Shown: one piece after another, positions 1 to 64,000 of the stretch | How positions within the stretch are numbered: position 1 is the first letter of the stretch | Layout: the number at the start of each line of letters is the position of its first letter | Origin: an uncultured Prevotellaceae bacterium | Lineage (GTDB): Bacteria; Bacteroidota; Bacteroidia; Bacteroidales; Bacteroidaceae | NCBI GenBank assembly: GCA_902790625.1 | Contig: CADASP010000011.1 | Span: 9,856 to 73,855, forward strand | Reading direction: 5' to 3' | Length of the DNA stretch: 64,000 nt | The notes under the pieces: model-generated | Told to the model about the DNA's origin: nothing | The model's database searches: none | Seen by the model: only the letters and a program-made list of their open reading frames with translations | Position numbers and translations under genes: made by a program

Positions 1-318
1 CCGGCCGAAATTAAGTTCGACGCAGTGTCGCACAACTTTGGCGAGTTCTCCAAGCAGAACCCCATCGTCAGCACCAAGTTCACTTTCACCAATGTAGGTG
101 AGCAGGATTTGGTCATCAACCAGGCAGTAGCTTCCTGTGGCTGCACGGTGCCCAAGTACACCAAGGAACCCATCAAGCCGGGTCAGAAGGGCGAAATCAA
201 TGTCACCTACAATGGCACTGGCAAAGCGCTGGGCCACTTCAAGAAGAGCATCACCGTCCGCACCAATGGTGCTGTGGAAATCACTCGCCTCTACATTGAA
301 GGCGACATGAAAGAGTGA
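1..318 (+). CDS. DUF1573 domain protein (Ig-like), 5'-truncated by the window edge
   Basis: Frame open from base 1 (PAEIKFDAVSHNFG...). Has the DUF1573 signature F.F.N.G...LVI..A.ASCGCT.P.Y...PI.PG..G.I.V.Y. Confidence 0.85.
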   Translation, partial: PAEIKFDAVSHNFGEFSKQNPIVSTKFTFTNVGEQDLVINQAVASCGCTVPKYTKEPIKPGQKGEINVTYNGTGKALGHFKKSITVRTNGAVEITRLYIEGDMKE

Positions 319-344
319 AGCCTTTTTAAGTGAAAAGTGAATAA

Positions 345-401
345 TGAGAATTGAAAAGTGGGCTGCGCATCAACAACGCGCAGCCCACTTTTCAATTCTC
401 A
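345..401. terminator. Long hairpin between convergent genes (copy 1)
   Basis: gagaattgaaaagtgggctgcgc (346-368) pairs with gcgcagcccacttttcaattctc (378-400). Confidence 0.7.
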
Positions 402-598
402 CTTTCCGTATCTTCTAAAATTCTCCCTTCGAAAACGATGCGCAGCTCTTCCCCTCTCACATCCTTGGTGCCCGTTTCGTTTGTTGTGGCATAGCCCAAC
501 CCCGCTATGGTTTTATCTGCCAAGCTGGGCAACCGTTGCTTTCATTGTCGTTGCCAGCTGCTTGTGGATAATCGGATAAAGGTATAAGTAGAAACGAA

Positions 599-634
599 AA
601 GTGGGCTGCGCATCGAACAATGCGCAGCCCACTT
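599..634. terminator. Hairpin downstream of rny (copy 2 of the same element)
   Basis: aagtgggctgcgcat (599-613) pairs with atgcgcagcccactt (620-634). Confidence 0.7.
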
Positions 635-666
635 ATCATTTATCACTTTTTACTTATCACTTAAAA

Positions 667-2208
667 TCACTTCGCGTATGCCACTGAGCGTGTTTCGCGG
701 ATGACGGTGATCTTCACCTGCCCGGGATAGGTCATCTCGTTCTGAATCTTCGAGGCAATCTGTCCGCTGAGTGCTTCGGTCTCGGCATCGTCCATCTTGT
801 CGGCGCCGACGATGACGCGAAGCTCGCGACCAGCCTGAATGGCGTAGGTCTTGGTCACACCGGGGTAGCTCATGGCGATGGCCTCCAGGTCGTTCAGACG
901 CTTGATGTAGGCCTCCACAATCTCGCGGCGTGCACCAGGACGTGCACCGCTGATGGCATCGCACACCTGCACGATGGGTGCCAGCAGGGTCTGCATCTCC
1001 ATCTCGTCGTGGTGGGCACCGATGGCATTGCAGATGTCGGGCTTCTCCTTGTACATCTCAGCAATCTTGGCACCGTAGAGTGCGTGTGGCATCTCGCTCT
1101 CCTCGTCGGGCACCTTACCGATGTCGTGCAGCAATCCGGCGCGCTTGGCTTTCTTCGGGTTCAGGCCCAGCTCGGCGGCCATCACAGCGCAGAGGTTGGC
1201 CGTCTCGCGTGCGTGCTGCAGCAGGTTCTGCCCATAGCTGCTGCGGTATTTCATCTTTCCGATGATGCGTATCAGTTCGGGGTGCAGACCGTGAATGCCC
1301 AGGTCGATGGCGGTGCGCTTACCCGTCTCGATGATTTCGTTTTCGAGCTGCTTCTTCACCTTTGTCACCACCTCCTCGATGCGAGCGGGGTGGATGCGGC
1401 CGTCGGCGACGAGCTGGTGCAGGGCCAGGCGGCAGGTCTCGCGGCGCACGGGGTCGAAACCGCTGATGACGATGGCCTCGGGCGTGTCGTCAACAACGAT
1501 TTCCACGCCGCAGGCAGCCTCCAAAGCACGGATATTGCGGCCCTCGCGGCCAATGACGCGACCTTTCACGTCGTCGTTGTCGATGTGGAACACGGAGACG
1601 CTGTTCTCCACGGCTGTCTCGGTGGCCACGCGCTGAATGGTCTGGATGACGATTTTCTTGGCTTGGGCGTTGGCGTTGAGCTTGGCCTCGTCCATGATTT
1701 CGTTGATGTAGCTTGCGGCAGCGGTCTTGGCCTCGTCCTTCAGGCTCTCCACCAGTCGGTTGCGGGCTTCCTCGGCGCTCAGTCCCGATAGCTCTTCCAG
1801 CTTCTCGCGCTCTTTCTGCTGCATCTTGCCCAGCTCTTCCTGCTTCAGTGCGAGTGCTTTCTTCTCGTTGTCGATGCGGTTCTGCTGGTTGTCCAGTTCG
1901 TTCTTGCGGCGTCCCAGCTCTTCCTGGCGCTGGTTGAGGCTCAGCTCGCGCTGCTTCAGCTTGTTCTCGCTCTGCTGGATGTGCTGGTTGCGCTGCTGCA
2001 CCTCTTTCTCCAGCTCACTCTTCTTGTTGAGGAATTTCTCCTTCACTTCAAGCAGTTTCTTCTCTTTGATGACCTCGGCCTCCTTGTTGGCTGCCTCAAT
2101 CATTTCGTTATACTTCCCCTTTACGACTTTGAGGAACAGGAAGTATCCAGCGGCGGCGCCGAGAATGAGCGCAGCCGCGGCAATGATAATTGTTAGTATT
2201 GGACTCAT
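667..2208 (-). CDS. rny: Ribonuclease Y
   Basis: N-terminal TM, long coiled coil, KH domain ([16 protein letters not shown]), HD motif (AGLLHDIGK), C-terminal [14 protein letters not shown]. Confidence 0.97.
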
Positions 2209-2234
2209 AAGATTTATAATGTTAATATTCTCTG

Positions 2235-2537
2235 TTATTTCAGCGTGTCCTCGATTTCGGAAGTGAGCTGTCGGAGAATATTGTCATAGGGGGTTGTGTC
2301 GTTCTTGCTGAGCTCTTTCTCGTATCGCAGTGCAATCTCTATGAGGGTCATCAGGGCGATGGTGTGATCGCTCTTCCTCCCCTTGTAGGCCTGTGCGTAG
2401 GCCCCATAGCGCTCTGTGATGAGCTTGGCCGCAGCTCGATAGTACTGCTCATCCTCGCGGTTGTGCAGCACCATGGCAATGTCTTCGTCGTAGACGTGCA
2501 ACCTTATTTTGAGTTTCTCTGTGCTATCTTCCGGCAT
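2235..2537 (-). CDS. zapA: Cell division protein ZapA
   Basis: ~100 aa with E..YR.AAK.I...Y..Y pattern and C-terminal coiled coil; directly upstream of rny as is usual in Bacteroidota. Confidence 0.8.
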
Positions 2538-2585
2538 CGTTGGTGTGTGTTGTGGTGCAGGAGCGGCCTGGTGATGGTGCCGCTG

Positions 2586-2882
2586 CTACTTCTCGTCGCT
2601 GAGCATGGTGATGCATTTGTTCAGGTTGCGGATGAGATTGGCCACCCGCTCCTTGGCTCCTTCGAGGTCGCCCTCCGATATTTGGAGCATGCGTGCCATC
2701 TTCAGCGACTCGTAGTCGCGCTCCTTCTGCGAGAGCTTAGCTTTCAGCTCTTCAATCTGCTGTTCGTTCTCTTCCACCATGGCATACAAATCTCGGTTCT
2801 CCTGTTTCAACTCCTGGAAACGGAGGATCATCTGCCTGACACGTGTCTGGAACGTTGCTAATTCTTTCTCGTTTTGGTTCAT
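2586..2882 (-). CDS. Conserved coiled-coil protein upstream of zapA (ZapB-like by position)
   Basis: Heptad-rich helical ORF in the same operon; ATG at 2882 preferred over the ORF-track start at 2888. Confidence 0.65.
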   Translation of the reverse strand: MNQNEKELATFQTRVRQMILRFQELKQENRDLYAMVEENEQQIEELKAKLSQKERDYESLKMARMLQISEGDLEGAKERVANLIRNLNKCITMLSDEK

Positions 2883-2900
2883 GACCACGGTTTTATCCTA

Positions 2901-2908
2901 CAAAGTTA
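2901..2908 (-). promoter_or_regulatory. Bacteroidota sigma-A -7 element (TAACTTTG) for the zapA-rny operon
   Basis: caaagtta on + strand = TAACTTTG on - strand, about 20 nt upstream of the ATG. Confidence 0.7.
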
Positions 2909-3026
2909 GGCAATATTCGTGAGATATGAGGAATGAGGGTCGCAAAACGGCAATAAGTTTAACAAGGTTTAACCTTTTGTGGGCTAAAATGCCTTGTTTT
3001 TCCGCTGTTGCACCCGTTTCAGCTTG

Positions 3027-3656
3027 TCATTTCTCGTTGTCTTTGTTGCGAGGCTCTTTCTTGGCGAGCATCACCACGCGGTGGACGAAATCGGTGCACC
3101 ACTTCTCCGAGAAGCCCAGCCGTTTGTTGTATTCGCGCACGTTGAGCACGGTCTTGATGACGCCAGCGTCTTTATAGTCGTTCTTCGTGAAAATGTCGTG
3201 CACGGTCTTCTGCGTCATGGCGTAGAGGGCCTTCTTGAAGAAGCTGGGCATGCGCAGCTTGAACTTCATCAGGTTGCCCGTAAGCATCATCAGGTCTTGC
3301 ACGAAGGCCTGGAACAGCAGCAGATAGTTCTGCACGTCTTGCAGCTTCTTGCATCGGCGGCCGATGCTTTGGTCGATCTCCTTGAAGAACTGGTCGTCCA
3401 TCTGATACATTTCCTTGAGCATCTTCTTGCAGCGTGCCTTCTCGCCCACGCCCAGCCGTCCCTGCTGGGTGGGCACCTTCAGCGTGGTTTTAAACATGCG
3501 CAAATCGGGCAGCGCAGCCAGGTTGGTGATGTGCAGCAGCGATGCTATCTCGGATTGAAAGTAGACACGGATGAGCATCATGAAGTCTTCCATGCCGCCT
3601 ATCTTCGTTTCGCCCTCGGCCGCCTTGCGACCGAATATTTTTCCTAATATTCCCAT
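3027..3656 (-). CDS. Conserved hypothetical protein
   Basis: 209-aa ORF with host-like codon usage and its own -7 element (TACCTTTG, 3680-3687 on -); no recognisable motif. Confidence 0.75.
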   Translation of the reverse strand: MGILGKIFGRKAAEGETKIGGMEDFMMLIRVYFQSEIASLLHITNLAALPDLRMFKTTLKVPTQQGRLGVGEKARCKKMLKEMYQMDDQFFKEIDQSIGRRCKKLQDVQNYLLLFQAFVQDLMMLTGNLMKFKLRMPSFFKKALYAMTQKTVHDIFTKNDYKDAGVIKTVLNVREYNKRLGFSEKWCTDFVHRVVMLAKKEPRNKDNEK

Positions 3657-3679
3657 AGTAAATGTTTGAAATTGTGTGC

Positions 3680-3757
3680 AAAGGTACGAAAACCGTGGCT
3701 AAAAGCAAAATAAAATCCTGTTTTTCTTTGTTTTTAGCCCGTTTGTTCGTAACTTTG
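3680..3757. promoter_or_regulatory. Divergent promoter pair
   Basis: - strand TACCTTTG at 3680-3687; + strand TTTG (3727-3730), 19-bp spacer, TAACTTTG (3750-3757). Confidence 0.75.
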
Positions 3758-3797
3758 CCCATCCAAAGTTGCTCATCAATTCAAGTTTTACATGTTT

Positions 3798-3920
3798 GGA
3801 GTGAAAAGGAGTGAGCCGACATTCATCGGCGCGAGTGAAAGTGACGTCAGACTTCACGTTGAAGAGCTATCGTCCCTTTCACTCCCCCTTTCACTCCCTT
3901 TCACTCCTTTTCACTCCCCC
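3798..3920. repeat. Inverted GGAGTGAAA / TTTCACTCC microsatellite element with no gene inside
   Basis: ggagtg at 3798 and 3808 (gagtgaaa at 3833); cactcc at 3880, 3892, 3902, 3912. Same unit as the arrays flanking 25344-25721. Confidence 0.8.
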
Positions 3921-3932
3921 TTTTTTAATCAG

Positions 3933-6059
3933 ATGAAAAGAATCCTGTTTGCTCTCTGTCTGTTGTCGACGGCTTTCTGCTATGGCAAAGACATCCCGCA
4001 AGTGACGTGGGATCGTCACAGTTTGATGATTGACGGTCGCCGTGTGTGCCCTGTGATGGGCGAAGTGCACTATTCGCGCATTCCTGCCGATGAGTGGCCT
4101 GATGTGGTGGCGAAGATGAAGGCTGGCGGCGTGACCGTCATCGCCACCTATGTGTTTTGGAACCATGTCGAGGAGCAGCAGGGCATCTTCCGTTGGGATG
4201 GGCAGCGCTCGCTTCGCCGTTTCCTGCAGGTGTGCCGCGATGCCGACTTGCCTGTGGTGCTGCGCATAGGCCCCTTCTGCCATGGCGAGGCGCGCTGCGG
4301 CGGCATCCCCGACTGGGTGTTCGCCCAGAGCCAGAAGGCTACTGGCACGCGTATAAAACCACGCAGTACCGACCCAGGGTTCCTCGCCCTGGTGGAAGAG
4401 CTGTATCGGCAAATCTTCAGTCAGGTGCAGGGCTTGCAGTGGAAGGATGGCGGGCCGGTCATGGCTTGCCAGTTCGACAACGAGTATCGTGGTTCGGGCG
4501 ATTATCTGATGGCCCTGAAGCGCATCGCCCTGCAGATAGGCTTCGACCTGCCCTTCTACACCCGCACCGGCTGGCCTGAGCTGTCGAAGCCCGTGCCTTA
4601 CGGCGAAATGCTGCCCCTCTATGGCGACTATGCCGACGGCTTCTGGGAGCGCTCGCTGGAAGAGACGGCTGGCAACTACTACAAGGCTTTCAACTTCAAG
4701 GCTTCGCCGCTCTCGGATGCCATCGCCACCGAGCAGTTTGACTATTCCAATGCCAATGCTCAACGTCCAGCCCCTAATCCTCAGCATAGCTACCCCTATT
4801 TCACCTGCGAGCTGGGCGGCGGCATGATGGTGGCCTATCATCGCAGACCCTACCTCTATCCCGAGGATGCCTACTCCATGGCACTGGTGAAGCTGGGCAG
4901 CGGCAGCAACCTGCTGGGCTACTACATGTATCACGGGGGCACCAACCCCGACGGCCTCACCACCCTGAACGAGCACCAGCGCACGCTGGCCACCAACTAC
5001 AACGACATGCCCGTGAAGAACTACGACTTCCAGGCTCCGCTGGGCGAGTTCGGGCAGACCTATCCCCATTATTATATGTTGCGCCCCCTGCATCTCTTCA
5101 TGCGCTACTGGGGCGAGCAGCTGGCTACGATGGAGGCACAGTTCCCCGTGGCGCAAGACATCAAGAAGGGCGACGACAGCCATCTGCGCTGGTGCTGGCG
5201 CAGCGTGCACCCCATCAAGGGTGAAGGTCCTGAGCGGGGATTCATTTTCATCAACAACTACGAGCGTCTGCAAAACCTGACGGCCAAAAAGGGCGTGCGG
5301 ATAGGAGCCTGTGGCGTCGACCTGCCTGCGCTCACCATCCCCGCTGGATGTATGGCCATCCTGCCGCTCAACATCGACGGCATCCGCTATGCCACTGCCC
5401 AGCTGGTGGCCAAGCGCGACGGAAAGATCTACCTGATGCAGATTCCCGGCCTCCCCACCACCATCAGCATGCTCGACGGCAAGACCCTGCGCCGTCTGAA
5501 GCCCTTGGGCATGGCGAAACCCGTCTACAAGAACCTCTATCTGCTCACCCGCGAAGAAGCCGAGCACTTCGGGCTGGAGGCTTCGGGAAGCCCGAATATT
5601 CCGAATAATCCGAATATTCTGAATAATCTGAATAATCCGAATAATCCGAAAGATTCAGAAAACCTGGCAAGCCCCTCCTACTCCAAGCTGCGTGAGGCCG
5701 GCCCCCTGCGCCTCATCAGCATGGGTGTGCAGCGCGTGGCCGAAGAACCTACCGATGCCGACTTTGAGCAGGCCGCCGTCTATCGCATCCAGGTTCCCGC
5801 CACCGAGGGGAAGAAGCTACTGAAGATTGACTACCGTGGCGACGTGGCCCGCCTCTATGCCGATGGGAAGCTGGTGGCCGACAATTTCTACTATGGCCGC
5901 CCGTTCCTCTATGGCCTGTGGCGGTTGCCCCAAGGCACCCAGCAGTTGGAGCTGCGCATCCTGCCCTTGCAGCCCGACATGCCCGTCTACTTCCCCCGCG
6001 AAGCCGACACCACGCCAGGCGAACAAGTGAACAGCATCACGATAGAACCCTTGCAGTAG
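3933..6059 (+). CDS. Glycoside hydrolase family 35 (beta-galactosidase-like), secreted
   Basis: Signal peptide MKRILFALCLLSTAFCYG; GEVHYSRIP, YVFWNHVE, LRIGP, QFDNEY, CELGGG, YYMYHGGTNP, YDFQAPLGEFG motifs. Start moved from 3792 to ATG 3933. Confidence 0.9.
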   Translation: MKRILFALCLLSTAFCYGKDIPQVTWDRHSLMIDGRRVCPVMGEVHYSRIPADEWPDVVAKMKAGGVTVIATYVFWNHVEEQQGIFRWDGQRSLRRFLQVCRDADLPVVLRIGPFCHGEARCGGIPDWVFAQSQKATGTRIKPRSTDPGFLALVEELYRQIFSQVQGLQWKDGGPVMACQFDNEYRGSGDYLMALKRIALQIGFDLPFYTRTGWPELSKPVPYGEMLPLYGDYADGFWERSLEETAGNYYKAFNFKASPLSDAIATEQFDYSNANAQRPAPNPQHSYPYFTCELGGGMMVAYHRRPYLYPEDAYSMALVKLGSGSNLLGYYMYHGGTNPDGLTTLNEHQRTLATNYNDMPVKNYDFQAPLGEFGQTYPHYYMLRPLHLFMRYWGEQLATMEAQFPVAQDIKKGDDSHLRWCWRSVHPIKGEGPERGFIFINNYERLQNLTAKKGVRIGACGVDLPALTIPAGCMAILPLNIDGIRYATAQLVAKRDGKIYLMQIPGLPTTISMLDGKTLRRLKPLGMAKPVYKNLYLLTREEAEHFGLEASGSPNIPNNPNILNNLNNPNNPKDSENLASPSYSKLREAGPLRLISMGVQRVAEEPTDADFEQAAVYRIQVPATEGKKLLKIDYRGDVARLYADGKLVADNFYYGRPFLYGLWRLPQGTQQLELRILPLQPDMPVYFPREADTTPGEQVNSITIEPLQ
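5592..5654 (+). repeat. In-frame 9-bp tandem repeat (c[c/t]gaata[a/t]t) x7 inside GH35
   Basis: Encodes PNIPNNPNILNNLNNPNNPKD; AT-rich relative to the flanking codons. Confidence 0.85.
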
Positions 6060-6123
6060 GGAAATCCCTACACGATTGTAGGGCATTTCCCACAGGAGAA
6101 TCAAGGGGAAAAGGCTACCTTTG
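6060..6123 (+). promoter_or_regulatory. Hairpin after GH35 plus internal -7 element for GH2
   Basis: ggaaat-ccctaca...tgtaggg-c-atttcc hairpin at 6060-6090; TACCTTTG at 6116-6123. Confidence 0.6.
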
Positions 6124-6143
6124 CAATAAAAAAGAGAAAACAA

Positions 6144-9101
6144 ATGAGACGCACATCGCTGGCAGCAGTTTTAGCATTCATCATCCTTCATCTGCCGTTT
6201 GGCGCAGCGAAGGCTCAGCAGGTCATCAGTCTGGCCGGCCCGTGGGATTTCGAAATCGGCGACCCCGTCGCTACGAATGCTTCCCACATTCGCACCAAGT
6301 TCCACGACTTTATCATGCTCCCAGGCTCCATGCTCACCAACGACAAGGGCACGCCCGTCTCCACCGAGACGCAGTGGACGGGGTCGCTCTACGACTCGTC
6401 CTACTATTTCAATCCTCGCATGGAGCCTTACCGCCGCGAGGGACAGATGAAGTTCCCCTTCTTCCTCACGCCTGAGCGCCACTATGTGGGCGCTGCCTGG
6501 TATCATAAGAAGGTTTACGTGCCCAAGGACTGGCGCGGACAGCGCATCACGCTCTTCCTGGAGCGCCCCCACATCGAGACCACCGTCTACGTGAACGGCC
6601 GCGAGGTGGGCCACCAGCTGTCGCTCAGCACGCCCCATCGCTACGACGTGACGAACTATATCCGTGCGGGCAAGGGCAACGACATCACCATACGCGTCTA
6701 CAATGGCGTTGAGAACGTGGGGGTAGGGCAGGACTCGCACAGCGTCACCGACCAGACGCAGGGCAACTGGAACGGCATCACGGGGCGCATAGAGCTGCAG
6801 TCGCAATGGAGGAAGCTGAACGTGAAGAGCGTCCGCGTGATGCCTTCGGCCGACCTGAGCACCATCACTGTGCACGTAGAGCTGGAGAACCATGTGCCCT
6901 ATTTGCGGGTGTTCCCCCTCTACGACTATTGGGCCAATGCCTCCATCACCCCCATCGTCAACGGCAAGCCGGGGCGCAACCTGCAGCGGCTCTCTGTCAA
7001 CGTAGAGGGGAAGAACGATGTCGATTTCACCTTCCACACCTACCGCTCGCTCTCCGACTCCACAGATGTCACCAGCAGCAGGGGCCTGAAGATGTGGGAC
7101 GAGTTCCACCCCAACCTCTATCAGCTCACCATCGAGGCTGGTGAAGACGTCTACGAGACCACCATCGGCCTGCGCCGCATCGAGGCCGATGGCCGTCAGC
7201 TGAAGATCAACGGCCGCCCCCTGTTCCTGCGCGGTACGGTAGAGAACTGCTGCTTCCCCGAGACGGGCTACCCCCCCACCGACAAGGAGTCGTGGCTCGC
7301 CATCATGCGCAAGTGCAAGGAATATGGGCTTAACCACATCCGTTTCCACAGCTACTGCCCCCCCGAGGCCGCCTTCCAGGCTGCCGACGAGGTGGGCATC
7401 TATCTGCAGCCCGAAGGACCCTCGTGGCCCAACCACGGCGTGAAGCTGCGCCAAGGACAGGTCATCGACAAGTATCTGATGGAAGAGTCGAAGCGTATCA
7501 TCGACACCTACGGACATCATCCTTCCTTCGTGATGATGGCCGCTGGCAACGAGCCGGCTGGCGACTGGGTGGCCTACTGCAACGACTGGGTGGCCGAGAT
7601 GCACCGCTACGACCCTTCGCGCATCTACTGCGGGGCCAGCGTTGGAGGCGGATGGGCGTGGGACGATGGCTCGGAGTATCACGTCAAAGGCGGTGCCCGA
7701 GGACTCGACTGGGACCGCCATGCCCCCAGCAGCGACGATGACTACTACAGCCAGATGGAGTTCCCAAGGAACTATAAATCCCTGTCGCCCAACCACTCTC
7801 CTATCATCGCCCATGAGCAGGGGCAGTGGTGCGCCTTCCCCGACTTCAAAGAGATTGACCAATACACCGGGGCATACAAAGCCCGCAACTTGGAAGTGTT
7901 TCGCGACCTGCTCGCACAGAACGGCATGGCCTCGCAAGCCGAGAAGTTCCTCATGGCCAGCGGAAAGCTGCAGACGCTCTGCTACAAGTTCGAGATAGAG
8001 CGCAACCTGCGCACTAAGGACTACGCCGGCTTCCAGCTGCTGTCGCTCAACGACTACAGCGGACAGGGCAGCGCCCTTGTGGGGCCGCTCAACGTGCATT
8101 GGAAGGAGAAAGGATATGTGAACGGCCGCGAGTGGCGCAATTTCTGCAACTGGATGGTGGTGTTGGCCCGATTCCCCAAGTTCGTCTATCAGAACAACGA
8201 GCGGTTGGAGGTGGCCGTGGAGGCGATGAACGCCTACTACGGTGATGTCCTGCCCTGTCCCACCGTCTATCAGATTCATGCCGACGACTTCTCGCTCTTT
8301 GCCATCGACACGCTCTGCGTGAAACCATTACCCATCGGCAAGAACACACAATTAGGCACCATCAGCCTCCCCCTCAGCAGCGTGAAGAACCCCACCAAGT
8401 TTACCCTCACGCTCGTCATGGGCAACCTCATACAGAACCGCTACGACTTCTGGGTGTATCCTGCCGCTCCCGCCTCTGTTTCCGAGGGTCCCACTCCCTT
8501 CATTGCTGAGTCGCTCACCCCTGCCGCCCTCGACACGCTCCGCGCTGGTGGCACCGTGCTCATCACCGCCGCAGGGCGGGTGACGCTGGGCAGCGACGTG
8601 AAGCAGAACTACCTGCCCGTGTTCTGGAACACCTCATGGTTCAAGATGCGGCCCCCGCACACCACGGGAGCCTACATCGACACGGAGCATCCGCTGTTCA
8701 AGCACGGCTTCCCCACCGACTCATGGTCCAACCTGAACTGGTGGGAGCTGCTCAACCACGCGCAGGTGATGAACCTGATGGAGCTGCCCGCCACCTATCA
8801 GCCGCCCATACAGCCCATCGACACGTGGCACATCAGCCGCAAGCTGGGCATGCTCATCGAGGCCCGCGTGCTGGGGGGCCGTCTGCTCATGACCACCATG
8901 GACATCACCAGCAACCTCGACCAGCGCCCCGTGGCCCGGCAGATGCGCCACGCCATCCTGAGCTACATGCAAAGCCCCGATTTCCAGCCCGCCATCACGT
9001 TGGAGCCTCAGGTGATATGCGATTTCTTTGAGAAGCAGGCCCCGCCCGTTGACATGTTCACCCGCGAAAGCCCCGACGAGCTGAAGCCCAAGCTGAAATA
9101 A
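6144..9101 (+). CDS. Glycoside hydrolase family 2 (beta-galactosidase/glucuronidase-like), secreted
   Basis: Signal peptide; GAAWY.K.V.VP..W.G.RI.L.LERPH sugar-binding domain; IGLR.I...G....INGRPLFLRG, NHIRFHS and catalytic GNEP. Confidence 0.9.
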   Translation: MRRTSLAAVLAFIILHLPFGAAKAQQVISLAGPWDFEIGDPVATNASHIRTKFHDFIMLPGSMLTNDKGTPVSTETQWTGSLYDSSYYFNPRMEPYRREGQMKFPFFLTPERHYVGAAWYHKKVYVPKDWRGQRITLFLERPHIETTVYVNGREVGHQLSLSTPHRYDVTNYIRAGKGNDITIRVYNGVENVGVGQDSHSVTDQTQGNWNGITGRIELQSQWRKLNVKSVRVMPSADLSTITVHVELENHVPYLRVFPLYDYWANASITPIVNGKPGRNLQRLSVNVEGKNDVDFTFHTYRSLSDSTDVTSSRGLKMWDEFHPNLYQLTIEAGEDVYETTIGLRRIEADGRQLKINGRPLFLRGTVENCCFPETGYPPTDKESWLAIMRKCKEYGLNHIRFHSYCPPEAAFQAADEVGIYLQPEGPSWPNHGVKLRQGQVIDKYLMEESKRIIDTYGHHPSFVMMAAGNEPAGDWVAYCNDWVAEMHRYDPSRIYCGASVGGGWAWDDGSEYHVKGGARGLDWDRHAPSSDDDYYSQMEFPRNYKSLSPNHSPIIAHEQGQWCAFPDFKEIDQYTGAYKARNLEVFRDLLAQNGMASQAEKFLMASGKLQTLCYKFEIERNLRTKDYAGFQLLSLNDYSGQGSALVGPLNVHWKEKGYVNGREWRNFCNWMVVLARFPKFVYQNNERLEVAVEAMNAYYGDVLPCPTVYQIHADDFSLFAIDTLCVKPLPIGKNTQLGTISLPLSSVKNPTKFTLTLVMGNLIQNRYDFWVYPAAPASVSEGPTPFIAESLTPAALDTLRAGGTVLITAAGRVTLGSDVKQNYLPVFWNTSWFKMRPPHTTGAYIDTEHPLFKHGFPTDSWSNLNWWELLNHAQVMNLMELPATYQPPIQPIDTWHISRKLGMLIEARVLGGRLLMTTMDITSNLDQRPVARQMRHAILSYMQSPDFQPAITLEPQVICDFFEKQAPPVDMFTRESPDELKPKLK

Positions 9102-9137
9102 ACCTGAATCCCCCAAAATTGTTCCTTCTTTGTTTAC

Positions 9138-9181
9138 GGCGTAACGCGAATGACCGAGCACTCGGCCATTCGCGTTACGCC
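9138..9181. repeat. 44-bp near-perfect palindrome after GH2 (terminator or REP-like)
   Basis: ggcgtaacgcgaatgaccgag-ca-ctcggccattcgcgttacgcc, one mismatch; 15 nt identical to 59120-59134. Confidence 0.8.
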
Positions 9182-9880
9182 ATAGGCGAGATATAACAGA
9201 AGGTACGGTTGAAAATTGGTGGCATCAAGTGATTGAGACGCTTTCAGCGTCAGTTGCACTACTTTGCGGATAATCATTTTATTTTTTATCATTACACTGG
9301 CGAGACCACCCCGAAGATTAAAAAAATATTAAAACGGATGCCTCCCTAAAACGGCTAAAGACCCTCATATTTCGAAAATTTTCCACAAGAAAACTTTTGG
9401 CCGAAAAAACGCGAGTTTTGAGAGGGTTTGTCAAACAGCTGGCTTTCAGTTGATTAGCTTCAATATGCCATAAAAACCCCTACGATGGCTCGAAAAAGTC
9501 AACGCCGAAAAAAAATTTGGCGTTGCCGTTTTCTGAAAGGGCGTGCTTGCGGAAACGAAAATCGGCCCCATAATCGTCTAAAATATTGCACAAAACTGCC
9601 ACAGATGTGCAAAATTCGCCTTGAAAGTCCTTTTCCCCTCGCCCCTCATCCCTGCACAAACCGCCGAAAGTGTGCATTCTCCGTTCCAGAATGAAATTTT
9701 ATTTTGTAAAAAATCAAAAATTTTCATTTTACATCCGTTCACAATTTTTCTCTTGGCTTAAGCAGAAATTAACCATTCAAAACGCTCGGTCGGATTAATT
9801 AGATTGAGCGTGAGTACAATTATGAAAAATGATTATCCGCATATAAGTGAATAATTTAGGACGATTATAATGAACGTATA

Positions 9881-10104
9881 AGCCCCGAAGGGGCGGCGGA
9901 AGACGATGGTGAGCACCAATCGTCCGATGGTGAGCACCAATCGTCCGATGGTGAGCACCAATTGTCCGATGGTGAGCACCAATCGTCCAGGCATGGGCGC
10001 ATCTCTGTGAAGGTGGGATACTCTGTCGCCCCTCCGGGGCTTTCGTTCCGTCTGCTTTCACAGGGGTTACACCCCTGCCTATAATCCGCTGCCCCTCCGG
10101 GGCT
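9881..10104. repeat. REP-like cluster enclosing a 21-bp x4 tandem repeat
   Basis: agccccgaaggggc (9881, inverted copy); gcccctccggggct at 10028-10041 and 10091-10104; caggggttacacccctg at 10061-10077; (gatggtgagcaccaatcgtcc)x4 at 9905-9988. Confidence 0.8.
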
Positions 10105-10176
10105 TCTGCTGCAACCTAAAGCGGGCAAATCGTCATTCAGCGTCTTTTCAACCCTTCAGCTCTTTCCCATCAGAAT

Positions 10177-10209
10177 GAAAAAGCCGAACCCGGCAGGGTT
10201 CGGCTTTTC
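10177..10209 (-). terminator. Rho-independent (bidirectional-type) terminator
   Basis: aaaagccgaaccc-ggca-gggttcggctttt just downstream of the 10235 stop. Confidence 0.85.
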
Positions 10210-10234
10210 ATAGGATGGTGGTTGAGCATGCGGC

Positions 10235-13200
10235 TTAACGCACCACGAACTTCTTGCCTCCGACGACATACACGCCCTTTGGCAGATTGGCGGGGTTGGT
10301 GCCCACGTAGCGGCCGTCGGTGGTGTAGATGCGCAGTGTGGCGTTGTGGTCGAAGCGCACGCCGTTGATGCCGGTGATGGCCTGCACACCCTGCGGGGTG
10401 ACGTTCTCGGTGTTGCCCACGTTGTCGATGGCCAGCACGTAGAACGAGTATGCGTCGCCGTCGACATAGTTCTCCACGGCATAGTCCATCTCGCCAGCGA
10501 AGGTCTGTCCGTAGTAGGCGTAGTCGGCTCCGTTGTGCGATGCGAAGAGCAGATAGCTCTGCACACCCGAGGCGGCATCCTGCGACTGGCACTTCACGTG
10601 GATGGTGTTGGCAGCCGGGTCGTAGTCGGCCGAAGCCATCACCGTCACGGGTGGTGTGAGGTCGAGCGTGTTGGAGTAGACGTTGGTCTCAATGGGCAGG
10701 TTCTTGTCGAAGATGATGGTGGCCTTGTTGCTGATCACGGTGCCATCCTTCAGTCCGGGCTTCAGGTCGACCGAGAAGCTGACGTAGCCCTCGCCCTCGG
10801 GAGCGTTCACGTTGGGCGGCAGCTCGATGCCCTGGATGTCCCACGACAGCTTGTTGCCCTCGCGCTTCATCACCCAGTTGTAGCCCACGCCGTCGTGGCT
10901 GGTCTCGCCGAAGCGGACGGTGGAGACGTCGAAGACGTTCTCGTCGAGCTCGTCGCTGATGCGCACGCGGTAGGCGGCGTCGCCGGCCTCGGCCTTGTTC
11001 TCAAACAGGATGCGGTAGTTCACCGTTTGCGTCTCGCCGATGTAGTGCTGCTCGCCCACGCCGGCAGGACCCACCATCTCGTTGGGATCCCACGAGGCAA
11101 CGACATCGTTGATGGCGGCCTTGCCGTCGAGGATGTCGAGGAACTCATCGTCTATGTCGGTCTGGTAGATCCATCCGAAGACGTGCTGGCGAATGAGGCT
11201 GATGAGGGGACAGGTGGCATCGATGAGGTCCATGCCGCACAGCTCGGAGGCGCGCTTCAGCAGCTCGAGCACGCTGTAGGCGGCCATGCCCGTCTGCTCC
11301 TTCTCGTCGTTGAGCTGGTCCATCAGCTGCGACACCTTCAGTCGCTGCTCGCCGGTAAGCTCGTAGACGTCGCCGAGGCGGTGCACCACGTAGTCGCTCA
11401 CGTTGATGTGGCGGTCGGCGCCTTCCACATTGCCCAGGATGGCCACCACGGCGAAGGTGGTGGAGTTGACCACAATCTTGTTCTTGCCGCTGTAGAATTC
11501 GGTGTAGTCGCGGCTGTAGGCGATGTCGCCCTTACCCTCGCTGACCATGGTGAAGGTGTAGCTCTCCCACGGGTCGAGGCTGGGCACGAGGAACACGATG
11601 GTGTGCTGGCAGGTGGCGCCGTCGAGCACGGTGACGCTGTCGACGGGCAGATACTGCGTGCCTCGGTTGCTGGGCATGCGGAATCCCAGGATGTCGATGT
11701 TGTCGGTGGCGGTGATGCTGACGAGGAACTTGCCGGTCTTCTGTGCCGAGGTGTTGGTGATGGTGATGGGATTCTCGCAGGGCACGCCTTTGCGCACGGT
11801 GTTGCGGCCGCCAGTCATCACGGCGATGTCGCTGCTCACATTGGCCTGGCCCTCCTGGACGGGATTGCCGAAGGTGACGGCATAGCCGCCGTAGCCACTG
11901 TAGCGGGGCATATAGAAGATGTAGTGGCTGTCCTCGGTGTTCTTGTCGAGGTAGCTGATGGTGCCCGAGCTGCGCTCCAGCCGCAGGTCTTTCACCCTTT
12001 CGAGGATGGGTGCGCCATCGTCGCGGTCGCCCTTGTACTTATAGATTCCGACAACGCCGATGGACAGCGAGTGGCTGCTCTCCACATTTACCGTCACGTC
12101 GATTTGCCTTCCGTGCATCAGGCCCAGGTCGAACCATGCCTCCGTGGCAGCGTCGTTACCGCGATAGGCGTAGCCCATGGTACCCTGCACAGGCACGCCC
12201 TCCTGCAGGGTGATGCGGTTGGCAAAGTCGGTGTTGGTCATCTTCTGCTGGTAGAACGGGTTCTTGGTGAAGGTGCTCTTCACGGTATAGCCGCCGTAGC
12301 CGCCACGATGAGGCACGTAGAGATAGTAGGTGCCGGCGGCGAGGTCGTCGCGCTTGAAGACGAGGGCAGAGTCGGGATAGTCGAGCCACTTGCCTTCGCG
12401 CCTGACTGTTCCTGTGCCATCGGCATTGAGGGCGAGGATTTCAGCGTAGCCCAGCGTAAGCGTTTTCTCCGACTGGATGATGAAGCTGGCCGAGCCGTCG
12501 GCGGGCATCACGAACTGATACCAGTCTTGATTGTCTAAGGAATTGCTGTAGTCGTAGCCAAGGCGGCCCTGTGTGATGGTGCCGTTCTCAATGAGGGTGG
12601 TATTCTCCCACGAGTCGTTGCCGGCGATGTCGTTGGCAATGGCGCATGGGATGAAGTCGTAGGTGATGCGATAGCCGCCATAGCCTCCACGCAGGGGCAT
12701 GTAGAGATAGTAAGCTCCGGCGGCGGCGTTGTTCAGCTTGAAGGTGAGCGTGTCGCCCGGATGGTCGAGCCACTGGCCGTCGCGTCTGAGTGTGCCGGTG
12801 CCGTCGGCATTGGGCACGCTGATTTCAGCGTAGCCCAGGGTCAGCGTCTTCTCGCTGCAGATGGTGAGCTGGATGGCGCCCTCCTCAGGCACGTCGAGAC
12901 GGAACCAGTCGTGGTCGTTGAGCGAGTTGCTGTAGTCGTAGCCTAAGCGGGCCTCCTTGGTGGTGCTGGGCTCGATGATGGCGGCAGTGTCCCATGTGTA
13001 ATTGCCGGCAGCATCGTTGGCCATGGGACAGGGGATGAAGTCGTACTTCACGGTGTAGCCGCCGTAACCGCCACGGTGGGGCATATAGAGATAGTAAGCT
13101 CCGGCGGCAGCGTTGTTCAGCGAGAAGGTGATGGTGTCGCCCGGATGGTCGAGCCACTTGCCGTCGCGACGGATGGTGCTAGTGCCTTCGGCATTGGGCA

Positions 13201-14959
13201 CGCAGATTTCGGCGTAGCCCAGGGTGAGCGTCGTCTCGCTGCAGATGGTGAGCTGGATGGCACCCTCCTCGGGCACGTCGAGGCGGAACCAGTCGTGGTC
13301 GTTCAGTGAGTTGCTGTAGTCATAGCCTAAGCGGGCATCCTTGGTGGTGCCTGACTCGATGATGGCGGCAGTGTCCCATGTGTAATTGTCGGCAGCATCG
13401 TTGGCCATGGCACAGGGGGTGAAGGTGTATTGCAGCGAATAGGTGCCGTAGCCTCCACGCAGGGGCAAATAGAGATAGTAGTCGCCAGCGGCGGCGTTGT
13501 TCAGCACGAAGGTGAGGGTGTCGCCCGGATGGTCGAGCCACTGGCCATTGCGACGGATGGTGCTGGTGCCTTCGGCATTGGGCACGCAGATTTCACCATA
13601 TCCGATGGTTAGCGTCGTTTCGCTGCTGATGGTCAGCGTAATCTTGCCTTCTTCGGGCACGTTGAGCTTGTACCAGTCGTATATGTCCTTCGTGTTGTTG
13701 TAGTCGTAGCCCAGCTGGCCCGTCACGGCGGGGCCTTGTCGCAGCGGGGTGGCCGACACCCATTCATCGTTGGGCTCTGGGTCGGCCTCGGCACTGTGGC
13801 CCGTGAAATAGGAGGTCACGGTGTAGGTGCCGTATCCTCCGCGTAGCGGCATATAGAGATAATAGGTGCCAGCCGAGACGTTGGGCGTCTCAAACACCAG
13901 GGTGCTGTCGGGATAGTCGAGCCACTGTCCGTTGCGGCGATCCACGCCGGTCTGGTCGGCATTGAGCGCGCACAGCTCGGCATAGCCGATGGTAAGTGTC
14001 GAGTTGCTGCGCGCGACGATGGTCAGCTTGCCGTCCTCGGGCACCTCGATGGAGTACCAGTCGACCACATCCTGATTGTTATTGTAGGCATAGCCCAGGT
14101 GGCTGTTCTGTAGCACACCGTCGGCAAGTGGCGTAGCCGTCTGCCACGTGTCGTTCAGCTCGGGGTCGCTGTCGGTCACAGGCGGGATGAAGCGGTAGGT
14201 GAGGTGGTAGATGCCGTAGCCGCCGCGCCGTGGCATATAGAAATAGTAGGTGCCAGCTTGGCAGTTGGGCACTTCGAACACCAGCGTGGAGTCGGGATGG
14301 TCGAGCCACTGTCCGCCACGGCGCATCACGTCGGTACCTTCGGCATTGAGGGCGCAAAGCTCCACATAGCCAACGGTGAGGGTGGGTGCGCTGCGGAATT
14401 CGAACTGCACCTTGCCGTCCTTGGGCACTTCAATTTTGAACCAGTCCACGTTGTCCACGTCGGCCGGGGCATAGGCATAGCCCATGTGGCCGCCCAGCGT
14501 CACGCCGCTCTGCAGCAGGGGGCAGTCGTCCCAGGTGGCATTGGGCGTGGGGTCGGTCTTCACCGTCGGGGCGGTGAAGACGTAGGTCAGGCGGTAGGTG
14601 CCGCTGGCCTTGTCGTTCCTGGGGTTGGCGTGCATCTTCACCTTGTAGATGCCCGGCTTCAGGTTCGGACAGTTGAACGTGCGGTTCGAGCCGTCCACCC
14701 AGCTGAAGTCACGCTGCACGTTCTCGCCGTCGACGACGGCATAGAGCGTGATGTTCTCGCCACTGATGTTGCCCAGTGGCTCATGGGTGATGGTCACCTC
14801 GCCGTCTTCAGGCAGGCTGATGGTGTACCACACGTCGTGTACGTTCTTCGACACCGCTCCTGTTTTGCTGGTGCCGCTCTCCCAGTACTGCTGTGCCATG
14901 ACCCACAAGGGCGCTGTGAGCAGCAGTACGAGTGTTGTTAGTAATTGTTTGCGTTTCAT
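10235..14959 (-). CDS. Secreted surface protein with tandem PPC/collagenase-CBD-like domains, a DPNE-type domain and a T9SS-type tail
   Basis: Signal peptide (WVMA|QQ); 128-aa repeats EPND.W..A..L..G....G.LGY.Y...D..DW....AG.YY.Y.P.RGGYG.Y; SWDPNEMVGP..Y.I.FEN; tail IYTTDGRY..LPKGVYVVGGKKFVVR. Confidence 0.85.
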   Translation of the reverse strand: MKRKQLLTTLVLLLTAPLWVMAQQYWESGTSKTGAVSKNVHDVWYTISLPEDGEVTITHEPLGNISGENITLYAVVDGENVQRDFSWVDGSNRTFNCPNLKPGIYKVKMHANPRNDKASGTYRLTYVFTAPTVKTDPTPNATWDDCPLLQSGVTLGGHMGYAYAPADVDNVDWFKIEVPKDGKVQFEFRSAPTLTVGYVELCALNAEGTDVMRRGGQWLDHPDSTLVFEVPNCQAGTYYFYMPRRGGYGIYHLTYRFIPPVTDSDPELNDTWQTATPLADGVLQNSHLGYAYNNNQDVVDWYSIEVPEDGKLTIVARSNSTLTIGYAELCALNADQTGVDRRNGQWLDYPDSTLVFETPNVSAGTYYLYMPLRGGYGTYTVTSYFTGHSAEADPEPNDEWVSATPLRQGPAVTGQLGYDYNNTKDIYDWYKLNVPEEGKITLTISSETTLTIGYGEICVPNAEGTSTIRRNGQWLDHPGDTLTFVLNNAAAGDYYLYLPLRGGYGTYSLQYTFTPCAMANDAADNYTWDTAAIIESGTTKDARLGYDYSNSLNDHDWFRLDVPEEGAIQLTICSETTLTLGYAEICVPNAEGTSTIRRDGKWLDHPGDTITFSLNNAAAGAYYLYMPHRGGYGGYTVKYDFIPCPMANDAAGNYTWDTAAIIEPSTTKEARLGYDYSNSLNDHDWFRLDVPEEGAIQLTICSEKTLTLGYAEISVPNADGTGTLRRDGQWLDHPGDTLTFKLNNAAAGAYYLYMPLRGGYGGYRITYDFIPCAIANDIAGNDSWENTTLIENGTITQGRLGYDYSNSLDNQDWYQFVMPADGSASFIIQSEKTLTLGYAEILALNADGTGTVRREGKWLDYPDSALVFKRDDLAAGTYYLYVPHRGGYGGYTVKSTFTKNPFYQQKMTNTDFANRITLQEGVPVQGTMGYAYRGNDAATEAWFDLGLMHGRQIDVTVNVESSHSLSIGVVGIYKYKGDRDDGAPILERVKDLRLERSSGTISYLDKNTEDSHYIFYMPRYSGYGGYAVTFGNPVQEGQANVSSDIAVMTGGRNTVRKGVPCENPITITNTSAQKTGKFLVSITATDNIDILGFRMPSNRGTQYLPVDSVTVLDGATCQHTIVFLVPSLDPWESYTFTMVSEGKGDIAYSRDYTEFYSGKNKIVVNSTTFAVVAILGNVEGADRHINVSDYVVHRLGDVYELTGEQRLKVSQLMDQLNDEKEQTGMAAYSVLELLKRASELCGMDLIDATCPLISLIRQHVFGWIYQTDIDDEFLDILDGKAAINDVVASWDPNEMVGPAGVGEQHYIGETQTVNYRILFENKAEAGDAAYRVRISDELDENVFDVSTVRFGETSHDGVGYNWVMKREGNKLSWDIQGIELPPNVNAPEGEGYVSFSVDLKPGLKDGTVISNKATIIFDKNLPIETNVYSNTLDLTPPVTVMASADYDPAANTIHVKCQSQDAASGVQSYLLFASHNGADYAYYGQTFAGEMDYAVENYVDGDAYSFYVLAIDNVGNTENVTPQGVQAITGINGVRFDHNATLRIYTTDGRYVGTNPANLPKGVYVVGGKKFVVR
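12375..14310 (-). repeat. Six intragenic repeats at exact 384-bp period
   Basis: ggat(g/a)gtcgagccact at 12375, 12759, 13143, 13527, 13911, 14295. Confidence 0.9.
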
Positions 14960-15087
14960 AATGATTGTTTGTTGGTGATTAATATTCGGTTGTAAAATTA
15001 GGAAATAATTGGCAAGCTGCCAAGAAATCTGTCACTTTTTTTGTCTTTGCTTCGAAAGATGCGTTCCTTTCCTCGCCAATGGTGCGT

Positions 15088-15255
15088 TCACCACCCCATG
15101 TCGTCATCGTCGTCCCACTGCTTGTTGCGGAAACTGCGCGACTCGGCGCCTGACTGGTCGCCCCAGCCGCTGGGGTCGACGCTAACGGCGTTCATGAAGG
15201 GTTCGTCGTCGACTACTATGGCACAACGTGGCATTTCGTATTTCTTCTTTTCCAT
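15088..15255 (-). CDS. 55-aa small peptide not in the ORF track (MEKKKYEMPRCAIVVDDEPFMNAVSVDPSGWGDQSGAESRSFRNKQWDDDDDMGW)
   Basis: Hand-translated open frame; ATG 12 nt after the upstream stop with GGAGGAG in between; GC-rich third positions; K-K-Y-x-x-P leader and acidic Trp-rich tail. Confidence 0.7.
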   Translation of the reverse strand: MEKKKYEMPRCAIVVDDEPFMNAVSVDPSGWGDQSGAESRSFRNKQWDDDDDMGW

Positions 15256-15267
15256 GATTGCTCCTCC

Positions 15268-17892
15268 TTATTTAATATATAGTTTCTTTCCGTTGACAAT
15301 ATAAAGGCCCTTCTTTAATGACGAATTCCGAATTCCGAATTCCGAAAGGCAGCGGCCCTGCAGGTCGTAAGCACGTTCATTGTTCATCGTTAATCGTTCT
15401 GCGTCGGCGATGGCGGTTGTCGTCTCGTCCCAAATCAGGGTGATGGGGCGTGCTACGCTGACGATGCTGGCCGTTGGAATCTGCAGATAAGCCTTGTTGG
15501 CGGGCATCTTCACGTTGGCGTCGGCCTCCTGTATCTTCACAAAGTGTCCGCCCGTGAGCATGAAGTTGGTGAAGTCGCCATCAGTAGCCAGTACATGGGT
15601 GGCGGTGGTGACGGCCACGAGGCTGTTGTCGGCGATGGCCTCGGCGGCCTCGGTGGTGGTTTCAAGAGCGAAGGTCTGCCCTGCCTCGCCGCGCAGCAGC
15701 ACGCCGGTGGCGGCGGGAATCACGTCGCCCTCGATGGCCTGGATGGCGATGGTGCTGGCATCGGCATCGAAGGCAGTGCAGTAGTAGGCGGTGAGCCCTG
15801 CGGGCACGACGACGGCCTCGTCGGCGCTGAAGGTGCCTATGCCCGAGGCGGGCACGGTGAAGGCGTAGGTGGTGGTGCCCGATTCGGTGGTGACGGTCCA
15901 GCCTCCGGGGATGCCGTTGATTTGAATTTCGTCATCATAGTCGGTCGTAGGCACTTTCACGCTCCAGTCGGTACCGTCGGCCAAGACGAAGGTGCCCGTG
16001 GCGGGCACACCGGTGAGCCAGCCGTAAGTACTGTTCTCGGCCGAGATGTCAGTGGCGAGGCACTTCACATAGTTCAGGCTGGTGCAGCCGTTGAACATCA
16101 TGCTATAGCATCCTTCTACCAAGGTCTCGGCAAGCAGGTCGGGGGCTGTCGTCAGGCTGGTGCAGCCCATGAACATCTCGGAGTAGCAGCCCTCGGCCAG
16201 GATGGGGGCTGGCAGCGCGGGGGCTGTGGCCAGGTTCTCGCAGTTCATGAAGATGCCGTCGTAGCACATGTTGGCCAGTGTGGTGGCGGGCAACGTCGGA
16301 GCCAATGTGAGCGCCGTGCAGCCCCAGAACATGAAGGTGTAGCAGCCCTCGGCCAGCGTGGTGGCCGGCAGCGCGGGGGCAGCCGTCAGTGATGTGCAGC
16401 CGTTGAACATATCGTTGTAGCAATACGCGGTCATCACCTTTGCAGGAAGCTCAGGGGCGCGTGTCAGACCAGTGCAGCCATTGAACATCGAATTGTAGCA
16501 GTAGTCGGTGAGCGTCGTAGCTGGCAGCACGATGTCCTTGGTGGGATGGTTCTTGATGGTGGTGTTCGGTTCCCATTGGTTGCAGAACAAATCGCTGAAG
16601 CAATACTCGTCGGTCAGTGTGGTCTCGGTGGCGAATGTCGTGGAGTGGAGCAGACTCATCACATTGCCATAGACGTAGCAGTCGTTGGAACAGACAAAAT
16701 AATAGTGCTCCCAGTTCTCCGAGTCGTAGCAGCTGGGGTTGTCGCCACGGAAGCTGATGACATCGTTGGCAGCCAAGGCGATGTCTTCATCCCATGTCAC
16801 CTCAGTCCAGCTTCCGTCGTTCAGCTTGTACTGGATGGGCTGGATGTACCCTGAGGGGGCGTCGCCGTAGTAATCGTACTTCACCGTGATGGTTCCTGCC
16901 TCCACGGCCTCGAAGGTCAGTGGCTCACCTGCCATGTCAGTGGCTTCGCTGGCTTCTTCCACCGTCCAGCCTTCGGGGATGCCGTCCACCTCGTTCCATT
17001 CGCCCTGCGGCCCTACTGTCCAATCGTTCATGCCTGCGGCCTTGACGAAGGTGCCCGTGGCAGCTACACCTGTCAGCCATCCACCCGTGCAGCCCTCGAT
17101 AGAGATGTCGGTGGCCAGGCACTTCACGTAGTTCAGCTTCGTGCAACCATTGAACATCCAGCTGTAGCCCTCCGAGGGAACGCTGGCAGCGGGCAACTCG
17201 GGCGCTCTCTCCAGGTTGATGCAGTTGGAGAACATCTGATGATAGCAGCCCCAGCCCAGGTCGGTGGCGGGCAGTTCTGGCGCACGCGTCAGCCCTTGGC
17301 AGCCGGAGAACATATACATATAGCCGCTGCGGGTGACGTTCATGGCTGGCAGCACGATGTCCTTCGTGGGGTGGTTCTTGATGGTGGTGTTGTCCTTGGG
17401 TGCCCAATCGTCTTCCGATACAGGAGTTGTGAACAAAAAGGCGAGGTTGATATCCATATCCCACTCCTCGTCGCCTCCAACGATGGGCAGCGTGGTGAGC
17501 GTGGGATAGCCCGTGGAGCTGATGAGGCTCATCACATTGCCATAAATATAGACATCATTGGTGGCGGTGAAACGGGTGTACTGCTCCTTAAAGCTCCATT
17601 CGTCGGGTGCCAACATGCCATAGGCAGGGTTGTCGCCTCGGAAGCGCACCTGGTCGCCAGCGGCCACGGGGATGCTGATGGGGTTGCTGCTGGCTGCAGT
17701 CCATGTGGCACCGTCCTTGCTGAATTCTATCGTCAGCAAGTTGGGGTTGACGATGTTGATCGTCCCCGCCTCCACGGCCTCGAAGGTGAGCGGCGTGGCG
17801 GTCATGTCGTCGGCCTTCGTTCCCATGGCGGTGGCCATGAGCGCGAGCAGTGAGAGCAAAATTCTCTTGAAGTAACGTTGAATTTGTTTCAT
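15268..17892 (-). CDS. Secreted BspA/TpLRR-like leucine-rich-repeat surface protein, two modules, T9SS-type tail
   Basis: Signal peptide from ATG 17892 (MKQIQRYF...TKA|DD); 26-aa repeats LPATTL..xCY..MF.GCT.L..AP; duplicated PLTFEAVEAGTI and LNYVKCLATDIS..WL.GV.ATGTFV; tail KKGLYIVNGKKLYIK. Confidence 0.85.
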   Translation of the reverse strand: MKQIQRYFKRILLSLLALMATAMGTKADDMTATPLTFEAVEAGTINIVNPNLLTIEFSKDGATWTAASSNPISIPVAAGDQVRFRGDNPAYGMLAPDEWSFKEQYTRFTATNDVYIYGNVMSLISSTGYPTLTTLPIVGGDEEWDMDINLAFLFTTPVSEDDWAPKDNTTIKNHPTKDIVLPAMNVTRSGYMYMFSGCQGLTRAPELPATDLGWGCYHQMFSNCINLERAPELPAASVPSEGYSWMFNGCTKLNYVKCLATDISIEGCTGGWLTGVAATGTFVKAAGMNDWTVGPQGEWNEVDGIPEGWTVEEASEATDMAGEPLTFEAVEAGTITVKYDYYGDAPSGYIQPIQYKLNDGSWTEVTWDEDIALAANDVISFRGDNPSCYDSENWEHYYFVCSNDCYVYGNVMSLLHSTTFATETTLTDEYCFSDLFCNQWEPNTTIKNHPTKDIVLPATTLTDYCYNSMFNGCTGLTRAPELPAKVMTAYCYNDMFNGCTSLTAAPALPATTLAEGCYTFMFWGCTALTLAPTLPATTLANMCYDGIFMNCENLATAPALPAPILAEGCYSEMFMGCTSLTTAPDLLAETLVEGCYSMMFNGCTSLNYVKCLATDISAENSTYGWLTGVPATGTFVLADGTDWSVKVPTTDYDDEIQINGIPGGWTVTTESGTTTYAFTVPASGIGTFSADEAVVVPAGLTAYYCTAFDADASTIAIQAIEGDVIPAATGVLLRGEAGQTFALETTTEAAEAIADNSLVAVTTATHVLATDGDFTNFMLTGGHFVKIQEADANVKMPANKAYLQIPTASIVSVARPITLIWDETTTAIADAERLTMNNERAYDLQGRCLSEFGIRNSSLKKGLYIVNGKKLYIK

Positions 17893-17924
17893 AATGATAC
17901 GTGTTTGATGAATTAATCTGGTTG

Positions 17925-17932
17925 CAAATTTA
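17925..17932 (-). promoter_or_regulatory. -7 element (TAAATTTG) for the LRR gene, with no consensus -33 TTTG at 19-21 bp
   Basis: caaattta on + strand; the expected -33 position reads non-consensus. Confidence 0.65.
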
Positions 17933-17973
17933 AGCAGAAAAAGCAAAAGAATAACCGTTGAAATGGCGTTTTT

Positions 17974-18004
17974 TGACGAACTGCCCCCTGCGAATGACGA
18001 ACTG
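17974..18004. promoter_or_regulatory. 10-bp direct repeat TGACGAACTG x2 at 21-bp period; candidate LytTR binding site
   Basis: tgacgaactg at 17974-17983 and 17995-18004, between the divergent promoters. Confidence 0.65.
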
Positions 18005-18035
18005 AATGCCTAATTCCACATTTTTTTGCCTTTTT

Positions 18036-18067
18036 TTTGCCCGTTCCGTATTTTTGTCGTACTTTTG
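18036..18067 (+). promoter_or_regulatory. Canonical -33/-7 promoter of the LytTR regulator gene
   Basis: TTTG (18036-18039), 20-bp spacer, TACTTTTG (18060-18067). Confidence 0.75.
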
Positions 18068-18071
18068 CAAC

Positions 18072-20498
18072 ATGCAAACAACGCGGCGAACCATCCTTTT
18101 GATGCTGGCACTCGGCTGCTGCCTTCTGATGCGGGGGCAGATGTTGAGCGACCTCACCTATCGGCGCTACACCGTGCAGGACGGTCTGCCGCAGATGCAG
18201 ACCGAACGGTTGTGGCAAGACTCGCGCGGATATATATATGTGGGTACGCTGTCGGGCTTCGTGCGCTTCGATGGCCGTGCCTTCACCCCCTTCCTCAAGG
18301 GTCGCCGCCTGAACATCGTGGGGTTTGCCGAGGTCGATGACAATGGTGCTCCCCTGCATGGCCATGGCGAGGTGAGGGCGCTGGGATTCTTCCGGCAGTG
18401 GACGGTGGACTACGACGGCGTGGAGCCGCTGCCCCTCGACGAGGATGGCCACTGGCTGCTGAACAACCTGAATGCCGGCAGCCTGCCCAACGGCTACGTG
18501 CTGATGGAGGACAGCCTGGAGCAGCAGCGGCGGCTGTGCCTGATGACGCGGCAGACCATCACCCCCGTGTTGGCACATCCACTGCTCGACACGATGACCC
18601 CCGACCGCAAGCTCTACTACGACCCCGAATCAGGCGAAGCGATAGCCCCCACAGAGCAAGGGACCTTCCTGCTGAAGCCTGACGGGGGACAGCCCACCAA
18701 ACTGTGGGACAAAACCGACGTCTACACCCTGCTGCGCACCGACTCGGCCCTGCTGGCCTTCGCCTCCGACGGCATTTATGCCTGGCAGGGCGACAGTCTG
18801 CGACTGCTGACCCAGGCCGACTGGACGGCGGCCAGCTATGGACTGACGGTGAGGAAGATACGCACGGACTGCGTGGTGGCCGACGAGCACAGCGTGTATC
18901 TTTGCGATGGCGAGGGCGTGCACCAGGTGGTGACGGGCATCAATCTCATCCGCGACGTGCTCGTCGACCGCTGGGACCGCCTGTGGGTGGCCACCTATCA
19001 GGGCGTCTACTGCTTCTTCACCCGCTGTTTCACCAATCATCAACTTGCTGACGAGAACGACATTGTGAGAGCCGTGGCCGCTTGTGGCGACGGACGACTG
19101 TTGATGGGTACGCTCAACGGCAAGCTGATGGTGCGCAGTCAGCGGGGCGCCACCACCATCGTCGACGACAATCCCGAACAGTTCTATGCCCCCAGTGCTG
19201 CCAAGGTGGGCGATGAGGTGTTCATGGCCGGCAATGGCGACGTGGTGGCCATCACCACGCATAACGACACCACCGCCACCCTGCGCTGGATAGGCTTGCC
19301 CCGCGACCGCTACCAGTTTGTGGCCTCGGCATGGGGCCGGGTCATTGTGGGCAGCCGCACCACCATCAGCGCCTACGACCCCGCCACAGCCACCATCGAC
19401 ACGCTGACCACCACCATCATACATCCGTGGTGCGCCGCACAGGATGCCAGCGGCAAGCTGTGGATAGGCAGCAGCGGGGGACTCTACTGCATCGACAAGA
19501 ACCGTCAAATGAGCAAGGTGGAATATGGCCAACAGAAACTCGTTGTCAGCGCCTTGGCCATCGACCAGCGGGGCAACATCTTCTTCGCCTCGGCCGACTC
19601 GCTCTTCTGCGTGGTCGACGGTCATGTGGCATCACTCACCCCTCAGATGCCGCAGCTCAGCGGCCACGAGGTGCGCTCGCTCCACCTGTCGCCACGGGGC
19701 TTCTTGGTGGCGGCGGTTGTCGACGGTCTGTTTGTCTGCCATGTCGACGACAAGGGTCGTCTCAGCGACCAGCGGTTCTTCAACCACCTGAATGGCTTCA
19801 CCATGACCGAACCGCTGAAGGCGGTGATGGCCGAAGAGGACGACGGCACCGTGTGGCTGCCCGGCATAGAACAGATGACCTCCTTCCGCCCCGAAGAGTT
19901 GCTGGCCTACAGCGAGGAAGACACCTACATCGCCCCGCCGCTGGCGTGGTGGCAGCACTGGTGGGTGTGGGCGCTGGTGTTGCTAACTGTGTCGCTGATG
20001 GTGTGGGCCGCCACCCGTTGGCATGAGAAGAGGGTGAACCGGAAGCGCATGGTGAAGCTGCAACGCGAGAACATCCAGCGCGAGGAGCAGATAGAGGCCA
20101 TACGCCAGAAAGCCATCGGCGAGGCCGACAGCGAGCTGGCCAAGGACATTGTGAAGATGACGGAGAAGACCTTTGCCGAGCGGCTCACCCTGCGCACCGC
20201 CAGCGGTACCGTCGTGGTGGAGGTGAAGGACATCGCCTACTTCAAGGGCGAGGGCAACTACTCGCAGCTGGTGACTTTCCACCACAACGACATGGTGCTG
20301 ATGGGCCTCGGTGCCTTGGAGAAGATGCTCAGCCCCGAGGTGTTTGTGCGTGCCGACCGCAGCACGCTGCTCAACATCCACCATGTGAGCAACCTGCTGC
20401 CCAAGCAGCGCCGCTGCATCTTCCGCTCGCCCGGTGGTCAGGAGGTGGAGACCACGCTGCTGGCACCCGCCTTCAAGCGTCTGGAGTATCTGCTGTAG
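18072..20498 (+). CDS. Membrane-spanning one-component regulator: periplasmic beta-propeller (Reg_prop-like), TM helix, LytTR DNA-binding domain
   Basis: Signal peptide; YTVQDGLPQ..LWQDSRGYIYVGT and D..G.LWIGS..GL propeller motifs; TM WWQHWWVWALVLLTVSLMVWAA; C-terminal DIAYFKGEGNYS...FVRADRSTLLN. No His-kinase or receiver motifs. Confidence 0.85.
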   Translation: MQTTRRTILLMLALGCCLLMRGQMLSDLTYRRYTVQDGLPQMQTERLWQDSRGYIYVGTLSGFVRFDGRAFTPFLKGRRLNIVGFAEVDDNGAPLHGHGEVRALGFFRQWTVDYDGVEPLPLDEDGHWLLNNLNAGSLPNGYVLMEDSLEQQRRLCLMTRQTITPVLAHPLLDTMTPDRKLYYDPESGEAIAPTEQGTFLLKPDGGQPTKLWDKTDVYTLLRTDSALLAFASDGIYAWQGDSLRLLTQADWTAASYGLTVRKIRTDCVVADEHSVYLCDGEGVHQVVTGINLIRDVLVDRWDRLWVATYQGVYCFFTRCFTNHQLADENDIVRAVAACGDGRLLMGTLNGKLMVRSQRGATTIVDDNPEQFYAPSAAKVGDEVFMAGNGDVVAITTHNDTTATLRWIGLPRDRYQFVASAWGRVIVGSRTTISAYDPATATIDTLTTTIIHPWCAAQDASGKLWIGSSGGLYCIDKNRQMSKVEYGQQKLVVSALAIDQRGNIFFASADSLFCVVDGHVASLTPQMPQLSGHEVRSLHLSPRGFLVAAVVDGLFVCHVDDKGRLSDQRFFNHLNGFTMTEPLKAVMAEEDDGTVWLPGIEQMTSFRPEELLAYSEEDTYIAPPLAWWQHWWVWALVLLTVSLMVWAATRWHEKRVNRKRMVKLQRENIQREEQIEAIRQKAIGEADSELAKDIVKMTEKTFAERLTLRTASGTVVVEVKDIAYFKGEGNYSQLVTFHHNDMVLMGLGALEKMLSPEVFVRADRSTLLNIHHVSNLLPKQRRCIFRSPGGQEVETTLLAPAFKRLEYLL

Positions 20499-20590
20499 TC
20501 CTCCCTGTCCTTTGCCCTCCTCTCCATCCTCTCCCCGTCGGTGCCTTTTCCAGCCGCAAGCGTTTTTTTTCAAATAAACCCACGAATTGC

Positions 20591-20622
20591 TTTGGCTGTC
20601 TGAAAGAATTTTCGTAATTTTG
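20591..20622 (+). promoter_or_regulatory. Canonical -33/-7 promoter
   Basis: TTTG (20591-20594), 20-bp spacer, TAATTTTG (20615-20622). Confidence 0.75.
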
Positions 20623-20685
20623 CATCCCGTATTGTGGCCCCTTAACTTATTTTTCGCATCGAAAAGCCGCAATGCAGACACAAAG

Positions 20686-22152
20686 ATGATGAAGACAGGA
20701 TTCGACAACGAGAAGTACCTCAAAATTCAGAGCGAACACATTCGCGACCGTATTGCCCAGTTCGACGGCAAGCTCTACATGGAACTGGGTGGAAAACTCT
20801 TCGACGACCACCACGCCTCGCGCGTGCTCCCCGGCTTCAAGCCCGACAGCAAGCTGCGCATGTTGGCACAGCTGCGCGACAGCTTGGAGATTGTTATCGT
20901 GGTCTCAGCCGACGACATCGAGAAGAACAAGGTGCGCGCCGACCTGGGCATCACCTACGACGAGGACGTGCTGCGTCTGCGCGAGGAGTTCCAGAGTCGG
21001 CAGTTCATGGTGGGTAGCGTGGTCATCACCCACTACAACGGCCAGCATGCCGCCGACCAGTTCCGTCACCGCTTGGAGCGCATGGGCATCCGCAGCTACG
21101 TGCACTACCTCATCGACGGCTACCCCCACAACGTGGAGCTTATTGCCAGCGAAGACGGATTTGGCAAGAACGATTATGTGGAGACGTCGCGCGAGCTGGT
21201 CATCGTCACCGCTCCCGGCCCCGGCAGCGGCAAGATGGCCGTGTGCCTCAGCCAGCTCTACAACGAGAACAAGCGAGGCATCCACGCAGGATATGCAAAG
21301 TTCGAGACCTTCCCCGTGTGGAACCTGCCGCTGAAACACCCTGTGAACATCGCCTATGAGGCTGCCACCGCCGACCTGAACGATGTGAACATGATCGACC
21401 CCTTCCATCTGGAGGCCTACGACAAGATTGCTGTCAACTACAACCGCGACATCGAGATATTCCCCGTGCTCAACGCGCTCTTCGAGGGCATCTACGGCGT
21501 GAACCCCTACAAGAGTCCCACCGACATGGGCGTGAACATGGTGGGGTTCTGCATCAGCGACGACGAGGTGTGCTGCAATGCCAGTCGCGAGGAAATCATC
21601 CGCCGCTACTACGATGCCACCAACAAGCTGGCCGACGGTGCCGACAACGAGCGCGAGGTGAACAAGATTCTGCTGCTCTTCAACCAGGCACACATCACCA
21701 CCGCCTATCGCCGCGTCACCGTGGCCGCAGCCGCCAAGCGCGAGCTGAGCGGGCACACCGCCGCCGCCATGGAGCTGAGCGACGGCACCATCATCACATC
21801 GAAGAGCTCGCCCCTGCTGGGATGCTCTGCCGCCCTGCTGCTCAACGCCACCAAGCACTTGGCCGGCATCCCCCACGAGGCCAGGCTCATCCCGCAGTCG
21901 CTCATCGAACCCGTGCAGAAGACGAAGACCGAATACTTGGGTGCACACAACCCACGTCTGCACACCGACGAGGTGCTGGTGGCGCTGAGCGTGCTGAGTC
22001 AGGGCGATGAGCGCTGCCGCCGTGCGCTGGAGCAGTTGCCACAGCTGAAGGGGTGCCAGGTGCACAGCACCGTGATGCTGAGCGAGGTGGACCGCAAGAT
22101 TTTCAAGAAACTGGGTTGCGGACTCACCTGCGATCCCGTGAAGAAGAAGTGA
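20686..22152 (+). CDS. DUF1846 family protein (P-loop containing)
   Basis: MKTGFDNEKYL.IQS.HI..RI.QF.GKLY.E.GGKLFDD.HASRVLPGF; TAPGPGSGKMA; YAKFETFPVWN. Start moved to ATG 20686. Confidence 0.9.
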   Translation: MMKTGFDNEKYLKIQSEHIRDRIAQFDGKLYMELGGKLFDDHHASRVLPGFKPDSKLRMLAQLRDSLEIVIVVSADDIEKNKVRADLGITYDEDVLRLREEFQSRQFMVGSVVITHYNGQHAADQFRHRLERMGIRSYVHYLIDGYPHNVELIASEDGFGKNDYVETSRELVIVTAPGPGSGKMAVCLSQLYNENKRGIHAGYAKFETFPVWNLPLKHPVNIAYEAATADLNDVNMIDPFHLEAYDKIAVNYNRDIEIFPVLNALFEGIYGVNPYKSPTDMGVNMVGFCISDDEVCCNASREEIIRRYYDATNKLADGADNEREVNKILLLFNQAHITTAYRRVTVAAAAKRELSGHTAAAMELSDGTIITSKSSPLLGCSAALLLNATKHLAGIPHEARLIPQSLIEPVQKTKTEYLGAHNPRLHTDEVLVALSVLSQGDERCRRALEQLPQLKGCQVHSTVMLSEVDRKIFKKLGCGLTCDPVKKK

Positions 22153-22248
22153 TAACGGGATGTCGTTATACCGTGATTTCGTTATAACGGCATCCCGTCA
22201 TTTCGTTATCTCGTCATTTCGTTATATCGTTATTCCGCCATCCCGTCA

Positions 22249-23286
22249 ATGAACCGATATTTATCATTTATCATTTTCCGTTTGTCCTTCAGCGTAGCGC
22301 TCTGTGTGGCGCTTTGCTTCACGCTTTCGTCCTGCGTCGACGAGGAGGAACTGCCCGACACACCGACGGGGAATTTCGAGGCGCTGTGGCGCATCATCGA
22401 CGAGCACTACTGCTTCCTCGACTACAAGCAACATGAGCTGGGAGTGGACTGGCAGCAGGTGTACTATAAGTATAAGGAACGCGTGAACGACAAGATGAAC
22501 GACCTGCAGCTCTTCGAGGTGCTGTGCCAGATGCTGGGCGAGCTTCGCGATGGGCATGTGAACCTCTCGGCGGCCCACGACTACGGACGCTATTGGAGCT
22601 GGTTCGAAGACTATCCGGCCAATCTGAGCGACTCGCTGCTGCGCGTCTATCTGGGCACCGACTACAGGATTGCTGGCGGTTTGGACTACCGCATCCTTGA
22701 CGACAACATCGGCTATGTGCGCTACGACAGCTTCACATCGGGCTTCGGCGAGGGCAACCTCGACGAGGTGCTGATGCATCTGATGCTCTGCCAAGGGCTT
22801 ATCATCGATATCAGGGGCAACGGGGGAGGCAACCTGACCAATGCCGACATGCTGGCCGCCCGCTTCTGCCACGAGAAGACCCTCGTGGGCTACACGCAGC
22901 ATAAGACGGGACCAGGCCACAACGACTTCTCAGACTTGCAGCCCCATTATCTGGAGCCTTCGAAGAACATCCGCTGGCACAAGCCCGTGGTGGTGCTCAC
23001 CAACCGCCACGTCTTCTCGGCGGCCAACGAGTTCACCATGTATATGAAGGCTCTGCCGCAGGTGAAGGTGGTGGGCGACCATACCGGCGGCGGTGCTGGC
23101 ATGCCCTTCTCGTCGTCGTTGCCCAATGGCTGGAGCGTGCGCTTCTCAGCCGTGCCCACCTACGACGCCCAGCGCCATTCCACCGAGTTCGGCATCGAAC
23201 CCGACTACTACGTCAGCCTCACCGACGATGACTTCCGGCGTGGCCGCGACACCATCATCGAGTTCGCCCGCCAGTTGCTGAGATGA
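22249..23286 (+). CDS. S41 family peptidase lipoprotein (tricorn C1 + S41)
   Basis: Lipobox LSSC; NFEALW.IIDEHYCF, L.DGHVNL, IIDIRGNGGG, FSAANEF, VGDHTGGG, GIEPD. Confidence 0.9.
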   Translation: MNRYLSFIIFRLSFSVALCVALCFTLSSCVDEEELPDTPTGNFEALWRIIDEHYCFLDYKQHELGVDWQQVYYKYKERVNDKMNDLQLFEVLCQMLGELRDGHVNLSAAHDYGRYWSWFEDYPANLSDSLLRVYLGTDYRIAGGLDYRILDDNIGYVRYDSFTSGFGEGNLDEVLMHLMLCQGLIIDIRGNGGGNLTNADMLAARFCHEKTLVGYTQHKTGPGHNDFSDLQPHYLEPSKNIRWHKPVVVLTNRHVFSAANEFTMYMKALPQVKVVGDHTGGGAGMPFSSSLPNGWSVRFSAVPTYDAQRHSTEFGIEPDYYVSLTDDDFRRGRDTIIEFARQLLR

Positions 23287-23317
23287 CGAAGCCCCCTCCC
23301 TCTCCTTTGCAAGTTCA

Positions 23318-23359
23318 AAACAGAAGAAGCGCAGCCAAAAGACTGCGCTTCTTCTGTTT
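23318..23359. terminator. Bidirectional terminator between convergent genes
   Basis: aaacagaagaagcgcag...ctgcgcttcttctgttt. Confidence 0.75.
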
Positions 23360-23409
23360 CTCGCATCGGCGTTTGGCCAATGATGCTGTTCCTTCATGCC
23401 TAAGAGCCG

Positions 23410-25260
23410 TTAGCTCTCGTAGTCTATCTCGTGGTCGAGCTTCTCCAAGAAATCGTCGAACACCTCGCGGTCAACGTCGCCCATGGCATACTCCTTCTCG
23501 GCATCCTTCCTGATTTCGGCTATCCAGGCGCGGCGAGCCTGCACATAGTCTTCGCGTATGCGCTCACAAGCCTGCTCGTCGAGTTCCGTCAGGTGGTAGT
23601 AGTCAAGTATGAGCTGGTAGCTCCATGCCCAGCGGTAGTCGCTGTATCGGTTGTTGATGTCGTCGAAGCGGTCGAGCACCTGGGTGATGTTGTCGATGGC
23701 ACCATTGTTGATGTCGTCGATGAGGCGCTGCTCCTCGCTCACGGGGGTGAGCAGTCCGCTCAGGTCGGACCAAGGGCCTTTGCCCACTTCCGATTTTGGC
23801 TTGCCGAAGAATCCCTCCTTGGTGGCGCGCTTCAGCACGGCTCCCATATAGATGCGCAGGGCGATGTCGTAGTACTTCAAGCCCTTTTGTAGACTGGAGG
23901 CGTTGATGACGTATTCATGGAAGTTGTAGGTGGTGACGTTGTCGCCGCTGGCCTGGCGCAGCGCTTCCAGAATCTTGATGCCTTCCACAATCTCGCCCAC
24001 GGTGTAGGGGCTGAGCCAGTCGAAGTTGATGATGCTCTTCTTGGCCAACTTTGAGCGCTTGTCGCGCTTGGGCCATTTCTTGATGTCGCGGTAGAGACCC
24101 ACCGTGGTGATGTTGCGTCCGGGCACGATGTACATCGTCTCGCCGTAGGCCATCAGATAGCTGAACGGCAGGTTGCGTGTGTCGGGGTGGTGCATCAGCT
24201 TGCCGAAGCAGACGCTGAAGGCGCCGATGGTGGCGGGCATCAGCACATAGCTGCCCGAGGCGGTCTTCGTGCCGCGCTCCAGCGTGCCGTAGTGCATAGG
24301 CCCCATCTTGTAGGCGTGGTTCGAGAAATTGGTGTTCGAGCCGGCGTTGTAGAACGAGAACTGTCCGCCGATGAGCAGGCTCGACTTGTGGTGGCTGGCC
24401 GAGAAGGGGCCGCAGAAGGCGGCGCAGGCCTCGCCGTTGGCCATGAACGAGTTGGCGAAGAACAGACTGGCCTCGGCGGTGAAGCCGTTGGTGATTTGGC
24501 AGGCCTCGCCCACAAAGCAGTCCTGCATCTTCACCGAGTTGTTGATGCTGCAGCCGTCGCAGATGATGCTGTTCTCGCAGATGACACCCGTGCCGATGAA
24601 CACGCTGGCATCCTCGCTGCTGAGGATGGTGCACTCGTTGAGTCGTGCGCAACCGCTGATTTCGCAGTCGCCTTTGATGACGGTGTTGGTGATGTCCTTG
24701 GTGTTGATGATTTTCACGCGATTGCCGATGATGCCGCGGTCGGGCGTGGAGATGCGCACCTCGTCGTCGATGAGCTGGTGCAGACGCTGCATCAATGCCT
24801 TGTCGTCGTGGTGCTTCACCATGAAGGCGGCCAACTGCGAGTTCAGCTCGCGGAAGAGCGTCACGTTGCCGTCGCCCATCTCGTTGAGCACGCTGATGGT
24901 AGAGCCGGCGCCATAGCTGGCACCCTCGGTGGTCTCCAGCGTCGAGATGTTCGAGATGTAGCAGTCGTCGCCGATGGTGTAGTTGTTGATGAAGTTGCCC
25001 ACCTTTTCAATCAGGCAGTCGTTGCCCACACTGACGTTGCGCAGCGTGGCGTCATTGATGCCCGAGTGCTTGAAGAAGCCCTTGGCCACCTCAATCTTCT
25101 TCTCGAAACGTCCTAAGCGGATGTCGCCGTAGAACATCACGCGATGGAAGTTGTACGGCCGGAATTCCTCATGCACCAGCACACGTGTCCAGTCCTCGGC
25201 CCAGCACACGTTCTGCTCTAAAACCCGAATCTCGTCTTGAGTTAGTTGTCTGTAGTTCAT
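23410..25260 (-). CDS. DUF4954 family protein (left-handed beta-helix-like)
   Basis: MNYRQLT..EI..LE.N.CWAEDW; hexapeptide-like repeats; CGPFSASHHKSSLLIGG.FSFYNAGS.TNFSNHAYKMGP.H.G.LERG.KT.SG. Confidence 0.88.
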   Translation of the reverse strand: MNYRQLTQDEIRVLEQNVCWAEDWTRVLVHEEFRPYNFHRVMFYGDIRLGRFEKKIEVAKGFFKHSGINDATLRNVSVGNDCLIEKVGNFINNYTIGDDCYISNISTLETTEGASYGAGSTISVLNEMGDGNVTLFRELNSQLAAFMVKHHDDKALMQRLHQLIDDEVRISTPDRGIIGNRVKIINTKDITNTVIKGDCEISGCARLNECTILSSEDASVFIGTGVICENSIICDGCSINNSVKMQDCFVGEACQITNGFTAEASLFFANSFMANGEACAAFCGPFSASHHKSSLLIGGQFSFYNAGSNTNFSNHAYKMGPMHYGTLERGTKTASGSYVLMPATIGAFSVCFGKLMHHPDTRNLPFSYLMAYGETMYIVPGRNITTVGLYRDIKKWPKRDKRSKLAKKSIINFDWLSPYTVGEIVEGIKILEALRQASGDNVTTYNFHEYVINASSLQKGLKYYDIALRIYMGAVLKRATKEGFFGKPKSEVGKGPWSDLSGLLTPVSEEQRLIDDINNGAIDNITQVLDRFDDINNRYSDYRWAWSYQLILDYYHLTELDEQACERIREDYVQARRAWIAEIRKDAEKEYAMGDVDREVFDDFLEKLDHEIDYES

Positions 25261-25285
25261 ATTAATATTTGTTGGTTGATTAGTT

Positions 25286-25325
25286 GGAGCGAAGGGGAGT
25301 GAAAAGGAGTGAAAGGGAGTGAAGG
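25286..25325. repeat. GGAGTGAAA array, left arm of the four-helix-bundle cassette
   Basis: ggagcg at 25286; ggagtg at 25296, 25306, 25316. Confidence 0.8.
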
Positions 25326-25343
25326 GACATCAGTCCTTTGGCT

Positions 25344-25721
25344 TCAGTCTTTGATTCCATTGTTGTTTATTATTCCTTTACAATAAGAATTCAAGAACCT
25401 GCTGGCTTCTTCCAATGAATTGTAAAGTAGCTGAATATCAGTTTCGTCAATATATGCAATATCTCTTGATAGAATCAAGTAGTCCCGGCATTCTTCAAGA
25501 CTTCCCTGAGCGATGTTGAGCATTCTAAGTTTATCTGCTTTGCTTATCCTTTTATATCCTTCTGCTATATTGGCTTCTATAGATACTGCAGCCCGGCGAA
25601 ATTGTGATGTCAAGCCAAAACGTTCATCTTCGGGGAACTTCTTTGTCACCCGATAAGCTTCTATGACAAAAGCATGTGCTTTTTGCCATGCTATCACATT
25701 TTGAAATCCATATAGTATCAT
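25344..25721 (-). CDS. Four-helix-bundle protein (23S rRNA IVP / Avd-like family)
   Basis: F..VIAWQKAH.F...Y..TK.FP.DERFGLTSQFRRAAVSI.ANIAEG...L.IA.GSL.E; low GC (21/60 in line 25381). Start moved to ATG 25721. Confidence 0.92.
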   Translation of the reverse strand: MILYGFQNVIAWQKAHAFVIEAYRVTKKFPEDERFGLTSQFRRAAVSIEANIAEGYKRISKADKLRMLNIAQGSLEECRDYLILSRDIAYIDETDIQLLYNSLEEASRFLNSYCKGIINNNGIKD

Positions 25722-25763
25722 GCGATTATATGATTGTATAAACAGTTCCAAATTATATAGTGT

Positions 25764-25856
25764 TCTCACTCCTTTCACTCCCTTCACTCCCTTTCACTCC
25801 TCCTCATCTAACGTCCTTTCACTCCCTCTCACTCCCTTTCACTCCCTTTCACTCCT
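25764..25856. repeat. TTTCACTCC array, right arm of the cassette; overlaps the hflX stop
   Basis: cactcc at 25767, 25776, 25785, 25795, 25820, 25830, 25840, 25850. Confidence 0.85.
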
Positions 25857-27168
25857 CCCACTCACTTTGGTACAAAAAGTCATTGTAGGGGTACTTCTGC
25901 ACGTGCAGCTCGCGTACCTTTTTATATAATAACGCGCGAAGCTCTTCGATATTGTCTTTTTGGCGTGCAGAAATGAAGATGCAGTCGCTGGCCGTCGTGA
26001 AGTCGGGGCTTTGGATGCGGGCCATCCAGGTGCGCTGTAGCTCGGCCAGTGAGATGTTCTCGCGTGTGGGCTCTGTCAGGTCGTCTTCGTCCTGCGGTGT
26101 CCAGCGGTAGGCATCGATTTTGTTGAATACAATCATCGAGGGCTTCTCGGCGCAGCCCAGCTCGGCCAGCGTCTGCTCCACCACCTTCAGCTGCTCCTCA
26201 AAGCCGGGGTGGCTGATGTCCACCACATGCACCAGCAAGTCGGCCTCGCGCACCTCGTCGAGGGTGCTCTTGAAGCTCTCCACCAGGTCGCTGGGCAGCT
26301 TGCGGATGAATCCCACGGTGTCGGCCAGCAGGAACGGCAGGTTTTCGATGGTCACCTTGCGCACGGTGGTGTCGAGGGTGGCAAAGAGCTTGTTCTCAGC
26401 GAAGACGTCGCTCTTCGCCAACAGGTTCATCAGCGTCGACTTGCCCACGTTGGTATATCCCACCAGCGCCACGCGTATCAGCCGTCCACGGTTCTTGCGC
26501 TGGGTGGTCTTCTGCTGGTCAATCTCTTGCAGACGCTGCTTCAGCAGGGTGATGCGATGCAGGATGATGCGGCGGTCCATCTCCAACTGCGTCTCGCCGG
26601 GGCCGCGCAGTCCCACGGTGCCCTTGCCGCCACCGCCGCCGCTGCCGCCTCCCTGACGTTCCAGGTGGGTCCACAGACGCTGCAGTCGGGGCAGCATATA
26701 GCGGTGCTGCGCCAGCTCCACCTGTGCCTTGGCCTCGGCGGTCTGGGCACGCATGGCAAAGATGTCGAGGATGAGGCTGGTGCGGTCCAGAATCTTCACC
26801 TGCAGCTCCTTCTCGATGTTGCGCAGCTGCTTGGCGCTCAGCTCGTCGTCGAAGATCACCATGCCCACGGGCTGGGGGCGCTGGCCGTTGGGCCATTCGG
26901 CATCATCGGCAGCTTCGTCGGCGGCATCTTGGCATTCTTTGATATAATTCTTAATCTCTTGCAACTTGCCGCTGCCCACATAGGTCACCTGACTGGGACC
27001 ATTGGCGCGCTGGGTGAAGCGGCGCATGGTGGTGGCACCGGCCGTCTCGGCCAGGAACTCCAGCTCGTCAAGGTATTCGCGGGTGGTGGCTTCGTCTTGC
27101 TGGGGGGTAATCAGTCCCACCAGCACCGCTGTCTCGGTTTTGGCTTCTGAGATGACAAATTCTTTCAT
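25849..27168 (-). CDS. hflX: GTPase HflX
   Basis: LDRT.LILDIFA.RA.T.EAK.QVELAQ; GPGETQLEMDRR; G1 VGYTNVGKST; LFATLDTT; DTVGFI; NKID. Confidence 0.97.
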   Translation of the reverse strand: MKEFVISEAKTETAVLVGLITPQQDEATTREYLDELEFLAETAGATTMRRFTQRANGPSQVTYVGSGKLQEIKNYIKECQDAADEAADDAEWPNGQRPQPVGMVIFDDELSAKQLRNIEKELQVKILDRTSLILDIFAMRAQTAEAKAQVELAQHRYMLPRLQRLWTHLERQGGGSGGGGGKGTVGLRGPGETQLEMDRRIILHRITLLKQRLQEIDQQKTTQRKNRGRLIRVALVGYTNVGKSTLMNLLAKSDVFAENKLFATLDTTVRKVTIENLPFLLADTVGFIRKLPSDLVESFKSTLDEVREADLLVHVVDISHPGFEEQLKVVEQTLAELGCAEKPSMIVFNKIDAYRWTPQDEDDLTEPTRENISLAELQRTWMARIQSPDFTTASDCIFISARQKDNIEELRALLYKKVRELHVQKYPYNDFLYQSEWEE

Positions 27169-27217
27169 TTCAAGGCATAATGATGTATGAATCCTCGTTG
27201 GCGTTCACTGCGGTGGC

Positions 27218-27982
27218 TCACACCTGGCTCTCGCCCTCAATATACTGTTGCAGAAACAGGTGCTGCCCGTCGTAGACCACATAGCTGAAGTGCGTGATCC
27301 AGTCGCCCAGCACCACCACGCGAGCCTTCTTCGTCAGCTGCAGGTCTATCTCCACGTGGCGGTGGCCGTAGATGAAGTAGTCAACGTTCGAGTGGTACTG
27401 AATATATTGCTTGGTATAGCGTATCAGGTACTCGCGGTCCTCGCCCATGTAGGGTGGCTCCTCGCCGTTGGGGTGCTTCATGCGTGAGCGCTTGGCCCAC
27501 GTGTGGCCGAACCAGATCCCCCAGCGGGGATGGATGGTGGAGAAGGCCCACTGGCACGCCCGGTTGTGGAAGAGGTAACGAACGAACTTGAATTTCTTGT
27601 CGGGGTCGCCCAGCCCGTCGCCGTGGGCCAGGAAGAACACCTTCCCATACAGCTCGGTGGTGATGGCCTGTTTGTGCAGGATGACGCCACACTCCTTCTC
27701 TAAGTAGCCGAAGGTCCAGATGTCGTGGTTGCCGGCGAAGTAGTGCACCTCCACGCCCAGGTCGGTCAGCTCCGACAGCTTACCTAAGAAGCGGGTGTAG
27801 CCCTTGGGCACCGCGTACTTGTATTCAAACCAGAAGTCGAACATGTCGCCCAGCAGATAGATGGCGGCAGCCTTCTCCTTGATGCTGTCGAGGAAGCGCA
27901 CCAGCCGCCGCTCCTGCATGCGTCGGTGCTCCAAGGCCCAAGATCCCAGGTGGGCATCGGAAAGAAAATAGATAGGCTTCAT
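27218..27982 (-). CDS. lpxH: UDP-2,3-diacylglucosamine diphosphatase
   Basis: Metallophosphoesterase motifs SDAHLG, LGDMFD, GNHD, HGDG, GHRH, LGDW. Confidence 0.88.
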   Translation of the reverse strand: MKPIYFLSDAHLGSWALEHRRMQERRLVRFLDSIKEKAAAIYLLGDMFDFWFEYKYAVPKGYTRFLGKLSELTDLGVEVHYFAGNHDIWTFGYLEKECGVILHKQAITTELYGKVFFLAHGDGLGDPDKKFKFVRYLFHNRACQWAFSTIHPRWGIWFGHTWAKRSRMKHPNGEEPPYMGEDREYLIRYTKQYIQYHSNVDYFIYGHRHVEIDLQLTKKARVVVLGDWITHFSYVVYDGQHLFLQQYIEGESQV

Positions 27983-28113
27983 ATTAAGTGATTTCTATTT
28001 GTTCGCGTTTCAATGCGCAGCCCTTCCCATCCCTTCAACGAGAGGGGGTAGGGGTGGGGTCCGTGTCTTCTATCTGTCGGCTCACCTCCCACCTCCCACC
28101 TCTCACCTCTGAC

Positions 28114-28434
28114 TTATTCAAACCCTAATTCCACGCGGGCTTCCTCGCTCATCATCGACTGGTCCCAGGCGGGTTCGAACACCAGGTTGACGGTGGCGCC
28201 GTTCACGCCTTCGAGGCTCTCCACCTTTGTCCGCACATCTTCCAGGATGAAGTCGGCGGCAGGGCAGTTCGGGGCGGTGAAGGTCATATCGAGTTCCACG
28301 GAGGCATCCTCGTGCACGTCAATCTTGTATATCATGCCCAGGTCGAAGATGTTCACGGGAATCTCCGGGTCGTAGACGGTCTTCAGCACCGCCACGATTC
28401 TCTCTTCCAGCAGCGCCTTGCTCTGATTATTCAT
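28114..28434 (-). CDS. Fe-S cluster assembly factor (SufT/PaaD-like, DUF59)
   Basis: LKTVYDPEIPVNI.DLG.IY, MTFTAPNCP, VNLVFEPAW...MMSEEAR..LG. Confidence 0.9.
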   Translation of the reverse strand: MNNQSKALLEERIVAVLKTVYDPEIPVNIFDLGMIYKIDVHEDASVELDMTFTAPNCPAADFILEDVRTKVESLEGVNGATVNLVFEPAWDQSMMSEEARVELGFE

Positions 28435-28512
28435 GTCAACAACAATTATTCTCTTTTCTATATCAACTATAAATACTATGTCAACTATACATACTATCCC
28501 TACTATCCCCCC

Positions 28513-30534
28513 TTACTTCTTCATCCTATAGATCCTGAAGGTCATGGCGGGCAACTGGTCGCTCACCACCAGTGTGTTCTTGGCACCGGCGGTGCAGTTC
28601 ATCGTGCCCAGTCGGGGCATTATCTTCTCCGGCTGTTCCAGCGTGTTCTCGTCGTCCCACGAGCCATTGTGCTGCAGGGTGATGGTCTGGGCGGTGCGCT
28701 CGCCCTTGATGTTGTTGATGTTCAGCACCACCTCCTGTGGCTGCTTCGACGTGTTCACCACCTTCACCACGACCTCGCCGGTGGGGCTGTCGAAGACGGC
28801 CGAGGCGAAGAGCCCGTCCTGTCCCTCCTGTCCGGCCACGGGCTTGCCACCCATGGTCAGCGGCAGCACGTTCGTGCCCTTGTTCATGGCGAACATCTGC
28901 TGCACGTAGTAGCTCACGCTCTTAAACGACCGCAGGTTGTCGAACCAGATGGCGTCGGGGCGCCACTGCCAGCCCTCCACGTGGGCAAACAGCGGGGCGT
29001 AGGTGGCCATGTGCACGATGTCGGCGTTGCGCTCGATGCCTGTCATGTGGGCGGCCTCGTAGAGTGATGTCTCAAAGTGGTTCCATTTCTTGCCCCGTCC
29101 GTGGCAGGCATACTCGCCGGCAAACACCTTCGGACCCTTGCGGTCGTAGCTGTCGTAGCGCAGGCCGTGGGTCAGGAACCACTGCTCGTTGCGATAGTAG
29201 TGCTCGTCGTAGAGGTCCACCTTCAGCTCCTTCATGCGAGGCTGCAGCAGGTCGAAGTCCCAGCCCTCGCTGTTCGGACCGGTGGTGCCGATGAGCTTCA
29301 GCTGGGGGTACTTGGCGCGCAGGGCGTCGTTGAACTTCTTCAGTCGCTCGGTGAACACAGGACCGTAGCCGCCGTGCTGCTCGTCGTAGTCCCACTGCTC
29401 ATTGCCCACACCGAGATATTTCAGGTTGAAAGGCTCGGGATGCCCCATGTCGGCACGCACCTTGCCCCACTTCGAGTCGACGGGACCGTTGGCAAACTCC
29501 ACCAGGTCCAGGGCATCCTGTATGTACTCGTCGAGCTGGTCCACGGGCACGTGCACGCCGGGCTTCGTGGGGTCGGGGTTCTGGAACTGGCAGCTCAGTC
29601 CGCAGCTGATCACGGGCAGTGCCTCGCAGCCGAAGTCCTCGCAGAGCTGGAAGAACTCAAAGAAGCCCAGGCCGTAGCTCTGGAAATAGTCGGGGAAGAA
29701 GCGGTGACCGAAAGTGTAGTGCCAGCGGTTCTCGTTCAGCGGACGGTTCTCCACGGGTCCCACGGTGTTCTTCCAGTTGTAGCGCGTGGCCAGGTCGGTG
29801 CCCTCCACGATGCAACCGCCGGGGAAGCGGAACACGCCGGGGTGCATGTCGGCCAGCGCCTGGGCCAGGTCGCGGCGCATGCCGTTCTCACGACCTTTCC
29901 ATGTGTCGGTGGGGAACAGGCTGATGTGCTCCACGTCGGTGGTGGCCTTCCGTCCAGCCAGGAAGATGCGCAGGGCACCCTTCGGCTCGGTGCGTGGGCT
30001 CTTCAGCTCGGCGGTGTATTTCTTCCATTCCTTGCCGCTCACCTCCACCTTTGCGGTGGCGAAGCGCTGATCCTCGCCCATGGTGTCGTTGTCTACGAGG
30101 CTCACCTCCAATGTCGAGCTGCCGCCCTCGGGACAGCGTGCCCACACGCTGAAGCGGTAGGTGGCATCTCTGAAGGTGGCGATGCCGAAGAAGCCTTCGT
30201 TCTCCAGACCAGTGAACTTGTCGTTATGCCCACTGTAGCGCAGACGCACATAGTGGGGGTTGCGGTCGAAGGGACCGTCGTCGCGCACCTCGAAGCGACC
30301 GAAGGCGCGCCAGCCCATCAGACGCTCGGGAAACTCAAACGAGCGGTTCTTCACCATCTCGGCATACAGGCCACCGTCGGCGGCGTAGTTGATGTCTTCG
30401 AAGAAGATGCCATACATCGTGGGCTGCACGGCGGCGCCCAACTTCTTGGTGTTCACGTCCATCACGTGCTGGGCCTGGGCCGTCAGGGTACCAGCCAGCA
30501 GAAGGGTGCAAGAGAATAGTTTTAGTTTCATCAT
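28513..30534 (-). CDS. Alpha-L-arabinofuranosidase, GH51
   Basis: Signal peptide; YGIFFEDIN.AADGGLYAEMV.NRSFE, RFPGGCIVEG, GVGNEQW, DEHYY, FAGEYA, RNADIV.MA.YAPL. Confidence 0.93.
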   Translation of the reverse strand: MMKLKLFSCTLLLAGTLTAQAQHVMDVNTKKLGAAVQPTMYGIFFEDINYAADGGLYAEMVKNRSFEFPERLMGWRAFGRFEVRDDGPFDRNPHYVRLRYSGHNDKFTGLENEGFFGIATFRDATYRFSVWARCPEGGSSTLEVSLVDNDTMGEDQRFATAKVEVSGKEWKKYTAELKSPRTEPKGALRIFLAGRKATTDVEHISLFPTDTWKGRENGMRRDLAQALADMHPGVFRFPGGCIVEGTDLATRYNWKNTVGPVENRPLNENRWHYTFGHRFFPDYFQSYGLGFFEFFQLCEDFGCEALPVISCGLSCQFQNPDPTKPGVHVPVDQLDEYIQDALDLVEFANGPVDSKWGKVRADMGHPEPFNLKYLGVGNEQWDYDEQHGGYGPVFTERLKKFNDALRAKYPQLKLIGTTGPNSEGWDFDLLQPRMKELKVDLYDEHYYRNEQWFLTHGLRYDSYDRKGPKVFAGEYACHGRGKKWNHFETSLYEAAHMTGIERNADIVHMATYAPLFAHVEGWQWRPDAIWFDNLRSFKSVSYYVQQMFAMNKGTNVLPLTMGGKPVAGQEGQDGLFASAVFDSPTGEVVVKVVNTSKQPQEVVLNINNIKGERTAQTITLQHNGSWDDENTLEQPEKIMPRLGTMNCTAGAKNTLVVSDQLPAMTFRIYRMKK

Positions 30535-30570
30535 TTGTTAGTGTTTTATTACGTTATGGTTCATCACATG

Positions 30571-30578
30571 CAAAATTA
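30571..30578 (-). promoter_or_regulatory. -7 element for the GH51 gene
   Basis: caaaatta on + strand = TAATTTTG on - strand. Confidence 0.65.
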
Positions 30579-30828
30579 GTTAAAAAAAACCACACCCGCA
30601 AGTCTTTTGGAAAAAAACATTACTTTAGTGCCCCTTTTAGCATAATTCTTGGCTCACCATCCCCTCCTTCCCGCCAATAGCATCCATCCCGCCTATCCGT
30701 CTATGTCATCTATAGCATCTATAGCATCTATCCCGAAGAGCCGCCCTTTGGATGAATCCATCCAAAGGGCGGCTCCCTTTCCGCGCGGAGAAATAAATCG
30801 GCGTTCCCCTAAGAACTCCTCATCTCCT

Positions 30829-31695
30829 TCACTTCACCTGCACCACCAGATACTTGCTCGTGCTCCAGAACAGGCGTTGGTCGTTGATCTGCAGCGTATA
30901 CAGCCCATTCGCGCCCTTCGCCAGCGTATACGAGGCGGCGGGGTGCGAGGTCAGCAGCTCCGCTTTCTTCGAGTTCAGGTTCAGCTGGTTCATCTCGCGG
31001 ATGTCAATCTCGGTGAAGTACGAGGCGTCGAAGCCATCCTGCAGCACCTTACCGCTGCGCAGGATGTTATGGTCCTTCAGCTCACGTTTCGTGCCCACAG
31101 CATACCACGCGGCGTTGATCTGTCGGTCTTGCTGGTTGATGGTCTGGCTCTGCTGCTGGCTCTGCTGCTCCAGGTTGTTCAGGTTCTCGTTCAGGGTCGC
31201 CGTCTGCTGTTCCAGCTCGTCTATGCGGATGTTCTTCGCCTCCAGCTCCTGTCGCAGCTGGTTGATCTCCGCAGTCTTCTGTTCCATCTGCGCCGTCAGG
31301 TTCTCGATGGTGTGTTGCAGCTGTTTGCTCTTCTTGGTGCCCTCGCCCATCTGTTTCTTCAGCTTCTCTATCAGCTCAGCGTTCTGCGCCATCGTCTGCT
31401 GGATATACTGCATGTTCTCCTTGATGCGCTCACGGGCGCTGGCACCCTCGCCGCGTCGTGCCACGGTGAGGCGTCCCTGGGCCTCGTTGATCTCGCGGAA
31501 CCCGTCCTCAATCTCGTTCAGCGTCGACAGCAGCTCATCCTGGTCGTTGCGCAGCATCTCGTTCTCACGTTGCAGCTCCTCAATCGCCGATGCCTCACTG
31601 CCTTCGCCTTTACTTGCCAGTCCGGCTTTCTTCTCGTCGCAGCCACTGATGACCACGGACATCAGTGCCATCAATAACAGTTTTTTCATCTTCAT
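30829..31695 (-). CDS. Conserved Bacteroidales coiled-coil lipoprotein (Cbp1-like, tentative)
   Basis: Lipobox ISGC; long heptad region; conserved C-domain AWY..GTK.ELK...IL...F...YFT.IDIR...LLT.HP..SY....FWSTSKYLVV.VK. Confidence 0.75.
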   Translation of the reverse strand: MKMKKLLLMALMSVVISGCDEKKAGLASKGEGSEASAIEELQRENEMLRNDQDELLSTLNEIEDGFREINEAQGRLTVARRGEGASARERIKENMQYIQQTMAQNAELIEKLKKQMGEGTKKSKQLQHTIENLTAQMEQKTAEINQLRQELEAKNIRIDELEQQTATLNENLNNLEQQSQQQSQTINQQDRQINAAWYAVGTKRELKDHNILRSGKVLQDGFDASYFTEIDIREMNQLNLNSKKAELLTSHPAASYTLAKGANGLYTLQINDQRLFWSTSKYLVVQVK

Positions 31696-31742
31696 TCTAT
31701 TTTAGGTTAATGAATATCTTCCATTGCGCTTCCCCCTCTCTC

Positions 31743-32414
31743 TCACTCCTTCCCCGCCACCACAATCACGAACTCCCCTCTCGGCTCCGTCTCTGTGAAG
31801 TGTGCCGTCAGCTCTCCCAGCGTCCCTCTCACGCACTCCTCATGCACCTTCGATATCTCTCGGCATGCGGCTGCCTGTCTCTCCGCCCCGAAGCACTCGG
31901 CCAACTGTTGCAGCGTCTTCAGCACCCTGTAGGGCGACTCATACAGCACGATGGTGCGTGGCTCGTCGCGCAGGGCCTCTATGCGGCTCTTCCGTCCTTT
32001 CTTCTGTGGCAGGAACCCCTCGAAGAGGAACCTGTCGCAGGGCAGGCCGCTGCTCACCAGTGCCGGCACGAAGGCTGTCGCCCCCGGCAGCGTCTGCACC
32101 TCGATGCCCGCACGCACGGCCTCGCGCACCAGGAAGAAGCCCGGGTCGCTGATGCCTGGCGTGCCCGCGTCGCTCACCAGCGCCATGTTCTCCCCCGCCA
32201 ACAGCCGGGCCACCACCTGCTGACTCGTGCCGTGCTCGTTGAACTTATGGTGCGACAGCAGGGGCTTGTGGATGTCGAAATGCTTCAACAGGATGCCCGA
32301 CGTGCGGGTGTCCTCGGCCAGCACCACGTCCACCTCTTTCAGCGTGCGGATGGCGCGCAGCGTCATGTCTTCCATGTTACCCACAGGCGTGGGAACGATA
32401 TACAGTATACCCAT
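31743..32414 (-). CDS. rsmI: 16S rRNA (cytidine1402-2'-O)-methyltransferase
   Basis: LYIVPTPVGN.ED.T.RA, AEDTR, LVSDAGTPGISDPG, FEGFLP.K.GR, YESP.R, REISK.HEE..RG. Start at ATG 32414. Confidence 0.96.
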   Translation of the reverse strand: MGILYIVPTPVGNMEDMTLRAIRTLKEVDVVLAEDTRTSGILLKHFDIHKPLLSHHKFNEHGTSQQVVARLLAGENMALVSDAGTPGISDPGFFLVREAVRAGIEVQTLPGATAFVPALVSSGLPCDRFLFEGFLPQKKGRKSRIEALRDEPRTIVLYESPYRVLKTLQQLAECFGAERQAAACREISKVHEECVRGTLGELTAHFTETEPRGEFVIVVAGKE

Positions 32415-32631
32415 AGCAGCCGCAAAATTAAGCAAAAGTTGCCACTAACACTCGCTTCCCGCCATTTTAATTCCCGCATTTAACTTTTTTTATTCATCCA
32501 CCGCCCCTTTCTCACCCTCTCGCCCTCATCCGTAGCCCCCATCTTCATCGAAACTATGATGCTCCCCCAGCGTTTTTCCCCTGTCTTCATCTCCCAGAAA
32601 AAATCCACGCCCTGGAATAAAAATTTGGAGC

Positions 32632-32685
32632 CGCCAAATTTTCAAAAGTCAACGCCAAATTTTCAAAAGTCAACGCCAAATTTTT
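32632..32685. repeat. 21-bp tandem repeat (cgccaaattttcaaaagtcaa) x2.5
   Basis: Copies at 32632 and 32653, partial at 32674; shares words with 9494-9525. Confidence 0.8.
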
Positions 32686-32740
32686 ACCCGGAGCGCTCCA
32701 ATTATTTCCAGCCCCTGCTTCCCCGCCTCCCCGCCCCCTC

Positions 32741-32940
32741 CCGGTTGGGTGTCGCGCGTATTCGCGCGCTCTCGCCCCCCCCCCCGGTTGGGTGGCGCGC
32801 GTATTCGCGCGCTCTCGCCCCCCCTCCCGGTTGGGTGTCGCGCGTATTCGCGCGCTCTCGTCCCCCCCCGGTTGGGTGGCGCGCGTATTCGCGCGCCCTC
32901 GTCCCCCCCCGGTTGGGTGGCGCGCGTATTCGCGCGCCCT
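32741..32940. repeat. Five palindromic 41-43-bp units separated by poly-C
   Basis: ccggttgggtg(t/g)cgcgcg-tatt-cgcgcgc at 32741, 32784, 32827, 32868, 32909. Confidence 0.9.
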
Positions 32941-33195
32941 TTGTTGGCAAGCCCGCCCAGGGCATTCTCTCTCCCTCCTGCCTCCACTCATTATATATTA
33001 TATACGCGCGCACGCGACAGCGATGCCGCCGCCCTCTAATCCTTTGTCCCACTGTCGCTTTTCTCTCCTTTCGCTGTCCAAAAGTGGAAATCTCCTTCGC
33101 TCCTCTCTATTTTGGCTATTGTATAATTTCTGTTAAAAATGCGGCTAAATGATAAAATAATGTAAATAAAAGTGTTGTTTTATCAAAAAAAATAC

Positions 33196-33203
33196 TAACT
33201 TTG
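33196..33203 (+). promoter_or_regulatory. -7 element of the pilus operon
   Basis: TAACTTTG about 60 nt upstream of the DUF3575 ATG. Confidence 0.7.
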
Positions 33204-33261
33204 CGGCTGATTTGTAGAACTCAATAGGCATTTTGATAAACGTCATAAACTGAATTAACTT

Positions 33262-33855
33262 ATGAAGCGAATGAAGACCGCGCTCTTGGCCGTCTGTTCA
33301 ATATTGTTAGCGACCATCAGTCCCTCTGACTGCCATGCTCAGCAAGTGGCCCTGAAGACCAACCTGCTCTATGACGCAACTACCACACCTAACCTCGGAT
33401 TGGAGATGGGAGTGGGCAAGAAGCACTCCATGCAGGTGTTCTATGGACTCAACCCCTTTAAGTTTAATCACGGCGCCGACCGAAAGTACCTCAAGCACTG
33501 GATCGTCAACCCCGAGTATCGTTACTGGTTCTGCCACCGTTTCAACGGCTCTTTCGTCGGCGTTCATGCCTTCGGAGGCGAGTACAGCGCCAGCAACATC
33601 AAAATGCCACTCGGATGGTGGAAAGAGCTGCGCGACCATCGCTTCGAGGGATGGTACATCGGAGCCGGCGTCAGCTACGGCTACCAGTGGGTGCTCTCGC
33701 AGCACTTCAACTTCGAGGCTGCCATTGGGTTCGGTGCCGCATACATCAACTACGAGAAGTTCAAATGCGCCAACTGCCAATATAAAGAGGGTAGTGGCGA
33801 CAAGACTTATGTGGGCCCCACCAAGGCAGCCCTCTCATTAGTATATATGTTCTAA
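33262..33855 (+). CDS. DUF3575 outer-membrane beta-barrel protein (fimbrial locus)
   Basis: VALKTNLLYDATTTPNLG.E, W.V.PEYRYWFC.RF.G.F.GVH, G.SYGYQW, YVGPTKA.LSLVY.F. Confidence 0.9.
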   Translation: MKRMKTALLAVCSILLATISPSDCHAQQVALKTNLLYDATTTPNLGLEMGVGKKHSMQVFYGLNPFKFNHGADRKYLKHWIVNPEYRYWFCHRFNGSFVGVHAFGGEYSASNIKMPLGWWKELRDHRFEGWYIGAGVSYGYQWVLSQHFNFEAAIGFGAAYINYEKFKCANCQYKEGSGDKTYVGPTKAALSLVYMF

Positions 33856-33921
33856 CAGCTGACCCACATCACGCCCATTAACACCATTCCCCCCATAAGA
33901 CCCATTCACCCCATCAATACA

Positions 33922-35400
33922 ATGAAATACTTCCTCATCATAGCAACCGCCCTGCTGGCCACTACCACCGCCCGCGCGCAGAACACACTGCGCCTCTCGG
34001 ACGACAACGATGTGGTGGCTGCGAAAAACCTGCAGGTGACACCCGCCGAAGGGCGAACCATCCTCACACTCGACATCGTGCTCGACAACCTGCGCGTGCC
34101 CAGTAACCGCTACCGCGCATTCACACCCGTCATCCGCTCGCTCGACGACACCACCCTCGTCACGCGCATGAAGACGCTCATCGTCAGCGGACGCACACAG
34201 GACATCATCTTCGAGCGCGACGGCATCGACGAGCTCTATCGCGACAACTGCGAGAAGATACGCCGCTACAACGGCACCGAGCAGACATACGCCTACACCG
34301 ATGCCATCGAGCGACAGCCATGGCACCAGAACGCACAGGTGCTGCTCGAATGCGACCTCTGCGGATGCGGCGACAAGAAGAAGAACCAGGAGTTCCCACT
34401 CGCCACGCTCAAGCAGCTCGACCCATGGGAGCTCACAGAGCTGGCCAACCAGGAGCCTGACACCTACAAGCCTATGCGCGAGCTGCATGGCACGGCTTAC
34501 ATCACCTTCGTCGTTGACCGCTGGGAGATGAAGCCCGACTATATGGACAACTATCGCGAGCTGCGCAAGATCACCGACACGCTCGACATCATGGTCGCCG
34601 ACCCCAACATCACCGTCAACCGCATCAAGATTCACGGTTGGGCCAGCCCGGAGTCGCCCTATAACCACAACCACATGCTGGCCACCAACCGCGCCAAGAG
34701 CCTCACAGACTGGCTGCGGCAGAACTATCAGCTGCCCGTCAGCGCCTTCGCTCCAGCAGAGGCCACACCCGAGAACTGGTTAGGTCTGCAAGAGGCATTG
34801 CCCAACCTCGATGCCACCCTGCTGCCCCACAAGAGCGAGATTGCCAACATCGTCAGCGACCTGCTGCAGCAGGATAGCACCGTCATCGCCAAGACAGCCG
34901 ACGCCACCGAGGCACGCATCAAGAAGCTCTACCCGCAGGAGTATATGTACCTGCTGAAGAACATCTATCCCGGTCTGCGCCGCTCCGACTATGAGATCAC
35001 CTTCAACATCAAGCAGTTCAACACCATCCAGGAGTGCCTCGACATCTACCGCACCAAGCCCCACCAGCTCTCACGCCACGAGCTGTGGCAGGTGGCACAG
35101 ACGATGAAGCCCTTCAGCGACGAGTACAACCGCGTGATGCAGACCACCCTCAACTACTATCCCGACGATGAGACGGCCAACGTCAACCTCGCTGCCGTCG
35201 CTCTCTCGCAGCGCGACATCCTCAAGGCTAAGACGCTCCTGCAGCATGCTGGCAACGGCGGTGCCGCCGAACAGCTCCGTGCCGTCATCGACATCGTAGA
35301 GGGCAACTACGACACCGCCAAGCGTCACCTCGACGCAGCAGAGCGCAAGGGCATCAACGTGGCCAAGAACCGCGAGGCCATCCGCCTCCTCACCCAGTAG
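33922..35400 (+). CDS. DUF3868 / OmpA-like / TPR pilus-associated protein
   Basis: Signal peptide; N-terminal Ig-like DUF3868-type region; I.I.G.ASPE.P..HN..LA..RA..L, ENW.GL, IYP.LRR.DY, TPR tail AN.NLAA.AL. Confidence 0.85.
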   Translation: MKYFLIIATALLATTTARAQNTLRLSDDNDVVAAKNLQVTPAEGRTILTLDIVLDNLRVPSNRYRAFTPVIRSLDDTTLVTRMKTLIVSGRTQDIIFERDGIDELYRDNCEKIRRYNGTEQTYAYTDAIERQPWHQNAQVLLECDLCGCGDKKKNQEFPLATLKQLDPWELTELANQEPDTYKPMRELHGTAYITFVVDRWEMKPDYMDNYRELRKITDTLDIMVADPNITVNRIKIHGWASPESPYNHNHMLATNRAKSLTDWLRQNYQLPVSAFAPAEATPENWLGLQEALPNLDATLLPHKSEIANIVSDLLQQDSTVIAKTADATEARIKKLYPQEYMYLLKNIYPGLRRSDYEITFNIKQFNTIQECLDIYRTKPHQLSRHELWQVAQTMKPFSDEYNRVMQTTLNYYPDDETANVNLAAVALSQRDILKAKTLLQHAGNGGAAEQLRAVIDIVEGNYDTAKRHLDAAERKGINVAKNREAIRLLTQ

Positions 35401-35420
35401 CCCCGTGCCCCTCCCCTCCA

Positions 35421-35448
35421 CCGGTCGGGTGGGCGGCGTATTCGCCGC
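35421..35448. repeat. Solo variant of the 32.7-kb palindromic unit
   Basis: ccggtcgggtgg-gcggcg-tatt-cgccgc. Confidence 0.65.
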
Positions 35449-35485
35449 TAAGCACAAAGAAAAGAACTCTATGTGAAATAGATAT

Positions 35486-36349
35486 ATGGATGACAAGCGC
35501 ATCATTAGATTCGACTATGCCATGAAGCGAATGCTTCGCGACAAGGCGAACTTCGCAATCCTCGAAGGACTCATACAAGTCTTGACAGGGCGAAAGCTGC
35601 GCATCGTCGAGATCCTCGAGAGCGAGGGGAACCAGTACGACAAGGACGACAAGTATAATCGTGTCGACATCATGGCTAAAGACCAAAGCGACGACATCAT
35701 CATCGTCGAGGTTCAGCTCACCCGCCAGCGACACTACTATGAGCGTATACTCTATGGCACAAGTAAGGCCATAGTAGACCACATCAGTCTTGGAGAAGGC
35801 TACGAGAAGGTGAAGAAGGTCTACAGCATCAACATCCTTTATATGAACTTCGGAGAGGGCAACGACTACCTCTATCACGGCACAACAAAGTTCATCGGGG
35901 TGCACACACACGACCAACTCAACCTGAGTGACAAGGAGAATGGGGCAATCGTGACAAAGACGGCCGCTGACATCTTCCCAGAGTACTACATCATACGTGT
36001 CAACGAATTCGACGACATGGCTACCACACCCCTCGAAGAGTGGATGGACTACCTGAAGAATGCGCGCATTCGCCCCGACACCACCACACCAGGCCTTCAG
36101 GAGGCTCGCGAAAAGCTCAACATCCTGCGCATGAACCATCAGGAACGGCTCGCATACGAGCGGGTGCTCATTGGACAGATGAACGAGAACGAGTCGTTTG
36201 AAACCGCTCGACACGACGGGTTCGAAGAAGGACTGGAAGAAGGAAGACGAAAGGCAATAAAAGAAATGACACAGCGGCTGATTGATGCGGGCATCGATCC
36301 GAAGGTAATAGCTAAAGCTACGGGAACCACACCCATCCCAACAGCATAA
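35486..36349 (+). CDS. Rpn family PD-(D/E)XK nuclease-like protein (copy 1)
   Basis: FDYAMKRMLRDKANF.ILEG, RVDI.AKD...IIVEVQ, ERILYG.SKAI, L.EW..YLKN, C-terminal EEG.EEG + HTH-like tail. Confidence 0.9.
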   Translation: MDDKRIIRFDYAMKRMLRDKANFAILEGLIQVLTGRKLRIVEILESEGNQYDKDDKYNRVDIMAKDQSDDIIIVEVQLTRQRHYYERILYGTSKAIVDHISLGEGYEKVKKVYSINILYMNFGEGNDYLYHGTTKFIGVHTHDQLNLSDKENGAIVTKTAADIFPEYYIIRVNEFDDMATTPLEEWMDYLKNARIRPDTTTPGLQEAREKLNILRMNHQERLAYERVLIGQMNENESFETARHDGFEEGLEEGRRKAIKEMTQRLIDAGIDPKVIAKATGTTPIPTA

Positions 36350-36468
36350 CGAATTCATTAACCCCCCAAAACAATTACACGTACCGGCAAACAAAAGTAA
36401 AACAAAGAAACAACAAATCAATTTTTTTTAATTCATCTTTATTATTAACTCTTTAAAAACAAAAGTTT

Positions 36469-38466
36469 ATGAAAAAACTAAGTTTATTTGCGCTCGCAGC
36501 CGCCGGACTCTTCCTCGGCGCCTGCTCGAGTGACAAGGATGAGATTGCTGAAGTGCAGCCCATCAATGTCGAAGAGGACGGCGGAAAGCAGTTCATCGCC
36601 CTCAACATCAATCTGCCCGTTGACAACGGTTTCGCTACCCGTAGTGATGTGACCGATGACAACAACTATGCCGACGATCCTGCTACTTTCGAGCTGAACG
36701 ACGGTATGGAGTCGGAGTACAAGGTCAACGACGCTACCCTGATTGTCTTCCGTCCCGCTGCAAGTGGAAAAGAGGCTGATGCTACTTTCGTCGCTGCTTA
36801 CCAGATCAATCCTGAGCCTTGGACAATGTCCAGCGACAAGCAGGTGACGGACTACAGCACGAAGATTGTGCAGAAAGTCGGTACGACCGTTGCAGAAGGT
36901 GACCTCGCTCTGGTTATCCTGAACAAGAACAACCTGATTGCTTTTGATGCCTCAGGCGCTCTGGAGGTTGGCGGTGCAGCATTCTCTGGCACTTTCGGCG
37001 ATTTCCAAAAGACTATTGCAACTAACGCTACGGGTGCCCAGACTGCAGCCATGGAGATGACCCAAAATGGCTTCTATATGGCCAATTCGCCTCTTACTGA
37101 CAAAGATGGTTCCAGCACTACCGTACCTACTGGTGCCAAGACGCAGACACTGGTTGTGATTGAGAATGTCTATGAGACAGAGCAAGAGGCTCGCGATGGC
37201 AAGTGCGCTGAGATCTATGTGGAGCGTGGTATGGCAAAGGTGACCGTCAACGGAACACCGGCAAAGGCAACGCTTGACACTCAGTACAACGGTGGTGCTA
37301 CTCCTGTTGACCTGAACATTACCATCGATGGCTGGGTGCTCGACCAGACGAACCAAAAGTCATACTATGTGCGTTCGACTGAGGGGCACGACGACTTCAT
37401 TTCCATCATCAACGGGAAGGCTAACAAATACCGTTATATTGGTATCTCCCCAATCGTAGAGGGTAATCCTGGTGCCTATAAGTATCGCACTTATTGGGCA
37501 AAGGATCCTAACTACACGAAGGATTTGGCTTCGCCTGCAACGTTTGGCGACCTCATCGCTGACGAGCTGACAAAGACGACTGTAAACGATGCTGCTCTTT
37601 CTACCGAGTTCGGTGACACGCATCCGCAGTATTGCTACGAGAATACCTTCGACGTGGCTCACCAGTCGGTGAACAACACCACGCTGGTTCGCCTGAAGGT
37701 GACTGCAAAGGTTGGAAGTACTGCTGACGACCTCTACATCATCAATGGCAACAAGAGCATGATCTACAAGGAGGCTGACGTTTTGACGCTCATCCAGAAT
37801 AAGGCCCTCGAATTTGTCAAGAGCAAGAACCTGACTTTGAAGACCGGCGAGACTCTCACTTCAGCTGACTTCACGGTCACTCTGAGCGCACGTGATGCTG
37901 CTGGCTACAAGAACATTTCTGCAATTACGTTCTTGGCTGCTGGCAAGGCTAAGGTGATTGATGCCGATGTTGCTAAGATTCCTGCTGATGCTGACATTCT
38001 TGCTGACGTTGTCAAGCTCTACAAGAACAATACAATCACTGGTGGCGTATCTGCTAATGATGGTTCTATCCTCTGCTATGAGGGTGGTGTTTCTTACTAC
38101 ACCATTCGTGTGAAGCACTTCGGCGACCAGCTCACTCCGTGGAAGACTTGGGAGGGAACAACTGGCTATACGAATGTTGTGGCTCCCACGCTGGCAAATG
38201 GCTCCTATCCTGGTTCAATCGGCAATATTACCGTAGGTACTGCTGAAGCTACTGCTGCAACTGCTGCCAACAACTACCTTGGCCGCTATGGCATGCTCCG
38301 CAACAACTGGTATGACATCAAGGTCAACAAGATCAAGTATCTGGGTGAGGCTGTTCCCACCGACTACTCCAAGGATCCCACTCCCGATGATGAGATCGAC
38401 GGCTACATCGCTGTGCAGATCAACATCCTCAGCTGGGCAAAGCGTACTCAGTCTTGGGATCTCTAA
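36469..38466 (+). CDS. Mfa1/FimA-like major (shaft) type V pilin
   Basis: Lipobox LGAC; propeptide site FATR|S; GFYMANS, IYVERGMAKV, YCYENTF, C-terminal YLGRYGMLRNNWY.I.V..I..LG...INILSWAKRTQSWDL. Confidence 0.9.
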   Translation: MKKLSLFALAAAGLFLGACSSDKDEIAEVQPINVEEDGGKQFIALNINLPVDNGFATRSDVTDDNNYADDPATFELNDGMESEYKVNDATLIVFRPAASGKEADATFVAAYQINPEPWTMSSDKQVTDYSTKIVQKVGTTVAEGDLALVILNKNNLIAFDASGALEVGGAAFSGTFGDFQKTIATNATGAQTAAMEMTQNGFYMANSPLTDKDGSSTTVPTGAKTQTLVVIENVYETEQEARDGKCAEIYVERGMAKVTVNGTPAKATLDTQYNGGATPVDLNITIDGWVLDQTNQKSYYVRSTEGHDDFISIINGKANKYRYIGISPIVEGNPGAYKYRTYWAKDPNYTKDLASPATFGDLIADELTKTTVNDAALSTEFGDTHPQYCYENTFDVAHQSVNNTTLVRLKVTAKVGSTADDLYIINGNKSMIYKEADVLTLIQNKALEFVKSKNLTLKTGETLTSADFTVTLSARDAAGYKNISAITFLAAGKAKVIDADVAKIPADADILADVVKLYKNNTITGGVSANDGSILCYEGGVSYYTIRVKHFGDQLTPWKTWEGTTGYTNVVAPTLANGSYPGSIGNITVGTAEATAATAANNYLGRYGMLRNNWYDIKVNKIKYLGEAVPTDYSKDPTPDDEIDGYIAVQINILSWAKRTQSWDL

Positions 38467-38481
38467 ATCCTGCATTCTCTT

Positions 38482-38551
38482 TCAGGCCACTGGCCTGACA
38501 TGAATACCCTTTAACGTTGGCCGCCCCTCCTCGCGAGTGGCGGGGCGGCCA
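38482..38551 (+). terminator. Hairpins after the major pilin gene (attenuator or stabiliser)
   Basis: tcaggcc-act-ggcctga (38482-38498) and tggccgcccc...ggggcggcca (38518-38551). Confidence 0.6.
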
Positions 38552-38731
38552 CTTCCTTAAAAAAACAAGCGTGCCTACACAGGCTGCAACACAGCCGGGA
38601 ACACTTCGGGCACCGGCAGGCTTAGGGCACCGCCCCGCCAAACAGCCCGTACATCGATGCACACCAGCATCCACCAAATGTGAACACAACGTGCGCAGAC
38701 ATCCTCTGTACACACCATATAATAAAAAATA

Positions 38732-39622
38732 ATGGACGACAAGCGCATCATCAGTTTCGACTGGGCCGTGAAGCGAATGCTCCGCGATAAGGCGAATTTC
38801 GGCATCCTCGAAGGGCTGTTCCAAGTCCTCACAGGCCGTCAGATGCGCATCGTCGAAATCCTCGAAAGCGAGGCAAACCAGCTGAGCGACACCGACAAGT
38901 TCCGCTCGAACTTTGTTCGCTTGCTACCAGAGGGACGCAAGAATCGTGTCGACATCAAGGCCAAGGACGAGAACGGCAACATCATCATCGTCGAGGTGCA
39001 GGTGAATCGTGAGATACACTACCTCGAACGCATACTCTACGGAGCCAGCAAGGCCATCACAGAGCATATCGCACTCGGACAAGGCTACGAGCAGGTGAAG
39101 AAGGTATATAGCATCAGCGTGCTCTACTTCAACATCGGCGAAGGCAGTGACTACCTCTATCACGGAACAACGAACTTCGTCGGAGTACATTCCAACGACA
39201 CGCTGAAGATGAACGACAAGGAGAGGAAGGCATTGAAGGTGGAAACACCTGCCGACATCTTCCCGGAGTACTACCTCTTGCGTGTCAACCAGTTCAACGA
39301 CGTCGCCACAACTCCGCTCGAAGAGTGGCTCGACTACCTGAAGAACCAGCGCATCAGTCCCGATACCACAACGGCAGGGCTGCAGCAGGCAAGGACACGA
39401 CTGGCAGAGATGAATATGAGCGACGACGAGAAAGCGGCATACTACCGTCACCTCGAAAATCTCATGATAGAGAAAGAAGACATCTCCACCGCGCGCGCCG
39501 AGGGCAGGGAAGAAAGTGCCAGGGCCATCGCCCACCGCCTCCTCAGTGCCGGCATAGACAAGGCCATCATCACACAGGCCACAGGCATCACCGAAGAGGA
39601 GCTCAGCCTCATGGCCCAATGA
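38732..39622 (+). CDS. Rpn family PD-(D/E)XK nuclease-like protein (copy 2), with a 13-aa insertion
   Basis: Same motifs as copy 1; extra RSNFVRLLPEGRK (38903-38941) before NRVDI. Confidence 0.9.
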   Translation: MDDKRIISFDWAVKRMLRDKANFGILEGLFQVLTGRQMRIVEILESEANQLSDTDKFRSNFVRLLPEGRKNRVDIKAKDENGNIIIVEVQVNREIHYLERILYGASKAITEHIALGQGYEQVKKVYSISVLYFNIGEGSDYLYHGTTNFVGVHSNDTLKMNDKERKALKVETPADIFPEYYLLRVNQFNDVATTPLEEWLDYLKNQRISPDTTTAGLQQARTRLAEMNMSDDEKAAYYRHLENLMIEKEDISTARAEGREESARAIAHRLLSAGIDKAIITQATGITEEELSLMAQ

Positions 39623-39666
39623 CATCAAACACACAGAATAAATAATAAGGAACAAAATATCAACAA

Positions 39667-40539
39667 ATGACCGACAAGCGCATCATCAGTTTCGACTGGG
39701 CCGTGAAGCGAATGCTCCGCGACAAGGCGAATTTCGGCATCCTCGAAGGACTCTTCCAAGTCCTCACAGGCCGTCAGATGCGCATCGTCGAAATCCTCGA
39801 AAGCGAGGCTAACCAGCAAGATGCCACTGATAAGTTCAATCGTGTTGACATCAAGGCTAAAGACGAGAACGGCGAGATTATCATCGTGGAGGTGCAGGTG
39901 TCGCGCGAGGTGCATTATTTTGAACGCATCCTCTACGGTGTCAGCAAAGCAATCACCGAGCACATCTGCCTCGGAGAGACCTACAATCAGGTGAAGAAGG
40001 TGTACAGTATCAACATCCTCTACTTCAATCTCGGTGAAGGCACTGACTATCTCTACCATGGCACCACGCAGTTCGTGGGGGTACACACCAAGAAATGTCT
40101 GACGATGACAAAGAAAGAGCGCGATGCCCTCGGAGTTTCGTCGACGGCAGATGTCTTCCCGGAGTACTACCTCATTCGCGTCAACGAGTTCAATCAAATG
40201 GCCACCACACCGCTCGAAGAGTGGCTCGACTACCTGAAGAACCAGCACATCAGCCCCGACACTACCGCCCCTGGACTTCAGGAGGCTCGGCAGAAGCTGG
40301 AAGTGATGAACATGACACGCAACGAAAGGCTTGCCTACGAGCGACATCTGGAGAACTTGATGATTGAGAAGGATGTCATAGAGACAGCACAGGCCGACGG
40401 CTATGAACAAGGTCGCGAAGAGACTGCTATGAAGATTGCTCAGCGCATGCTGGCTGTCGGCATTCAGCCAGATATCGTTGCACAGACAACGGGCATCACA
40501 GTAGAGCAGCTCGAAACCTACGAAAAGCCCACTCGATAA
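39667..40539 (+). CDS. Rpn family PD-(D/E)XK nuclease-like protein (copy 3)
   Basis: Same motifs; first ~140 nt nearly identical to copy 2. Confidence 0.9.
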   Translation: MTDKRIISFDWAVKRMLRDKANFGILEGLFQVLTGRQMRIVEILESEANQQDATDKFNRVDIKAKDENGEIIIVEVQVSREVHYFERILYGVSKAITEHICLGETYNQVKKVYSINILYFNLGEGTDYLYHGTTQFVGVHTKKCLTMTKKERDALGVSSTADVFPEYYLIRVNEFNQMATTPLEEWLDYLKNQHISPDTTAPGLQEARQKLEVMNMTRNERLAYERHLENLMIEKDVIETAQADGYEQGREETAMKIAQRMLAVGIQPDIVAQTTGITVEQLETYEKPTR

Positions 40540-40577
40540 CATATAGACGAAGAGAACAATAAAAAAAGAACGACATA

Positions 40578-41792
40578 ATGAAAAGACTGAACCTGAAAAC
40601 CTGGCTCCTGGCAGCTTCTGCTGCGGTCGCCTTCACAGGCTGCGACCTGATGAAGGAAGACCTCGAAGACTGTCCCACAGGCCTGTATGTCAACTTTGTC
40701 TACGACTACAACATACAGCGTTCCGACATGTTCAAGGACCACGTCGGAGCTGTGATGCTCTATGTCTACGACGACCAAAACCGCATGGTGGCAAAGAAGA
40801 TCGTCGGCGACGGATTCTTCAAGGCATATGGCCGTTATGTACACATCTCTGAGGAAGAGTTGCAGCCCGGCACCTATAGCCTCCTCGCCGTGGCCATGCA
40901 GAAGAACTTCAGCGACGCCCTCGCAGCACCCGGTGCCAAGTACCGTGTGGCCGGCGACGCCATCGGCGACCAGCGCTCGCAGCTCTCCATCACCCTCGAC
41001 CACAGCCCCGCGCCGGCACTCGCCCCGTCTGTTGTGGCACTGCCCGGCACTCGCGCCACCACATTCGTGTCCACCGTGGCACCCTTAGACACCCTGTGGC
41101 ACACCCTCAGCACCATCGTCACACCCGCCAGCCAGCATCCTCTGCAGCTGACACCCGCCATGCTCACCCCCGCTGCCACCGAGTATACCTGGCAGCGCGA
41201 CGGCAGCATCAAGAGCAACGGCGTGAGCACCGTCACCGTGGTCAAGGGAGAACCCACCTACGCCACCATGAGCCTCATCCGCGACACCAAGCACCTGAAC
41301 ATCTCGCTGCGAGAGCTCGATACCCCGGAGAATGTGGTTGACACCGACTATGATGTCTTCATTATCGATGACAATTCCTACCTCGACTGTGATAATAATC
41401 TGGTTCAGCGGGGTGACAGTGTCATCTACAGACCCTATGCACAGTGGACTACTATCTTTGATGGCAAAGGTTTGGTAGCCAATGAGCATTCGGCGCACTA
41501 TGACTTGATGTTCAATCGCATGATGTACAACGCTACTAATGCCGATGATAATGCCATTCTATGCATACGCAAGAAGAGCACAGGACAGGAAGTTGCTGTC
41601 ATCAACCTGCCTTACATCCTCAGTCAAGGACGCACGGCATACGAGATTAATGCTTACCAGCCACAAGAGTACCTCGACCGTGAATATGATTATCGTTTGG
41701 AGTTCTTCATCAAGAATGGTCGTTGGCTCTTTATCGACATTCATATCGATATCCTGTCATGGGCTAAACGGATACAATATGTGGATCTTTAA
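40578..41792 (+). CDS. FimB/Mfa2-family anchor pilin
   Basis: Lipobox FTGC followed by DLMKEDLEDCPTGLYVNFVYDYN; no early TR propeptide site; DTLWH, MSLIRDTK.L.I.L, YLDREYDY.L.FF, I.ILSWA.RIQ..DL. Confidence 0.9.
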   Translation: MKRLNLKTWLLAASAAVAFTGCDLMKEDLEDCPTGLYVNFVYDYNIQRSDMFKDHVGAVMLYVYDDQNRMVAKKIVGDGFFKAYGRYVHISEEELQPGTYSLLAVAMQKNFSDALAAPGAKYRVAGDAIGDQRSQLSITLDHSPAPALAPSVVALPGTRATTFVSTVAPLDTLWHTLSTIVTPASQHPLQLTPAMLTPAATEYTWQRDGSIKSNGVSTVTVVKGEPTYATMSLIRDTKHLNISLRELDTPENVVDTDYDVFIIDDNSYLDCDNNLVQRGDSVIYRPYAQWTTIFDGKGLVANEHSAHYDLMFNRMMYNATNADDNAILCIRKKSTGQEVAVINLPYILSQGRTAYEINAYQPQEYLDREYDYRLEFFIKNGRWLFIDIHIDILSWAKRIQYVDL

Positions 41793-41842
41793 ATAATGAA
41801 TGTACCGCTACGATATTTTACCATAATTTTTTAGATAAAAAT

Positions 41843-43438
41843 ATGATGATGAATAACTGGGTTTGGAAAGCGATGTCGGTGTTGCTGGCATTGCCACTGC
41901 TCGTGGCATGCCAATGGATAACCGAGGATCACGCCTGGGATGATGGCATCATCAATTCTGATGATAATTTAAATAGGCGCTTTGTCAACTTCAGCATCAG
42001 CGTCAATACCGGCAATAATCCAACACGTGCCGGGGAGACTCCATTGGGTGGAGAGAATGGTGATGGACGCGAGGCAGGCTTCCATCGTGAGAATACGGTC
42101 ACAGGCGCAACCTTTTTCTTCTATCAGGATGATAATGGCATTAATTGCCAGGGCGGAACGCAAATAGTGCATGAGGTCTATTATGTTTTTACACCAGAAA
42201 CCATTAAACGCGATAATGCAGGAACTGAAGAGGCTGACTTGAACAACGATACACGTCCAGGTATCACTCCTGATGAGTATGTATTCACCACAGGCGACCA
42301 GCTGCTCGATGAGGCTATCAAACCTGCATCAGCCTATCATGTCATTGCTGTACTCAATGCCAACTTAACAGGGAAAAACCTCAATACGGTGGAAAAAGTG
42401 CGCAACTACACCTTCACGCAAATTTATAATTCTAACAATAGCAATAATCCTGAGCAGTTCTCAGATTTCATCATGACCTCTGAGCAGGACTATACCATGC
42501 AACTCAGCGACGGCAATGCATGGGAAATCACTTCTACTCCTACGGCAGATTATTATCGCGCCAAGAATTTCATTCGCGTGGAGCGCCTCACTGCCCGCAT
42601 TGATTTCTGGGCTGCTGGTTCCAATGGATACAAAGATACTTATAGCACACCAGGCTATGAGTATACCGTGAAAAAATCCAATGGCGACCCAACAAATGAC
42701 CGTTTCGTGCTCACGGGCGTCATGCCTTTCAATCTCAATGCAGGCAATGGAACCAGTGGAGGGGAATTCCTTATCAAACGACTGGCATCAGACATGACCA
42801 ACGACCGTGTTATCACCTATTTGGCAGATGAGACCACCACCAATTATGTCATCGACCCCGCAACGCTGAACAAAACGGATGGAAACCTCACCTATTATCA
42901 AAATACACTTGCCAGTTTGGTGCCCTCGGGAGGTACTTCCCTTGCTGATGTCACCACGTTAGCTAACAACAGCCGGTATCATAGTGTGGCTGCACGCCAT
43001 GCAGCAGTGCTTGCCGAGGGGAGCAGTGCAGGCTTCACCACACTTACCGACAACGGGCGCTCGGGTGAGGACATCATTGTGGGCTATCCTATGGAGAACA
43101 CCCTTTGGAGCGCATCGCTGCTCTATAATTATGCCACAGGATTAGCCCTGGAGGGCGACTATTATGCCGGTGGAACCGGTACCCCGGAACACCGTGTGTA
43201 CTACGGTTACCTTCGCCATCAAGGAACGGCCTCTTCCTACCAGGCATTGCGGGGTGAAGACATGCCTACAGATGCCACTGCTGTAGGCAGTGTCGCCATG
43301 GAGTATGGTATCGTGCGTAACAACATCTACCGTATCTGTATTCAGAGCATCACTTCTGATGTGGAGAATCCAAAAATCACCCTACTTATAAAGGTCAAGA
43401 AATGGGATAAGTTCGTGCATACGCCCATCATCATGTAG
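41843..43438 (+). CDS. Minor type V pilin A (cassette 1)
   Basis: Lipobox LVAC-QW; NPTR|A; GGENGDGREAG, FIMTSE, VERLTARIDF, GYPMENT, C-terminal YGIVRNNIYRI.I...KKW. Confidence 0.85.
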   Translation: MMMNNWVWKAMSVLLALPLLVACQWITEDHAWDDGIINSDDNLNRRFVNFSISVNTGNNPTRAGETPLGGENGDGREAGFHRENTVTGATFFFYQDDNGINCQGGTQIVHEVYYVFTPETIKRDNAGTEEADLNNDTRPGITPDEYVFTTGDQLLDEAIKPASAYHVIAVLNANLTGKNLNTVEKVRNYTFTQIYNSNNSNNPEQFSDFIMTSEQDYTMQLSDGNAWEITSTPTADYYRAKNFIRVERLTARIDFWAAGSNGYKDTYSTPGYEYTVKKSNGDPTNDRFVLTGVMPFNLNAGNGTSGGEFLIKRLASDMTNDRVITYLADETTTNYVIDPATLNKTDGNLTYYQNTLASLVPSGGTSLADVTTLANNSRYHSVAARHAAVLAEGSSAGFTTLTDNGRSGEDIIVGYPMENTLWSASLLYNYATGLALEGDYYAGGTGTPEHRVYYGYLRHQGTASSYQALRGEDMPTDATAVGSVAMEYGIVRNNIYRICIQSITSDVENPKITLLIKVKKWDKFVHTPIIM

Positions 43439-43483
43439 CCGACAGCCCCATAACAACGATTTATACATCATTAAAGAAATAAG

Positions 43484-45448
43484 ATGAAAACGATGAAGCG
43501 GCTACATATTTATTCTATACTTGCACTCACATCCCTCCTCGCACTCACTGCCTGTCAGCAGGACGATGAGGACAACAGAGGCGGCGATGCCAAAGGCTCG
43601 GCCTTGGTCACCCTGCGCTTGGGCACTGCCGACATGGAGAACACCACCCGTGCCTGGAATGACGACAATGCCGAGACCGACCGCTCGGAGATGATGTACA
43701 ACTGGACGGTGCTGCTGCTCAACAATGGCCAGATTCAGTACAAGTTTGCCGGCACACCAACTGATGCTAACGCTGAAATCGACAATGTATGCACAGACTA
43801 TGAGATGACATCTGGCGCCTACACTGTTTATTCTTTCGCCAACATCAGCGAAGCCAGTTTGAAAACAGTGCTTGGTATCAGTAGTCTGGAGCCAGGAACA
43901 GCACTGACCGACAACGCCATTCAAACAGCAACGGCCACTATCAATGCCAATGGCAAAACGCGAACAGACCTGACGGCAGATGACGCGTTTGGCTTCGGTT
44001 CAAAGGGTATCCCCATGAGCAACCAGCAGGTGCTGGAAGTTCCTGCAGAGGGAACCATAGAGAAAGACCTCATCGTCGTGCGTATGGTGGCCAAGCTGGA
44101 GTTCGTGTTCTTCAATAACACTGCAGTTCCAGCTGAAAATGGCGAGGACTTCACTGTGAAGTCGGTATCTATCAGTGACATCACCAAGGGAACGGCCAAC
44201 AACCTGAAGTTGTTGCCAAATCTGAATAATAACGGCAATGGTCACGAGAACGAGATGACCTTTACCCACGGCGACATCAAGCCCAACCTCAATACGGGCG
44301 TAACGACCGAGGAGGTGAAATATGCTCCTACAACGGCGCTCACCGTGGCTTCCTCAGATACTTACGAAATAGGCAAGCTGCAGAGCAATAGCACTTACGC
44401 TAAAAAGTTCACCTTCTACGTCAACGAGAGCCAGCTGGCCTCCGGCAAGCAGTTCGAGCTGAATGTGGAGCTGGCTAACGGAGACTACCGTTACGCCCTC
44501 GTCAGCACAGGCACCGATGCAGGTCTCACCGTCACCAAAGACCCTGCCAACCCCGGCGGCAACGAGAATGCGACGACCACGCCCGTCACCGAGACCAAGC
44601 GCTCGGACGATTGGACCTACATCGCCCGCAACGACTACCGCGTCATCCCCATCGTGCTCGACAACTACCGTCTGGAGCTGGTGCCCTACGACTTCCCAGC
44701 CATCGGCGTCTACCCCGCCAGCGTGAAGACCATCGACGCGAACACCAACCTCCACGAAATCCTCTTCCACGACTACGGACACTTCCACCTCGTGCCCCAC
44801 GTCTATCGTGGTGCAGCATGGGACGGGACGGAAAATAACACCGCAGCCTTCCCCTGGGCAGGCAAGGATATCACATTCTCGGCTACGAAGGGAAATTTCT
44901 CCAATACCGTGTGGACCCTTGACAAGACGGGTGCTACTGCAGTTGCCGCCGACTGGACCAACGCCTTCTCATCCTTCACCACAACAGGAACAGGCGCGAC
45001 TCTGGCAAAAGATGCTGCACTGACGATAGCCCTCAACAGCGGTACCACGAAGTTCTACGGTGCTCCAGGCACCACTGGCCTGCCCGCTAACAATGTCTAT
45101 CCCACAGCTCTCCCCGTCTACGGCACGAACTTCGATGCCGAGGTGACACACACCGCCGACGGCAAGACCTACTCACAGGGCGATTTCCCCATGCTCGATG
45201 CCGTGACGCAGTGGAAGCCGAAGTCAACAGACGCCTACCGCCCCTACATCTTCGGGCAGATAGCGCCGCAGGAAGACAACGCCGACAAAACCGTCTACCA
45301 CGAGTTCCGTGTGAATGTCTACGTGCAGGGGGAGAGTGTCGCCCGCCTACTCATCTACCGCTTCTACATGCATCTGAAGCAGGACTTTGGTTTGGCGCGT
45401 CGCTATGCTGCGGCTCGGCCCACCTGTCGTCTGCACTGCCACGAATGA
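43484..45448 (+). CDS. Minor type V pilin B (cassette 1)
   Basis: Lipobox LTAC; NTTR|A; GIPMSN, VRMVAKLEF.F.N, FYVNES, IARNDYRVIPI. Confidence 0.85.
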   Translation: MKTMKRLHIYSILALTSLLALTACQQDDEDNRGGDAKGSALVTLRLGTADMENTTRAWNDDNAETDRSEMMYNWTVLLLNNGQIQYKFAGTPTDANAEIDNVCTDYEMTSGAYTVYSFANISEASLKTVLGISSLEPGTALTDNAIQTATATINANGKTRTDLTADDAFGFGSKGIPMSNQQVLEVPAEGTIEKDLIVVRMVAKLEFVFFNNTAVPAENGEDFTVKSVSISDITKGTANNLKLLPNLNNNGNGHENEMTFTHGDIKPNLNTGVTTEEVKYAPTTALTVASSDTYEIGKLQSNSTYAKKFTFYVNESQLASGKQFELNVELANGDYRYALVSTGTDAGLTVTKDPANPGGNENATTTPVTETKRSDDWTYIARNDYRVIPIVLDNYRLELVPYDFPAIGVYPASVKTIDANTNLHEILFHDYGHFHLVPHVYRGAAWDGTENNTAAFPWAGKDITFSATKGNFSNTVWTLDKTGATAVAADWTNAFSSFTTTGTGATLAKDAALTIALNSGTTKFYGAPGTTGLPANNVYPTALPVYGTNFDAEVTHTADGKTYSQGDFPMLDAVTQWKPKSTDAYRPYIFGQIAPQEDNADKTVYHEFRVNVYVQGESVARLLIYRFYMHLKQDFGLARRYAAARPTCRLHCHE

Positions 45449-45458
45449 TTACCCCTGC

Positions 45459-45500
45459 ACTCCGGCTTAGGCAAAATGAAGAGTCGGAGTACTTTTTTTA
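45459..45500 (+). terminator. Rho-independent terminator after pilin B
   Basis: actccggct...agtcggagt stem followed by a T7 run. Confidence 0.7.
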
Positions 45501-45591
45501 AAGATTAGAACGGTCCTCTAATCATACATAGATCAACCATCGTTCTTTGACATTCTGTAACGACCTTAACATTAAGAAAAGTGGTACAAGG

Positions 45592-45698
45592 CCACCAAAT
45601 TTGGTGGTACAACCTATTGCTGTAACCCCAAAAAGGTTATCACTGTAAACCTTTTTTGGCTTTTTCCTTGGCCGATTTGAAAAGAAACATTAATTTTG
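45592..45698 (+). promoter_or_regulatory. Promoter region of the Fic gene with a perfect 16-bp palindrome
   Basis: ccaccaaatttggtgg (45592-45607); TAATTTTG (45691-45698). Confidence 0.6.
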
Positions 45699-45713
45699 CA
45701 GCGCAAAACCATC

Positions 45714-46805
45714 ATGTATGAAGCCATGAACAGTCAATTACAGCAAGTATTATCGCAGTGGCAAGCCATGCAGCCACTCAGTGAGCGTGATCAGATGCGG
45801 CTCAGCCAGCTTTTCACTGTTGACTTTAACTACAATTCAAACCATATCGAAGGCAACACACTCACATACGGACAGACCGAACTTCTTCTCATGTTCGACC
45901 AGGTTGTGCAGACAGCCAGGATGCGCGATCTGGAAGAGATGAAAGCCAGTAACGTCGGTCTGCTGATGATGAAACAAGAGGCCAGTGTCGGCGACTATCC
46001 CCTAACGGGAACCTTCATCCGCCAGCTGCACAAGACACTGCTGCGCCAGGACTATGAGGAGCATCGCACTCTTCCAGGAGGCGCCTACACTTCTTTCACC
46101 ATTCATGCCGGACAATACAAGACACGCCCCAACTCCGTCATTACCCGTTATGGAGATCGCTTCGAGTATGCCTCGCCCGAAGAGACCCCAGCGCTGATGA
46201 CCGACCTTGTCAACTGGTACAACGACACAGAGCGTGAAGGCTCCATGCACCCCGTTGAACTGGCTACGCTGTTCCACTACCGCTACATCCGTATTCATCC
46301 CTTCGAGGATGGCAATGGTCGGATAGCCCGTCTGCTGGTGAACTACATTCTCTCGCGCCATGGCTATCCCATGGTCGTGGTCCGGTCGCGCAAAAAGAAG
46401 GAATATCTCGAAGCCCTCCACCAGGCCGACATCCGCGTAGGCCCTGTGCCTTCAGATGGCGCTCATGCCACACTCGAGCAGATAAAGCCGTTCCACAGCT
46501 ATTTCACCCGTCTGGTGACAAGTGAAATTAAGTTTACCATCGACTTCCTGACGGCACGCGAGCAGACCACCTGGTGGTTCGACGGCGAGCGCATCACCTT
46601 TAACAGCCCTACCGTGAGCACCATCCTTCAGGCTATGCACGACAATCCCGATGTCACCGTCACGCAGTTGGCCGAGACCGCGGGGGTCAGCAGGACGGCG
46701 GTGCAGAAAACCGTGAAGTCGCTCGTCGACAAAGGCTATGTCTTGCAGAATGCTGACATCCTCGGACGTTGGCATGTCGTCATTGCCTGCTCGTTGTGGG
46801 GATAG
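45714..46805 (+). CDS. Fic-domain protein with C-terminal HTH
   Basis: NYNSNHIEGNTLT; catalytic HPFEDGNGRIAR; tail ILQAMHDNP.VT..QLAE..G.SRTAVQK..KSL..KG. Start at ATG 45714. Confidence 0.92.
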   Translation: MYEAMNSQLQQVLSQWQAMQPLSERDQMRLSQLFTVDFNYNSNHIEGNTLTYGQTELLLMFDQVVQTARMRDLEEMKASNVGLLMMKQEASVGDYPLTGTFIRQLHKTLLRQDYEEHRTLPGGAYTSFTIHAGQYKTRPNSVITRYGDRFEYASPEETPALMTDLVNWYNDTEREGSMHPVELATLFHYRYIRIHPFEDGNGRIARLLVNYILSRHGYPMVVVRSRKKKEYLEALHQADIRVGPVPSDGAHATLEQIKPFHSYFTRLVTSEIKFTIDFLTAREQTTWWFDGERITFNSPTVSTILQAMHDNPDVTVTQLAETAGVSRTAVQKTVKSLVDKGYVLQNADILGRWHVVIACSLWG

Positions 46806-47080
46806 GCAGTCACGGCGCAACCCTCAATAAAAAACTACCGCTATACCGCTTGGCCGGACTTGCTGCTGGGCAGCGCCGACAGCGCAGAGCGTCCATATAT
46901 AGATGAATAATAGAAAACAAAATAGGCATATTGATATGAAAACACATACATCGACAGTTCACTACCGAACTGTTTCAGATAATACTAACCCCTCCCATCG
47001 CCCGACAGGATTCCCCTGCTGGGCTTTCTGCGTTGTACACGGTAAGATTGAGAATTAACGATAGAAAAACAACATAAGTC

Positions 47081-50000
47081 ATGAAACAGATTTTTAAGAT
47101 AAACAACAACAACAAAGTGCAACACACTGCTGCCGCCGCCCCGCTGGCTGGGCGGCAAAAGCACAAGCACTACAGAACCACAACAGCCACGACAGGCCTC
47201 GCCTGCCGGGCCTTGCTCGTCCTCGCACTCCTCATGGGGTGGGGGAGCAGAGCCACGGCACAAGGGGAATGGGAACTTTGGACTGGTAACACACATAATA
47301 ATCGTAATTCAATAGCGTTCGATGATTTTCCCTCCAGTTTAGATGACTATAATGTTTTTCGTATATATACGTCAGATAACGGTGTTGGCACTATCTCTAC
47401 AGGTTGGAGTAACTCTGTTCTTAAATCAGGGGCTACTTCAATACCTCAAGGCAAGTATTATGTTCAAGAGTTGAATTGCTATCAGATACCTCTGTCTGAA
47501 TTTGATGACCTTCTTAATAAGGTAAAAAATCAGAGTGGTTTGATTATAGCTACAGGATGGGAACAATATCTCACAAAAGTTTCTTTGGCCAAGTCGATAA
47601 TTGTAGACTTTGAGTTTGACGGCACGCCCACAAATACCGACATCACTCAGACGCTTGACAGCCGCACAGACGTAACTTCTGTTACGCTTGACTGGACAGG
47701 GGCAAAGACCACTCCTGCTATCACGTCGACAGGCTATAAGTATGCCCGTTTCTATGTGGTAGACCAGAGCGGCACGCCCTTGTCGCCCACTGACAATGCA
47801 CATAAGTTGACTGTCAATGGTGGAACTGCTTGCGTTAAAGCCACCAGCGGCTATTATGTCTATAGTGGCGGCAGCGACATAACCCTACCCATTGTGACAC
47901 TGTCCTGCACTGGAGGCGACGTGCGCGATTACAGTGTCGTTTGCTGGTTAGCCACCACTACCGACAACATCAATGCCACGGGCAACGACGTGGCTGAGGA
48001 ACCAGACATTGACGTGAGCTATACCTATAGTTTCGTGAAACCTGCACTGACAGAGACCGTCTACAAGACGGGCGACATCGCATGGGGCACCACCATGCAG
48101 GCCGATGCCTCCGAGGGCGCTCCTACAGACTGGGACGTTACTTGGGCCGAGCTTTCGCGCGAGCAGCGTGTTGTGTGGTATGTCACCGACGGCACCACGA
48201 AGCAGACGCTGGCCCTTGGCACGGCTGCGCAAGCCAATACATGGGTGCTGAACCTGCCTACCGACAAGTTCACCGTCAGCAGCAACGAGGCAGTGCTCAC
48301 CGGCCAGACCACCTTCACCGCTACCGAGTGGGACACCTGGGGCAAGCCCGCCCTCATAGCCCCGAGCGGCATGGCCTACGCCGATGTCCATACCTACAAA
48401 GTGGTTTGCGAGGTCTACGAGACCGCCGCTGGCACCGTGCCCAACGTGCGCTACACCTTCTCCTTCACCAAGGACTTCCTCGGCGAGCTGAAGAGCGGCG
48501 TGACGGCCACCACCGTGCCCGTCGTCCTGGCTGATGCCAACGCCACGAGCCACGAGCTGACCGACATCACCCTGCCCACCGGGGCTAAGTATGCCCGTTT
48601 CTACCTGACTGATGTCACCGGCACACCTGTTGACCCCACGGGCAAGCTCAGCGTAAGCGGCACAGTCAGCACCGTGAGCGGTCATGCCGAATACGGCTAT
48701 TATATATATAATGAAAGTGGCATCGCCTCGACGCCTACCGTGACGTTGACACTCTCGGATGCCACGCTCAACCAGTACCGCGTGGTGATGGTCGCCTCGG
48801 CCGACAACGCTGTCACCGATGGCGGAGCCGTCGTCAACGAGCCGGACTATGACGCGCAGACCACCTGGACTTTCAAGTACCCCGTCAGCCATACCGAGGC
48901 CACGGGCGAGGTGGAGTGGAGTCCCGTCGCCATGACCGTGCCCCTCGACATCGATACCCATAAGGGCAGCGGCTATCTGTCCACCCTTACCGACTACCAC
49001 GTCGTGTGGACGGTAGAGGACGGCGGCACCGCCCAGTCTCTCACTACGGGTACTGCCCGTCAGGCCAGCACCTGGACCTACAGCGTGGATGGCAACAACG
49101 CCACCTTCTATGCTCCCACCGGTCAGACCTTCGCCAACATGAGCAACGTCACCTTCGTCGCCCGCCTCTATGAGACGGCGACTGGTGAGAATGATGCCGA
49201 CAAGAGCCTTACCTACACCGTCAGCATCACCCGCACGGAGTTCCTCGGCACGCTGAAGGGCACCGGCAACACGGATAGCGAGACGGTGACGCTCGAAGAT
49301 GGCAGTGCCGCCACGGTCGACGTGCCCCTGAGCCACGCCACCCTCAGCGGTGCCAAGTACGCCCGCGTATGGCTCACGCAGGGTGGCACGATGGTCAGCC
49401 CCGTCGGCAAGCTCTCTGTGCCCACGGGCATGAAGGCCTTTGGCACGAACCACGACGCCACCTACGGCTACTACCTCTACGACGAGAATGGCATCACCCT
49501 CACCGACGTCACCCTCGCAGCCCCCGGCAGCTACACCGACTACCAGGTGCACGTTGCCCTCTCCGTCGATGCCCCCATCAGCTATGCCGACTTCGCCCGC
49601 ACCGACAGCCCCCGCCGCGCTCCAGCAGATGCTTACGAGCCCGACTACGACTATGAGTACACCATCTCCTTCCAGGACAACTCGATGAAGGTCATTAAGA
49701 TCTATGTGCAGGCAAGTGATAGTGAAGGACAGGTAGATTATCCCGCTAACCTTCAATCTACTGTTGTGGATTACTTCACAGAGCAGTCATGGACTTTGAA
49801 TGCCGAGAACTGCTTTGCCAAGTGGGATGTAATTAAAGATGGAAATCTTGTCCCCTTCACCGCGTGGAACGCCTCCGTCCAGTTTACCGACAATAATAAT
49901 TTCGCCCACAATGTCGATGACAACAAGAAATACATTTACAGTGCTGGTTCCAATTCTTGGGAACAGAGCACCTTGGCTCAGACCCTAAACCAAAATCTGC

Positions 50001-53000
50001 GTTTCCCTGTCGGTAAGTATCAGCTTGGCAGTGTTGTCGAGCTGTGGGTGACCAACGAGAATAGTCACACCGCCGCCGACCCTGCTGACGGCTACAAGGT
50101 GAAGGTGGAAGTCCACTTCAACGAAGATGGCCTTGCTCCCTTTGATCTGATAAACGAGACCGACATTGCTGCCGACAAGGTAGTGGTTCCTGTGACTGCC
50201 TTCAAGTCAGCCGACCGCGTGCTCGACCTTACCGATGCCTTGGCTGCCAATGCCAAGTACGTGCGTGTCTACCTGACCAAGCAGGGAGGATATGACGAGG
50301 CAAGCGAGAACCTGCAGATCACCTACGATGGCAGCAGCAGCGACGTGGTGCAGTGTGAAAGGACGAAGTACGGCTACTACCTCTCGTTGGCCGAGGGCAT
50401 CGACGTGTCGAAGCTGCGTGTGCGGGTGAACCTTACTCCCGACGAGATGCTGAAGTACAACGTGGTGATGGTGTCGGCCGACAGCCAGCTTACGGGTGCC
50501 CAGGAGCCGACATGGCAGAAGAAGCGCGTCTACACCTTCCAGAAGGAGATATCCCGCCAGGTCATGGCCGACATGGCGAACAATGAGCAGACGTCCATCC
50601 CCGCCTTCAACCTGCAGAGCGACATCCTGACACGCCTCGATGCTCAGGTGTCCGACTTCTCCAAGACACTCTATGGTCGATGGTATGTGATTGATAAGAA
50701 TGGTGTAAAGCAGCCCGTTACAGGTGGCAACGGCTCCAACAGCCCCAGCTGGTCGTTCGACATCCGATGGTCGGGCTTGGGCTCTTGGCAGAATGTCGAC
50801 AATGTGCTGAGGTTCTACACTGGCATGGAGTACGACAATAATGGCACCACGTTCACTGTCACACCTGCCTACATCGAAGGCGCTGACGGCTGGGCAGCTC
50901 AGGTGGCTGAGGTGGGTGGCATCCATGTGCCACAGTCCTCCAGCCTCAACAACTATGTCAACTGGAGCGTAGTGTTCGAGTTCTGCGATGAGTACGACCC
51001 CTCTTCTGGCACCGACCCCGACTACAAGTTGCGTTATGTTGTCACCATCAGCGACCCCACCGCCTTCGAAGGCACCGGCCCCGCTGGTGATGAGCATGTG
51101 CAGGAGGTGAACCGCAATGCCTCATCGGTGAATGTGGCCCTGGCCCCATCCTTAGCCCACCCGACGCTGAGCGGCGACGTGAAGTATGCTCGCTATTATC
51201 TTACCGATGCCCAAGGCAATGCCATTGACCCCACAGGGCTGCTCACCGTGAGCTACGATGGAGGCACCGTAACCACATGCAACGTGCCTGAGCACGGCTT
51301 CTATATCTATCCCGGTGACGACCAGCCCATCGACAAGACGAAGATTACGGTAACTCTCACTGCTCCTAAGGCCTACAGGAGCTACCAGGTGGTGGGACTG
51401 TACTCCACCGAGCTTCTCTCCATGATTCCCGACGACTATACCACTCCGCTCAGCCGTGAGCCCAACTGGGAGCAGAAGTGCACCTATACATTCCGTTATC
51501 CTACACCTACCACCAAAGAGATAGAAATCACCATTCCATGGAGTAAGACGGGTATGAAGCTCGATGCCTCTACTACAGATGTAGAGGATGACTGGGGCAT
51601 CTCGTTCAAAGACCTCGCAGCAGGGCAGAATGTCAGGTGGTTTGTTGAGCGTAGAGGACCTGACAACCAGATACAGCGACAGCAGTTGATTGCAGGAACC
51701 GGGCGCAACACAGACACGTGGACGATTAAGGTGGCCAGTGCCTATGCTGTAAACGAAACAACTGATGAAGCAGTGTTGACAGGAAGGACAGACTTTACAG
51801 ATGCAAATTGGAATCAGATGTGGAGTACACCCACTTTCTATCCTCCCACAAATTTTCAACCCCGTGGGCCTGAGTTTGATCAATGTCGCCTAATCTGTGA
51901 GGTGGCAACAAGCGATACGCCTAATGTACCTTATGTGCGCTACATCTATACGATGGAGAAGTTCCTGGGCGACCTGAAGGATGAAGGTACTGAAGGCAGC
52001 GAAACCATCCTGATTCCCAGGGAGACTACCACTTACGATGTTCCTCTTGACAATATCTATGAGGCGTTGAACATCCCCGCCAATCAGAAAATCGTCTATG
52101 CCCGTGTGTGGCTGACGAAGAGTGATGGTACGCCGGTAGCCCCCAATGGGCTTTCATGGACACAAATGTACAATGGTAACAACCAGGCGCAGGTGCTCCC
52201 TGGCAACAGAGAAGTTTACGGCTGGTATTTCTGCTCGGCAGATATAGGTGAACATCATGTCGGAATGACTCATGGGCAACTTGCCGGCAGTCCAAATTCT
52301 TGCACGTTGTCTCTTCCTGTAGGTACCTATTCGCAGTATCAGGTACATGTGGCCCTCTCTACCGACAATCCCTCAGGAATGAGATGGAGCAATGAACACT
52401 CACGTTGGGAATACGCCAATGGAAATGTGGGGCCTGGGCAACAGAATTCTCTTCCCGGTCAGCCTGCCGAGCCCGACTTCAACTACGAGTACACCATCAA
52501 GTTCGACTACGGTTTCGAGGCTAAGAATATCAACGCGGTGAAGACGAAGTACAAGACAGCCATCTACGACGAGACAACGCGCCAGTTTAAGCCTCACTTG
52601 TTCCAGAACTGGTTGGAGGTGTCTGCCGACTGCGATGTGACGAAGGAAGGTCTTGCCAACAATGGCTACGCCCGCTGGTACTTAGAGGACCTCGATGGCA
52701 ACCGCATTCAGATTGAGGAGCTGATTTCCAACGAGCCCTACACGTCGCTGAACAACACCTACGGCTACTATCGCTACAAGTTCGACGTGAGCCACTTCGG
52801 CGACCCTCGCGGTCTTTCCGATACCGGCTATGACCCCACCATCACGCTGCCTGCTGGCTACAACTACGACGAAGTGCGCTTGGTATGCGTGGTGACCACG
52901 AATACAGAGCCTCAGGCCGAGCCTAACCAGCACCTGCCCAAAGATATTCCCGCCCAGGAGCCGCAGCAACTGCAGGTGAAGTACATCTACAACCTTGAGC

Positions 53001-56000
53001 CGCGCAGCGACTACGTCGATCTGCCCTTCGTACACTATCAGGGCGAGGCCTACAAGTATCTTATGCAGATGGGCAAGACCGACGAGGCCGCCAATCGTGA
53101 CTACATCACTGTTGAGGGCACTGCAGGCGCCACCGAGCAGTCGTGGGATTTTGAGCATAGTGTCATCTCCGAAGAGACCTTTGGCAACATCCGCCAGAAC
53201 GTGCACACCGTTGACTACTACGTCTACTTTGACCCCGCCGATGCCCAAAACAAGACATTGATGCTGCCCTCGCAGTATTACTTTGGAGGAGGTAACGACA
53301 CTGAGCCTCGTGCCTACTATCGCTGGTACGACTGGCAGACCGATATGAAATCTGATTATCTGAGCATCCACGGCTCTGAGCTGCATCTTTATCCTAACCG
53401 ACCTGAGTTGACCGAGGAAGATGTCAGCAATCCCAGCCGAGGCTTTTTCGGCATGCTGCTGAACGGCAAAAACAGTATGAATCCCTGCGATGGCAACATC
53501 GGTGTGCGCTTCAATGCTCCTGATGGCTGGGGCGCCGACTCCGAGGAGATCCTGGTGGCTTGCGATGTGTCGCGCTACCTTGACGGCATGGACGACTCGT
53601 TCACCTATCTCGTCCATGAGCCCACGCTCTCCGTGCGCTACATCTATCACATCCTTCCCGCTCAGCAAATTGCAAACAACATTGCAGACGCCGCTGTCGA
53701 CCATACGTCGGGAAGTGCAACAGGCTTACAGGCTGTGGAAGCCAATCTGAAGGCTGGAATAGATACCGAGCTTTACGAATACAACGGTCGCACGGTGGTG
53801 TCGCTCAACGGCACCACAGGTGCGTTCACCATGCGCTCCGACCTGCAGCAGCTCAGCAGCTACTGGATTTGGAGCGATGACAGCAAGACTACTCTTGTCA
53901 ATTGCACCCAGCTGCAGTGGTATGCCTATTATCTGGATGACGATGGCAAGTTGTGGAAGCATACTGTGCCGATGAATGGCCGCGAAACCTCCCGTCTGGG
54001 GCGTTTCACTTTGGCCGACCTGGGTGGCACCTACACTGCCGTTGATGGCGGTGGAACACAAGAAAAGGCTATCCAGCCTGGCGACCGTCTCTACATGATT
54101 GCCTGCATGGGCAATGGTGTTGCGGAGGCCCCTGTGGTATGGGACGAGTTTAACTTCATCGATGCCAAGCCGCTGCTCATAGGTACCGAGCGTACGGTGC
54201 CCGAGCGTACCGACCAGTATATGCACAACGAGCACACCTTGGCACAGGTGCTCGACTTCAATAACTTCTTCGACGAGGACGAGCGTTTCAACAAGCCCAC
54301 CGCCTCTAATGAAAACTATGCCACTGTGCCCATCATCTGGCCCGACGCCCAGTATGGCTTCTGCTACCCGCAGCTCTATGGCCTTTGCGGCAGCAACAAG
54401 TACGCTGATTGGGGTGTCTATGGAATCTCTCCGACTCACGGCGATTACACGCTGCTGAAGTCGATGAACATGCCAGGCGTGTCGGAAGATGCCAACTTTG
54501 AAAACCAGAGTATCGGCAGCCAGTGGTGGTGGGGAGAGCAACTCTACGACGTCACCCACACCCGTGCCGCCAATGGCAATGTGGTCACTGATGCCAACGA
54601 CTATGGCACCTTCCTCTATGTCGATGCTTCTGACGAGGCCCGCGTCATCGCCGAACTGGAGTTTGATGCCGCCCTGTGTGCCGATGCCGAGATTTATTAT
54701 ACCGCCTACGTGGCCGACATGACCGATAACGTCACCCGTCCGCAGGTGCGCTTCCGTGTGTCAACCGATGTGGATGGCAAGCGTGTGCCCGTTGTGACCT
54801 TCGAGACAGGCGACATCATTTCGGAAGGTGCCTCTACGGGCTTCTGGCATCAGGTCTATGGCCACACCACGCTGCCTGCCCGCCTGCACCACATCCTCAA
54901 CGGAACTACGCGCCACTACTATGTGTCGGTGGAGAACAGTTGTGAGGACACCAATGGTGCCGACTACTGCGTCGACCAGATCTCGTTCTACACCCACCAG
55001 GCCAGTGTGAAGGCCAGGATTGTGAGCGACATCTGCGACGATGGCCCTGTCAGGGTGAAGATTGTAGCCGAGGCCGAGCAGCTGCTGAAGTCGCTCAAGG
55101 CGCTGACCACGGCAGCTACGAAGGACGTGTTCTTCTGCATCGTGGAGCGCAGTGCCGACCTGAACCACGAGCTGCACGCTGAGGACGTCCTCACCGGTCT
55201 GGGCTATTATACCGACCAGAATAACCAGCCCAGCAATGAATATAGCGTGGTGTCGGTGCCACTTAATGAGGATCTCCTCACCAATGCCACCGACCTGCAC
55301 GACGGCACGAAAGCCAATACCGGTTTCTATTACGATGCCACCGACGATAAGGTGTACTTCCAGCTCGACGAGCGTGAGTTCCATCTGGAGCCTGGCAAGA
55401 AGTATTTCGTGTCCATCTACGACATCGCCGAGAACAGGGTCGGCAGCCTCACCGGCTGGGGCACACCCTATAGTGGCAACGCCTGTACCATCTACAGTAA
55501 CGATGTGTCGCCCAACCGCATGTACATAGATCTGAGCATCGACGGACAGTCCACCGACGGACACATCGAATTCGGCTGTAACGCCACGACGGTGACAAAG
55601 AAGTACGACATCGCCATCAACTATCCTACGGGTGACGGTTATGACAAGTACACCTTCTTCAATTACGACTTCTTCGAGCTGGCCGATGGAAAGACCAAAG
55701 CCGACTTCTTGGGCATCAATGTCACGGTTGGAGAGAAGGTTATTTCTCTCGCCGACGCCCTCCAGACGTTCCGTGATTGGATGCGCAATGACATGATTGA
55801 AAGAAGTATTCCGGAATCGGAGAGAGACTATGCTGTTCCTGGCACGGTCTATGACGAGCTTCCTAAGCCCGCTGATGACGATACGGAGCACATGGCGATG
55901 TACAACCTCATCAAGAAATACATGGGAGGTGGCGAGGATTGTCCTGAGGGCAAGCTCTATCTCTCTGCCACGAGCAGCATCGAGCGCACCTTTACAAAAG

Positions 56001-58957
56001 CTGGTATTTATAAGTACTTGGCCATCCCGCTGACGAAGGAGATTCCAACCGGTGGTGAGGTCTGCTCACCCTTGGAGTTCGCTTTCGACGTGGATGCTGC
56101 CTACGGCGGTCCGCAGATTGAGCTGGGCTTCGACGATGTGGACTATCCCGACGGCTACATCCGCTCGGTGCGCGTCGGTCTGGAGCAGCTCAACAAAATG
56201 ATTACCAAACCTACAGGTGGCAGCAACTACATGCTCCACATCCCCGTCAGCAGCTACACCAACAAGGGCAATGGCTTCGGCAACAGAATCTATTTCCAGC
56301 ATACGGTGCTTTACCTCGCAAAGACTAACGACCCGTCCATCGCTACCGACGAATATGGCAATCCCACAAGCACCAATCCCATCAAGGTGGGCGAGATTAA
56401 GGTGCCTGAGCACATCGGCAGCGGGCGAGCCTACGTAGGTCCCGACCGCATGTTCCTGCCCATCGACTTCAGCACGTGTGATATCACCTTCCACGAGGGC
56501 TACTACTATGAGGTGGGCACGACCTTCGTCGACGAGGAGGACGACCAAGCTGCCGACCCCTGCACGGGCGACCTGTTCTTCATCATCAAGGTGGTGCCGG
56601 AGTTCGCCACCTGGCAGTCTACCGAAATCATGTCGCACGACACGGGTGTCGACACGCCTACGGGCTTCTACAACGCCAACTGGTATAACGACCAGAACTG
56701 GCAGCGCTCCGTGCGCGGCGACCTGTACAAGGATGCCGTCGACACGCGCAATCAGAACACCGCCACGCTGGGCCATCCCAACGGCTACAGCGACGACACC
56801 GAGATCGATGCCGCCATGACGGGCAACCCCGGCTTCGTGCCCATGAAGTTCACCTACGTCACCATCCTCGGCGGCAACCACGCCCCCAGCTTGATTAAGG
56901 AGCCGAAGGTGTCGACGTCGATATCACAACAGGGCGGTGGTCTGCTCGACCCGAACCTCACCCGTATGCTGACCGACCCCAGCCCTTACTCCAACCAGTT
57001 GTCGAGCGAGCCTACCGAGAATATCCGCTACGACATGTTGGTGCGCTATGGTGCACACAGCGAGGGCGGAGAGGGATGCTTTGGCCACCGCATGATGTCG
57101 ATGAACCAAGCTGGAAAGTATATCTGGGGCAATGACCCGCGCAGCGAAGAGCAGATGACGCAGTTCAACACCGACCGCAAGGCTTTCGACGTGGAGAAGT
57201 TCTATGGTAACATCTGTAAGGAAATCTATTTCAAGCCCGGTGCCGAGTTGCTGCGCCAGCAGCGACTCCGTTACAACCGTGCATGGGTGGAGAAGGAGGT
57301 CAATGCCAACAAGTGGTATCTCGTCAGCAGTCCGCTGAAGGACACCTACGCTGGCGACATGTATGTGCCCGTGACGATGAGCGACCTCTCGATGGATACA
57401 CCCACCGACAAGGCTGGACGACAGATGACAGAGGCCTTCCAGCCCATCAGCTTCAACACGGCAGCTGTCAATGCCGATGCCGACCACACCGTTACCTCAC
57501 AGCCGGCCTACAGCCGCACGAAGTACCCCATCTACCAGCGGTCGTGGAACAATGACGGAGCAAAGGTCTACACCAAGACTACCGATGCCCGCCAGACGGA
57601 CTACAGCGCCAACCTGGTGTACGATAAGGTGACCACCGTGGACATGGAGTGGAGCCATACCTACAACGACGTGCAGGTGCCCTACACCACGCTGAACGGC
57701 TTCAGCATCCGCGCTGACAGGAAGCAGCATGTGAAGACCGATGGTAGCAACTCGGTCGACGTGCCAGCACTCATCCGTCTGCCCAAGGCTGATACGCAGT
57801 ATGACTACTACCAGTGGGACAATACGTCGCCTGCCGATGGTAAGCTGACACATAGCGTTGTCAGGACCACCACGCCCCGGACGAGCTATCCGCTGCCTTC
57901 GCGCTATCCTGCCGGCATCACCGACAACTACCGCTTCGTCGTTGACGACCCAGAGGCCGATGGTATTCTCACCGTCGACATCAGCGACCTGCAGCAGCAG
58001 GACGGCTATATCCTCGTGGGCAACCCCTACATGGCTTCGCTCCGCATGGACGAGTTCTTCAAGGGCCAGCCTGGACTTGTTCCCAGTTATTGGACATTCA
58101 ATGGCAGCGTGGCGTCGGCAGCACTCGCCACGCCGACAGTCATCACTGCCACGGGCGATGACAATGCCGACGGCATCATCCGTCCGCTGCAGGCGTTCTT
58201 CGTGAAGAAGAAGACCGCCAGCGAGCTGGACGAGGGCGAGGACGAGGCCACGGCCATCGTTTTCACCCGAGCAATGACCATCGATGGCAACTATCCCGCC
58301 ATACCTGAAACGTCGCCGTCGCGTCAGCTCACCCTGAGCGTCGCCGACACGGAGGGCGCAAGCAGTGCCGTGGTGCTGCTCAGCGACGAGGCTGACGGCG
58401 ACTACCGCGAAGGTGAGGACGTAGAGACGCTCTTCGACTCGAACCTCGCCGACGTGCCTATGGTCTACACCGTGGCCGACGGCGGACAGGCCGTCAGCAT
58501 CGACCAGCGGCCGCAGCTCGACATCGTGTCCTTCGGTGTTGTGCAGGCAAAGAACGAGCCTGTCGAGGTAAAGGTGACCTCTCACCTCTCGTCTCTCGCC
58601 TCTCACCTCTACTTCGTCGACGCCCTCACTGGCGAGCAGACCGAGGTAGGGCAGGAGAGCACCATCCGTGTGCAGCCCAACGACTATGGCCGCTATTTCC
58701 TCACTACCACTGGTCTGGGCATCGACGCGCTCCCGTCGCAGGAGGCGATCGTCATCAGCGTGCGTCAGCACCAGGTGACGGTGACGGCCACTTCGAACCT
58801 CACTGCCGTCAGCGCTGTCACCCTTGGCGGTGCCAACGTCTTCCGTCAGTCTGACACGGGCAACACCTGCACCTTCCAGTTGTCGCCGGGCATCTATGTC
58901 ATCGATGCCAGCACTGCTGGCGGCATCAACCGCCGCATGAAGGTTGTCGTCAACTGA
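47081..58957 (+). CDS. Giant (3958 aa) secreted repeat protein with T9SS-type C-terminal domain; putative adhesin
   Basis: Long signal peptide (ATA|Q); seven KYAR.YL..YGYY..EPD modules; C-terminal GNPYMASL, PLQAFFV, ED..TLFDSNL..P.VYT and CTD ...GIYVI...RRMKVVVN. Confidence 0.88.
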   Translation: MKQIFKINNNNKVQHTAAAAPLAGRQKHKHYRTTTATTGLACRALLVLALLMGWGSRATAQGEWELWTGNTHNNRNSIAFDDFPSSLDDYNVFRIYTSDNGVGTISTGWSNSVLKSGATSIPQGKYYVQELNCYQIPLSEFDDLLNKVKNQSGLIIATGWEQYLTKVSLAKSIIVDFEFDGTPTNTDITQTLDSRTDVTSVTLDWTGAKTTPAITSTGYKYARFYVVDQSGTPLSPTDNAHKLTVNGGTACVKATSGYYVYSGGSDITLPIVTLSCTGGDVRDYSVVCWLATTTDNINATGNDVAEEPDIDVSYTYSFVKPALTETVYKTGDIAWGTTMQADASEGAPTDWDVTWAELSREQRVVWYVTDGTTKQTLALGTAAQANTWVLNLPTDKFTVSSNEAVLTGQTTFTATEWDTWGKPALIAPSGMAYADVHTYKVVCEVYETAAGTVPNVRYTFSFTKDFLGELKSGVTATTVPVVLADANATSHELTDITLPTGAKYARFYLTDVTGTPVDPTGKLSVSGTVSTVSGHAEYGYYIYNESGIASTPTVTLTLSDATLNQYRVVMVASADNAVTDGGAVVNEPDYDAQTTWTFKYPVSHTEATGEVEWSPVAMTVPLDIDTHKGSGYLSTLTDYHVVWTVEDGGTAQSLTTGTARQASTWTYSVDGNNATFYAPTGQTFANMSNVTFVARLYETATGENDADKSLTYTVSITRTEFLGTLKGTGNTDSETVTLEDGSAATVDVPLSHATLSGAKYARVWLTQGGTMVSPVGKLSVPTGMKAFGTNHDATYGYYLYDENGITLTDVTLAAPGSYTDYQVHVALSVDAPISYADFARTDSPRRAPADAYEPDYDYEYTISFQDNSMKVIKIYVQASDSEGQVDYPANLQSTVVDYFTEQSWTLNAENCFAKWDVIKDGNLVPFTAWNASVQFTDNNNFAHNVDDNKKYIYSAGSNSWEQSTLAQTLNQNLRFPVGKYQLGSVVELWVTNENSHTAADPADGYKVKVEVHFNEDGLAPFDLINETDIAADKVVVPVTAFKSADRVLDLTDALAANAKYVRVYLTKQGGYDEASENLQITYDGSSSDVVQCERTKYGYYLSLAEGIDVSKLRVRVNLTPDEMLKYNVVMVSADSQLTGAQEPTWQKKRVYTFQKEISRQVMADMANNEQTSIPAFNLQSDILTRLDAQVSDFSKTLYGRWYVIDKNGVKQPVTGGNGSNSPSWSFDIRWSGLGSWQNVDNVLRFYTGMEYDNNGTTFTVTPAYIEGADGWAAQVAEVGGIHVPQSSSLNNYVNWSVVFEFCDEYDPSSGTDPDYKLRYVVTISDPTAFEGTGPAGDEHVQEVNRNASSVNVALAPSLAHPTLSGDVKYARYYLTDAQGNAIDPTGLLTVSYDGGTVTTCNVPEHGFYIYPGDDQPIDKTKITVTLTAPKAYRSYQVVGLYSTELLSMIPDDYTTPLSREPNWEQKCTYTFRYPTPTTKEIEITIPWSKTGMKLDASTTDVEDDWGISFKDLAAGQNVRWFVERRGPDNQIQRQQLIAGTGRNTDTWTIKVASAYAVNETTDEAVLTGRTDFTDANWNQMWSTPTFYPPTNFQPRGPEFDQCRLICEVATSDTPNVPYVRYIYTMEKFLGDLKDEGTEGSETILIPRETTTYDVPLDNIYEALNIPANQKIVYARVWLTKSDGTPVAPNGLSWTQMYNGNNQAQVLPGNREVYGWYFCSADIGEHHVGMTHGQLAGSPNSCTLSLPVGTYSQYQVHVALSTDNPSGMRWSNEHSRWEYANGNVGPGQQNSLPGQPAEPDFNYEYTIKFDYGFEAKNINAVKTKYKTAIYDETTRQFKPHLFQNWLEVSADCDVTKEGLANNGYARWYLEDLDGNRIQIEELISNEPYTSLNNTYGYYRYKFDVSHFGDPRGLSDTGYDPTITLPAGYNYDEVRLVCVVTTNTEPQAEPNQHLPKDIPAQEPQQLQVKYIYNLEPRSDYVDLPFVHYQGEAYKYLMQMGKTDEAANRDYITVEGTAGATEQSWDFEHSVISEETFGNIRQNVHTVDYYVYFDPADAQNKTLMLPSQYYFGGGNDTEPRAYYRWYDWQTDMKSDYLSIHGSELHLYPNRPELTEEDVSNPSRGFFGMLLNGKNSMNPCDGNIGVRFNAPDGWGADSEEILVACDVSRYLDGMDDSFTYLVHEPTLSVRYIYHILPAQQIANNIADAAVDHTSGSATGLQAVEANLKAGIDTELYEYNGRTVVSLNGTTGAFTMRSDLQQLSSYWIWSDDSKTTLVNCTQLQWYAYYLDDDGKLWKHTVPMNGRETSRLGRFTLADLGGTYTAVDGGGTQEKAIQPGDRLYMIACMGNGVAEAPVVWDEFNFIDAKPLLIGTERTVPERTDQYMHNEHTLAQVLDFNNFFDEDERFNKPTASNENYATVPIIWPDAQYGFCYPQLYGLCGSNKYADWGVYGISPTHGDYTLLKSMNMPGVSEDANFENQSIGSQWWWGEQLYDVTHTRAANGNVVTDANDYGTFLYVDASDEARVIAELEFDAALCADAEIYYTAYVADMTDNVTRPQVRFRVSTDVDGKRVPVVTFETGDIISEGASTGFWHQVYGHTTLPARLHHILNGTTRHYYVSVENSCEDTNGADYCVDQISFYTHQASVKARIVSDICDDGPVRVKIVAEAEQLLKSLKALTTAATKDVFFCIVERSADLNHELHAEDVLTGLGYYTDQNNQPSNEYSVVSVPLNEDLLTNATDLHDGTKANTGFYYDATDDKVYFQLDEREFHLEPGKKYFVSIYDIAENRVGSLTGWGTPYSGNACTIYSNDVSPNRMYIDLSIDGQSTDGHIEFGCNATTVTKKYDIAINYPTGDGYDKYTFFNYDFFELADGKTKADFLGINVTVGEKVISLADALQTFRDWMRNDMIERSIPESERDYAVPGTVYDELPKPADDDTEHMAMYNLIKKYMGGGEDCPEGKLYLSATSSIERTFTKAGIYKYLAIPLTKEIPTGGEVCSPLEFAFDVDAAYGGPQIELGFDDVDYPDGYIRSVRVGLEQLNKMITKPTGGSNYMLHIPVSSYTNKGNGFGNRIYFQHTVLYLAKTNDPSIATDEYGNPTSTNPIKVGEIKVPEHIGSGRAYVGPDRMFLPIDFSTCDITFHEGYYYEVGTTFVDEEDDQAADPCTGDLFFIIKVVPEFATWQSTEIMSHDTGVDTPTGFYNANWYNDQNWQRSVRGDLYKDAVDTRNQNTATLGHPNGYSDDTEIDAAMTGNPGFVPMKFTYVTILGGNHAPSLIKEPKVSTSISQQGGGLLDPNLTRMLTDPSPYSNQLSSEPTENIRYDMLVRYGAHSEGGEGCFGHRMMSMNQAGKYIWGNDPRSEEQMTQFNTDRKAFDVEKFYGNICKEIYFKPGAELLRQQRLRYNRAWVEKEVNANKWYLVSSPLKDTYAGDMYVPVTMSDLSMDTPTDKAGRQMTEAFQPISFNTAAVNADADHTVTSQPAYSRTKYPIYQRSWNNDGAKVYTKTTDARQTDYSANLVYDKVTTVDMEWSHTYNDVQVPYTTLNGFSIRADRKQHVKTDGSNSVDVPALIRLPKADTQYDYYQWDNTSPADGKLTHSVVRTTTPRTSYPLPSRYPAGITDNYRFVVDDPEADGILTVDISDLQQQDGYILVGNPYMASLRMDEFFKGQPGLVPSYWTFNGSVASAALATPTVITATGDDNADGIIRPLQAFFVKKKTASELDEGEDEATAIVFTRAMTIDGNYPAIPETSPSRQLTLSVADTEGASSAVVLLSDEADGDYREGEDVETLFDSNLADVPMVYTVADGGQAVSIDQRPQLDIVSFGVVQAKNEPVEVKVTSHLSSLASHLYFVDALTGEQTEVGQESTIRVQPNDYGRYFLTTTGLGIDALPSQEAIVISVRQHQVTVTATSNLTAVSAVTLGGANVFRQSDTGNTCTFQLSPGIYVIDASTAGGINRRMKVVVN

Positions 58958-58982
58958 ACACCCATCATCATCTGAACTGAAC

Positions 58983-59018
58983 AACCGCGAATCATCACGA
59001 CGTGAATGATTCGCGGTT
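58983..59018 (+). terminator. Terminator after the giant gene
   Basis: aaccgcgaatcatcac-gac-gtg(a)atgattcgcggtt followed by T-rich sequence. Confidence 0.8.
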
Positions 59019-59080
59019 CGTTCTTTTATGTTTATGGTCACACACTGATGGCTGGATGACATTGATTCCCCCATGAAGAC

Positions 59081-59276
59081 TACGTACAATTCACGACTCA
59101 TTCACGAGTCATTTACGTACATTCGCGTTACGCCGAAGGCACAAAGTTTGTCTGCGACGCTACGCGAATTTCCGTGAATGTCCCGTGAATGTTCCGTGAA
59201 TGTCCCGTGAATGCTGCGCAATGCTCTAATTCACGATTCATTCACAATTTTACGTACATTTGCGTTACGCCGTAGG
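59081..59276. repeat. Composite repeat: two attcac-rich ...cattYgcgttacgcc modules around (ccgtgaatgtY) x4
   Basis: Modules at 59081-59139 and 59227-59276; 11-bp tandem at 59172-59215. Confidence 0.8.
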
Positions 59277-59476
59277 AAAGGAAAACTCCACCCAAAATTT
59301 GAAATAGCCGTGGCAAAAGTTCATTCCACGACGTGGAACGAGAATTTCACGATGAGAAACTAACTTTTTCATGATTATCCGCATGTACCCGTTTGACGGT
59401 CTGCGCTCGTCCTCTGATAGCTCTTGCTACTTAAGGATAACCATTTTCTATATCCATCGTCATTTAGAAATTTCGG

Positions 59477-59540
59477 TTGGCAGCGGCCGCTGCCATCATT
59501 GGCGGCGTTCGCTGCCATCATTGGCAGCGGCCGCTGCCAA
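59477..59540. repeat. 22-bp tandem x3 of a GC palindrome
   Basis: ttggcagcggccgctgccatca / ttggcggcgttcgctgccatca / ttggcagcggccgctgccaa (third copy is a perfect 20-bp palindrome). Confidence 0.85.
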
Positions 59541-59897
59541 TCATGTCCCCGCCCGCTGCCAACCTAGCCCCTTTTCCCTCTGCGGTGCCTCCCGCTTCCT
59601 GTTTGTCGTGCGCCGAATCTCCTGGATGCACCCCATTTCGCTCGTCATCAACAATGCTCATCTGCGTGTCATCTGTCACTATTCGCGTTTCATTTGCGGC
59701 TTTCCTGTTCAGCTTGTCGTATCAGTGCCACAACAGACAGGTCGTGCGTGGAAGGCGCAACGCAAATGTCCCAACGTTAGCATTTTCGTGTTCTGCAGCA
59801 ATCACAAAGATTTTGACGAAAGGTTAAATATTGCTAAATAAATTTCATTTAAGAGAAATATTTTGGCCGTTAAGGGCGCAAGATGGGAAAAAAGTAG

Positions 59898-59905
59898 TAA
59901 CTTTG
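59898..59905 (+). promoter_or_regulatory. -7 element of pilin cassette 2
   Basis: TAACTTTG; no consensus -33 at 19-21 bp. Confidence 0.65.
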
Positions 59906-60063
59906 CAGCCGACTACTATTAATCATGACAAATGGAGCTTATCGAGAGGGGCTATAGTTTCTCTTGGTGTGAGTGATTTGGTTGTTGTGCCATACTGACG
60001 ATACCCCAAGGTGTTGGGAACTGTTTGAATAGGTTTAATAATGGATATAACAACGTACAAGAT

Positions 60064-61596
60064 ATGAGGCGACTATGCTTACTCCTGCTGTTACTCCCCG
60101 CGCTTGCTTCGTGCCAGTGGATGACAGAAGATTATGAAGACGAGAGATATTATGTCGATTCGTCTGCCAATCAATATATTAACTTAACAATCAGTGTTGG
60201 CAGCGGACATCAGGTGACAACTCGTGCCCTTCCCGCTGGTGGTGAAAATGGCGACGGGCGTGAGGCTGGATTCGAACGTGAGAATGCCATTAGGGGCATT
60301 ACCTTTATCCTTGCTGATGGTCCTTTAGGCTCGTCAACGGCTAAGGTGCAATACGTCAGGTATTTCCCCGTGTTTCGTGGTACTGCCCTTGATCCTGGCG
60401 CAACTACCAGCCATTCTCACACCGATGGCGGCGGAGAGGAGGTGATTTACACTACCGGCGACTGTTTGGTCGACGACTTTGACCTGCGTGAGAATAAGGA
60501 TTATCACGTCATCGTGTTGGCAAATTGCTATATGGCGGCCAGCGTGGGCGACAATCTGAGCGACATACAAGACCGAACTCTCTCTCTCTCTGCTTTGTGT
60601 CAGCGTACGGGTACGAGCTATGTCCCCGACAACTACAACACATTTGCAATGGCATCCGAGCAGGATGTGGTCATCAATTTCGGAGGCGGCACAGGTGTCA
60701 CCCAGACTTCTACTCCTAATTCTGTCACCTACACTGTCAACCGTGCCATCATCATCGAGCGCCTCGCCGCTCGCATCGACTACTGCTCCAACTACGCTGG
60801 CGGCTCAAAGACTGCTCCTTATGGTACCTATAACGTCACAGTCAACAACGAGTCGACGACTGTGAAGGGATACAAATACGAGGTTGATGATTATACCTAT
60901 TTCGTCTTGGAGAGCATCATCCCCTTCAACCTCTTCAACGAGCAGGAGTTTTTCTTCAAACGTGTAAGGGCTGACTGGGATACTTCAACTCCAAATTATT
61001 ATTTGGCTGAAGAGACTGCCTCTAATTTCGTCGCCGACCCAAAGACCAACCTAAAGACAGCGACGGCGATGAATTATATCAACCCCATCAGCGTCGCAGA
61101 CGAACCAGCTTGGACGGCTACTACTCCCTACTATCGCTCGTGCGAGAGTATGAATGCACAAGCCACAACCAGCAAACTCTCTATCAACTCCCACCTGACA
61201 GGCGATGGCGACAAAAGCAATGTGTTTGTGTTGGCTTATGCCATGGAGAACACCCTCAAGCCTGCCTCGCCCCTGAAGGCCTATGCCACTGGTTTGGTGC
61301 TCATAGGCAGCTACTATGATGCCAACACCAACAGCTTCCTCGCCCGCAAGACGCATTATGGCTTCCTGCGACATCAGGGAGAGACACGTGACGGCTCGGG
61401 GCCTTATCCTACCTATGAGTGGAGCGATCTCACCAGTGAGTTGACGGGTGCCTCATCCGTTCCCATGAACTTCAGCATCGTGCGCAACAACATCTACCGT
61501 GTCAGTATCGACCATGTGTCGGCCATCGGTCGACTGCGGCTGCGCATGGCCGTACACGACTGGCGAAATGTGTGGAATCCAGAAATATTCATTTAA
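60064..61596 (+). CDS. Minor type V pilin A' (cassette 2; paralog of 41843-43438)
   Basis: Lipobox LASC-QWMTED; VTTR|A; GGENGDGREAGFEREN, FAMASE, IERLAARIDY, AYAMENT, FSIVRNNIYRV. Start at ATG 60064. Confidence 0.85.
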   Translation: MRRLCLLLLLLPALASCQWMTEDYEDERYYVDSSANQYINLTISVGSGHQVTTRALPAGGENGDGREAGFERENAIRGITFILADGPLGSSTAKVQYVRYFPVFRGTALDPGATTSHSHTDGGGEEVIYTTGDCLVDDFDLRENKDYHVIVLANCYMAASVGDNLSDIQDRTLSLSALCQRTGTSYVPDNYNTFAMASEQDVVINFGGGTGVTQTSTPNSVTYTVNRAIIIERLAARIDYCSNYAGGSKTAPYGTYNVTVNNESTTVKGYKYEVDDYTYFVLESIIPFNLFNEQEFFFKRVRADWDTSTPNYYLAEETASNFVADPKTNLKTATAMNYINPISVADEPAWTATTPYYRSCESMNAQATTSKLSINSHLTGDGDKSNVFVLAYAMENTLKPASPLKAYATGLVLIGSYYDANTNSFLARKTHYGFLRHQGETRDGSGPYPTYEWSDLTSELTGASSVPMNFSIVRNNIYRVSIDHVSAIGRLRLRMAVHDWRNVWNPEIFI

Positions 61597-61607
61597 TTAG
61601 TATCGAA

Positions 61608-63134
61608 ATGAGACGACTGCGCTATACATCTCTGGTTGGAATGTTTTTTGTGGCCCTTCTGTTAGTGGGCTGCTCAGAAGAGGAACAACAGCAAGAACAG
61701 CTGCCCGATGGCTATGGACGGCTCGCCATTACCATCAGCACCCCTGAGGCGGTGCAGACGCGTGCTGTCCACACTACTAACCCATGGCTTGAAGGGACGA
61801 AAGACGAACGTAGCATCAAAAGCTACCATCTACTGATATGCACCGGCACCACCATTAGACAGGTTATCAGCGGCACCACGCTGGCACTCGAAGCCCACGA
61901 AGGAGCGCCTAAGAACTATTTCCCAACAGTTACGCTGATGAGCGACATTATTGGCAACGGCACATACAATCTCACCTTCTACTGTCTGGCCAACTTCACC
62001 ACCGACATGCTGGCGCAAGCAGGTCTGACACTCTCCAACGGCAGCATAACCAATACCACGCTGCCTGAGAATTTTGAGAATAAGGTGATGCGCCCCATCG
62101 TCAACTGCATCGACGTTGTGCCCACGACGGGGCTGCCCATGACAGGCAAGCTGGTAAAGGAAAACCTTGTAGTCGATGGTACTACCATTATTGACGATCC
62201 CCTCATCTTGTGGCGTATGATGGCCAAGCTCGAGTTCCTGTTCACCAACAAGTCGCATAGCCCTGTGCAGGTGAAGGGCATCGAGGTGGAACCCATCAAC
62301 CTTGTCTCTGAAGGCAAGGGCATCTACCTCATCAGTAAGGACGATTTGACATTGACCGACAATGCGAATCCCAATGTTTCCACCGTCAGCTTGCCCACCA
62401 GTGCTGTCAGCGACCATGGCACGGTGAGGTATCAGCCCGATGTCGCCCCCTTGACACTTGACGCAGCTGAGGGCGCCACCACACCCGCGGGCACCATTTC
62501 CTTCTACGTCAACGAGAGCTATGGCACTTTCACCACCTACGACAACCAATATTCCCTGCGCTTTAAGATTGCTCGTAAGAAGCCCAATAGCAACGATTGG
62601 TACGACACCGAGCTGCGCTATGGCTTCACCACTCCACATAATGGTACAGTAGGTGGCTTCAACGTCATCCGTCGCAACGATTGGATACATATCCCCGTCA
62701 CGCTCACCGACTGGCAGCTACGCCTCGAGGCCATGCCCTTCGTGCCCATTGCCGGCTACCCAGTAGTCCTCTATGGCAACGATGGATTGACGGCGACTTT
62801 CCTCACCGGTGGTTTTATCATCCTGCAGCCCTTCGTCAAGAAAAACGAAGATGCCACATGGCGCGACTTCAGCGACCCCGAGGTGGAGTTCGTGTCTATC
62901 AGTTGGAAAAACAGTGACGGCACCAACGTAGCGGAGGCAGACAAGATACTGACGAAGCCTTTCGAATACGATGCCGCCACTCAGTGCATCATCGGCGAAT
63001 TGAACAACAACCTTGATTCAAACTATGCCTCGGGCGACCATAAGACCACCCTTACTATTACGGTGAAGCTGGGCCCCGACGGCGAACAGTACACCTACAC
63101 CTTCTCCTGCAACATCATCCTGAGGAAGAGTTAA
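61608..63134 (+). CDS. Minor type V pilin B' (cassette 2; paralog of 43484-45448)
   Basis: Lipobox LVGC; VQTR|A; GLPMTG, WRMMAKLEF.F.N, FYVNES, IRRNDWIHIPV. Start at ATG 61608. Confidence 0.85.
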   Translation: MRRLRYTSLVGMFFVALLLVGCSEEEQQQEQLPDGYGRLAITISTPEAVQTRAVHTTNPWLEGTKDERSIKSYHLLICTGTTIRQVISGTTLALEAHEGAPKNYFPTVTLMSDIIGNGTYNLTFYCLANFTTDMLAQAGLTLSNGSITNTTLPENFENKVMRPIVNCIDVVPTTGLPMTGKLVKENLVVDGTTIIDDPLILWRMMAKLEFLFTNKSHSPVQVKGIEVEPINLVSEGKGIYLISKDDLTLTDNANPNVSTVSLPTSAVSDHGTVRYQPDVAPLTLDAAEGATTPAGTISFYVNESYGTFTTYDNQYSLRFKIARKKPNSNDWYDTELRYGFTTPHNGTVGGFNVIRRNDWIHIPVTLTDWQLRLEAMPFVPIAGYPVVLYGNDGLTATFLTGGFIILQPFVKKNEDATWRDFSDPEVEFVSISWKNSDGTNVAEADKILTKPFEYDAATQCIIGELNNNLDSNYASGDHKTTLTITVKLGPDGEQYTYTFSCNIILRKS

Positions 63135-63160
63135 TCGTTGGACATTGCAAATACAGTAGG

Positions 63161-63421
63161 ATGGGTTATTACATCAATATAGGTAACTCGGCATTCCAGA
63201 GCGTGCGGAACGGCGAATATGTTGACAAGTCAGGCTTGATCACCGTTGTCAACAATACGCTTTTTTCGGAGCGCCGTTTCAGCTGTGTCATCGACCAGAC
63301 ACACCGCAAGGACTATCCCGCCAAGTTGCGCGATGATGCCGACCGCCTACTGCTCGTGGGCATCAGCTACGACCGCGACACCAAGCAGCACAGCTGCCGC
63401 ATTGAAGAATTGACAAAATAA
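63161..63421 (+). pseudogene. Internally deleted AAA-ATPase / PD-(D/E)XK nuclease gene (only N- and C-terminal stubs, in frame)
   Basis: N-stub MGYYINIGN..F.S.RNGEYVDKSGLI..VN.TL..ERRFSCV stops just before the family's Walker A; joined at about 63289/63290 to the C-stub ..KDYP.....LLLVGISYDRDTKQH.C.IE. Confidence 0.8.
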
Positions 63422-63435
63422 AAACGATATAAGCT

Positions 63436-64000
63436 ATGATAAAGAAAAAGCTTCTCATACATACCACCACCCTGTTCCGCGCAGTTCTGCTGCTCGGTGT
63501 CCTCACATTCACCAATGTGCAGCCGACCCAGGCGCAGAACGCGGAACAACTTGCAGCAATGCCCAGTGCCTTTGACTTCAAGAATCCTGGAGATGTCATA
63601 GGCGACGGGAATTACTACTATATACAGTTCCGTATCAATAATGACATCACCTATCTGTCAGACCAAGGGACAGGCAATGCCTTACGGTCAAAAGATTACA
63701 TGCCATTTGTAAAGAACCTCCAGTGGACACTGGTCAGTACAGGAACGGCTAATCAGTTCAAGCTGAAGAGCCTTATTGGCAACTGGGCATATTTAGATTT
63801 AGATGATACGTATAAGAGTTCTGACAGCGAAGCAACTGGTGCCACTTTCACGTTTTACACTCGCAACGACGGAGGCTATGAGATAGGCCCAACTACCGAT
63901 ACGGGTCACACCATGGCTGGTAATAGTAACGGTAAGATATGGGTAGATATTTGGAATAACACCAAAGGCAATGCCCGTAGCTGCCTACGTGTAGGTAAAC
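63436..64000 (+). CDS. Secreted protein, 3'-truncated by the window edge (not in the ORF track); probably a second large surface protein
   Basis: Hand translation open from ATG 63436 to the end: MIKKKLLIHTTTLFRAVLLLGVLTFTNVQPTQA|QNAEQ...YYYIQF...QWTL... Confidence 0.8.
   Translation, partial: MIKKKLLIHTTTLFRAVLLLGVLTFTNVQPTQAQNAEQLAAMPSAFDFKNPGDVIGDGNYYYIQFRINNDITYLSDQGTGNALRSKDYMPFVKNLQWTLVSTGTANQFKLKSLIGNWAYLDLDDTYKSSDSEATGATFTFYTRNDGGYEIGPTTDTGHTMAGNSNGKIWVDIWNNTKGNARSCLRVGK

Follow-up and report, generated by a model that had tools for sequence, protein, structure and literature searches.

A 55-codon gene behind a T9SS cargo gene in a Prevotellaceae genome: candidate precursor of an LPP-like RiPP pathway

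Why should a Prevotellaceae genome place a short open reading frame, led by a strong Shine-Dalgarno (SD) sequence, directly behind the gene of a large secreted protein, and what might the product of such a frame do? The question is raised by a locus in the window analysed here, by which we mean the whole stretch of 64,000 nucleotides. It can be answered in part from the locus itself, and in larger part from the family to which the small gene belongs, from the company that this family keeps and from the enzymes that accompany it across genomes.

The small gene and its family

The gene (P0001) lies on the minus strand at 15088..15255, stop codon included, with its ATG at 15255..15253 and its TGA at 15090..15088, and comprises 55 codons. 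The TAA of the upstream gene occupies 15270..15268, leaving a gap of exactly 12 nt before the ATG. An SD-like GGAGGAG (15261..15267, minus strand) abuts this TAA, and 5 nt separate it from the ATG. The first-pass annotation of the window had described a 55-aa frame 12 nt past the stop of an LRR gene, with GGAGGAG upstream, and both the translation and the gap match exactly; the end coordinate of its feature, 15267, takes in the SD. It had also called so strong an SD unusual, and the wider data agree: SD sequences are largely absent from Bacteroidota mRNAs (PMC6847099), and GGAGG was found at positions -20..-4 in 12 of 42 members of the family described below vs 51 of 3409 background ORFs (1.5%). 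In several family copies the GGAGG abuts or overlaps the stop codon of the preceding gene (TAAGGAGG, TAGGAGG). Such an SD-led gene set is rare in this phylum and is useful for studying SD sequences in Bacteroidota termination-reinitiation. P0001 shares its reading frame with the upstream gene, the two being separated by TAA and 12 nt, which is probably incidental. A read-through fusion with the LRR gene was considered and dropped, since elsewhere in the family the gaps are not divisible by three.

Searches of Pfam, NCBIfam and the ESM Atlas with the peptide returned no named family. By single-sequence search, three close relatives were recovered among 5.8e9 proteins (98, 82 and 78% identity), and no paralog in its own genome; the paralogs surfaced by HMM alone. 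The weak matches within the genus were all frames of 48-82 aa starting M-(K)KK-x-Y-x-x-P, and they sit just 3' of genes ending in ...G-x-Y-I-x-N-G-K-K-x-x-x-K. The family model, HMM A1, was built from 25 such peptides. With it, about 19 paralogs were recovered in the source genome. Of 146 high-quality genomes of the genus, 127 had matches, with at most 19-20 in any one genome; of 300 taken from the whole order, 4 did. Among 1.84e9 proteins it collects 1462 cluster representatives at E<=1e-3, the best 150 of which are mostly 48-75 aa long and matched over nearly their full length. The ratio dN/dS is 0.39 against the ortholog of the nearest species and 0.18 between two paralogs within the genome. 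Purifying selection and conserved homologs thus bear out the earlier proposal of a genuine small gene. The 55-codon gene is real, one of a large family of small acidic proteins in Prevotella that has gone unannotated; a literature search found no paper describing these peptides.

The anatomy of the family was scored on the 152 best representatives. Residue 5 or 6 is Tyr, preceded by K-K at -3 and -2 and followed by Pro at Tyr+3. The pattern Y..P occurs within the first 25 residues of 152/152, a count that is partly circular because both the HMM and the regular expression selected for it. V or I dominates at Tyr+7, +8 and +10, L and then L/M occupy +15/+16, and the small residues A and G stand at Tyr+17/+18. 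Ser follows at Tyr+19 in 107 of the 152 (70%) and at Tyr+20 in 45 (29%), and after this fixed Ser comes a stretch rich in Gly, Asp and Thr. Towards the C-terminus, a Trp is found within the last 12 residues in 136/152 (89%), and at least three Asp/Glu within the last eight in 81%; the median net charge past residue 25 is -7. No signal peptide was found in these peptides, and Cys is rare. The consensus can be written Y-I-x-P-x-x-x-V-V-x-I-....-L-L/M-A-G-S. P0001 fits this signature, with Y6, P9, S25 and the end W47-DDDDD-MG-W55; the residue right after P-x, which is I, T, M or V in most members, is Cys in P0001.

Two deflationary readings can be weighed at this point. Its shortness and its lack of a Pfam or NCBIfam match might suggest that P0001 is a chance ORF or a mis-called gene, but the family is large and under purifying selection, its synteny is fixed and it is enriched in SD sequences, which makes this practically negligible. 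It could also be that the act of translation, not the product, is what counts, a short coupled ORF protecting the 3' end of the mRNA or tuning the next gene. The tight coupling to the cargo stop, which the SD abuts or overlaps in several copies, would suit such a role, and so would a weak terminator-like hairpin with a T-rich tail (15009..15023, minus strand) that lies 3' of the ORF and before the next gene and is a consensus match alone. However, conservation is at the amino-acid level over 1462 clusters, with Tyr, Pro, Ser and the Trp-acidic tail fixed, and the dN/dS values point the same way. Moreover, the peptides are followed by housekeeping genes that have nothing in common and are variably oriented, and the RNA of the peptide region folds no better than shuffles (z = 0.39). 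We therefore consider a role of translation as such very improbable. A structured RNA or attenuator at the peptide gene, which was also considered, is unsupported by the same comparison with shuffles.

Placement behind T9SS cargo genes

The product of the upstream gene (15268..17892, minus strand; the first ATG giving a signal peptide is at 17892) begins with a signal peptide and ends in a predicted T9SS CTD; between them lie two blocks of LRR/BspA-like repeats, each repeat 23 residues long, and a pre-CTD domain. The name LRR gene given to it earlier holds as far as the repeats look LRR/BspA-like by eye, and finds no Pfam match behind it. Its tail reads YDLQGR...KGLYIVNGKKLYIK and shows motifs B (YDLQGR), D (GLYI) and E (NGKKLYIK, with a basic end), in agreement with the experimentally mapped T9SS CTDs of Prevotella intermedia (PMC11969387). 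Pfam and NCBIfam, CTD models included, gave no score on this protein, and their CTD models missed both of the window's cargo proteins that were tested. An HMM built from the proteins of relatives matched the CTD (15271..15480, minus strand) with E 4.5e-27. By motif comparison and by our own HMM, with no Pfam match, the tail is thus a predicted T9SS CTD. PorM was found in the source genome, and the product of the gene downstream of P0001 (10235..14959, start at 14959) has a CTD too, together with PPC repeats.

The CTD-coding end of the upstream gene contains a perfect 7-nt tandem repeat (CGAATTC x3.6) at 15322-15346 and a second, imperfect 7-mer array at 15374-15399. Both lie between CTD motifs B and D and encode ..SEFGIRNSS.... 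A 79%-identical ortholog in another genome (L013) has a shorter segment at this place, without the 7-mer repeat sequence. As the repeat unit of 7 nt is not divisible by three, slippage could shift the frame of the upstream gene.

Divergent from the upstream gene lies a membrane regulator with Reg_prop and LytTR domains and a periplasmic propeller (18006..20498, plus strand). The first-pass annotation had proposed P0001 as a signalling peptide sensed by this regulator. The divergent arrangement, the distance of 2.7 kb and the periplasmic propeller lend the idea some appeal. The regulator, however, is without a paralog in the genome, to be set against about 19 dispersed peptides of which this one alone lies near such a regulator, the other 18 being beside unrelated genes, and nothing in the family context points to LytTR. 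The proposal is therefore unsupported, and we regard it as highly improbable.

The context that does recur is that of the cargo. In the source genome, 119 ORFs of at least 150 aa end in a T9SS-CTD-like tail, a cargo set of unusual size. Homologs downstream of T9SS-cargo genes had been named beforehand as a check worth making, and the HMM search revealed them: 15 of the 19 paralogs follow a CTD gene on the same strand at 2-100 nt (binomial p about 5e-19). The pairing recurs in relatives and in another genus, and recent duplicates carry CTD and peptide as a pair. P0001 is predicted to be translationally coupled to its T9SS cargo gene.

These facts invite the view that the small acidic protein is not a RiPP at all but a dedicated partner of T9SS cargo, a small partner or chaperone having also been proposed in the first-pass annotation. 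It would bind the product of the upstream gene at its basic CTD or at the pre-CTD domain, and would then act as an escort, an anti-folding factor or a secretion timer, much as type III chaperones do for effectors. The position behind CTD genes, the recurrence of the pairing and the joint duplication all favour such a partner, as does the ~120-aa pre-CTD domain, since six of the eight cargo proteins that share it have a peptide. Several observations weigh on the other side. Of the 119 CTD genes, only about 17 are followed by a peptide gene, and the cargo proteins concerned have no function in common (alpha-amylase/CBM26, endonuclease I, BACON/Flg_new repeats, LRR_5). The similarity of CTDs is weakly correlated with that of the peptides (rho 0.17). 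The peptide is without a signal peptide, whereas the cargo folds in the periplasm. On balance we think a dedicated cargo partner unlikely. A narrower idea, that the peptide is the companion of the pre-CTD domain, holds in part, as 11 peptide-bearing cargo proteins are without the domain.

One genome bears on whether the pairing requires the T9SS. In the complete-looking G018 (L087-L090, G018:C3), PorM and SprA_N were not found, yet there are the kinase discussed below and four peptide hits. Two peptide ORFs were recovered there, and one of them comes after a large gene whose product ends in ...RPVFEF. Another hit, whose ORF the screen did not recover, is downstream of a gene ending in ...RPVFKF. 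Neither of these C-termini is a T9SS CTD, and a third hit precedes a signal-peptide gene. This single genome argues against strict T9SS dependence, and it counts against the cargo-partner reading as well. A larger set of 18 genomes negative for PF12081 (the first domain of PorM/GldM) was considered as T9SS-less carriers of the peptide and set aside: four of the five tested have SprA, and G018 alone lacks both. Separately, a clade of the genus (seen in G036, G149, G212 and G296; L067-L070) has no PF12081 match and has SprA. Its CTDs are of a G-L-N-I-V type, its peptides have 47-55 aa, and its kinase is matched over residues 122-293 alone. In G036 an ABC exporter comes after kinase and peptidase, and PqqD was not detected beside them.

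Candidate modifying enzymes in the genome and its relatives

The earlier statement that no modifying enzyme is nearby holds within the window; it does not hold for the genome, in which an operon with an RRE, a kinase and a signal-peptidase-like protein lies on another contig (C9; P0001 is on C11). The order of genes there is rpoD, a 149-aa secreted protein, a 295-aa protein, a 160-aa protein, PqqD, kdsA, kdsD and a PLD-type gene. The genes for the 295-aa protein, the 160-aa protein and PqqD occupy L060:9692-10576, L060:9210-9689 and L060:8938-9210, respectively. PqqD is a single gene in the source genome (PF05402, E 9e-16), and the best PDB match of its product is the lasso RRE TfuB1 (E 0.0017).

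The 295-aa P-loop protein has invariant SGTGKST and NDDNP motifs, and its match to HprK_rel_A is weak. Its AF2 model (pLDDT 93.5) has a fold that matches PEP carboxykinases best and also the HPr kinase 1knx, so that it is a putative kinase of the PEPCK/HprK superfamily. A source attaches Pfam PF27840 to this kinase family, and a curated name for the kinase may already exist. In the 160-aa protein, three boxes (SM-x-PF, HR and GDGN) are invariant, with Ser35, His74 and Asp89. Its model is closest in fold to LexA and to signal peptidases, the best matches being LexA, lambda cI, UmuD', SpsB, SipA and human SEC11C (E 2e-3 to 2e-2). The ortholog in G078 passes the Pfam cut-off for Peptidase_S24, and the S24 score of the source copy is weak; the protein is a putative S24/S26-type Ser-His-Asp peptidase. 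The source genome also has three NTP_transf_5 genes and an ortholog of the ABC exporter (38% identity, E 5e-103), all dispersed. The first gene of the operon is conserved in the genus as a signal-peptide protein of 131-149 aa (L060:10572-11018 and L071:5045-5437, both minus strand), for which no family match was found.

In relatives these enzymes draw closer together, and in two places closer to the peptide. The clearest case is L073 (in G078), where the following genes are co-directional and tightly spaced: a cargo gene, after a 3-nt gap a family peptide (20 bits against HMM A1), after a further 21 nt NTP_transf_5 (match 3e-42), and then the kinase, the S24-like peptidase, PqqD and the ABC exporter. 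Even this peptide linked to an enzyme cluster follows a cargo gene, a point in favour of a cargo partner. At L071 a pair of cargo and peptide abuts the kinase operon. NTP_transf_5 and the ABC exporter join the trio of kinase, peptidase and RRE in L073, L075, L062 and L070. Precursors adjoining enzyme clusters are nevertheless the exception: they were seen in 2 of about 10 loci examined, and in five genomes with several kinases no peptide was found on any kinase contig.

Co-occurrence across genomes also links peptide and kinase. In a single draw of 151 genomes from the genus, peptides were found in 128 of 136 kinase-positive vs 3 of 15 kinase-negative genomes, and among the PorM-positive genomes of that draw in 117/122 vs 3/11. 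The peptides thus track the kinase rather than PorM, which speaks against a role as mere partner of the cargo. Across the order, the kinase was found in all four peptide-positive genomes vs 42 of the 296 others, the kinase family being wider than the peptide family (46 vs 4 of 300). In other genera, weak peptide matches were obtained in three of five kinase-positive genomes vs none of five kinase-negative controls; in one of the former (G581), both weak matches sit behind CTD-like genes. The p-values of this co-occurrence overstate the case, because related genomes are not independent.

A proposed LPP-like pathway served in trans

The closest parallel comes from the linear polyphosphorylated peptides (LPPs) of Bacillota, including Paenibacillus (PMC13381572, Nat Commun 2026). 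The core of an LPP cluster consists of an RRE (LppB), an HprK-like kinase (LppK), a SipW-like peptidase (LppS, which uses S29, H68 and D93), an NTP transferase (LppN) and an MsbA-like exporter (LppD) (PMC13381572). The leader motif [Y/W]xxPx[L/V/I/F/A] is read by the discrete RRE. The leader follows the pattern YxxPxVLxHQxIxFET and is cut after T-1; xxS comes next, and this Ser3 of the core (= Y+18) is polyphosphorylated (PMC13381572). The RRE, kinase and peptidase, joined by NTP_transf_5 and the exporter in relatives, amount to the five-gene LPP core, which leads to an LPP-type reading of the family. The reading that we favour, with moderate confidence, is that P0001 is a dispersed LppA-like precursor of an LPP-like RiPP pathway, processed in trans.

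By analogy with LPP (PMC13381572), residues 1-22 of P0001 (15190..15255, minus strand) are the predicted leader, with KKK-Y6-E-M-P9 and an alternating hydrophobic stretch. Residues 23-55 (15091..15189, minus strand) are the predicted core, which is acidic, rich in Gly, Asp and Ser, and carries the Trp-acidic end. Ser25 (15181..15183, minus strand; = Tyr+19) would be the counterpart of LPP core Ser3 and is a candidate phospho-acceptor. In the proposed scheme, the RRE would bind the Y-x-x-P leader as an added beta-strand, by analogy with LppB. The kinase, in the manner of LppK, would phosphorylate the fixed Ser, possibly several times. The signal-peptidase-like enzyme, like LppS, would remove the leader about two residues before that Ser, just ahead of A-G-S, and the ABC exporter, by analogy with LppD, would export the acidic core with its Trp tail from the cytoplasm. 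The position of the gene 2-100 nt behind a cargo gene, with an SD that often abuts or overlaps the cargo stop, would tie the synthesis of peptide to that of cargo.

The likeness extends to several levels. Both precursors are small (35-200 aa for LPP, 45-80 aa for the family) and have a Y-x-x-P-x-hydrophobic leader; the invariant Ser, in the family a candidate acceptor, comes some 18-19 residues past the Tyr (Y+18 in LPP, Y+19 or +20 here). The five enzyme types are the same and lie together in relatives, where one cluster, L073, is headed by a family peptide. The 160-aa protein and LppS share the Ser/His/Asp boxes and an identical Ser-to-His spacing of 39 residues, as in S29-H68.

The differences are also clear. 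LPPs belong to Bacillota and have their precursor inside the cluster, whereas the present family belongs to Bacteroidota and has many precursors dispersed behind T9SS cargo. Its leader is without HQxIxFET, and hence without the FET cleavage site, although a few paralogs have H-Q near the LPP HQ position; its Ser stands one residue further from the Tyr. The RiPP-like Y-x-x-P leader reported in the first pass is thus present (Y6, P9) and the RiPP reading favoured, while the full LPP consensus is missing. The C-termini of LPP precursors are described as variable, in contrast to the conserved Trp-acidic tail found here, and the trio of the source genome lies between rpoD and kdsA without an exporter or NTP transferase alongside. 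Further facts stand against the LPP reading: the kinase reaches weak HprK scores and its best fold matches are PEPCKs; its family is wider than that of the peptides; peptides occur in the three kinase-negative genomes counted above; and most precursors are far from the enzymes.

Other RiPP classes were considered as well. Lasso peptides of the TfuB1/fusilassin and paeninodin types share the Y-x-x-P leader motif and a discrete RRE, that of the source genome being nearest to TfuB1. Paeninodin-like clusters typically have an HprK-type kinase and NTP_transf_5 as tailoring genes, and both enzyme types also occur here. In place of the lasso B2 peptidase, however, there is a signal-peptidase-like enzyme. 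A lasso peptide was rejected, as the B2 peptidase PF13471 (Transglut_core3) was not found in the 99.98%-complete source genome and no Asn-synthetase-like macrolactam cyclase gene is present in the kinase clusters inspected. A bacteriocin with a double-glycine leader (end GG, GA or GS) was likewise discarded: the C39 peptidase PF03412 was not found in the genome, and the exporters seen are without a C39 domain.

Pairs of cargo and partner genes are known from elsewhere: in Flavobacterium, T9SS cargo with a type-B CTD is paired with a cognate PorP/SprF-like gene. The likeness is that of a cargo gene followed by a dedicated partner gene of a small family. There, however, the partner is an outer-membrane beta-barrel and here a 55-aa acidic peptide, and the cargo here has short, type-A-like CTDs, as in Prevotella intermedia (PMC11969387).

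The cargo-partner and RiPP readings are compatible if the mature peptide, and not the precursor, meets the cargo. The placement behind cargo genes could serve co-expression with abundant surface proteins, or the mature peptide could act on cargo or its attachment. Quite tentatively, one may imagine a RiPP pathway wired into secretion, with a coupled precursor per cargo gene and a phosphorylated, exported peptide that would act in the periplasm on cargo or on the T9SS/attachment machinery. The Trp-acidic peptide would then be, for example, an escort for the basic CTD, an acceptor or a modifier. If this were true, the function-less LPP class would gain a role in Prevotella cell-surface assembly.

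LPPs were described in 2026, in Bacillota alone and with no known function, and the present family points to a counterpart in Bacteroidales. This counterpart would be found in most Prevotella genomes, with up to about 20 precursor genes each that gene annotators leave unnamed. Scattered precursors, coupled to T9SS cargo and served in trans by one enzyme set, would be unusual for RiPPs. In our view, the family is a concrete and testable connection between peptide modification and the secretion of surface proteins, in bacteria that are dominant in gut, rumen and mouth.

The enzyme set itself may vary. One kinase-peptidase-RRE set, in G015 (C31), is immediately preceded by two further genes, at L074:5367-6945. 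They encode a radical-SAM protein of 445 aa and a second RRE-like protein of 99 aa, and some kinase clusters may therefore add another modification.

Follow-up and report, generated by a model that had tools for sequence, protein, structure and literature searches.

Organization of the locus

The window (the whole stretch of DNA that was analysed, 64 kb from a genome of 4.14 Mb) contains two divergently oriented genes, P0002 for a predicted transmembrane regulator and P0003 for a signal-peptide-bearing protein, the latter starting at nucleotide 17892 on the minus strand. They are separated by an intergenic region of 179 bp (17893-18071). The features are as follows:

10235..14959, minus strand: P0001, PPC-repeat/DUF7619 secreted protein, 1574 aa, with the same C-terminal tail as P0003; place in the regulated unit uncertain
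15088..15255, minus strand: 55-aa ORF, 12 nt past the stop of P0003, with GGAGGAG ahead of it; 56% and 49% identity in loci L001 and L010
15268..17892, minus strand: P0003, predicted divergent target gene, 874 aa; signal peptide, GCTxLTxAPxLPA repeats and C-terminal YDLQGR...KGLYIVNGKKLYIK tail
17925..17932, minus strand: -7 box of the divergent gene (TAAATTTG), read from the sequence, 41 nt from repeat 1
17974..17983, no strand assigned: repeat 1 of the predicted operator (TGACGAACTG), nearer the divergent promoter
17995..18004, no strand assigned: repeat 2 of the predicted operator (TGACGAACTG), nearer the regulator promoter
18036..18067, plus strand: the regulator's own promoter, with -33 TTTG at 18036-18039, 20 nt, and -7 box TACTTTTG at 18060-18067
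18072..20498, plus strand: P0002, regulator gene, 808 aa; signal/anchor, putative double propeller, TM segment, long helix, LytTR
18141..19886, plus strand: predicted periplasmic sensor (aa 24-605), all-beta, fitting two propellers, without a Y_Y_Y domain
19947..20120, plus strand: TM helix (about aa 626-648) extended by a cytoplasmic helix that reaches aa 683
20121..20177, plus strand: fusion junction/linker (aa 684-702, GEADSELAKDIVKMTEKTFAE), of low model confidence
20178..20495, plus strand: LytTR DNA-binding domain (aa 703-808), PF04397 at 45.2 bits

The full extent of the regulator ORF is 18006-20498, and the start backed by its orthologs is the ATG at 18072, which gives 808 amino acids. 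The ATG at 18006 was rejected as a start since it adjoins the operator and lies 5' of the conserved promoter. The regulator mRNA may be leaderless because the -7 box TACTTTTG ends 4 nt ahead of the ATG. The downstream neighbour of the regulator is a DUF1846 gene, and a gene for an S41 peptidase lies 1.7 kb downstream (22249-23286); no kinase or receiver gene adjoins the regulator.

On the minus strand the 55-aa ORF is probably co-transcribed with P0003. P0001, which had been proposed as a possible further member of this unit, probably has its own transcription start, since a terminator-like hairpin (15023-15009) and a -7-like box (TAATTTTA) precede it; in locus L021, however, the P0001 homolog is itself the direct divergent target.

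Architecture of the regulator

Screening of P0002 against Pfam and NCBIfam revealed a LytTR domain at aa 712-786 (PF04397; 45.2 bits, cut-off 22.6) and a Reg_prop match (PF07494; 32.2 bits, cut-off 20.4), with zero matches to HisKA, His_kinase, HATPase_c and Response_reg. Hydrophobic segments are limited to two, at aa 7-26 and at aa 629-648, and the latter is followed by RWHEKRVNRKRM, a positive-inside flank. The AF2 model (overall pLDDT 84) consists of beta-strands spanning residues 24 to 605, a single helix at 626-683, and a beta-rich domain at 704-807, the linker at 680-702 being modelled at low confidence.

In the sensor region pLDDT values are mostly 85-93, and the best Foldseek matches are the periplasmic domains of the hybrid two-component proteins BT4663 and BT3049 (E 1e-22, TM about 0.5). 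In the model the sensor resembles two propellers, not the single one of the original prediction, and where that prediction had a short coiled coil the model has a long helix. Aligned over its full length, the LytTR domain weakly matched the LytTR structures of AgrA and 3D6W (E about 0.01), and the conserved FxRxHRS motif here reads FVRADRS. By its architecture P0002 is a one-component transmembrane regulator, in that one phosphotransfer-free polypeptide carries both the TM segment and the DNA-binding domain; its location in the membrane is predicted. The kinase-free propeller-LytTR organization foreseen for it agrees with the domain scans, in which LytTR and Reg_prop were present and kinase and receiver domains absent, as well as with the hydrophobic segments and the AF2 model.

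The predicted operator and its promoters

The 10-mer TGACGAACTG occurs as two exact copies in the window, both inside the intergenic region and with a period of 21 bp. They lie 42-72 bp upstream of the divergent -7 box, close to the 40-70 bp first estimated. With 10-bp direct repeats and an 11-bp spacer, the pair has the format of a LytTR site (9-11-bp repeats, 10-13 bp apart), to which binding of the regulator is predicted. The reverse complement of the repeat, CAGTTCGT, fits the LytTR consensus [TA][AC][CA]GTTN[AG][TG] and points to the divergent gene.

The 10-mer has 21 occurrences in the 4.14-Mb genome when both strands are counted, and the rest of the genome holds one TGAYGAAC pair with matching spacing, a microsatellite. 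An operator matrix trained without the window's own site scored this site at 53 bits and all of the remaining 4.14 Mb at 12 bits or less. In exact, degenerate and matrix scans the local site was the only credible one; C4:114951, C5:129170 and C8:126296 were rejected as 7-bp microsatellites, and the remaining pattern matches lie within coding sequence. The genome scan that had been suggested as a check consequently returned this operator pair as the sole strong site, and in this genome the regulator is a local one with a single predicted operator.

Upstream of the divergent -7 box no TTTG was found at the canonical spacing of 19-21 nt, and the regulator's own promoter is canonical; both readings agree with the original prediction. 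Canonical LytTR sites are pairs of about 9-bp repeats, 10-13 bp apart, that activate from upstream of the -35 (PMC11347149), and the proximal repeat of AgrA lies at about -60 (PMC4227749). The repeats in the window, which had been likened to the ~9-10-bp direct repeats through which LytTR proteins activate, fit the canonical site (PMC11347149), with the centre of the proximal repeat near -59 relative to the divergent promoter. Public RNA runs over both genes yielded a few contigs of 150-330 nt, sparse and with no usable 5' ends; two metatranscriptome contigs extend beyond the predicted starts and could be DNA carry-over or read-through.

We infer the direction of regulation solely from the position of the operator, which suggests activation. 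The regulator could instead act as a repressor or roadblock at one or both divergent promoters, with the ligand relieving its effect, in the manner of CoxC, a membrane MHYT-LytTR protein that represses via three direct repeats (PMC11347149). The CoxC operator, however, overlaps the -35, whereas the repeats in the window stay clear of both promoters, with their ends 41 nt from one -7 box, 56-58 nt from the second, and 31 nt ahead of the regulator's own -33. In addition, the divergent promoter lacks a -33, as is often so in activator-dependent promoters, and variants of the spacing that differ by one turn (41 vs 51-52 nt) suit a face-specific contact with RNA polymerase. Repression is accordingly considered quite unlikely, and activation is preferred.

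Conservation of the operator

In a set of 40 orthologous loci (protein identity 50-92%), TGAYGAAC-N13-TGAYGAAC was kept in 36; it was absent from L020, L031 and L054 despite full upstream sequence. The distance from the operator to the regulator's own -7 box was 56-58 nt in 35 of the 36 loci, and that to the divergent -7 box was 41 nt in 24 loci, 40 nt in one and 51-52 nt in three, the last of these being 41 nt plus one helical turn. The intergenic bases flanking the repeats have diverged and their positions are unconserved. Conservation in orthologous intergenic regions had been named as one of the points on which the operator would stand or fall, and on this point it clearly stands; with its spacing fixed amid diverged flanks, the TGAYGAAC direct repeat is, on this comparative evidence, under selection at a set distance from two divergent promoters.

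Other genomes have orphan operators with no regulator alongside: that of L060 lies ahead of a BspA LRR gene, and that of L062 between two tail-bearing genes. Because such orphans precede cargo genes lacking a neighbouring regulator, the element appears to belong to the surface-protein promoter. Conversely, the repeats survive in four loci that are missing the divergent gene (L005, L012, L022 and L025), which, together with the fixed distance to the regulator's own promoter, makes autoregulation likely.

Read by itself, this survival, with the distance to the regulator promoter as the most constant feature, would also suit repeats that serve autoregulation only. The divergent gene would then be a bystander outside their control, with the true targets elsewhere or absent. 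Yet the distance to the divergent -7 box is just as constrained, at 41 nt in 24 loci and likewise in the kinase loci with three repeats, described below; orphan operators precede cargo genes with no regulator beside them; and the window's genome holds no second strong site at which other targets might lie. This alternative is very unlikely, and control of both the divergent gene and the regulator remains the preferred reading.

Origin from a two-component system

The closest relatives of P0002 are propeller-bearing LytS-type kinases, with His_kinase (PF06580) and HATPase_c domains, that are encoded next to a REC-LytTR gene in rumen Prevotellaceae (loci L035, L036, L039, L046, L048 and L049). 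No paralog of P0002 was found in the window's own genome. Residues 24-682 of P0002 align with residues 36-701 of the L035 kinase at 48% identity (42-48% across the kinases), and the alignment stops at ...AIRLKSI, directly ahead of PHFH (the PHF H-box). Residues 702-796 are 40% identical to the LytTR domain in the response regulator adjacent to the L035 kinase, within a range of 34-45% for the LytTR domains of kinase-partner regulators. Judged from these alignments, P0002 is the descendant of a LytS-type kinase and REC-LytTR pair from which the stretch from the H-box through the receiver end was deleted.

In a LytTR tree, with the partners of Y_Y_Y kinases as the outgroup, all 37 fused domains group in a single clade (100/99) that falls within the regulators of LytS-type kinases, a placement that supports a single fusion. 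The sensor tree agrees but forms a trichotomy at the root of the fusion that is also compatible with two fusions or a fission.

In loci of the fused type the repeats lie at -98 and -77 from the ATG. Kinase-type loci have three TGAYGAA repeats, at -119, -98 and -77, and their gap to the divergent -7 box is likewise 41 nt. In the outgroup systems the repeat takes a variant form, TACAYGAA, also with a 21-bp period, so the site co-varies with the LytTR lineage.

Since the whole phosphorelay was lost at its origin, the fused protein might be thought a signal-blind remnant, left behind, constitutively active or inactive, when part of a two-component operon was deleted. Its spread is patchy, in keeping with this: the fused family is carried by 19 of 301 genomes of the bacterial family, and in the window's genus 15 other species all lack it. 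Against it, more than 600 clusters (90% identity) are full length, and over 150 positions across the propellers, helix and LytTR domain are invariant among 52 sequences (56-81% identity); frameshifts were not observed, and at least two deep clades have arisen within the family. Retention at full length, the invariant positions, the lack of frameshifts and the diversified clades argue for long-term selection on the sensor, and we regard decay to a remnant as extremely improbable beside a working sensor-regulator.

Predicted divergent target genes and the shared C-terminal tail

In about 28 loci the divergent gene specifies a signal-peptide protein with a shared C-terminal tail. The gene in the window had been described as an LRR gene, a designation for which P0003 itself gives no HMM support: it has no Pfam match, and LRR_5 (PF13306) was unmatched even at E<=10. 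LRR_5 matches the longer ortholog in L001 at 34 bits and the targets in L016, L026, L034, L035 and L060 at 108-795 bits.

The shared tail, 26-45 aa in length, only resembles the last strands of the T9SS sorting domain and was rejected as a T9SS C-terminal domain at the HMM level. Six C-termini had no match in NCBIfam at E<=1, the TIGR04183 matches in the genome being other proteins, and the target genes carry neither TIGR04183 nor Por_Secre_tail, by which T9SS cargo is recognized. The AF2 model of the tail (pLDDT 62) was too poor for use. The window's genome encodes SprA and GldM. About 60 proteins per genome bear a C-terminal tail missed by current T9SS models.

Tentatively, and at somewhat less than even odds, the module as a whole may be a natural short-circuit of a two-component system: a single deletion would have joined a dimeric sensor kinase, severed directly ahead of the phospho-acceptor histidine, to its own response regulator's DNA-binding domain, and the fused protein would go on relaying a periplasmic signal to the same operator in the absence of phosphorylation. 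In rumen Prevotella the regulator with its operator, like the kinase-bearing ancestor, would then serve as a portable switch next to which secreted adhesin-like genes are swapped as cassettes, among them BspA LRR and PPC-repeat genes, all sharing a single C-terminal sorting tail that has gone unrecognised.

Proposed mode of action

The reading preferred here, to which we assign a probability of about two in three, is that P0002, tethered to the membrane, works as a one-component activator both of its own gene and of the divergent surface-protein gene. Parallel TM and cytoplasmic helices, taken over from the dimeric kinase, would hold two subunits together, and the pair of LytTR domains would occupy the two repeats in head-to-tail order. 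A propeller ligand, most likely a glycan by analogy with HTCS, would alter the register or spacing of the helices and with it DNA binding. The bound regulator would then activate the -33-less divergent promoter, in a unit to which the 55-aa ORF probably belongs, and the PPC-repeat gene possibly, and would feed back positively on its own promoter. Counting against this model, P0002 lacks the Y_Y_Y domain through which BT4663-type sensors pass on the signal, and a junction of about 20 residues between the helix and the LytTR domain is modelled at low confidence. Direct repeats need domains arranged head to tail, whereas a parallel helical dimer is symmetric, a mismatch that a flexible linker would have to permit.

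The same parts could work by proteolysis, in which signal-triggered cleavage in or near the TM segment would free a soluble LytTR domain to bind the repeats, in an anti-sigma- or CadC-like manner. A freed domain would solve the symmetry problem at the direct repeats, a probably flexible segment of low confidence separates the long helix from the LytTR domain in the AF2 model, and there is an S41 peptidase gene 1.7 kb downstream, although it has no link to the regulator. No protease gene, however, is conserved among the orthologous loci examined. The kinase-derived helix is strongly kept, with W626, W627, W631, E652, I677 and R678 invariant, which fits a signalling helix better than a tether, and other membrane LytTR and ToxR-type regulators work while membrane-bound (PMC11347149, PMC10269533). 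Proteolytic release is unlikely, and signalling by the intact, membrane-bound protein is favoured.

Comparison with known systems

In the literature nothing specific was found on propeller-LytTR proteins or on LytTR control of T9SS cargo. The nearest systems are the LytS-type kinase and REC-LytTR pairs, which have a homologous sensor, helix and LytTR domain, the TGAYGAA repeat with its 21-bp period at the same distances to the two promoters, and a BspA-like tail-bearing target. They differ in possessing His_kinase (PF06580), HATPase_c, a separate receiver and three repeats, while P0002 is one phosphotransfer-free polypeptide with two repeats and lacks the H-box, HATPase_c and receiver of a two-component system.

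AgrA, ComE and PlnC resemble P0002 in their LytTR domain and in 9-10-bp direct repeats, spaced by about two helical turns and located upstream of the promoter with the nearer copy close to -60 (PMC4227749, PMC11347149, PMC6193735), and positive autoregulation is likely common to these regulators and P0002. Unlike them, P0002 has no receiver or kinase partner and is predicted to be membrane-tethered. The Bacteroides hybrid systems (BT4663, PDB 4A2L/4A2M; BT3049) likewise combine a periplasmic sensor and DNA binding in one membrane protein, but their Y_Y_Y, HisKA, HATPase, receiver and AraC output domains are all absent from P0002, which shares only the propeller part of an HTCS, at ~14% identity.

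Transmembrane transcription regulators have been surveyed as a class (PMC10269533). Like P0002, CoxC, ToxR, CadC and TcpP are one-component, membrane-anchored and kinase-free, and CoxC also binds LytTR-type direct repeats (PMC11347149). CoxC differs in its seven-TM gas-sensing domain and in repressing via an operator that overlaps the -35. The ToxR-type proteins have the opposite topology and carry a winged-helix domain at the N terminus. A propeller sensor is absent from all of these regulators, and a direct two-component ancestor is undocumented for them.

LytTR regulatory systems (LRS; HdrRM, BrsRM and LRS-like systems of Bacteroides) share with P0002 a kinase-free LytTR protein and autoregulatory direct repeats, which are also described for Bacteroides TM-LytTR proteins (PMC6193735). 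The Bacteroides LRS-like regulators carry TM segments and have 11-bp repeats 11 bp apart (PMC6193735). LRS differ in their dependence on a separate membrane inhibitor encoded in the operon; no co-transcribed transmembrane inhibitor lies beside P0002, its neighbours being the DUF1846 gene and the divergent secreted protein.

Implications

If the preferred reading is true, a phosphorelay and its phosphorylation-free descendant share a sensor, a signalling helix, a DNA-binding domain, an operator and a kind of target. It would then become testable how much of two-component signalling rests on helix geometry alone, as would the origin of a one-component membrane regulator in a single step. The finding would also direct attention to the ~60 tail-bearing proteins per genome that current T9SS models do not recognise. 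For an abundant family of regulators in rumen Prevotella it would provide a precise predicted operator and a predicted regulon made up of secreted BspA-like surface proteins, which probably serve in attachment.

Organization of the locus

The regulator gene and its candidate divergent target gene are arranged in the window as follows.

10235-14959, minus strand: PPC-repeat gene (tail-coding stretch 10235-10330)
15088-15255, minus strand: 55-amino-acid acidic ORF (MEKKKYEMPRC...DDDDDMGW), with GGAGGAG ahead, 12 nt after the target gene
15268-17892, minus strand: divergent (target) gene, start 17892, 874 amino acids (tail-coding stretch 15268-15350)
17893-18071: 179-bp intergenic region between the divergent gene and the regulator gene
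17932-17925, minus strand: -7 box TAAATTTG of the divergent gene, 41 nt from the first repeat
17974-17983 and 17995-18004: candidate operator repeats, exact copies of TGACGAACTG
18036-18067, plus strand: regulator promoter, TTTG (18036-18039), 20 nt, TACTTTTG (18060-18067)
18072-20498, plus strand: regulator gene, 808 amino acids, start as in orthologs

The original prediction was correct for this locus in every sequence feature that it described. The two TGACGAACTG copies stand at the expected 21-bp period, with no further exact copy in the 64-kb window; the divergent -7 box has no TTTG at the usual 19-21 nt and hence no consensus -33; and the regulator's own promoter has the canonical Bacteroidota form. 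The regulator ORF is open from 18006, and 18072 was taken as its start since the ortholog starts correspond to this ATG and a conserved promoter lies between the two positions. This promoter ends 4 nt before the ATG. A gap of 4-5 nt is seen in most related loci, and likewise in the related kinase genes, from which a leaderless or nearly leaderless regulator mRNA is predicted. RNA data cover the two divergent genes only thinly.

Architecture and relatives of the regulator

Pfam identified a LytTR domain at residues 712-786 (45.2 bits, cut-off 22.6) together with Reg_prop repeats; the additional NCBIfam signals, to PorZ and AgrA, were all below threshold. Neither collection gave a match to HisKA, His_kinase, HATPase_c or a receiver domain, bearing out the claim that kinase and receiver parts are lacking. 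Membrane-helix-grade hydrophobicity was confined to residues 7-26 and 629-648, the latter followed by RWHEKRVNRKRM. The structure prediction proposed for the sensor was made with AlphaFold2 (52 input homologs, mean pLDDT 84): continuous four-stranded blades (residues 24-605) are followed by one helix (626-683), a low-confidence stretch (680-702) and a beta-rich domain (704-807). The top structural matches of the sensor are the periplasmic domains of BT4663 and BT3049, both Bacteroides hybrid two-component sensors (E ~1e-22, TM ~0.5, ~670 aligned columns). The likeliest reading of the sensor is therefore a double propeller that lacks the Y_Y_Y domain. The LytTR part aligned over its full length, weakly, with AgrA LytTR structures. 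These data demonstrate the domain order and the predicted topology of the regulator.

The regulator belongs both to the LytTR family and to the transmembrane regulators. The literature recognises membrane one-component regulators as a class (PMC10269533) and describes CoxC, a characterised membrane LytTR protein (PMC11347149); it also includes kinase-free LytTR systems that have membrane partners, among them Bacteroides TM-LytTR proteins with 11-bp repeats (PMC6193735). Assignment to two-component systems, hybrid two-component systems (HTCS) or LytTR regulatory systems was rejected, the defining parts of each having been looked for and found absent. A literature search returned no description of a protein that joins a propeller to LytTR, and none of such surface-protein genes being under LytTR control.

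In rumen metagenomes the family numbers over 600 clusters (90% identity). Few carry a source name, either LytTR family transcriptional regulator (Prevotella/Bacteroidaceae MAGs) or ligand-binding sensor protein. Among 1.84 billion representatives, the helix-linker-LytTR module had only seven matches at E<=1e-30, the others being ordinary 250-residue response regulators; the fused module is therefore a narrow lineage. Within the taxonomic family the regulator has a patchy distribution, with 19 carriers among 301 genomes. It was found in 0 of 15 sampled other species of the window's genus, whereas another genus of the family commonly carries it. A Prevotella MAG from water-buffalo rumen has the closest copy, at 92% identity. 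This distribution suggests that the module of regulator, operator and cargo was acquired horizontally.

Origin from a kinase/response regulator pair

The nearest non-fused relatives are proteins of 866-901 residues, 42-48% identical to the regulator across residues 24-682, in which the same sensor is followed by His_kinase (PF06580, LytS type) and, in at least locus L035, by HATPase_c. A REC-LytTR response regulator gene comes after each of these kinase genes. The alignment with the kinases passes ...LQREKxQKxLQIxAIRLKxI and ends one residue ahead of the PHFH box, beyond which the window's regulator reads GEADSELAKDIVKMTEK...RLTLRT into LytTR; its residues 702-796 are 40% identical to residues 136-230, the LytTR domain, of the L035 response regulator. 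By alignment, then, the regulator is a kinase as far as the H-box and a response regulator from the receiver end onward. The two parental genes being adjacent and co-oriented, one deletion would yield the fusion.

The LytTR-domain tree places the 37 fused proteins, without exception, in a single clade (100/99), nested among response regulators of LytS-type kinases, with the partners of more distant Y_Y_Y-bearing kinases as outgroup. The sensor tree agrees on the outgroup and leaves a three-way split unresolved. The findings are most simply explained by one fusion event between cognate partners, and the sequence comparisons together demonstrate descent from a kinase/regulator pair. That the regulator is a decayed, signal-blind remnant of such a pair is contradicted by the conservation of its sensor across hundreds of sequences.

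Conservation and lineage of the repeat pair

The orthologous promoters were compared in 44 loci fetched from rumen Prevotellaceae genomes and 12 from sampled genomes. The pair [TG][GT]AYGAA-N14-[TG][GT]AYGAA lies upstream of the gene in 36 of 40 fused-type loci, L041 having no upstream sequence at all. The regulator -7 box begins 56-58 nt past the second core in 35 of these 36. On the other side, the reverse-strand -7 box (CAAAnnTA, plus-strand reading) ends ahead of the first repeat at a distance of 41 nt (24 loci), 40 nt (one locus) or 51-52 nt (three loci, one helical turn further). In an anchored alignment high information content is confined to the words TTTTTGAYGAACTG and GTGAYGAACTC, a portion of the spacer, and the promoter boxes; the remaining intergenic DNA has diverged. 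On this comparison the two-repeat element is under selection and its spacing to both promoters is phase-constrained.

A weight matrix built from 27 loci, with the window and its 92% relative left out, scored the window site at 53 bits and no other site in the 4.14-Mb genome above 12 bits. Looser scans added only coding matches and 7-bp microsatellites. Short intergenic microsatellites of this kind (C5:129150-129200, C8:126296-126340 and C4:114940-114990) have units TGACGAA, TTACGAA and TGATGAA that resemble the operator core, the 21-bp-period match being trivial; one operator-like microsatellite lies directly 3' of the stop codon of a tail-bearing cargo gene.

Among the kinase-type loci, seven have the TGAYGAA core in triplicate with a 21-bp period; measured from the kinase ATG, the three copies stand at -119, -98 and -77 in five of these loci. 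Fused-type cores stand at -98 and -77. In L035 the repeat nearest the divergent -7 box is 41 nt away, as in the fused type. The fused type has therefore lost the distal repeat together with 21 bp, and has retained its distances to both promoters. In the outgroup systems the motif is TACAYGAA, present in two or three copies with this same period. The repeat changes with the DNA-binding domain yet keeps its phase, which argues that the LytTR domain reads it. The reverse complement of the repeat, CAGTTCGT, fits the LytTR consensus of the literature at 8 of 9 positions and is oriented toward the divergent gene. One propeller-kinase subclade (L050, L051 and L052) has no TGAYGAA repeats upstream; its kinase genes are preceded by a strong hairpin and by a gene in the same orientation that ends in dockerin-like DVNGDGKVDISD repeats. 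Any operator of this subclade would therefore lie elsewhere.

Candidate target genes

The divergent gene encodes a signal-peptide protein in ~28 loci. Complete genes specify 157-1664 residues, and one truncated ORF exceeds 1860. BspA-type LRR_5 proteins occur in L016, L017, L026, L034 and L035, and a PPC-repeat/DUF7619 homolog of the window's PPC-repeat gene takes this place in L021; several divergent proteins had no Pfam match. Nearly all end in a common tail, YDLQGRRVxxPxKGIYIxNGKKVIVK. Closely related regulators adjoin unlike cargo (the window and L001 one class, the sister pair L003 and L008 another), so the cargo gene appears to have been exchanged beside a conserved switch.

Two candidate operators have no regulator beside them: a two-repeat site in genome G220, 40 nt from the -7 box of a 1373-residue BspA LRR gene (LRR_5 at 795 bits), and a three-repeat site in genome G019 between two divergent tail-bearing genes. 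The element is therefore tied to the cargo promoter, and these orphan sites contradict the view that the repeats serve autoregulation alone. Where the divergent gene has been lost (L005/L038, L012, L022 and L025) the repeats keep their usual distance from the regulator promoter, which points to autoregulation as well, as is usual for LytTR systems (PMC6193735). In L005, L038 and L012, where the divergent gene is missing, AGTCAACC / GTCAACCGGCTGAC-type word repeats lie ~100-200 bp left of the operator and suggest that the end of an insertion or rearrangement replaced the cargo promoter.

The 55-residue ORF recurs 12-13 nt behind homologous cargo genes, at 56% identity in L001 and 49% in L010. 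It has no second copy in the genome and is probably co-transcribed with the target gene. A terminator-like hairpin and a -7-like box precede the PPC-repeat gene, which may be a separate unit.

In the window's genome this tail (YDLQGRRV, 6-15 residues, KG[IL]Y[IV]xNGKKV[IV]VK) is shared by at least 60 proteins, of which almost all are large and the majority have a signal peptide. It was not recognised by TIGR04183 (T9SS) or Pfam models; the canonical Por_Secre_tail model matches ~15 proteins of the genome, mostly a different set. Fold prediction of the target-protein tail gave low confidence. SprA and GldM are encoded in this genome. The tail may represent a T9SS sorting signal in shortened form, or else a different signal.

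Proposed model of regulation

Such sensor kinases form dimers, and the regulator has inherited from them its conserved membrane and cytoplasmic helix, so that two LytTR domains are probably held close; they would probably occupy the two repeats by way of a flexible 20-residue junction. Release of a LytTR fragment by proteolysis is conceivable as another form of this model. The repeats lie clear of both promoters, and the proximal one is centred at about -59 of the -33-less divergent promoter and about -70 of the regulator's own. The proximal AgrA repeat lies at about -60 (PMC4227749), and most LytTR regulators activate from positions upstream of -35 (PMC11347149). By analogy with these positions, ligand-dependent activation of both the divergent gene and the regulator gene is favoured; a repressor role like that of CoxC is less likely, the site overlapping no promoter element. 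The best guess for the ligand of such an activator is a glycan, since the sensor fold is that of HTCS glycan sensors.

The unusual value of this regulator is that its phosphorelay ancestor is still extant, surviving alongside it with the same operator.

Follow-up and report, generated by a model that had tools for sequence, protein, structure and literature searches.

Comparison of the junction between hflX and the DUF4954 gene in an uncultured Prevotellaceae bacterium with the same junction in related genomes, and of the small gene found there with its paralogues, shows what is, on the evidence of these alignments, an acquired cassette that is defined by its repeat arms and belongs to a class found across the gene family. 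The explanation that we favour, with moderate confidence, is a family-wide class of promoterless cassettes, in each of which a PF05635 gene would lie between inverted arrays of a short (7–10 nt) repeat, and which sit between the cistrons of operons. Within the same explanation, and at the same level of confidence, these cassettes would have the architecture of the 23S rRNA intervening sequences (IVS) that contain an ORF, but sited between operon cistrons. The features of the locus, numbered from the first nucleotide of the window (the whole 64,000-nucleotide stretch of DNA that was analysed), are as follows.

3798–3917, no strand assigned: empty hairpin of GGAGTGA/TCACTCC units with a loop of ∼60 nt that contains an inner stem, and no gene
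23410–25260, minus strand: DUF4954/DUF6819 protein gene, the downstream gene
25261–25863, minus strand: the cassette as inserted, 603 nt, beginning directly after the hflX codon CAA and ending directly before the DUF4954 ATG
25280–25331, minus strand: 3′ arm (as transcribed), four CACUCC-type units, complementary to either 5′ block
25344–25721, minus strand: four-helix-bundle protein gene (PF05635/TIGR02436), 125 aa, GC ∼0.37–0.40
25722–25758, minus strand: AT-rich leader, from the 5′ arm to the start codon of the four-helix-bundle gene
25759–25866, minus strand: 5′ arm (as transcribed), eight GGAGUGA-type decamer units in two blocks of four
25849–27168, minus strand: hflX (GTPase HflX; TIGR03156, 401 bits), the upstream gene

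The cassette gene is listed as an ORF of 147 aa with a GTG start (25344–25787, minus strand). Judging from the N-termini of its paralogues, the likely true start is the ATG at 25721 (MILYGFQNVIAWQKAH...), which gives a protein of 125 aa. This protein belongs to PF05635 (E=1.3e-37; 128.7 bits against a cut-off of 33.8) and also matches TIGR02436 (121.7 bits against a cut-off of 24); we take the two to describe the ‘23S rRNA intervening sequence protein’ (IVP) family. To our knowledge, no function has been established for PF05635 since its discovery in rRNA intervening sequences some 30 years ago. The nearest solved structure is that of XCC0516 (PDB 2gsc; phmmer E=5.3e-17, residues 8–98), which was deposited as five chains. 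GC content is 0.37–0.41 inside the cassette and 0.56–0.62 in its flanks, and the gene itself stands at ∼0.39 in a genome of 0.55. HMM scores, coordinates and GC content all bear out the preliminary description of a low-GC IVP-family gene between co-oriented hflX and DUF4954. The relationship to 23S rRNA intervening sequences and to Avd that was drawn there is likewise real at the level of HMM and phmmer matches (PMC4990558, PMC10053308).

Avd, a protein of diversity-generating retroelements (DGRs), has a homologous four-helix-bundle fold and a similar size, and the cassette protein gives weak matches to bAvd (27 bits) and to NF033474 (DivGenRetAVD; 35.8 bits). One could thus ask whether the gene is a remnant or solo Avd gene of such an element. 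However, both scores fall below the family cut-offs (40 and 80 bits, respectively), and neither a reverse transcriptase nor a template/variable repeat pair is present at the locus or nearby, where the neighbours are hflX and DUF4954. We rejected the DGR reading, which we regard as extremely improbable.

Compared with an allele of 92% identity at the same site, the IVP gene has a dS of 0.40 and a dN of 0.036 (dN/dS, ω, of 0.09), while the adjoining 3′ end of hflX has a dS of 0.53 in the same comparison. As indicated by these substitution rates, the cassette protein is under purifying selection. When we searched the cassette, leader included, for TAnnTTTG, the Bacteroidetes −7 promoter motif, none was found; a sigma-70 scanner was left aside because Bacteroidetes promoters differ. 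Given the lack of this motif in the cassette, together with the co-orientation of the gene with both of its neighbours, we infer that the gene would be transcribed by read-through from the hflX operon.

The 5′ arm consists of a distal block (25815–25866) and a proximal block (25759–25808), with a non-repeat stretch of ∼16 nt between them; each of its three frames contains stop codons. The final five amino acids of HflX, SEWEE, are encoded in this arm, as is the stop codon, a TGA at 25849–25851 that falls within the second repeat unit, in agreement with the earlier suggestion that one arm supplies the hflX stop region. Set against the sequence of the closest relatives, the 3′ end of hflX is evidently rebuilt by the insertion. 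On the plus strand, GGAGTGA lies at 25296, 25306 and 25316, preceded at 25286 by the degenerate GGAGCGA, and eight copies of TCACTCC lie within 25766–25855; TRF reports period-10 arrays at 25286–25323 and 25766–25855. These positions match the eight CACTCC units on one side and the three to four GGAGTG units on the other that were first described. All three genes are on the minus strand, and the order proposed for the transcript, GGAGUG arm before the gene and CACUCC arm after it, is the order found. Over the 64-kb window GGAGTGA has 20 matches where 8.96 are expected, and 17 of the 20 are at the cassette and at the empty hairpin at 3798–3917.

RNAfold predicts a stem of ∼45 bp that encloses the cassette (MFE −192.1 kcal/mol, compared with −142.6 ± 7.3 kcal/mol for shuffled sequences; z=−6.8). 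In the predicted fold the arms are able to pair and to loop the gene out, as had been anticipated, and the two halves of the 5′ array are alternative partners for the 3′ arm, in a duplex of ∼40 bp (−75.1 or −60.7 kcal/mol). An Rfam scan of the whole window returned no match. In the mechanism that we propose, an arm duplex of ∼40 bp would loop the gene out of the transcript and, by analogy with the rRNA intervening sequences, would make a plausible substrate for RNase III, while the stop-rich G arm would terminate the upstream reading frame. The genome has an RNase III gene (G000:C12:43419–43787).

In order to place the cassette in its lineage, DUF4954 was located in 40 related genomes and the DNA upstream of it was compared for 19 congeneric species. 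The two genes are adjacent and co-oriented in 19/19 congeners, with spacers of ∼4–140 nt, and in none of these 19 species is there a four-helix-bundle gene at the hflX–DUF4954 junction. In the two closest relatives (82–84% DUF4954 identity) the hflX stop and the DUF4954 start overlap (GATTATGA), with a spacer of ∼4 nt; the extra sequence relative to their junction amounts to 603 bases (25261–25863). The closest relatives also indicate that the arms were absent from the junction before the insertion. Taken at face value, the alignments show one insertion, in the recent ancestor of this lineage and exactly between hflX and DUF4954. We saw no target-site duplication or other insertion signature at the junctions. 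An element of the MITE or IS type was considered and rejected, given that the arm sequence differs at each of the 7 + 29 copies known to us, and that both the duplication and a cassette transposase are absent.

Filled junctions at the identical site are found in several metagenome contigs, and the alleles measure 546, 603 and 670 nt. Among those with 97–99% protein identity, the 603-nt form carries 8 units and the 670-nt form 12, the interruption being duplicated in the latter; the 92% allele carries 4 units in its 5′ array (546 nt). The 3′ arm is identical among five nearly identical alleles. A pattern search of near-conspecific metagenome contigs found no empty junction, against four filled ones. 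We read this as vertical descent after the insertion, with a protein maintained by selection and a 5′ array that changes fast (4, 8 or 12 units). The preliminary description had proposed a mobile cassette. The acquired unit stands, the junction being empty in 19/19 congeners, but movement is evident as a past event, with four filled junctions and no empty one among near-conspecific contigs. On our reading, a unit of 603 nt was inserted once between hflX and DUF4954 and then inherited vertically. In two of the cassette-free congeners (locus L006 in genome G009 and locus L017 in genome G007) the junction contains direct tandem arrays, of the GGCTAATAA type and the GAAAGATTGAAATATT type respectively, suggesting that the hflX–DUF4954 spacer attracts repeats independently.

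The same design recurs across the gene family. The genome has ten PF05635 matches, seven of them short and AT-rich and three long, and all seven short paralogues lie between co-oriented, operon-like partner genes and are enclosed by inverted tandem arms. Their sites include kduI–kduD, frdA–frdB, a histidine kinase/response regulator pair, parA–parB, kdgK–eda and hflX–DUF4954, and the arm units vary from locus to locus (GGAGTTGCTGGAGTACA, GGTCGTTTA, GGAGTGAAAG, GGTGAGA, GGGAGTTAAAG, GAATGAAGA and AATTAAGAGTT). Beyond this genome, IVP copy number ranges sporadically from 0 to 16 among 41 relatives. Most of 29 cassettes from other species have a matching layout, yet use other units, and clear complementary arms are present in 28 of 36 cassettes within the order (30 genomes). 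The enrichment of arms around four-helix-bundle genes that a survey of flanks had been suggested to reveal was thus found both among the short paralogues (7/7) and in the order (28/36).

It might be argued that arrays are so common that a small gene could have acquired one on each side by chance, as there are 784 intergenic arrays of period 6–24 in this genome against 2,954 genes called by a crude ORF caller, which caught six of the seven short IVP paralogues. We attach next to no weight to this argument. Arm complementarity scored over 2,926 genes has a median of 7.5, and just 26 genes reach 19.5 or more, among them 6/6 of the called IVP genes. Chance juxtaposition also has to contend with the absence of the arms from the junction before the insertion, and with the repetition of the pattern in the 28 of 36 cassettes from 30 genomes.

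The two arms of a cassette resemble each other more than they resemble the arms of other cassettes. Across the 36 cassettes the median own-arm score is 25, compared with 9 for cross-cassette pairs, and 21/36 score above the 99th percentile of the cross pairs. Several sites are common to more than one species, namely kduI–kduD (3), etfA-like/acyl-CoA dehydrogenase-like (4), frdA–frdB (2) and ychF–lgt (2). At these four shared insertion sites the 5′ arm finds its best match in its own 3′ arm in 10 of 11 rows, with one tie. An own-arm best match even at shared sites implies that the two arms change together. Between different sites, protein identity is correlated with arm similarity (Mantel rho 0.275, permutation p=5e-4), and all members of the ‘...AWQKAH...’ subfamily have units of the GGAGT(T/G)AA type. 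As far as these alignments reach, they show that gene and arms descend together, and that at unrelated sites the type of arm goes with the protein subfamily.

At 22 loci the IVP gene runs in the direction of both of its neighbours, and at one locus it runs against both. Upstream and downstream arms do not differ significantly in length (22 vs 12, p=0.12). At one locus (L054, a metagenome contig with a 77% IVP homologue upstream of gcvH) a 5′ array of ∼20 units, mostly of the GGAGTTAAAG type, faces four complementary units on the 3′ side; this is an extreme of the arm-length imbalance found among the hflX–DUF4954 alleles. The three long-form proteins (221–254 aa; C21:13319–13540, C24:25337–25555 and C13:106504–106731) have an N-terminal four-helix-bundle domain. 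Two of them likewise have complementary arrays on both sides (CATAACTCC/ATGGGAA and GGTAGGT/ACCTAC), and the downstream array of these two is read as part of the protein, giving a Gly/Asn-rich or Gly/Arg-rich stretch near the C-terminus.

Arrays of this kind are not confined to the cassettes. TRF finds 1,099 arrays of period ≤12 in the 4.1-Mb genome, with period 7 dominant, and the most frequent units are GGAGTTA (81 arrays), GAATGAA (65), AACGTTC (46) and GAGAGGT (35). Short-period arrays also flank ordinary genes. Other loci, too, carry units that serve in IVP arms: GAATGAA in its 65 arrays, GAGAGGT in its 35, GGTCGTTT in 17 and the GGAGTGAAAG type in ∼26. The arms are therefore not specific to the IVP gene and are part of a genome-wide class of arrays. 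There are 200 inverted array pairs, 123 of which have a gap below 100 nt and are empty hairpins, and genome-wide we count ∼140 hairpins without a gene. The gaps within inverted pairs show a dip at 200–400 nt and a second peak at 400–500 nt, which includes the small-gene cassettes. We know of no explanation for the short-period intergenic repeats of bacteria.

One of the empty hairpins, at 3798–3917 and 21 kb from the cassette, is built of the cassette's own GGAGTGA unit. Its predicted fold has an energy of −59 kcal/mol (z=−8.4), a run of T follows it, and it lies 16 nt upstream of a plus-strand gene (start at 3934) with a signal-peptide-like N-terminus. Elsewhere in the window, the hairpins at 328–392 and 600–663 each have a GC-rich core palindrome (AAAAGTGGGCTGCGCATC...GCGCAGCCCACTT) enclosed by heptamer arrays of the AAGTGAA type; they are ∼270 nt apart, with no ORF of at least 40 aa between them. 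At 59089–59249 there are inverted arrays of 11-mers, of ATTCACGACTC and CCGTGAATGTC types, forming another repeat hairpin of the genome-wide type.

Is the complementarity of the arms maintained in RNA or in DNA? Stem mismatches read in the sense orientation carry no RNA-wobble signature: G:U and A:C number 16 vs 26 in the cassettes, or 35 vs 51 when the cassettes are aligned more loosely, and 19 vs 25 in empty hairpins between co-directional genes. Stems maintained by selection on RNA should have an excess of G:U; these counts have none, and transversions occur at least as often. The pattern suggests that complementarity is probably kept by a process acting on DNA, slippage together with arm-to-arm conversion, and not by selection for RNA pairing alone. 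Our conclusion is that arm complementarity is probably renewed at the DNA level rather than by RNA-pairing selection alone, and that a role in RNA remains compatible with this. In our proposal, slippage and conversion between the arms would keep the two complementary while the unit comes to differ between cassettes.

The lack of a G:U excess would also suit a purely DNA-level element. Here the inverted arrays themselves would spread, as elements of the hairpin or MITE type, and would lengthen by slippage. The gene would be their cargo and would pass from one hairpin to another with a matching unit through homologous recombination in the arms, the empty hairpins would be its landing sites, and RNA folding would be a by-product. 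The ∼140 empty hairpins and the short gaps of 123 of the 200 inverted pairs are in keeping with such an element, as are the hairpin at 3798–3917 with its GGAGTGA units, the recurrence at other loci of the IVP-arm units (GAATGAA, GAGAGGT, GGTCGTTT and GGAGTGAAAG-type), and the differing number of 5′ units in alleles that are otherwise nearly identical. However, the closest relatives have no array at the junction that could have acted as a landing site, and arms that differ between copies offer no single recognition sequence of the transposase type. Furthermore, the co-orientation of the gene with its host operons (22 vs 1) points to a constraint at the level of the transcript. For these reasons we consider the purely DNA-level reading a minority possibility, to be kept in mind alongside the promoterless operon cassette that we favour.

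The arrays have a polarity. Of 28 cassettes, 27 have the G-rich arm on the 5′ side, and so do 67 of 72 empty hairpins irrespective of how the adjacent genes are oriented, so the hairpins have a handedness, with the G arm first on either strand. We rejected this G/C polarity as a marker of gene orientation, since the property is identical on both strands. The G-strand unit contains a stop codon in 424 of 555 arrays (76%), where 369.5 (67%) are expected (z=6). Stop codons were nevertheless set aside as the reason for the units, the enrichment being modest and the C-rich strand being enriched too. One may speculate that a transcript or ribosome coming from either side would meet the arm with stop codons first, and that the C-rich arm would be made after its partner.

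Other small genes in this genome lie among repeats. Five AT-rich DUF559/Vsr-type-like genes (C1:182534–183002, C14:57307–57777, C19:50644–51208, C8:136237–136759 and C1:52445–52840; named by eye) were noted, and at least four of the five lie within GC-rich REP-like palindromes (CCCCTCCC...GGGAGGGG), an arm class unlike that of the IVP cassettes. Three small GxxExxY or PD-(D/E)XK-like genes (C23:43126–43506, C9:195485–195886 and C5:150575–151015; also named by eye) lie between inverted arms; two of these loci have A-rich 9–10-nt arrays as arms (AAAACAGAGA, ATTCAAAAG). Two RAYT/IS200-like genes, again named by eye (C1:109168 and C9:147453), have REP-like hairpins at their flanks.

Array density was measured over the whole genome G000 and over ∼400 kb sampled from each of six congeners, and is given here with the number of IVP copies.

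G000 (whole genome): 7 short + 3 long IVP copies, 267 arrays/Mb
G005: 12 IVP copies, 250 arrays/Mb
G016: 11 IVP copies, 385 arrays/Mb
G018: 0 IVP copies, 42 arrays/Mb
G009: 0 IVP copies, 97 arrays/Mb, 4 inverted pairs
G022 (GC 0.51): 1 IVP copy, 0 arrays/Mb
G012: 1 IVP copy, 20 arrays/Mb

The three IVP-rich genomes thus have 250–385 arrays/Mb, against 0–97 in the four genomes with no copy or one. G022 is poor in arrays at a similar GC content (0.51), so GC content does not explain the difference in density, which is a correlation across seven genomes.

These densities raise the possibility of a repeat-reading protein. In this view every PF05635 paralogue, probably assembled into a pentameric ring, would bind its own unit in DNA or RNA; it would maintain, spread or regulate arrays and hairpins genome-wide, and a cassette would comprise the protein with its cognate sites. 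The tracking of protein subfamily by arm type across unrelated sites is what such a reader would be expected to produce, and other families of small genes enclosed in hairpins are present here with other arm classes. The homologue XCC0516, with five chains in 2gsc, is described as a homopentameric toroid (PMC4990558). Against this, the densities are a correlation and extend to seven genomes, G009 has 97 arrays/Mb and four inverted pairs yet no IVP gene, and no cassette in the genome corresponds to some of the abundant units, among them AACGTTC (46 arrays). A repeat-reading protein therefore seems to us unlikely as an account of the cassettes. We are just as doubtful of its wider form, in which PF05635 proteins would be the partners of short-period intergenic repeats, each paralogue recognising its own unit and making, keeping or spreading inverted arrays.

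Returning to the operon cassette that we prefer, its likeness to the ORF-bearing 23S rRNA intervening sequences of Coxiella and Leptospira can be set out point by point. The IVS of Coxiella burnetii, in helix 45 of the 23S rRNA, is 428 nt long and has a 28-bp terminal stem that RNase III cuts in the middle; it contains the S23p ORF, of the PF05635 family, is low in GC and is thought to have been horizontally acquired (PMC4990558). Both kinds of element have a PF05635 gene (in 428 nt there and 546–670 nt here), placed within terminal inverted repeats that form a long stem (by our criterion at least 20 bp; ∼40 bp is predicted here). In both, GC is below that of the host, occurrence among relatives is sporadic and the genome has an RNase III gene. 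In contrast to the IVS, the cassette lies between protein-coding cistrons, flanked by hflX and DUF4954 and outside any rRNA helix, and its arms are tandem arrays of a 10-nt unit whose number varies. We also list as a difference the clear purifying selection on the cassette protein (ω of 0.09). Excision by RNase III is established for the 23S IVS; for the cassette it would be a prediction from sequence and fold.

Two other kinds of repeat element share features with the cassettes. Intergenic TAACTGA heptamer repeats occur in Beggiatoaceae, Cyanobacteria and a few Bacteroidetes, and provide stops in all three forward frames; 169 direct sets and one inverted set are described (PMC4679880). The term ‘helix bundle’ is absent from the text of that paper, and no four-helix-bundle gene is named there. 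Like these repeats and the cyanobacterial STRRs, the arrays studied here have a short period (7–10 nt), are mostly intergenic, occupy many loci, contain stop codons and are patchily distributed; unlike them, they come as inverted pairs, whether or not a gene is enclosed. REP, BIME and MITE elements are likewise small, palindromic, intergenic, multi-copy and capable of forming hairpins in operon transcripts. However, REP and MITE families have a conserved sequence that is recognised by a RAYT or a transposase, while in the cassettes the arm sequence varies and the periodic unit is what they have in common. Separate REP-like elements and RAYT-like genes exist in this genome. In the literature that we searched there was no account of four-helix-bundle cassettes in operons, or of this layout outside rRNA.

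The locus amounts to a natural experiment, in which a single, dated insertion has come between two formerly overlapping genes and in which alleles differ only in the number of arm units. A hairpin of the same unit stands empty 21 kb away, and both congeners that have the system and congeners that lack it are available. Were the arms found to be cut, or to be bound by the protein, elements of the IVS type would occur in mRNAs as well as in rRNAs and would affect the expression of operons. Should PF05635 proteins prove to be partners of the repeats, then rRNA intervening sequences, operon cassettes and empty repeat hairpins would all be products of one system.

What the first reader, a model, noticed from the sequence alone, without database searches (positions are those of the whole stretch)
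36179..40539. Positionally conserved internal Met in all three Rpn genes: candidate small antitoxin (RpnS) starts
Seen: in-frame ATG at 36179 (codon 232 of copy 1), 40360 (codon 232 of copy 3) and 39464 (codon 245 of copy 2 = 232 + the 13-aa insert). It is conserved although the context differs (LIGQM versus LENLM). It would give 56-, 52- and 59-aa C-terminal products covering the divergent tail. Established: Rpn genes can encode a small C-terminal antitoxin from an internal start. Inference: the same intragenic toxin-antitoxin design in Bacteroidota, with three specificities.
Basis: partly seen in the sequence, partly recalled or inferred. Interest (0 to 1): 0.62.

Follow-up and report, generated by a model that had tools for sequence, protein, structure and literature searches.

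The report
Rpn nuclease genes with candidate internal antitoxin starts
Three neighbouring Prevotella genes belong to the known Rpn "toxic nuclease with its antidote inside" family, and the flagged internal methionine lies exactly where E. coli starts its small antidote protein; whether this bacterium starts translation there could not be shown.

Summary
Three paralogous Rpn-family PD-(D/E)XK nuclease genes (287, 296 and 290 aa) each have an in-frame ATG, at 36179, 39464 and 40360. These would give 56-, 52- and 59-aa tails.

New support:
- The Met column aligns with E. coli RpnA M244, the experimentally proven RpnA-S start.
- The AlphaFold model of the 59-aa tail has E. coli RpnA-S (PDB 7TH0) as its best hit in the whole PDB.
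- The tail is Pfam HTH_Rpn_C.
- The first helix of the three tails measures 38, 30 and 34 residues, steps of exactly one 4-residue unit. That is the feature that sets RpnS/RpnL specificity in E. coli.
- Genome paralogs carry several to dozens of such EGxx units.

Against:
- The Met is conserved only in one subfamily (95% and 83%). It is 13% in the wider family, where Arg prevails.
- There is no internal Bacteroidota promoter motif, no A-rich or unstructured initiation region, and only 0-1 of 4 favourable upstream adenines.
- A second Met 16 codons upstream (M216) is even better conserved.

Verdict: a probable new member of a known system, already foreshadowed for Bacteroides fragilis by Zhong et al. 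2023. This scan has noted Rpn/RpnS loci in more than 200 other genomes.

The parts
35486..36349 (+). rpn copy 1 (287 aa): PD-(D/E)XK nuclease domain plus C-terminal HTH_Rpn_C tail
   Evidence: ORF. PF12784 E 3e-22. TIGR01784 'Rpn family' E 5.8e-21.
38732..39622 (+). rpn copy 2 (296 aa; has a 13-aa insert next to the active site)
   Evidence: Its tail aligns with E. coli RpnA 238-292 at E 4e-7. Close homologs of 283 aa (length difference = 13 aa) were taken to lack the insert, from lengths only.
39667..40539 (+). rpn copy 3 (290 aa)
   Evidence: AF2 model of the full length: nuclease domain to about residue 192, then helices 218-243, 249-263, 268-275 and 279-284.
36179..36181 (+). internal in-frame ATG of copy 1 (codon 232); candidate RpnS start giving 56 aa
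   Evidence: Context ggacagATG has none of A-3, A-6, A-12, A-13 (read; criteria from Baez et al. 2019).
39464..39466 (+). internal in-frame ATG of copy 2 (codon 245); candidate RpnS start giving 52 aa
   Evidence: Aligns with RpnA M244, the validated iTIS.
40360..40362 (+). internal in-frame ATG of copy 3 (codon 232); candidate RpnS start giving 59 aa
   Evidence: The 59-aa product folds as three helices and its top PDB hit is 7TH0 RpnA-S.
36131..36133 (+). alternative upstream in-frame ATG (M216) of copy 1; would give 72 aa
   Evidence: Invariant in all 9 genome paralogs. Met in 121/123 and ATG in 81/83 homologs. The alternative residue elsewhere is Leu.
39416..39418 (+). alternative upstream in-frame ATG (M216 column) of copy 2; would give 68 aa
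40312..40314 (+). alternative upstream in-frame ATG (M216 column) of copy 3; would give 75 aa
36215..36250 (+). three 4-residue units DGFE-EGLE-EGRR in helix 1 of the copy 1 tail
   Evidence: Met to Gly of the turn is 38 residues.
39500..39511 (+). single 4-residue unit EGRE in helix 1 of the copy 2 tail
   Evidence: Met to Gly of the turn is 30 residues.
40396..40419 (+). two 4-residue units DGYE-QGRE in helix 1 of the copy 3 tail
   Evidence: Met to Gly of the turn is 34 residues.

Best explanation
The three genes are RpnL/RpnS-type toxin-antitoxin genes of the known Rpn family.

Shown:
- Each encodes a PD-(D/E)XK DNA endonuclease (RpnL) whose last 52-59 residues form the HTH_Rpn_C three-helix domain.
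- The flagged ATG is the positional homolog of the proven E. coli RpnA-S start.

Inferred:
- The tail is also made as a separate small protein (RpnS) from that ATG.
- RpnS binds through the long first helix and holds its own full-length nuclease inactive.
- The first helix differs by one 4-residue unit between copies (30, 34 and 38 residues), so each short form should pair only with its own long form. That would give three insulated pairs.

Unknown: how the ribosome would start there, because Bacteroidota ignore Shine-Dalgarno sites and no internal promoter or favourable initiation context is visible.
For: Family and catalytic core:
- PF12784 and TIGR01784 'Rpn family' hits.
- D61, E75 and Q77 are invariant in all 9 genome paralogs. 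I read these as the catalytic D...E-x-Q core by motif comparison with RpnA; this is my inference.

Homology of the Met and the tail:
- BLASTP of E. coli RpnA against copy 2 aligns 58 tail residues at 38% identity, E 4e-7. It puts RpnA M244 on copy 2 M245 (KHKESLM / RHLENLM).
- M244 is the start that Zhong et al. abolished by mutation.
- E. coli RpnB, RpnC and RpnE keep (L/M)M-T at the same spot.
- The AF2 model of the copy 3 tail has three helices, pLDDT 74.7.
- Its best hit among 350,542 PDB chains is 7TH0 'E. coli RpnA-S': prob 0.97, TM 0.86, rmsd 1.1 A.
- The tail family is Pfam PF27070 HTH_Rpn_C.

Conservation of the Met:
- Met in 117/123 close homologs, with variable neighbouring columns.
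- ATG in 69/83 Bacteroidales genes.
- Where the Met is lost it is replaced by Arg or Ala, and Arg, Ser or His occupy the column in other subfamilies. The position is therefore not a hydrophobic core site that needs Met.

Repeats and helix length:
- The 4-residue repeats start 12 residues after this Met, within the published range of 8-20.
- Paralogs in the same genome carry from a few to dozens of EGxx units.
- The three copies differ by exactly 4 and 8 residues in helix 1.
- The tails are 37-46% identical, against 64-75% for the nuclease part.

A free-standing tail gene:
- A natural deletion derivative in a gut metagenome keeps only the promoter, 24 leader codons and a 58-aa ORF.
- That ORF starts at the equivalent Met, with a TAATG stop-start overlap. 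It was seen on at least 10 contigs.
Against: - No TAnnTTTG promoter box lies inside any of the three genes. None lies at a conserved position in 83 homologs.
- Third-codon positions upstream of the ATG are not A-rich: GC3 is 0.68 and A3 is 0.08.
- Local RNA structure at the ATG is average (z -0.14), whereas the 5' end of the genes scores about +1.0, the top of the range.
- The two preceding codons prefer C-ending forms, GCC ATC.
- The window's own contexts have 0, 1 and 1 of the four favourable adenines (read; criteria).
- In the full-length model the Met lies in the middle of a helix that begins at residue 218.
- Only 13% of wider-family representatives have Met in this column.
- 47 of 91 representatives have no Met at all between the M216 column and the repeats.
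- M216 is better conserved.
- No repeat-number variation is seen among close orthologs of the three copies.
Confidence: 0.55

Rival explanations
1. Only the full-length protein is made. The Met is an inherited residue of the HTH_Rpn_C domain. The tail acts in cis as the dimerisation or self-inhibitory domain, and the helix-length ladder merely keeps the three paralogous nucleases from forming mixed dimers.
For: There are no initiation signals of any kind at the ATG. The Met lies inside a continuous predicted helix 218-243. The Met is absent from most of the wider family. Bacteroidia ribosomes do not use Shine-Dalgarno sites, so the E. coli mechanism cannot simply be transferred.
Against: Met-specific conservation (95% and 83%) occurs at a column where other subfamilies carry Arg, Ser or His. 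The position coincides exactly with the proven E. coli start. Tail-only ORFs exist in nature.
Confidence: 0.28
2. A small C-terminal protein is made, but from the upstream Met (M216 column: 36131, 39416, 40312). This would give 72-, 68- and 75-aa products that include the whole long helix.
For: M216 is invariant in all 9 genome paralogs. It is Met in 121/123 and 81/83 homologs. The predicted helix begins at 218, just after it. Copies 2 and 3 have A-3 and A-6 there (read). RNA around it is slightly less structured, z +0.45. Of 120 small predicted tail proteins, 59 start at this column or two residues before it.
Against: E. coli RpnA has no Met there. The alternative residue is Leu (70/123), which is typical of a hydrophobic structural site. 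The repeats would begin 28 residues after the start, outside the published 8-20 range. Two further AUGs lie within 6 nt in copies 2 and 3, which is unusual near Bacteroidetes starts. The starts of the small proteins are gene-caller choices in frameshifted or nonsense alleles.
Confidence: 0.13
3. Chance: three similar paralogs simply share a Met.
For: Mean column identity among the three is 78%, and four Mets are invariant.
Against: The column is kept as ATG in 69 of 83 genes from other genera that are only 50-66% identical. It also matches the E. coli start.
Confidence: 0.04

Closest known systems
E. coli RpnA (RpnA-L / RpnA-S; Zhong et al. 2023 PNAS, PMC10400941; PDB 7TH0)
   Same: PD-(D/E)XK nuclease followed by a three-helix tail. 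The in-frame Met is at the homologous position (M244 vs M232/M245). The tail fold matches 7TH0. 4-residue units lie in helix 1, starting 8-20 residues after the Met.
   Different: The nuclease domain is Pfam PDDEXK_2 (PF12784), not the E. coli YhgA-type. The nuclease parts align only weakly with RpnA, with local BLASTP E 2.7 or worse. No Shine-Dalgarno site or internal promoter is found, and the host phylum does not use SD. Separate translation, toxicity and neutralisation are untested.
E. coli rpnE-ypaA and rpnC-rpnCSs (free-standing RpnS copies)
   Same: Tail-only ORFs homologous to these tails exist in Bacteroidales metagenomes. One example is the 58-aa P0323, next to a convergent full-length rpn gene with a similar HTH end.
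   Different: None lies in this window. The only tail-bearing fragment in this genome is a truncated gene remnant on another contig. Most metagenomic examples are frameshift or nonsense alleles.
Bacteroides fragilis and Clostridioides difficile Rpn proteins mentioned by Zhong et al. 2023
   Same: Same family and the same 4-residue repeat variation. The C. difficile gene yielded an RpnS when expressed in E. coli.
   Different: B. fragilis was treated only bioinformatically. I could not read the supplement, so I do not know which Met they took as the start.

Membership tests
Rpn family (RpnL/RpnS intragenic toxin-antitoxin) | N-terminal PD-(D/E)XK nuclease domain of the COG5464 / TIGR01784 group, with an intact D...E-x-Q core | tested here: met
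   PF12784 at 69-94 bits and TIGR01784 at 69-93 bits, both above cut-off. D61, E75 and Q77 are invariant in 9 paralogs; their assignment as the catalytic core is my inference from the RpnA motif.
Rpn family (RpnL/RpnS intragenic toxin-antitoxin) | C-terminal three-helix RpnS / HTH_Rpn_C domain | tested here: met
   BLASTP to the RpnA tail at E 4e-7. AF2 gives three helices. Top PDB hit is 7TH0 RpnA-S, prob 0.97. Precomputed PF27070 HTH_Rpn_C on a 99%-identical protein.
Rpn family (RpnL/RpnS intragenic toxin-antitoxin) | Variation by 4-residue units in the first helix of the tail | tested here: met
   Helix 1 measures 38, 30 and 34 residues in the three copies. Paralogs carry from a few to dozens of EGxx units. 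Close orthologs of each copy show no variation.
Rpn family (RpnL/RpnS intragenic toxin-antitoxin) | In-frame start codon at the head of the tail, homologous to the proven iTIS | tested here: met
   ATG at 36179, 39464 and 40360, aligned with RpnA M244. Kept in 83-95% of the subfamily but in only 13% of the wider family.
Rpn family (RpnL/RpnS intragenic toxin-antitoxin) | Internal promoter and ribosome-binding signal serving the small ORF | tested here: not met
   No TAnnTTTG box inside the genes. No A-rich or open initiation region. Only 0-1 of 4 favourable adenines. A Shine-Dalgarno site is not expected in this phylum.
Rpn family (RpnL/RpnS intragenic toxin-antitoxin) | Separate translation of the small protein | not testable with these tools
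No Ribo-seq is available.
Rpn family (RpnL/RpnS intragenic toxin-antitoxin) | Toxicity of the long form, cognate neutralisation by the short form, and antiphage activity | not testable with these tools
   No PADLOC model matches. This needs experiments.

The most novel reading that the evidence does not exclude
In a phylum whose ribosomes ignore Shine-Dalgarno sites, the small antitoxin is still made from this codon by an unconventional route. That route could be internal initiation on the long mRNA without the usual A-rich context, or stop-start coupling as in the natural deletion derivative. The 30/34/38-residue helix ladder would then make three mutually orthogonal toxin-antitoxin pairs sitting inside a pilus operon.
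Probability: 0.25. Interest if true: 0.5.

Novelty: new member of a known kind. Interest (0 to 1): 0.3.

Why it matters
If the small proteins are made, this locus would be a compact natural test of the published rule that helix length sets Rpn toxin-antitoxin specificity: three neighbours differ by exactly one 4-residue unit each. It would also show how a gene-within-a-gene start is recognised in Bacteroidota, which lack Shine-Dalgarno-guided initiation. Otherwise it is an expected extension of a system described in 2023 and already catalogued in Pfam.

Tried and rejected
- Supplement of Zhong et al. (B. fragilis RpnS alignment): not held.
- B. thetaiotaomicron dRNA-seq supplements held no Rpn/PDDEXK terms.
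- Local Pfam on the tails alone gave only sub-threshold helix-turn-helix noise, because PF27070 is missing from the local library.
- phmmer of copy 3 against PDB sequences gave designer PPR repeat proteins, a summed-repeat artefact.
- Internal promoter search with TAnnTTTG: nothing inside the genes and nothing conserved in 83 homologs.
- The sigma-70 scan is not relevant to this phylum and showed nothing near the ATGs.
- Synonymous-site, GC3 and RNA-folding profiles gave no initiation signature at codon 232.
- 'Any Met 8-20 residues before the repeats' across the wider family: 43% against a background of 22 +/- 16%, not outstanding.
- Stand-alone tail genes in this genome and in the flanks of 80 related loci: none, apart from two contig-end fragments and one truncated remnant.
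- Small tail-only proteins in metagenomes mostly turned out to be nonsense or frameshift alleles whose start is the gene caller's choice. They do not discriminate between M216 and M232.
- dN/dS of the tails: dN is about twice that of the nuclease part, but synonymous sites are saturated and there is no sign of positive selection.
Full report
**What is there**

The stretch holds three paralogous + strand genes:
- 35486-36349 (287 aa)
- 38732-39622 (296 aa)
- 39667-40539 (290 aa)

All three match Pfam PDDEXK_2 (PF12784) and NCBIfam TIGR01784, 'Rpn family recombination-promoting nuclease/putative transposase', above the curated cut-offs. No PADLOC defence model matches them.

They lie inside a type V (Mfa/FimA-like) pilus operon. 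The neighbours are DUF3575, a Fimbrillin_C major subunit between copies 1 and 2, an Mfa2 anchor after copy 3, and another fimbrillin.

The genome is a Prevotella. The best homologs are named Prevotella sp. MAGs, many from rumen. It holds about 20 matches to this family, nine of them at 40% identity or more.

**The observation**

The in-frame ATGs are at 36179, 39464 and 40360.

Among three paralogs with 78% mean column identity this alone means little. M1, M16 and another Met 16 codons upstream (M216; ATG at 36131, 39416, 40312) are equally invariant.

**Homology to the proven E. coli start**

BLASTP of E. coli K-12 RpnA (fetched, translated) against copy 2 aligns the last 58 residues at 38% identity, E 4e-7. 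The alignment reads KHKESLMTIAERL... over RHLENLMIEKEDI..., so RpnA M244 falls on copy 2 M245.

M244 is the internal start that Zhong et al. 2023 abolished by the K240R+E241D+M244L mutations, with loss of RpnA-S. E. coli RpnB, RpnC and RpnE keep (L/M)M-T at the same place.

An AlphaFold2 model of the 59-aa copy 3 tail (single sequence, pLDDT 74.7) has a long helix 7-32 and two short helices. Its best match in the whole PDB is 7TH0, 'Escherichia coli RpnA-S', with probability 0.97, target TM 0.86 and rmsd 1.1 A over 44 columns. The Foldseek E-value is only 0.87 because the chains are so short.

Precomputed Pfam hits place PF27070, named HTH_Rpn_C, on a 99%-identical protein and on tail-only proteins. 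That family is missing from the local Pfam copy, which explains why the tails alone gave nothing.

**The 4-residue repeat hallmark**

Zhong et al. report three things:
- RpnS proteins vary by 4-residue units.
- The units begin 8-20 residues after the initiating Met, in the first helix.
- One extra unit abolishes neutralisation of the non-matching long form.

Here the units begin 12 residues after the flagged Met:
- Copy 2 has one unit (EGRE).
- Copy 3 has two (DGYE QGRE).
- Copy 1 has three (DGFE EGLE EGRR).

From the Met to the Gly of the first turn the helix measures 30, 34 and 38 residues. Four other paralogs in the same genome carry long runs of EGRK/EGLE/EGRA-type units (dozens in L008), giving proteins of up to 427 aa.

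The tails are 37-46% identical, against 64-75% for the nuclease part. Tail dN is about twice that of the nuclease part, but synonymous sites are saturated and positive selection cannot be shown. Close orthologs of each copy (84-99% identical) show no repeat-number change.

**How conserved is the Met?**

| Sequence set | M232 column | M216 column |
|---|---|---|
| 123 close homologs (52% identity or more) | Met in 117; the rest Arg (5) or Ala (1) | Met in 121 |
| 83 genes, from other Bacteroidales genera plus this genome | ATG in 69 | ATG in 81 |
| 123 sequences: 120 cluster representatives (34-56% identical) plus the three copies | Met in 16; Arg commonest (42) | Met in 46; Leu in 70 |

In the close homologs the neighbouring columns vary among I/L/M/Q/V and I/V/Y/N/L.

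Of the 14 Bacteroidales genes without the ATG:
- two have a Met one residue earlier;
- four have one six residues later, and all four are paralogs in this genome;
- two have one four residues earlier;
- one has one eleven residues later;
- five have none before the repeats.

In the wider family, 47 of 91 full-length representatives have no Met between the M216 column and the repeats. A 13-residue window in front of the repeats is not outstandingly Met-rich: 43% against a background of 22 +/- 16%.

The alternative residues in this column are polar or small (Arg, Ser, His, Ala), not Leu/Ile/Val. This argues that the Met is not kept for hydrophobic packing. At the M216 column, by contrast, the alternative is Leu.

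**Is there any sign of initiation?**

I found none.
- Bacteroidia ribosomes do not use Shine-Dalgarno sites. Initiation there depends on open mRNA structure and on adenines at -3, -6, -12 and -13 (Baez et al. 2019).
- The three window contexts (ggacagATG, aatctcATG, aacttgATG) have 0, 1 and 1 of these four adenines.
- Across 83 homologs, third-codon positions upstream are GC-rich and A-poor: GC3 0.68, A3 0.08.
- The two preceding codons favour the C-ending GCC ATC beyond the gene-wide usage.
- Predicted local folding at the ATG is average (z -0.14). The 5' end of the genes is among the least structured parts (about +1.0, the top of the range), which serves as a positive control.
- The Bacteroidota -7 promoter box TAnnTTTG does not occur inside any of the three genes. 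It has no conserved position in the 83 homologs.
- In the full-length AlphaFold model (pLDDT 70.7) the Met lies within a helix spanning 218-243.

**Tail-only genes in nature**

A profile of the tails finds 3,742 predicted proteins of about 54-116 aa. Of the best 120, 59 begin at the M216 column or two residues before it, and 22 begin at the flagged column.

Inspection of their contigs shows that most are nonsense or frameshift alleles of full-length genes, where the gene caller simply took the first ATG. They therefore do not decide between the two Mets.

One case is more telling. P0323 (58 aa, on at least 10 contigs) is an internal-deletion derivative. It keeps the following, in order:
- a TACCTTTG promoter box;
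- the first 14 codons of an rpn gene, at the head of a 24-codon leader ORF;
- the leader's TAA stop, overlapping the ATG of the equivalent Met (TAATG);
- the tail alone.

It lies next to a convergent full-length rpn gene whose HTH end is similar (by eye), recalling E. coli rpnE-ypaA.

In this genome no free-standing tail gene exists. There is only a truncated remnant at C9:159227-159670 and two contig-end fragments.

**Verdict**

Shown:
- Family membership.
- The tail is homologous to RpnA-S in sequence and fold.
- The Met corresponds positionally to the proven start.
- The three copies form a one-unit helix-length ladder.

Inferred:
- A small protein is made from this codon.
- It neutralises its own long form.
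- The three pairs are insulated from one another.

I rate the RpnS-from-codon-232 reading at about 0.55, a cis-only tail at about 0.28 and a start at M216 at about 0.13.

The design was published in 2023. The authors already list Bacteroides fragilis among species with RpnS repeat variation, Pfam has a family for the tail, and this scan has noted Rpn/RpnS loci in more than 200 other genomes. Those mostly had a clear internal Shine-Dalgarno site, which is absent here. This is a new member of a known kind. The one open question of some interest is how such an internal start would work in a Shine-Dalgarno-blind phylum.

Noticed in passing
window 33262-43438: The three rpn genes are interleaved with a type V pilus operon: DUF3575, a Fimbrillin_C major subunit between copies 1 and 2, an Mfa2 anchor and another fimbrillin after copy 3. 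An unrelated metagenomic rpn locus (L107) also abuts a FimA-like gene.
   Followed up: partly
window 38903-38941 (copy 2 insert): The 13-aa insert of copy 2 appears to be polymorphic. Close homologs P0012, P0013 and P0015 are 283 aa with identical tails, while P0017 and P0020 are 296 aa. Absence of the insert is inferred from length only.
   Followed up: partly
codons 244-262 of the family alignment (window about 36215-36270, 39500-39530, 40396-40440): The EGxx repeat region has sharply different codon usage in 83 homologs: GC3 is 0.31-0.43 and A3 about 0.45, against 0.6-0.7 and 0.1-0.2 elsewhere. The Glu codon that opens the repeats is the most synonymously constrained site in the gene, z -20. 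This may relate to how the 12-nt units expand.
   Followed up: no
codon 190 of the family alignment (Leu in W-x-D-Y-L-K; window about 36053, 39338, 40234): Strong unexplained preference for CTG (61/83; z -13.5 for codon entropy), 126 nt upstream of the flagged ATG.
   Followed up: no
G000 C9:159227-159670 (+): Truncated remnant of another Rpn subfamily member. It keeps the C-terminal third with four EGxx units and a complete HTH end, and could be read as a 133-aa ORF.
   Followed up: partly
L107:2224-2680: Gut-metagenome deletion derivative: promoter box, 24-codon leader ORF and a TAATG-coupled 58-aa tail-only ORF. It is convergent with a full-length rpn gene and lies beside a HEPN/nucleotidyltransferase pair and a PDDEXK_9/AAA-ATPase gene.
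   Followed up: partly
G000 loci L004, L005, L006, L008: Genome paralogs with very long repeat tracts, for example L008 at 427 aa with dozens of EGRA/KGLE units and L006 with an 8-residue EGRTQGLA period.
   Followed up: no
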